A stretch of DNA of 11,075 nt, taken from positions 1-11,075 of the forward strand of contig CAZJVM010000078.1 in the NCBI GenBank assembly GCA_964549305.1. Reading direction: 5' to 3'. The notes beneath the pieces were generated by a model, which had not been told where the DNA came from, did not search any database, and saw only the letters and a list, made by a program, of their open reading frames with translations. The stretch comes from an uncultured bacterium. Its GTDB lineage: Bacteria; Schekmanbacteria; GWA2-38-11; J061. A program made the position numbers and the translations under genes. The number at the start of each line of letters is the position of its first letter. Position 1 is the stretch's first letter. This document shows positions 1-11,075 of the stretch, in pieces.

Positions 1-13
1 CGGGTATTTTCCC

Positions 14-43
14 TTGACATATAATTTTTTTCTATGTTAAAGA
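14..43 (+). promoter_or_regulatory. Putative sigma70-type promoter for the atp(-nuo) cluster
   Basis: Perfect TTGACA at 14-19; 18 bp downstream is an imperfect extended -10, TGnTAAAGA (35-43). A perfect TATAAT also lies at 20-25. AT-rich region about 100 bp upstream of the first CDS. Confidence 0.5.
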
Positions 44-140
44 CAGCAAATTTATTTTACGGAAATAACCCTTTTTTATTACATAAGTATTGGAATTAAA
101 AAGGTTTTTTCCAATTGAGGAATTGAGCGTTCCTATATAA

Positions 141-362
141 ATGAGTGGCGAGGACAACCAAAAGCAGAAAGAATACAGGCAATGGGGTCTTCTAAGCACA
201 ATAGGAATAGCTCTTGTGGCATCAACGTGTGTAGGTCTGGCAATCGGCTACTACCTCGATAAATGGCTTGATACTAAGCCCGTTTTCTTAATCATCTGGA
301 CAGTACTTGGCATCGTGGCGGGCTTTAAAGAGATGTTTTCAATAATAAAAAAAAGTGAGTAG
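141..362 (+). CDS. atpZ: AtpZ/AtpI-family (ATPase gene1-type) small membrane protein
   Basis: 73 aa, two hydrophobic segments, family-like motif 'IG..LV....VG..IGYYLDKWLDTKP.FLI....LGI.AGF'; lies 2 bp upstream of atpB. No obvious Shine-Dalgarno. Confidence 0.85.
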   Translation: MSGEDNQKQKEYRQWGLLSTIGIALVASTCVGLAIGYYLDKWLDTKPVFLIIWTVLGIVAGFKEMFSIIKKSE

Positions 363-364
363 AG

Positions 365-1051
365 ATGGAACATCCTCCGGTATATCTATTTATGCTTCTC
401 GGGATATCCGAGCATTTTCAGGAACAGTACCGTTACGTAATGCTCGCCGTGCTTGTTACATTGATATTGACCTTTCTATCCCTCTGGGCAAAAAGGAATC
501 TGCAGGAAATCCCTTCGGGCAAGCAGAACTTCTTTGAATTCGTAATAGGCGGAATCGTTGAATTCATGGAAGAGATTATGGGACACGAAGCGAAAAGATT
601 TCTGCCTCTTATAGGCAGTCTCGCGTTTTTCATACTCACAGCCAACATTATGGGTCTTATTCCCGGATTTGATTCGCCCACGGCAAATATCAATGTAACG
701 GGGGGATGCGCCATAGTGGTTTTCTTCACGACACATATCGTAGGAGTGAAACGCCATGGTATGAAATATATAAAGCAGTTCACGGGACCTATTGTCTGGC
801 TTACTCCCCTGATGCTTCCCATTGAGCTTATCAGCCACTTAGTAAGACCCGTATCACTTTCAATAAGGTTATTCGGAAACATTTTCGGCGGTCATCTTGT
901 AATCGGAAGCTTTCTCGGACTCGTATCTATTCCTCTCATATATCCCCTGCCTATGATGGCAATGGAGATATTTGTAGCTTTCGTGCAGACGCTGATTTTT
1001 ATGGTGCTTTCAATGATTTACATTTCTCTGGCGCTGTCAGAGGAACATTGA
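365..1051 (+). CDS. atpB: F0F1 ATP synthase subunit a
   Basis: 228 aa with motifs N.MGLIP, SPTANIN, ELISHLVRPVSLSIRLFGN (essential Arg168) and VAFVQTLIF..LS.IYI (Gln208). Confidence 0.97.
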   Translation: MEHPPVYLFMLLGISEHFQEQYRYVMLAVLVTLILTFLSLWAKRNLQEIPSGKQNFFEFVIGGIVEFMEEIMGHEAKRFLPLIGSLAFFILTANIMGLIPGFDSPTANINVTGGCAIVVFFTTHIVGVKRHGMKYIKQFTGPIVWLTPLMLPIELISHLVRPVSLSIRLFGNIFGGHLVIGSFLGLVSIPLIYPLPMMAMEIFVAFVQTLIFMVLSMIYISLALSEEH

Positions 1052-1093
1052 GAATATAACATGTTAGGTGTTTAAAAGTTTTATAATTTAATC

Positions 1094-1102
1094 AAGGGGG
1101 TG
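1094..1102 (+). promoter_or_regulatory. Shine-Dalgarno site of atpE
   Basis: AAGGGGGTG ending 7 nt before ATG 1110, preceded by an A/T-rich tract. Confidence 0.7.
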
Positions 1103-1109
1103 AAAACTG

Positions 1110-1436
1110 ATGAAAAAAGTTGCTCTGACAATGCTAGTTATTATGATTGCCTGCTTATTTGTTGCACCTGCGGCAATGGCAGCAGAAGGTGCCGAAGGCG
1201 CTGGAAGCGGCGTTAACTTTACCTATGTATGGGTTGCCTGCGCACTGGGAATCGCAATCGCTGCTTTCGGCGGTGCTCTCGGACAGGGACGCAGTGTAAG
1301 CGCGGCAATGGAAGGAATCGCAAGAAATCCGAATGCTTCCGGTAAGATTCAGACTGCAATGATTATCGGTCTCGCTCTTATCGAGTCTCTGGTAATTTAC
1401 GCACTCGTTGTTGTGCTGATTCTTCTCTTTAAATAG
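1110..1436 (+). CDS. atpE: F0F1 ATP synthase subunit c with N-terminal signal-peptide-like extension
   Basis: Gly-rich helix GIAIAAFGGALGQG, loop ARNP, ion-binding IESLVIY (Glu92); about 34 extra N-terminal residues. Confidence 0.97.
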   Translation: MKKVALTMLVIMIACLFVAPAAMAAEGAEGAGSGVNFTYVWVACALGIAIAAFGGALGQGRSVSAAMEGIARNPNASGKIQTAMIIGLALIESLVIYALVVVLILLFK

Positions 1437-1479
1437 ACTTGTAAGAAATAGGTTAGTAATATAGAAAAATAGTTTACTG

Positions 1480-1505
1480 GCGGAGGATAATTTTTTATCC
1501 TCCGC
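1480..1505 (+). terminator. Strong stem-loop between atpE and nuoA (partial terminator or mRNA stability hairpin)
   Basis: Perfect 11-bp inverted repeat GCGGAGGATAA (1480-1490) / TTATCCTCCGC (1495-1505) with TTTT loop. Not immediately followed by a U-tract, so terminator function is uncertain. Confidence 0.5.
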
Positions 1506-1565
1506 TGAAATTATCTTTTATAGACAGAGAATACCGCACCCCATAGAGGTGCAGGGAATAATCAA

Positions 1566-1967
1566 GTGGAAAACGGACTATATTCATACCTGCCGGTTGC
1601 AATTATGCTTGTTGTCGCAGTCGGTTTTGCCGCTGTAAATATAATACTGTCATATCTCGTAGGGAAAAGAAAGATTAACTCCGAGAAGCTTTCTCCCTAT
1701 GAGTGCGGTGTGCCTCCCATAAGTTCCGCAAGGCTTCGTTTCCCTATAAAGTTTTATCTTATCGCAATGTTATTCATTATATTCGATATCGAGGCCGTAT
1801 TCCTCTATCCCTGGGCGGCAGTGCTCAGGTCAATCAAAGGATACGGTTCCTTTGTTTTTTACGAAATGGTAATTTTTATATTCATTCTACTTGCGGGACT
1901 TCTCTATGTATGGAAGAGGAAAGCGCTTGAGTGGGAAGGCATCGGCGATGCGGAGGAAGAGAAATGA
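1566..1967 (+). CDS. nuoA: NADH-quinone oxidoreductase subunit A
   Basis: GTG start after AGGGA; motifs K.SPYECG, FYLIAMLFIIFDIEAVFLYPWA, YVWKRKALEW. Confidence 0.96.
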   Translation: MENGLYSYLPVAIMLVVAVGFAAVNIILSYLVGKRKINSEKLSPYECGVPPISSARLRFPIKFYLIAMLFIIFDIEAVFLYPWAAVLRSIKGYGSFVFYEMVIFIFILLAGLLYVWKRKALEWEGIGDAEEEK

Positions 1968-2434
1968 ATGCGGCGATGACGGATATAGATAAAAAAATAG
2001 ATGAGCTTCTGAAAAAATATCCCCGAAAGGATGCCGCGCTTCTGCCCCTTCTCCATTTGCTTCAGAATGAAGAGGGTTGGGTATCGAAGGAGGCAATGGA
2101 AAAAGCGGCACAGATTCTCGAAATCCCCACAAGCAGGGTAAAGGGCGTTGCCACGTTCTACACAATGTACAACAGGAAAAAAGTGGGAAAGTATTTTATT
2201 CAGGTTTGCACAAACATTGCCTGCCACATACTGGATGCTCAAAAGATAGTCAGCCACATAGAAAACAAACTTGGAATCAGGGTCGGTGAAACCACGCCCG
2301 ACGGCAAATTTTCTTTTATTACCGTTGAATGCCTCGGTTCCTGCGGTACCGCGCCAATGATGCAGATTAATGACGATTACTATGAAAATCTTGACACTGC
2401 AAAAGTTGACGAAATATTGGACAGTTTAAAATAG
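1964..2434 (+). CDS. nuoE: NADH-quinone oxidoreductase subunit E (24-kDa-type [2Fe-2S] protein)
   Basis: ALLPLLH..Q...GWVS, V.GVATFYTMY, and ligands CTNIAC...CLGSC..AP.MQIND. Start moved from the ORF-track 1931 to ATG 1964, because GGAGG lies at 1952-1956 and ATGA overlaps the nuoA stop; 156 aa. Confidence 0.93.
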   Translation: MNAAMTDIDKKIDELLKKYPRKDAALLPLLHLLQNEEGWVSKEAMEKAAQILEIPTSRVKGVATFYTMYNRKKVGKYFIQVCTNIACHILDAQKIVSHIENKLGIRVGETTPDGKFSFITVECLGSCGTAPMMQINDDYYENLDTAKVDEILDSLK

Positions 2435-2455
2435 CAAAGGCTTCAAGAGGAAATA

Positions 2456-3520
2456 ATGGGAGGATTGAACATCTCTGAGATTTTAACGAACACGCTTTTC
2501 ATCAAGGTCGTGGAGATACTTTTCGTTTTCGGCGCCACTATGGGTACAGTCGCCTATCTCACCCTTGTGGAAAGGCGCGTTTCCGCCTTTATGCAAAAAC
2601 GCGTGGGACCCAACCGCGTAGGATACGCCGGACTGCTTCAACCTCTTGCAGACGGAATCAAGTTTATAATGAAGGAAGACATCATTCCCCTGCATGTAAA
2701 CAAGTTCTTTTACATTCTCGCTCCCATGATTTCCATAATACCGGCGCTCGTAACCTTCGCCGTAATTCCCTTCGGCGCGCCTACGACATTCAACGGATTG
2801 CTGGAGAACCCCGTTGAATTGCAGATTACCGAGCTTAACGTGGGAGTCCTTTATATTGTGGCAATCGCTTCGCTCGGCGTCTACGGCATCGTGCTCGGCG
2901 GATGGGCATCAAACAACAAGTATTCCCTTATTGGCGGACTTCGCTCCTCGGCGCAGATGATAAGCTATGAGCTTGCAATGGGACTCGCCCTTGTGGGGGT
3001 AATCATGACGGCGGGCTCGCTTAACCTTTCGGAAATAGTTATCAGGCAGGGAAAATACTGGTTCGTATTTCCCCAGATTCTGGGTTTCATCATATTCATA
3101 ATTTCAAGCTTTGCCGAAACAAACAGGCTCCCTTTCGACCTTCCCGAAGCGGATTCCGAACTTGTCGCCGGATACCACACAGAATACAGCAGTATGAAAT
3201 TCGCAATGTTTTTTATGGCTGAATACGCAAATATGATTACCGCATCGGCGCTCATCGTAACGCTTTATTTGGGCGGATGGCAGGGAAGCCCGATAGGAGG
3301 ATGGTTTAATCTTCCCATCATCGACAAACTCTGGTTTATGCCCCTTGCGTGGTTTGCCCTGAAGGTGGGAGCGGTGCTCTTTTTCTTCGTGTGGGTCAGA
3401 TGGTCTTTCCCGAGATTCAGATACGACCAGCTTATGGCTTTCGGATGGAAGGTGCTGGTGCCTCTTGCCCTTTTGAATATTCTCATTACTGGATTTTTAA
3501 TTTTCTGGGATATCATATAA
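2456..3520 (+). CDS. nuoH: NADH-quinone oxidoreductase subunit H
   Basis: ERRVSAFMQKRVGPNRVG, LQPLADGIKFIMKE, GGLRSSAQMISYE, AETNRLPFDLPEA.SELVAGYHTEYS, PRFRYDQLM..GWK; AGAGG RBS. Confidence 0.97.
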   Translation: MGGLNISEILTNTLFIKVVEILFVFGATMGTVAYLTLVERRVSAFMQKRVGPNRVGYAGLLQPLADGIKFIMKEDIIPLHVNKFFYILAPMISIIPALVTFAVIPFGAPTTFNGLLENPVELQITELNVGVLYIVAIASLGVYGIVLGGWASNNKYSLIGGLRSSAQMISYELAMGLALVGVIMTAGSLNLSEIVIRQGKYWFVFPQILGFIIFIISSFAETNRLPFDLPEADSELVAGYHTEYSSMKFAMFFMAEYANMITASALIVTLYLGGWQGSPIGGWFNLPIIDKLWFMPLAWFALKVGAVLFFFVWVRWSFPRFRYDQLMAFGWKVLVPLALLNILITGFLIFWDII

Positions 3521-3521
3521 G

Positions 3522-4043
3522 ATGATAATGGAAACAACAGCATTCTGGTTTTTCGCGGCTCTTGCCGTAATTTCGGCGGTATTTATGGTGCTGAAGAAAA
3601 ACCCCGTAGCTTCTGTCTTTTCACTCATAATAACATTTATCTCCGTTGCAGGGCTTTATGCGACCCTTTACGCCCATTTTCTGGCAATAATACAGATACT
3701 CGTTTACGCGGGGGCGATAATGGTTTTATTCCTTTTTGTCGTAATGCTTCTTGATTTAAGGAGCGAGGAATTTTTCTTCAAAGTACAAAAAGGCGCAAAG
3801 GCAGGCGGGCTGATTCTAAGCGCCCTACTTCTTGCCGAAGTCTGGTATGTTGCCTCATCGGCTTTCGTCAATTATTCTTCAAAAGGGACAGCGACGGCAG
3901 AGGCAATCACGCGCGAAGGAGGAAACACCGCGCTTCTCGGAAAACTCCTTTTTACCGAGTATCTTCTCCCCTTTGAGCTTACATCGGTGCTTCTTCTCGT
4001 CGCAATCATCGGCGCGGTGCTTATGTCAAGGAGGGTAAAGTAA
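3522..4043 (+). CDS. nuoJ: NADH-quinone oxidoreductase subunit J
   Basis: [53 protein letters not shown]; alternative start ATG 3528. Confidence 0.96.
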
Positions 4044-4345
4044 TGATTACGCTGAACCACTACCTCATTCTCGCGGCAATACTTTTTTCAATAGGCGCCG
4101 TGGGAGTATTTGTGAGAAGAAGCGCGCTGATAATATTTATGTGCATAGAGCTAATGCTGAATTCGGTAAATATAACTTTTGTGGCTTTTTCAAGGTATCT
4201 TGACAATATGGACGGACAACTTTTCGTCTTCTTCGTAATGACAGTCGCCGCGGCGGAAGTTGTCGTGGGACTTGCAATCATATTGCTCATCTTCAGGCAA
4301 AGATCAACGGTCAATGTGGATGAAATTAACCTGATGAAAGGATAG
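4043..4345 (+). CDS. nuoK: NADH-quinone oxidoreductase subunit K
   Basis: 100 aa; MCIELMLN and [12 protein letters not shown] carry both conserved Glu; TAATG overlap with the nuoJ stop. Confidence 0.97.
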
Positions 4346-4357
4346 GAAAGATAACCG

Positions 4358-6286
4358 ATGCTTGATTATATTTGGCTGATTCCCATACTTCCGCTCATCG
4401 GATTTGCGATAAACGGGCTTTTCGGAAACTACATAGGAAAAAAGCTTGTGGGATTTGTGGGCTGTACATCAGTTGGGCTCGCTTTTCTCCTTTCCCTCGC
4501 CAGCTTTTCCAATCTCCTTTCTATGCCCGCGGAAGAACGGATTTTCGAGAAAACCCTATATACCTGGATTGGAAGCGGCACATTCAAAGCGGACTTGTGT
4601 TTTCAGCTCGACCCGCTTTCGGGAATAATGATTCTGGTTGTAACGGGAGTGGGATTTCTCATACACGTCTATTCAATGGGCTATATGCACGATGACGAAG
4701 GTTACGGACGCTATTTTACATATCTCAACCTTTTCACATTTTCTATGCTTGTCCTCGTTCTCGGAGGAAATTTCCTTGTTATGTTTGTAGGATGGGAAGC
4801 GGTCGGACTCTGCTCATATCTTCTCATTGGCTTCTTCTATAAAAAGAAGAGCGCCACCGATGCGGGCAAAAAAGCATTTATTGTCAACAGAATCGGTGAT
4901 TTCGGATTTATTCTCGGTATAATGTTAATCTTTTTCACCTTCCACTCGGTGGATTTTCAGGAGGTCTTTTCACAGGCGGAAGCGAATTTCCCCGTAGGAA
5001 GCAACACAATAGTGTGGATTACTCTCCTGCTTTTCATAGGCGCAACAGGTAAATCAGCGCAGATTCCTCTTTTTGTATGGCTTCCCGACGCAATGGAAGG
5101 CCCTACTCCCGTAAGCGCGCTAATTCACGCGGCAACGATGGTTACAGCAGGCGTTTATATGGTCGCCCGATGCAGTACCCTTTTCATAATCGCTCCTGAA
5201 GCTATGCTCACCGTGGCGATAATCGGCGCAATCACTGCGATATTTGCCGCATCCATAGGGCTTGTGCAAACGGACATAAAGAAAGTCCTCGCCTACTCCA
5301 CCGTCAGCCAGCTTGGTTATATGTTTCTTGCCTGCGGAGTTGGAGCATTCGGCGCGGCAATATTTCATCTTATGACGCACGCATTTTTCAAGGCGCTTCT
5401 CTTTTTGGGTTCGGGAAGCGTGATTCACGCAATGGGAGGCGAGCAGGACATACGGAAGATGGGCGCCCTCAGGAAGAAAATGCCCGTAACATTCTATACA
5501 TTCCTGCTTGCGACACTGGCAATTGCCGGAATTCCCGGTTTCTCCGGTTTCTTCAGCAAGGATGAAATACTCTGGAAATCATTCTCATCGCCTTACGGTC
5601 ATACGCTTCTATGGGTAACAGGCGCCGTCGCGGCGGGATTTACTTCATTCTATATGTTTCGCCTCGTATTCCTCACTTTCTGTGGCGAATCGAGAGTCGA
5701 ACCTCACGCCCTGGAGCATCTGCACGAATCTCCGCCTTCGATGACTATTCCCCTTTCCATACTCGGAGTGCTTTCGGTAATAGGCGGTTATGTGGGAATC
5801 CCGCATATACTCGGCGGACATAACAGGATAGAGGGGTTTCTCGAGCCAGTATTCCGTTTCGCCGCTGAAAGCACAGAAAGGGCTGAAGGGCACGGAAGCG
5901 AAAGCCTCGAGATGACTCTGATGATTGCATCCGTTGCAATCGCCTTGGGTGGACTCCTCCTTGCCTACTACTTTTATCTCAGGAACAAAAACGTTCCTGA
6001 AAAGCTCGCAAAGAGTTTTTCACCGATATATAACCTGCTTCTTAATAAATATTATGTTGACGAAATTTACGACGCGCTCATTGTCAACCCAATCAAAAGG
6101 GGCGCGACAATACTTTGGGAATTCTTTGACGAAAAGGTTATTGACGGGCTTGTTAACGGAGTTGCCGAATTCTTTGAAGACGGCGGACTCAGCTTGAGAA
6201 ATATACAAAGCGGAAAAGCGCAGACATATCTTGTTTCAATACTTCTCGGCGCGGTAATTCTGGCAGGATATATTCTCGTTTTCTGA
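4358..6286 (+). CDS. nuoL: NADH-quinone oxidoreductase subunit L
   Basis: 642 aa; GWEAVGLCSYLLIGF, GKSAQIPL..WLPDAMEGPTPVSALIHAATMV, HLMTHAFFKA, FFSKDEI; C-terminal transverse-helix region present (NKYYVDEIY...IDGLVNG...QSG..Q.Y). Confidence 0.97.
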   Translation: MLDYIWLIPILPLIGFAINGLFGNYIGKKLVGFVGCTSVGLAFLLSLASFSNLLSMPAEERIFEKTLYTWIGSGTFKADLCFQLDPLSGIMILVVTGVGFLIHVYSMGYMHDDEGYGRYFTYLNLFTFSMLVLVLGGNFLVMFVGWEAVGLCSYLLIGFFYKKKSATDAGKKAFIVNRIGDFGFILGIMLIFFTFHSVDFQEVFSQAEANFPVGSNTIVWITLLLFIGATGKSAQIPLFVWLPDAMEGPTPVSALIHAATMVTAGVYMVARCSTLFIIAPEAMLTVAIIGAITAIFAASIGLVQTDIKKVLAYSTVSQLGYMFLACGVGAFGAAIFHLMTHAFFKALLFLGSGSVIHAMGGEQDIRKMGALRKKMPVTFYTFLLATLAIAGIPGFSGFFSKDEILWKSFSSPYGHTLLWVTGAVAAGFTSFYMFRLVFLTFCGESRVEPHALEHLHESPPSMTIPLSILGVLSVIGGYVGIPHILGGHNRIEGFLEPVFRFAAESTERAEGHGSESLEMTLMIASVAIALGGLLLAYYFYLRNKNVPEKLAKSFSPIYNLLLNKYYVDEIYDALIVNPIKRGATILWEFFDEKVIDGLVNGVAEFFEDGGLSLRNIQSGKAQTYLVSILLGAVILAGYILVF

Positions 6287-6322
6287 TAGTGGATTTATAA
6301 AATATTAAATGAGGAGTTAACA

Positions 6323-7915
6323 TTGTTAAGTGTTGTAACATTTTTCCCGTTGGTGGGCATAATCTTTATTCTTCTCACGGGAAGAAACAACAAGGGTATA
6401 ATCCGTTTTATCGCTCTTGCCACAACGGTCATCGATTTTCTCTATTCTCTGAGAATATATAACGGATTTAACAGCGCGACGGCAAACTTTCAGTTTACGG
6501 AAAAACTGCCGTGGATTTCCGGGCTTGGCATAGATTATTCTGTGGGAATAGACGGAATAAGCCTTCTTCTTGTTATGCTTACCACATTCCTTACGCCAAT
6601 CGTCATACTCGCGTCGTGGAGCGCGATAGAGGATAAGGTAAAGGAATATATGATTTCAATGCTTCTCCTCGAAGTGGGAATGATAGGCGTTTTCGTCGCC
6701 ACAGACCTTTTCCTTTTTTATGTATTCTGGGAAATAATGCTCATTCCCATGTATCTTCTCATAGGCATCTGGGGAGGACCGCGAAGGATTTACGCGGCTG
6801 TAAAGTTTGTCCTTTATACAATGGTCGGAAGCGTACTTATGCTTCTTGCCATACTTTATCTCTACTTTATGAATTACCAGCAGACCGGAGAATACAGCTT
6901 CAGTCTTTTCGATTTTTATAAACTGCATATACCAATTGAAATTCAGCCGTGGCTTTTCCTTGCATTCGCGCTTGCATTTGCCATAAAAGTCCCCATGTTT
7001 CCCTTCCATACGTGGTTGCCCGACGCGCACGTTGAAGCGCCGACGGGGGGAAGTGTCATCCTTGCAGGCGTACTTCTCAAAATGGGCACATACGGCTTTT
7101 TGAGATTCTGCCTTCCTCTTTTTCCCAATGCGGCGTTCAAGTTTATGCCCTATTTATGCGTACTTGCAATAATCGGAATTATTTACGGCGCCCTCGTATC
7201 TATGGTGCAGAAGGACATCAAAAAGCTTGTGGCATATTCAAGCGTGAGCCACCTCGGATTCGTTATGCTCGGAATATTCTCTTTCAATCAGCAGGGGATG
7301 GAAGGAAGCATAATTCAGATGGTTAACCACGGGCTTAGTACGGGAGCGCTTTTCCTGCTTGTTGGAATGATATATGAAAGAAGGCATACGAGAATGATTG
7401 CGGACTTCGGAGGAATCGTGAAAACTGTCCCCGTCTTCTCCACATTCTTTATGATTGTAACGCTGTCATCGATTGGACTTCCCGGGCTTAACGGATTTAT
7501 CGGAGAATTTCTCATTCTCGTGGGGACTTTTCAGGCAAGCAGGGTTTATGCGGCATTCGCCGCGACGGGAATAATTCTTGCCGCCGTTTATATGCTCTGG
7601 ATGGTACAGAGATTTCTTTTCGGAGAAATCACCAAGGAAGAGAACAGGAACATTTCCGACATCAATCTGAGAGAGCTAATAGTCATTCTTCCGGTAATCT
7701 TTTTCATTATAATGATTGGCGTATATCCTCAACCCTTCCTCGAGAAGATGCATGCTTCAGTGCAGGGACTTCTCAGCAAGGTGAATGTGCAGTACCAGTT
7801 TGTAGAAAAAGAGAATGACGATTTGGTAAAAACAATGACTAACTTAAAAAATGTTTCGCTTAAATTTGATTCAGAGCGGGACAGGACAAAGAAAGAGCAG
7901 ATGCTCGAACTTTAG
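6323..7915 (+). CDS. nuoM: NADH-quinone oxidoreductase subunit M
   Basis: TTG start after GAGGAG (6311-6316); FYVFWE...[53 protein letters not shown]. Confidence 0.97.
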
Positions 7916-7930
7916 GGAGTATTTAAAAGA

Positions 7931-9385
7931 ATGCCCGATTTATCACAGTTAAACATAAACATGCAGGCGATTATGCCGGAGATAGTGCTTTGTCTCGGCG
8001 CGCTTGCCGTGCTTCTTCTCGATTCGGTTTTCCAAAGAATGAGCAGGCAGTTTCTCACTTTTGTTTCCATTATTTCAATTCTCGTGTCATTTCGCCTGAC
8101 GATGAATTTGTGGGGGCATAATGTAACGGCATTTAACGGAATGTTTATTGTTGACCGCTTTTCATTCTTCTGCAAGATGCTCTTCTTCATCATCTCCTTT
8201 CTTATAATTGTTACATCTTCAGGTTATCTGAGAGATTTCAATTTCGGGAAAGGCGAATATTACGCTCTCATACTCTTTTCATCAGCGGGAATGTCATTTA
8301 TCGCAAGCGGCGCGGACTTACTCATAATATTTCTTTCAATCGAAATTATGTCAATCGCCTTTTATGTTCTCGCAGGATTTGAAAGAAGCAATCCTCTTTC
8401 AAACGAGGCATCACTTAAATACTTTCTCGCAGGCGCCTTCGCTTCGGGATTTCTACTTTACGGAATCGCTCTTTTATACGGTTTTTCGGGAACAACGAAT
8501 CTCAGAAAATTAGGCGCTGCCATTTCGGGAAACTCATCGCTTCCCAATATGGTTTTCATTGGTATGGCGCTTCTGTTTGTGGGATTTTTCTTTAAAATCG
8601 CCGCCGTGCCATTTCATATGTGGACACCGGATGTATATCAGGGCGCACCCACTCCCGTAACTGCATATATGGCAACTGCCGGAAAGGTCGCAGGCTTTAT
8701 TGCCCTTGTGCGTGTAATACAAACATCATTCCTTCCAATCATAAACGATATGAGTGAAGTGATATGGATACTTTGCGCGCTCACGATGACGCTTGGAAAC
8801 CTTGTTGCGCTCGCGCAGACAAATATAAAGAGAATGCTTGCCTATTCGAGCATTGCCCACGCGGGATACCTGCTTATCGCGTTCGTTGCGCTTAACGAAT
8901 TTTTCATTCCTTCCCTGCTATTCTACCTGCTTGCCTATGCTCTGATGAATATAGGCGCTTTTGCCGTTATAACGGCGCTTAGCAGCAGAGACAAGGAGGC
9001 GGTTAACATCTCCACTTACGCCGGCATAGGATTCAGATATCCAATGCTCGGAGTCTGTATGGCAATATTTATGATATCCCTTGCCGGAATTCCCCCGACA
9101 GCGGGATTTATGGGAAAGTTTTACATCTTCTCCTCGGCTATAAAATCGGGATATATCAGTCTTGCGATAATAGGCGTAATAAACAGTGTTGTTTCAGTAT
9201 TCTATTACTTCAGGATAATCGTCTATATGTATATGAAAGAGCCTGAAGGTGAGTGGAGTGGAGGCAGGTTTTCGCCACAGCTTCTCGCGGTGATTTTCTC
9301 GTGCGCCGCAGTAATAATGATTATAGGAATATTCCCTGATTTTGCCCTGCGCCTTGCCAAAATTTCAAAGATAGCAATCTGGTAA
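7931..9385 (+). CDS. nuoN: NADH-quinone oxidoreductase subunit N
   Basis: GEYY, IE.MS...Y.LAG, EASLKYFL.G, FKIAAVPFHMWTPDVYQGAP, KRMLAYSSIAHAGY, SLAGIPPTAGFMGKF; AGGGAG RBS. Confidence 0.97.
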   Translation: MPDLSQLNINMQAIMPEIVLCLGALAVLLLDSVFQRMSRQFLTFVSIISILVSFRLTMNLWGHNVTAFNGMFIVDRFSFFCKMLFFIISFLIIVTSSGYLRDFNFGKGEYYALILFSSAGMSFIASGADLLIIFLSIEIMSIAFYVLAGFERSNPLSNEASLKYFLAGAFASGFLLYGIALLYGFSGTTNLRKLGAAISGNSSLPNMVFIGMALLFVGFFFKIAAVPFHMWTPDVYQGAPTPVTAYMATAGKVAGFIALVRVIQTSFLPIINDMSEVIWILCALTMTLGNLVALAQTNIKRMLAYSSIAHAGYLLIAFVALNEFFIPSLLFYLLAYALMNIGAFAVITALSSRDKEAVNISTYAGIGFRYPMLGVCMAIFMISLAGIPPTAGFMGKFYIFSSAIKSGYISLAIIGVINSVVSVFYYFRIIVYMYMKEPEGEWSGGRFSPQLLAVIFSCAAVIMIIGIFPDFALRLAKISKIAIW

Positions 9386-9388
9386 TTT

Positions 9389-9423
9389 TTGTTCATTCTT
9401 TTGAACAAGCAAAAAAATGAACA
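9389..9423. other. Weak A/T-rich inverted repeats in the convergent intergenic region
   Basis: TTGTTCA (9389-9395) pairs with TGAACAA (9402-9408); alternatively TGTTCATT (9390-9397) pairs with AATGAACA (9416-9423). No canonical downstream U-tract. Confidence 0.3.
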
Positions 9424-9467
9424 TTCCAACACATACAAAACAGTATTCTCAGTACTTTTATTTTATT

Positions 9468-10976
9468 CTAAGGAAGATCATTAAACAGAATAAATATTGC
9501 AGGTGGTTCATTCCCAAAATCTGCTAAAAGAATGAAATCTAATTTATCATCTTTATCCAAATCAGCAATTTTAACTGAATTTGCTATTGGTGCAGGTCCT
9601 ATCATTTGCGAGGTTTCATATGTTCCAATTTGATTTCCGGTAAAAACCGTAAACACCCCATCTGTTTCTGCAGAGATTAAATCATCTATTCCGTCCTGGT
9701 TAATATCTTTTTTATAATGCCATTGAGGCATATTCTCCTGAATGCCGTTATAGGTAAATTGTCCTTTGCCATCACCACTTAAAATGCCGGAATAAAAATG
9801 TATCCCTTCTCCCGTATTGTCAATCAACCTCAATGCAATATCAGCATCGCCTTCTCCTGTAAAATCACCGGTATCCATAAAACTGTATGAAAAAGGAATT
9901 TCATTTTTAAATCCTTTTGATACTTTTTTCTTAAAATCCCCTTTACCGTTCCCAAGAAAACTGAATATTTTATTTCCGCTTTTGACAACAATATCATCAT
10001 GTGCATCACTGTTTACATCTATAACAAAACCTGAAGAAGGATGGTTTCCGGCCTTAAGTCTGATTTTCTTAAATCCATTTTTACGTCCGAGAAACACCTG
10101 CACATTTCCGGATTTCTTTTTTCTGCCTTTATTAATAACAATAAAATCATCTTTTGAGTCTTTTTTAAAATTACCTTTTAATATTGTTGTTGGATAAATC
10201 CCTCTGGAATTGATTTTATTTCCTTTTTTAAACCATTTTTTTTTGCTTTCATCTTTTGCGTAAAAAACAAATATATTTCCATTTTCATTATCTTCAGAGT
10301 CTCCTGTTTCTAATTCAATAACATCTTCTTTCCCGTCACCATTAAAGTCTCCTACTATCATGCCATCATTTCCAAAAAAGAATTTTTTCTTTCCGACAAT
10401 TTTTTCCACTTTTTCAAACTCTCTGTCACCAAGTCCCTTAAATATAATAAAGGGTTTATGCCACGAAGGTTGAGAAACAACTATGTCTCTATTCCCGTCA
10501 CGGTTATAATCTATTACCCCTACAACACCATTTGAATTGAAGGCATAATCAACTACTGACTTTGCACTGAAAGCGAGATTAAGTTCATTTCTGTCCACAA
10601 TTTCAATTGCGCTGGAAATAACTTTATCTCCTGCAAGTGCTGATGTAAGCATAATATCTCTAAATCCTTTTTGAGCACTTTTACTTACCTCAACTGACAA
10701 TAAAATCTTATCCCCTAAACTATTTACCTCCAATCCATCAATTGTATTAGTAATAATGTCTTCACCAAGTGAAACAACAGTATCTTGAGGAAAATCAGGT
10801 TCTTTAAAATCAATTGCCTTTGATGAAATTAAAAGAATTGTACTCTGTCCCGGATACATCTTATGGGGGGCAATTATTCCTATATCAGGAATGGTTTCCA
10901 GTGCCATAGAAACTACCTGTAGCAAACTCAGACTAAACACGGTAATTATTAACGATATAATAATTTTTAATTTCAT
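9468..10976 (-). CDS. Putative secreted FG-GAP/VCBS-repeat beta-propeller protein with N-terminal Ig/IPT-like domain
   Basis: Preferred start ATG 10976 gives the signal-like MKLKIIISLIITVFSLSLLQVVSMA (ORF is open from 11012). Seven Dx(N/D)xDG..D-like motifs about 48-59 aa apart: DYNRDGNRD, DFNGDGKED, NFKKDSKDD, DVNSDAHDD, DFTGEGDAD, DINQDGIDD, DLDKDDKLD. Confidence 0.85.
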   Translation of the reverse strand: MKLKIIISLIITVFSLSLLQVVSMALETIPDIGIIAPHKMYPGQSTILLISSKAIDFKEPDFPQDTVVSLGEDIITNTIDGLEVNSLGDKILLSVEVSKSAQKGFRDIMLTSALAGDKVISSAIEIVDRNELNLAFSAKSVVDYAFNSNGVVGVIDYNRDGNRDIVVSQPSWHKPFIIFKGLGDREFEKVEKIVGKKKFFFGNDGMIVGDFNGDGKEDVIELETGDSEDNENGNIFVFYAKDESKKKWFKKGNKINSRGIYPTTILKGNFKKDSKDDFIVINKGRKKKSGNVQVFLGRKNGFKKIRLKAGNHPSSGFVIDVNSDAHDDIVVKSGNKIFSFLGNGKGDFKKKVSKGFKNEIPFSYSFMDTGDFTGEGDADIALRLIDNTGEGIHFYSGILSGDGKGQFTYNGIQENMPQWHYKKDINQDGIDDLISAETDGVFTVFTGNQIGTYETSQMIGPAPIANSVKIADLDKDDKLDFILLADFGNEPPAIFILFNDLP

Positions 10977-11075
10977 TGTCCGTGTACCCACTGCGCCAGA
11001 GGTTGCAACCATGCTTTTTTGCTTGCATCAGAGTTTCTTATAAAGGGTCTTACCCAATCAACATCAGACTGAATT

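Follow-up and report, generated by a model that had tools for sequence, protein, structure and literature searches.

Complex I in its canonical form is encoded by one operon, nuoA-N, with 14 core subunits (E. coli nuo, Thermus thermophilus nqo, Paracoccus), among which NuoE and NuoF normally make a tight pair; Nuo11 enzymes, of the NDH-1 and Fpo types, do without E, F, and G. Split nuo sets are already known in general. Most clades mix split and single-cluster complex I, according to the part of the survey by Shirsath et al. (2025; PMC12361115) drawn on here; Desulfurobacterium, in the portion of its description used (PMC12724263), has two operons of 11 + 3 genes, nuoABCDHIJKLMN and nuoEFG. 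The splits described in these portions follow module borders, with the N-module (E-F-G) apart from the remainder.

The DNA analyzed here (the window) is a whole contig of 11,075 bases (C78), in which atpZ-atpB-atpE are followed by a strong hairpin and then by nuoA-E-H-J-K-L-M-N (Table 1). All 14 core subunits of the canonical operon recur in the genome, with gene order unchanged inside each half and with pump residues and cluster ligands intact, but the genes are dealt out alternately between the window and a second locus (A / B-CD / E / F-G / H / I / J-N); C and D are fused, and the junctions are closed. Unlike in the known splits, NuoE has remained beside the membrane genes while NuoF and NuoG are elsewhere, and the genes of the Q-module are gone as well. 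Nor does the window fit the Nuo11 definition, since it lacks B, C, D, and I but has E. The gene content and order had been read from the sequence in a preliminary description, and are borne out by Pfam and NCBIfam profile matches, by which all genes were assigned; neither set of profiles finds nuoB, C, D, F, G, or I in the window. The only peripheral-arm gene remaining at this locus is nuoE.

Table 1. Features of the window, with the profile matches or folding result on which each assignment is based (scores in bits, followed where available by the cut-off).
Feature	Positions	Strand	Basis
atpZ/AtpI-like small membrane protein	141..362	+	PF09527, 66 vs cut-off 26.6
atpB, F0 subunit a	365..1051	+	PF00119, 194; TIGR01131, 144 vs 103
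atpE, F0 subunit c	1110..1436	+	PF00137, 60; TIGR01260, 54.5 vs 44
hairpin between atpE and nuoA	1478..1507	+	13-pair stem, best in scan
nuoA, membrane arm, ND3 homologue	1566..1967	+	PF00507, 126
nuoE, soluble [2Fe-2S] subunit, NADH-input module	1964..2434	+	PF01257, 201; TIGR01958, 189 vs 142
nuoH, ND1 homologue, quinone-channel subunit	2456..3520	+	PF00146, 428; NF004741, 370 vs 305
nuoJ	3522..4043	+	PF00499, 143
nuoK	4043..4345	+	PF00420, 104; NF004320, 134 vs 57
nuoL, antiporter-like, C-terminal long-helix region	4358..6286	+	TIGR01974, 822 vs 407; PF00361, PF00662, PF01010
nuoM	6323..7915	+	TIGR01972, 664 vs 264
nuoN	7931..9385	+	TIGR01770, 458 vs 333

Direct reading of the sequence also upholds the claim that the three junctions where genes are missing are closed. 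At A/E, the nuoA stop (TGA, 1965-1967) overlaps an ATG at 1964, giving ATGA and a 4-nt overlap; E/H has a gap of 21 nt, and H/J of 1 nt. The longest nuoE frame begins at a GTG at 1931, but the likely start is 1964, because relatives align only from residue 11-22 of that frame; the nuoA start agrees with the N-termini of its relatives. A search of the spacers found no relics of lost genes, as the preliminary description had also stated.

The three atp genes form an F0 a/c unit upstream of nuoA, with atpZ first; the remaining ATP synthase genes (atpI-like, F', F, H, A, G, D, and C) are on another contig (C29). The hairpin that follows them has a predicted energy of -23 kcal/mol (z -6.66; 0 of 200 shuffles fold equally well), and one is found at the equivalent place in three related genomes (G001, G002, and G004). 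It is likely a terminator or attenuator, delimiting the nuo genes as a unit of their own; because its U-tract is weak, termination there is presumed only.

The charged residues of the membrane arm had been described as intact, and alignments agree. At the positions that we take to matter in complex I (TM5, TM7, TM12, the NuoK glutamates, and FDIE), NuoA has its FDIE motif, NuoK has Glu in both helices (CIELM and AAAEVV), and NuoL, NuoM, and NuoN have the TM5 Glu, the TM7 Lys, and Lys, Glu, and Lys, respectively, in TM12, where NuoL reads Lys-Asp. NuoM and NuoN have a Lys in TM8 too, beside that in TM7. The conserved proton-pumping residues expected of a 14-subunit enzyme are thus all present. 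Residues 1-486 of NuoM match a solved NuoM chain (8qby_M, E 4e-139), and NuoE keeps its four Cys ligands (C-x4-C and C-x3-C).

The six missing subunits are encoded on a second contig of the same genome (G000:C24), as nuoB-nuoCD(fused)-nuoF-nuoG-nuoI, on one strand and in canonical order. NuoB, C, D, F, and I pass their NCBIfam cut-offs (for NuoF, 629.5 vs 558.65 with the TIGR01959 equivalog); NuoG is short (515 aa) and falls just under its cut-off (445.9 vs 470.05), with its N-terminal Fe-S domains present. Downstream of the cluster, which has a promoter-like region of its own, is a gene for an NDUFAF7/MidA-like methyltransferase. A third contig, C75, carries a separate and complete 11-subunit operon, nuoA-B-C-D-H-I-J-K-L-M-N, which does meet the Nuo11 definition.

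The genome, rated 100% complete, yields 21,988 six-frame ORFs, and a phmmer search of all of them with 24 Nuo proteins as queries accounts for every copy. There are exactly two copies each of A, B, C, D, H, I, J, K, L, M, and N, one on C78 or C24 and the other on C75, while Nuo-type E, F, and G occur once each, the window nuoE being the only one of its kind. The only other E/F/G-like genes are a HydB/Bfu-type trio on C37: one NuoE-like, one NuoF-like with extra ferredoxin domains (634 aa), and one resembling the NuoG N-terminus. No further NuoD-like or antiporter-like gene was found among these ORFs, and therefore no Mrp or group-4 hydrogenase. All 14 core subunits of a canonical enzyme are accordingly in the organism, eight in the window and the rest on C24, including a full NADH-input module (NuoF with its FMN/NADH site and N3, NuoE with [2Fe-2S] cluster N1a, and the NuoG Fe-S chain). 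They do not form a contiguous nuoA-N operon, being in two loci on different contigs; neither is the window a relic or stand-alone membrane arm or an Mrp-type system, as it has a partner locus and intact residues, and there are no other antiporter-like genes. A full subunit set over at least two loci is what is called split complex I in the consulted part of PMC12361115.

Very probably, then, the window and C24 together encode one ordinary 14-subunit NADH:quinone oxidoreductase with an unusual, lineage-wide layout, the C75 enzyme being separate. The window would supply eight of the core subunits, namely NuoE and the entire membrane arm (NuoA, H, J, K, L, M, and N), and C24 the remaining six. 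The quinone-reducing module from C24 (B, CD, and I) would dock on NuoH, A, and J from the window, and the window NuoE would join NuoF and NuoG from C24 to make the NADH-input module. The two loci would be mutually dependent, with the enzyme assembled in trans from two transcription units. C75 encodes an independent, complete 11-subunit complex I-like enzyme.

This arrangement is kept throughout the small phylum. All three loci (atpZ-B-E-nuoA-E-H-J-K-L-M-N, nuoB-CD-F-G-I, and the head of the 11-subunit operon) are found in 5 of 5 species examined. The atpB-nuoA adjacency is kept in G001-G004, with an atpZ orthologue at the matching place in G001, G002, and G003; in G004 it lies beyond the end of the contig. 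The A-E-H-J order appears in the assemblies of all four other species, in G002 within a 614-kb contig; there each partial locus has a long contig to itself, and the two are separated by about 148 kb or more. The preliminary description counted it against itself should this gene order already be the documented norm of the lineage, the other genes lying in an ordinary second cluster. Half of this holds: the order is indeed the norm, and the rest are in a second cluster, but no paper documenting the layout was found. Likewise, no published description of the exact interleaved partition was found, although the supplementary tables or figure S4 of PMC12361115 may list such layouts.

Several other readings can be set against this one. 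The window is a short contig in a 169-contig assembly, its tetranucleotide profile is slightly atypical (correlation to the genome 0.945, against a 5th percentile of 0.952 for the 95 contigs that are 8 kb or longer), and no contig among those listed from other public runs bridges the E/H junction, as might be expected if it were misassembled or mis-binned, with gaps left by assembly collapse between two nuo operons. Contigs from public runs do bridge A/E (2 runs) and H/J (3 runs), identity between the window genes and their C75 paralogues is only 39-57%, too low for collapse, and the other four species have the same order and junctions. The long contigs of relatives carrying this locus argue against a binning error, and misassembly is excluded because all five species keep the same three loci; the chance of an artefact is negligible. 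The presence of a second nuo operon could also mean, as the preliminary description proposed among its options, that the membrane arm of the window is a spare or alternative one sharing the hydrophilic arm of that operon. It would share or compete for the C75 Q-module, and C24 would then serve as a soluble NADH dehydrogenase or in some other role. Window NuoL and NuoM have 52-57% identity with their C75 counterparts, and since the NuoLs of the two sets form a weak sister pair (support 83), cross-docking is structurally not absurd. C75 already has a membrane arm (A, H, J, K, L, M, and N), however, and because every core subunit of its set occurs exactly twice, nothing needs to be shared between enzymes; C24 NuoB, NuoCD, and NuoI would be left with no membrane partner, and NuoF and NuoG with no NuoE, unless those of the window were used, and the three loci are retained together in all five species. 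A spare arm is therefore unnecessary, and very unlikely. A further suggestion was of a pump docking some non-canonical source of electrons, for example the trio on C37. This was refuted by the presence of B, C, D, F, G, and I in the genome: transfer of electrons to quinone needs NuoB, NuoD, and NuoI, which the exactly complementary cluster has, and the C37 trio, with its own NuoE-like gene, has no need of the window NuoE. That the pump nonetheless docks this or another redox module seems extremely improbable.

How the layout of this single split enzyme arose is a separate question. The remaining option in the preliminary description, operon duplication followed by reciprocal gene loss, predicted a single B-C-D-F-G-I locus elsewhere, and C24 carries such a locus. 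As to the history itself, two colinear copies of a 14-gene operon may have lost genes reciprocally: A-to-N order and strand are preserved in both halves, and such loss would yield this colinearity automatically. Because the spacers hold no relics of lost genes, we can only infer the route. Alternatively, B-C-D, F-G, and I may have been relocated stepwise, or xenologous operons mixed after horizontal transfer. Piecemeal movement is what the lone nuoB and nuoI of G041, G042, and G045 and the lone nuoI of G044 resemble, and the two tandem nuo operons of close relatives (L039, L041, L047, and L075) are material for mixing; yet three independently relocated blocks would have to converge in canonical order on one strand, for which simple counting gives an estimate of about 1 in 24. 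This history, leading to the same enzyme, is possible but rather unlikely. Two different donors are disfavored, since the window and C24 genes have common nearest outside operons.

Each of those operons (L047, L053, L041, and others) is single and colinear, running from A to N. All nine subunits compared are present in 40 of the 80 outside loci. When these 40 are ranked by similarity to window NuoH, L, M, and N, 7 of the first 8 are also among the first 8 for C24 B, CD, F, G, and I, and L047, with a canonical A-to-N operon, is first in both rankings. In the NuoD tree, C24-type genes form a clade (support 100) within a 99-supported group of 14-gene operons, with 11-subunit NuoD on the opposite side. 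Common descent of the two halves is suggested by this tree and by the rankings, which compare related, non-independent genomes, because the deep placement of the membrane subunits is unstable: window NuoH shifts position between two trees (support 78-81), and window NuoL is weakly sister (83) to 11-subunit NuoL.

It is conceivable, though doubtful, that the interleaved split is a selected design and not a neutral accident, with operon duplication and reciprocal loss recurrently sorting genes into two operons. One operon would then join the membrane arm to the F0 a and c genes, keeping NuoE, while the second would hold the [4Fe-4S] peripheral subunits under a promoter of its own, together with an NDUFAF7-like maturation factor. 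If so, the arms could be regulated and pre-assembled separately, and possibly combined between the two complex I enzymes.

For annotation, the consequence is that a pathway caller given just one of the two loci would rate complex I as incomplete, or take it for a membrane-arm relic, phylum-wide, while the organism in fact appears to have a full NADH-oxidizing complex I and an 11-subunit one.

The A-E-H order was not found in any of 185 NuoE-anchored loci from other lineages, but milder gapped layouts do occur. B and I are elsewhere in an A-C-D-E-F-G-H-J..N layout (L050, L051, L068, L080, and metagenome loci); a B-F-G cluster is elsewhere in A-CD-E-H-J-K-N (L094/G044 and L221); Leptospira (L083/G043) has A-B-C-D-E-F-H-J..N, with a G-I cluster elsewhere; and L241 has A-E-F-G-H. 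These resemble the window in that peripheral-arm genes have been cleanly removed from an operon that is otherwise colinear, but in none is the full set of B, CD, F, G, and I gone. By NuoH, the A-CD-E-H group falls in a separate clade (support 99, quick tree), with the window clade outside it, and on this basis its E-H junction probably arose separately. Phylum-wide colinear, complementary halves that part nuoE from nuoF, together with these milder versions in unrelated lineages, offer a clean natural example of order-preserving operon fission, and the layouts could be compared as a series to test for duplication with subsequent reciprocal loss. In the milder layouts too, the removed genes, where clustered, stay in canonical order.

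The window is the whole of contig C78 of the Schekmanbacteria genome G000 (11,075 bases). Its three junctions described in advance as closed could all be read in the sequence: nuoA and nuoE overlap in an ATGA, nuoE and nuoH are 21 nt apart, and nuoH and nuoJ 1 nt apart. The charged residues claimed for NuoA, K, L, M, and N are likewise all there in alignments, as are four cysteines in NuoE; the conservation itself comes from the alignments, and the positions that matter are those of the complex I literature.

Genes and other features of the window (contig C78 of G000)
Feature	Position	Strand	Remark
AtpZ/AtpI-like gene	141-362	+	
atpB	365-1051	+	
atpE	1110-1436	+	
Strong hairpin	1478-1507	+	-23 kcal/mol, z -6.66
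nuoA	1566-1967	+	
nuoE	1964-2434	+	
nuoH	2456-3520	+	
nuoJ	3522-4043	+	
nuoK	4043-4345	+	
nuoL	4358-6286	+	
nuoM	6323-7915	+	
nuoN	7931-9385	+	
FG-GAP/VCBS-repeat protein gene	9468-11012	-	514 aa; last gene of the contig; convergent with nuoN

The preliminary description had proposed that a complementary locus with B, C, D, F, G, and I might lie elsewhere in the genome. It does, on contig C24, as nuoB, a fused nuoCD, nuoF, nuoG, and nuoI, in that order on a single strand. Searching the whole genome with the NuoB and NuoD families gave two places each: this one, and contig C75, which carries a full 11-gene operon (nuoA-B-C-D-H-I-J-K-L-M-N). On C24, the NCBIfam cut-offs are exceeded by NuoB, C, D, F, and I but not by NuoG, which is short at 515 aa and scores 445.9 against 470.05. 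The assignment of subunit families is unambiguous.

In a phmmer search of G000 (rated 100% complete, with 0.44% contamination) that took 24 Nuo proteins as queries and covered all 21,988 six-frame ORFs no shorter than 50 aa, A, B, C, D, H, I, J, K, L, M, and N each turned up exactly twice, and Nuo-type E, F, and G once each. By these counts, the eight subunits of the window and the six on C24 (in five genes) therefore make up exactly one 14-subunit complex I, and the C75 operon is a second, self-contained enzyme. Together, the window and C24 are best read as encoding a single standard NADH:quinone oxidoreductase whose subunits come from two transcription units. Beyond these, E/F/G-like genes occur in the genome only as a HydB/Bfu-like trio on contig C37 (locus L149, 3615-6805, minus strand), adjoining an FAD oxidoreductase-like gene. 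This soluble trio consists of its own NuoE-like gene (170 aa), a NuoF-like gene (634 aa, with two extra ferredoxin-type clusters), and one resembling the NuoG N-terminus (253 aa); it probably has nothing to do with complex I and serves as a bifurcating or NAD(P)H-linked module.

Upstream of the C24 nuoB are a peroxiredoxin gene and then a small ORF (about 90 aa, unannotated; at about 4750-5020 of the C24 locus, L007); downstream of the nuo genes are a PF02636 (NDUFAF7/MidA-type) methyltransferase gene directly 3′ of nuoI (L007 10834-11952), lipB, and a ZIP transporter gene. The PF02636 gene follows nuoI in G000 and in three of the other four species of the phylum (G001, G002, and G003), the contig of G004 stopping before that point; lipB comes next in G000-G002, and the ZIP transporter gene is found in G000, G002, and G003. 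The methyltransferase has no NCBIfam match at E 1e-20. NDUFAF7/MidA, which helps to assemble mitochondrial complex I, belongs to PF02636, and the C24 protein may be a maturation factor for the Q-module (NuoB/C/D/I).

The phylum is represented in the collection by just five species genomes, which belong to two families of a single class. The A-E-H-J order is common to all five, as are the nuoB-CD-F-G-I locus (the G004 contig stopping within nuoI) and the A-B-C-D head of the 11-subunit operon, the type without E/F/G. In G002, the three loci are on contigs of 614, 46, and 650 kb, with the partial loci at least about 148 kb apart. Contigs of other public sequencing runs (X1-X3) bridge the A/E junction (X1 record 2, X2 record 10) and the H/J junction (X1 record 7, X2 record 12, X3 record 19); this is weaker support than four independent species, since one run may be the source sample. 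Among the listed contigs of these runs, none bridges the E/H junction with at least 31 letters on each side, and X1 records 3 and 5 both end near it, at 2439. One X1 joint, skipping 2972-3415 inside nuoH, is anchored on its shorter side by just 21 letters, with 90% likeness, and was taken to be another organism's contig.

An assembly collapse between the two operons is implausible, as the window genes are only 39-57% identical to their C75 paralogues. Tetranucleotide correlation to the genome is 0.996 for C24, 0.945 for C78, and 0.946 for C75, the latter two just below the 5th percentile (0.952, over 95 contigs of at least 8 kb). These low values are attributed to the contigs being short and rich in membrane proteins, because the relatives hold the same loci on long ones.

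Among loci anchored on NuoE relatives outside the phylum, the order was not found. A-E-H is absent from all 25 loci taken from 25 other, distant genomes, and in none of 80 species-genome loci (44-60% NuoE identity) is nuoE flanked immediately by nuoA on its 5′ side and nuoH on its 3′ side; a single one (L094) has E followed by H. Of 80 metagenome loci (47-59% identity), 64 had a readable downstream neighbor and 68 a readable upstream one: E is followed by H in three (L221, L223, and L243) and preceded by A in one (L241, with the order A-E-F-G-H), and no readable locus combines the two. The best NuoE identity in this metagenome scan was 59%, with no member of the lineage, although very close records may be omitted from it. 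Neighbor calls are best-hit labels of stop-to-stop frames, scrambled in a few rows where frames overlap. A rule that NuoE always stays with the membrane genes was considered and rejected, as every comparison locus was found through a NuoE relative, biasing the sample by construction.

Clean removal of peripheral-arm genes is recurrent, being seen in the loci of other lineages: in 8 genome loci J comes immediately after H, against 49 in which I does. The L094 genome (G044) has a main cluster A-CD-E-H-J-K-N, with nuoB-nuoF-nuoG elsewhere and a lone nuoI at a third place; a Leptospira genome (locus L083) has a cluster without G and I, and a nuoG-nuoI pair elsewhere; and three genomes with A-C-D-E-F-G-H-J..N have solitary nuoB and nuoI genes at other sites. 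The window layout is the most extreme member of this series of gapped operons. A quick NuoH tree pairs the A-CD-E-H group with the group lacking B and I as sisters (support 98) within a larger clade of support 99. The window's clade falls outside it, and the E-H junction has therefore probably originated more than once. Within L094 (12295-13887), nuoK is directly followed by a nuoN-like gene and the contig end, and nuoL and nuoM are not within the locus.

Do the two halves share an ancestor? The five C24-type NuoCD proteins group together (support 100) in a NuoD tree of 37 rows (quick search, SH-aLRT only). Their clade lies within a wider group (support 99) that includes canonical 14-gene operons (L047, L039, L041, L050, L053, and others), and the 11-subunit NuoD proteins are on the opposite side. 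Half of the 80 outside loci (40) have the full set of compared subunits (H, L, M, N, B, CD, F, G, and I); when these were ranked by similarity, L047 came first for both the window and C24 subunits, and seven of the top eight for the window membrane subunits were also in the top eight for C24. The Spearman correlation of the two rankings is 0.45, with a p-value that overstates the case since related genomes are non-independent. The C75 Q-module is nearest to a different, Nitrospirota-type set. Common descent of the window and C24 halves is likely rather than certain, because the deep position of the window NuoH shifts between trees with taxon sampling (support 78, then 80-81) and the window NuoL is weakly sister to that of C75 (support 83); with such support and changing placement, these deep trees were not used to judge origin.

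The A-to-N order and the strand are kept in both halves. This favors the origin suggested in the preliminary description, operon duplication followed by reciprocal loss: complementary loss from two colinear copies yields kept order and strand for free. The lost genes have left no relics in eight spacers of G002-G004, where tblastn with the 24 Nuo proteins (E up to 10) returned only flanking gene ends and noise. Piecemeal relocation of gene blocks also happens, as the lone relocated nuo genes of other lineages attest, but by simple counting three separately moved blocks would end up in the right order with a common orientation about 1 time in 24. Duplication with reciprocal loss is thus favored by colinearity, with piecemeal movement a process also at work elsewhere.

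Several of the nearest outside relatives (L039, L041, L043, L044, L047, and L075) have two nuo operons in tandem, one ending ..H-I-J-K-L-M-N directly 5′ of a full A-to-N operon; pairs of operons, the starting material that reciprocal loss needs, are thus common in this neighborhood. In the phylum's second family (G003, locus L136, and G004, locus L141), the A/E, E/H, H/J, and L/M spacers are 60-220 nt long and filled with G+C-rich palindromic REP-like repeats, with related motifs in several spacers and no remnant of the lost genes.

The gene strings of the two loci (nuoAEHJKLMN, nuoBCDFGI, and similar) do not occur in searchable full text, which leaves subscription-journal complex I phylogenomics out of reach, and a topical search on the layout returned nothing relevant. 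The passages retrieved for nuoAHJKLMN and nuoBCDEFGI merely name modules, and the matches for nuoAEFGH and nuoGI are, by their titles, on unrelated subjects, with no lead to this layout. Split complex I in general is already known: according to the passage found in PMC12361115, most clades are a mix of split and single-cluster forms, and a passage of PMC12724263 describes the usual 11 + 3 gene split. The enzyme is thus ordinary, and the layout an apparently undescribed, phylum-wide variant of split complex I operons. Its importance lies mainly in calling pathways correctly in this lineage and in offering a clean case of operon break-up with order kept.

As to expression, the hairpin 3′ of atpE is also found in G001, G002, and G004, and suggests that nuoA-N may be set apart from atpZBE. 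Upstream of nuoB, a T-run and a TTGCAA-like element are conserved in G000, G002, and G003, suggesting that the second locus might have its own promoter. No motif common to the regions upstream of the window nuoA and the C24 nuoB was seen by eye.

Past the operon, a short hairpin and A/T runs lie between nuoN and the FG-GAP gene, whose G+C (0.33) is clearly below that of the nuo genes (0.43). Much like the nuo genes, those for the ATP synthase are divided between two clusters. The F0 a and c genes, with the AtpZ-like gene (141-1436), are directly 5′ of the membrane-arm genes; atpB-atpE are immediately 5′ of nuoA in all five species, with atpZ in four (the G004 contig stopping short). The separate cluster, on contig C29 (L148, 2660-8829), holds an atpI-like gene, F′, F, H, A, G, D, and C.
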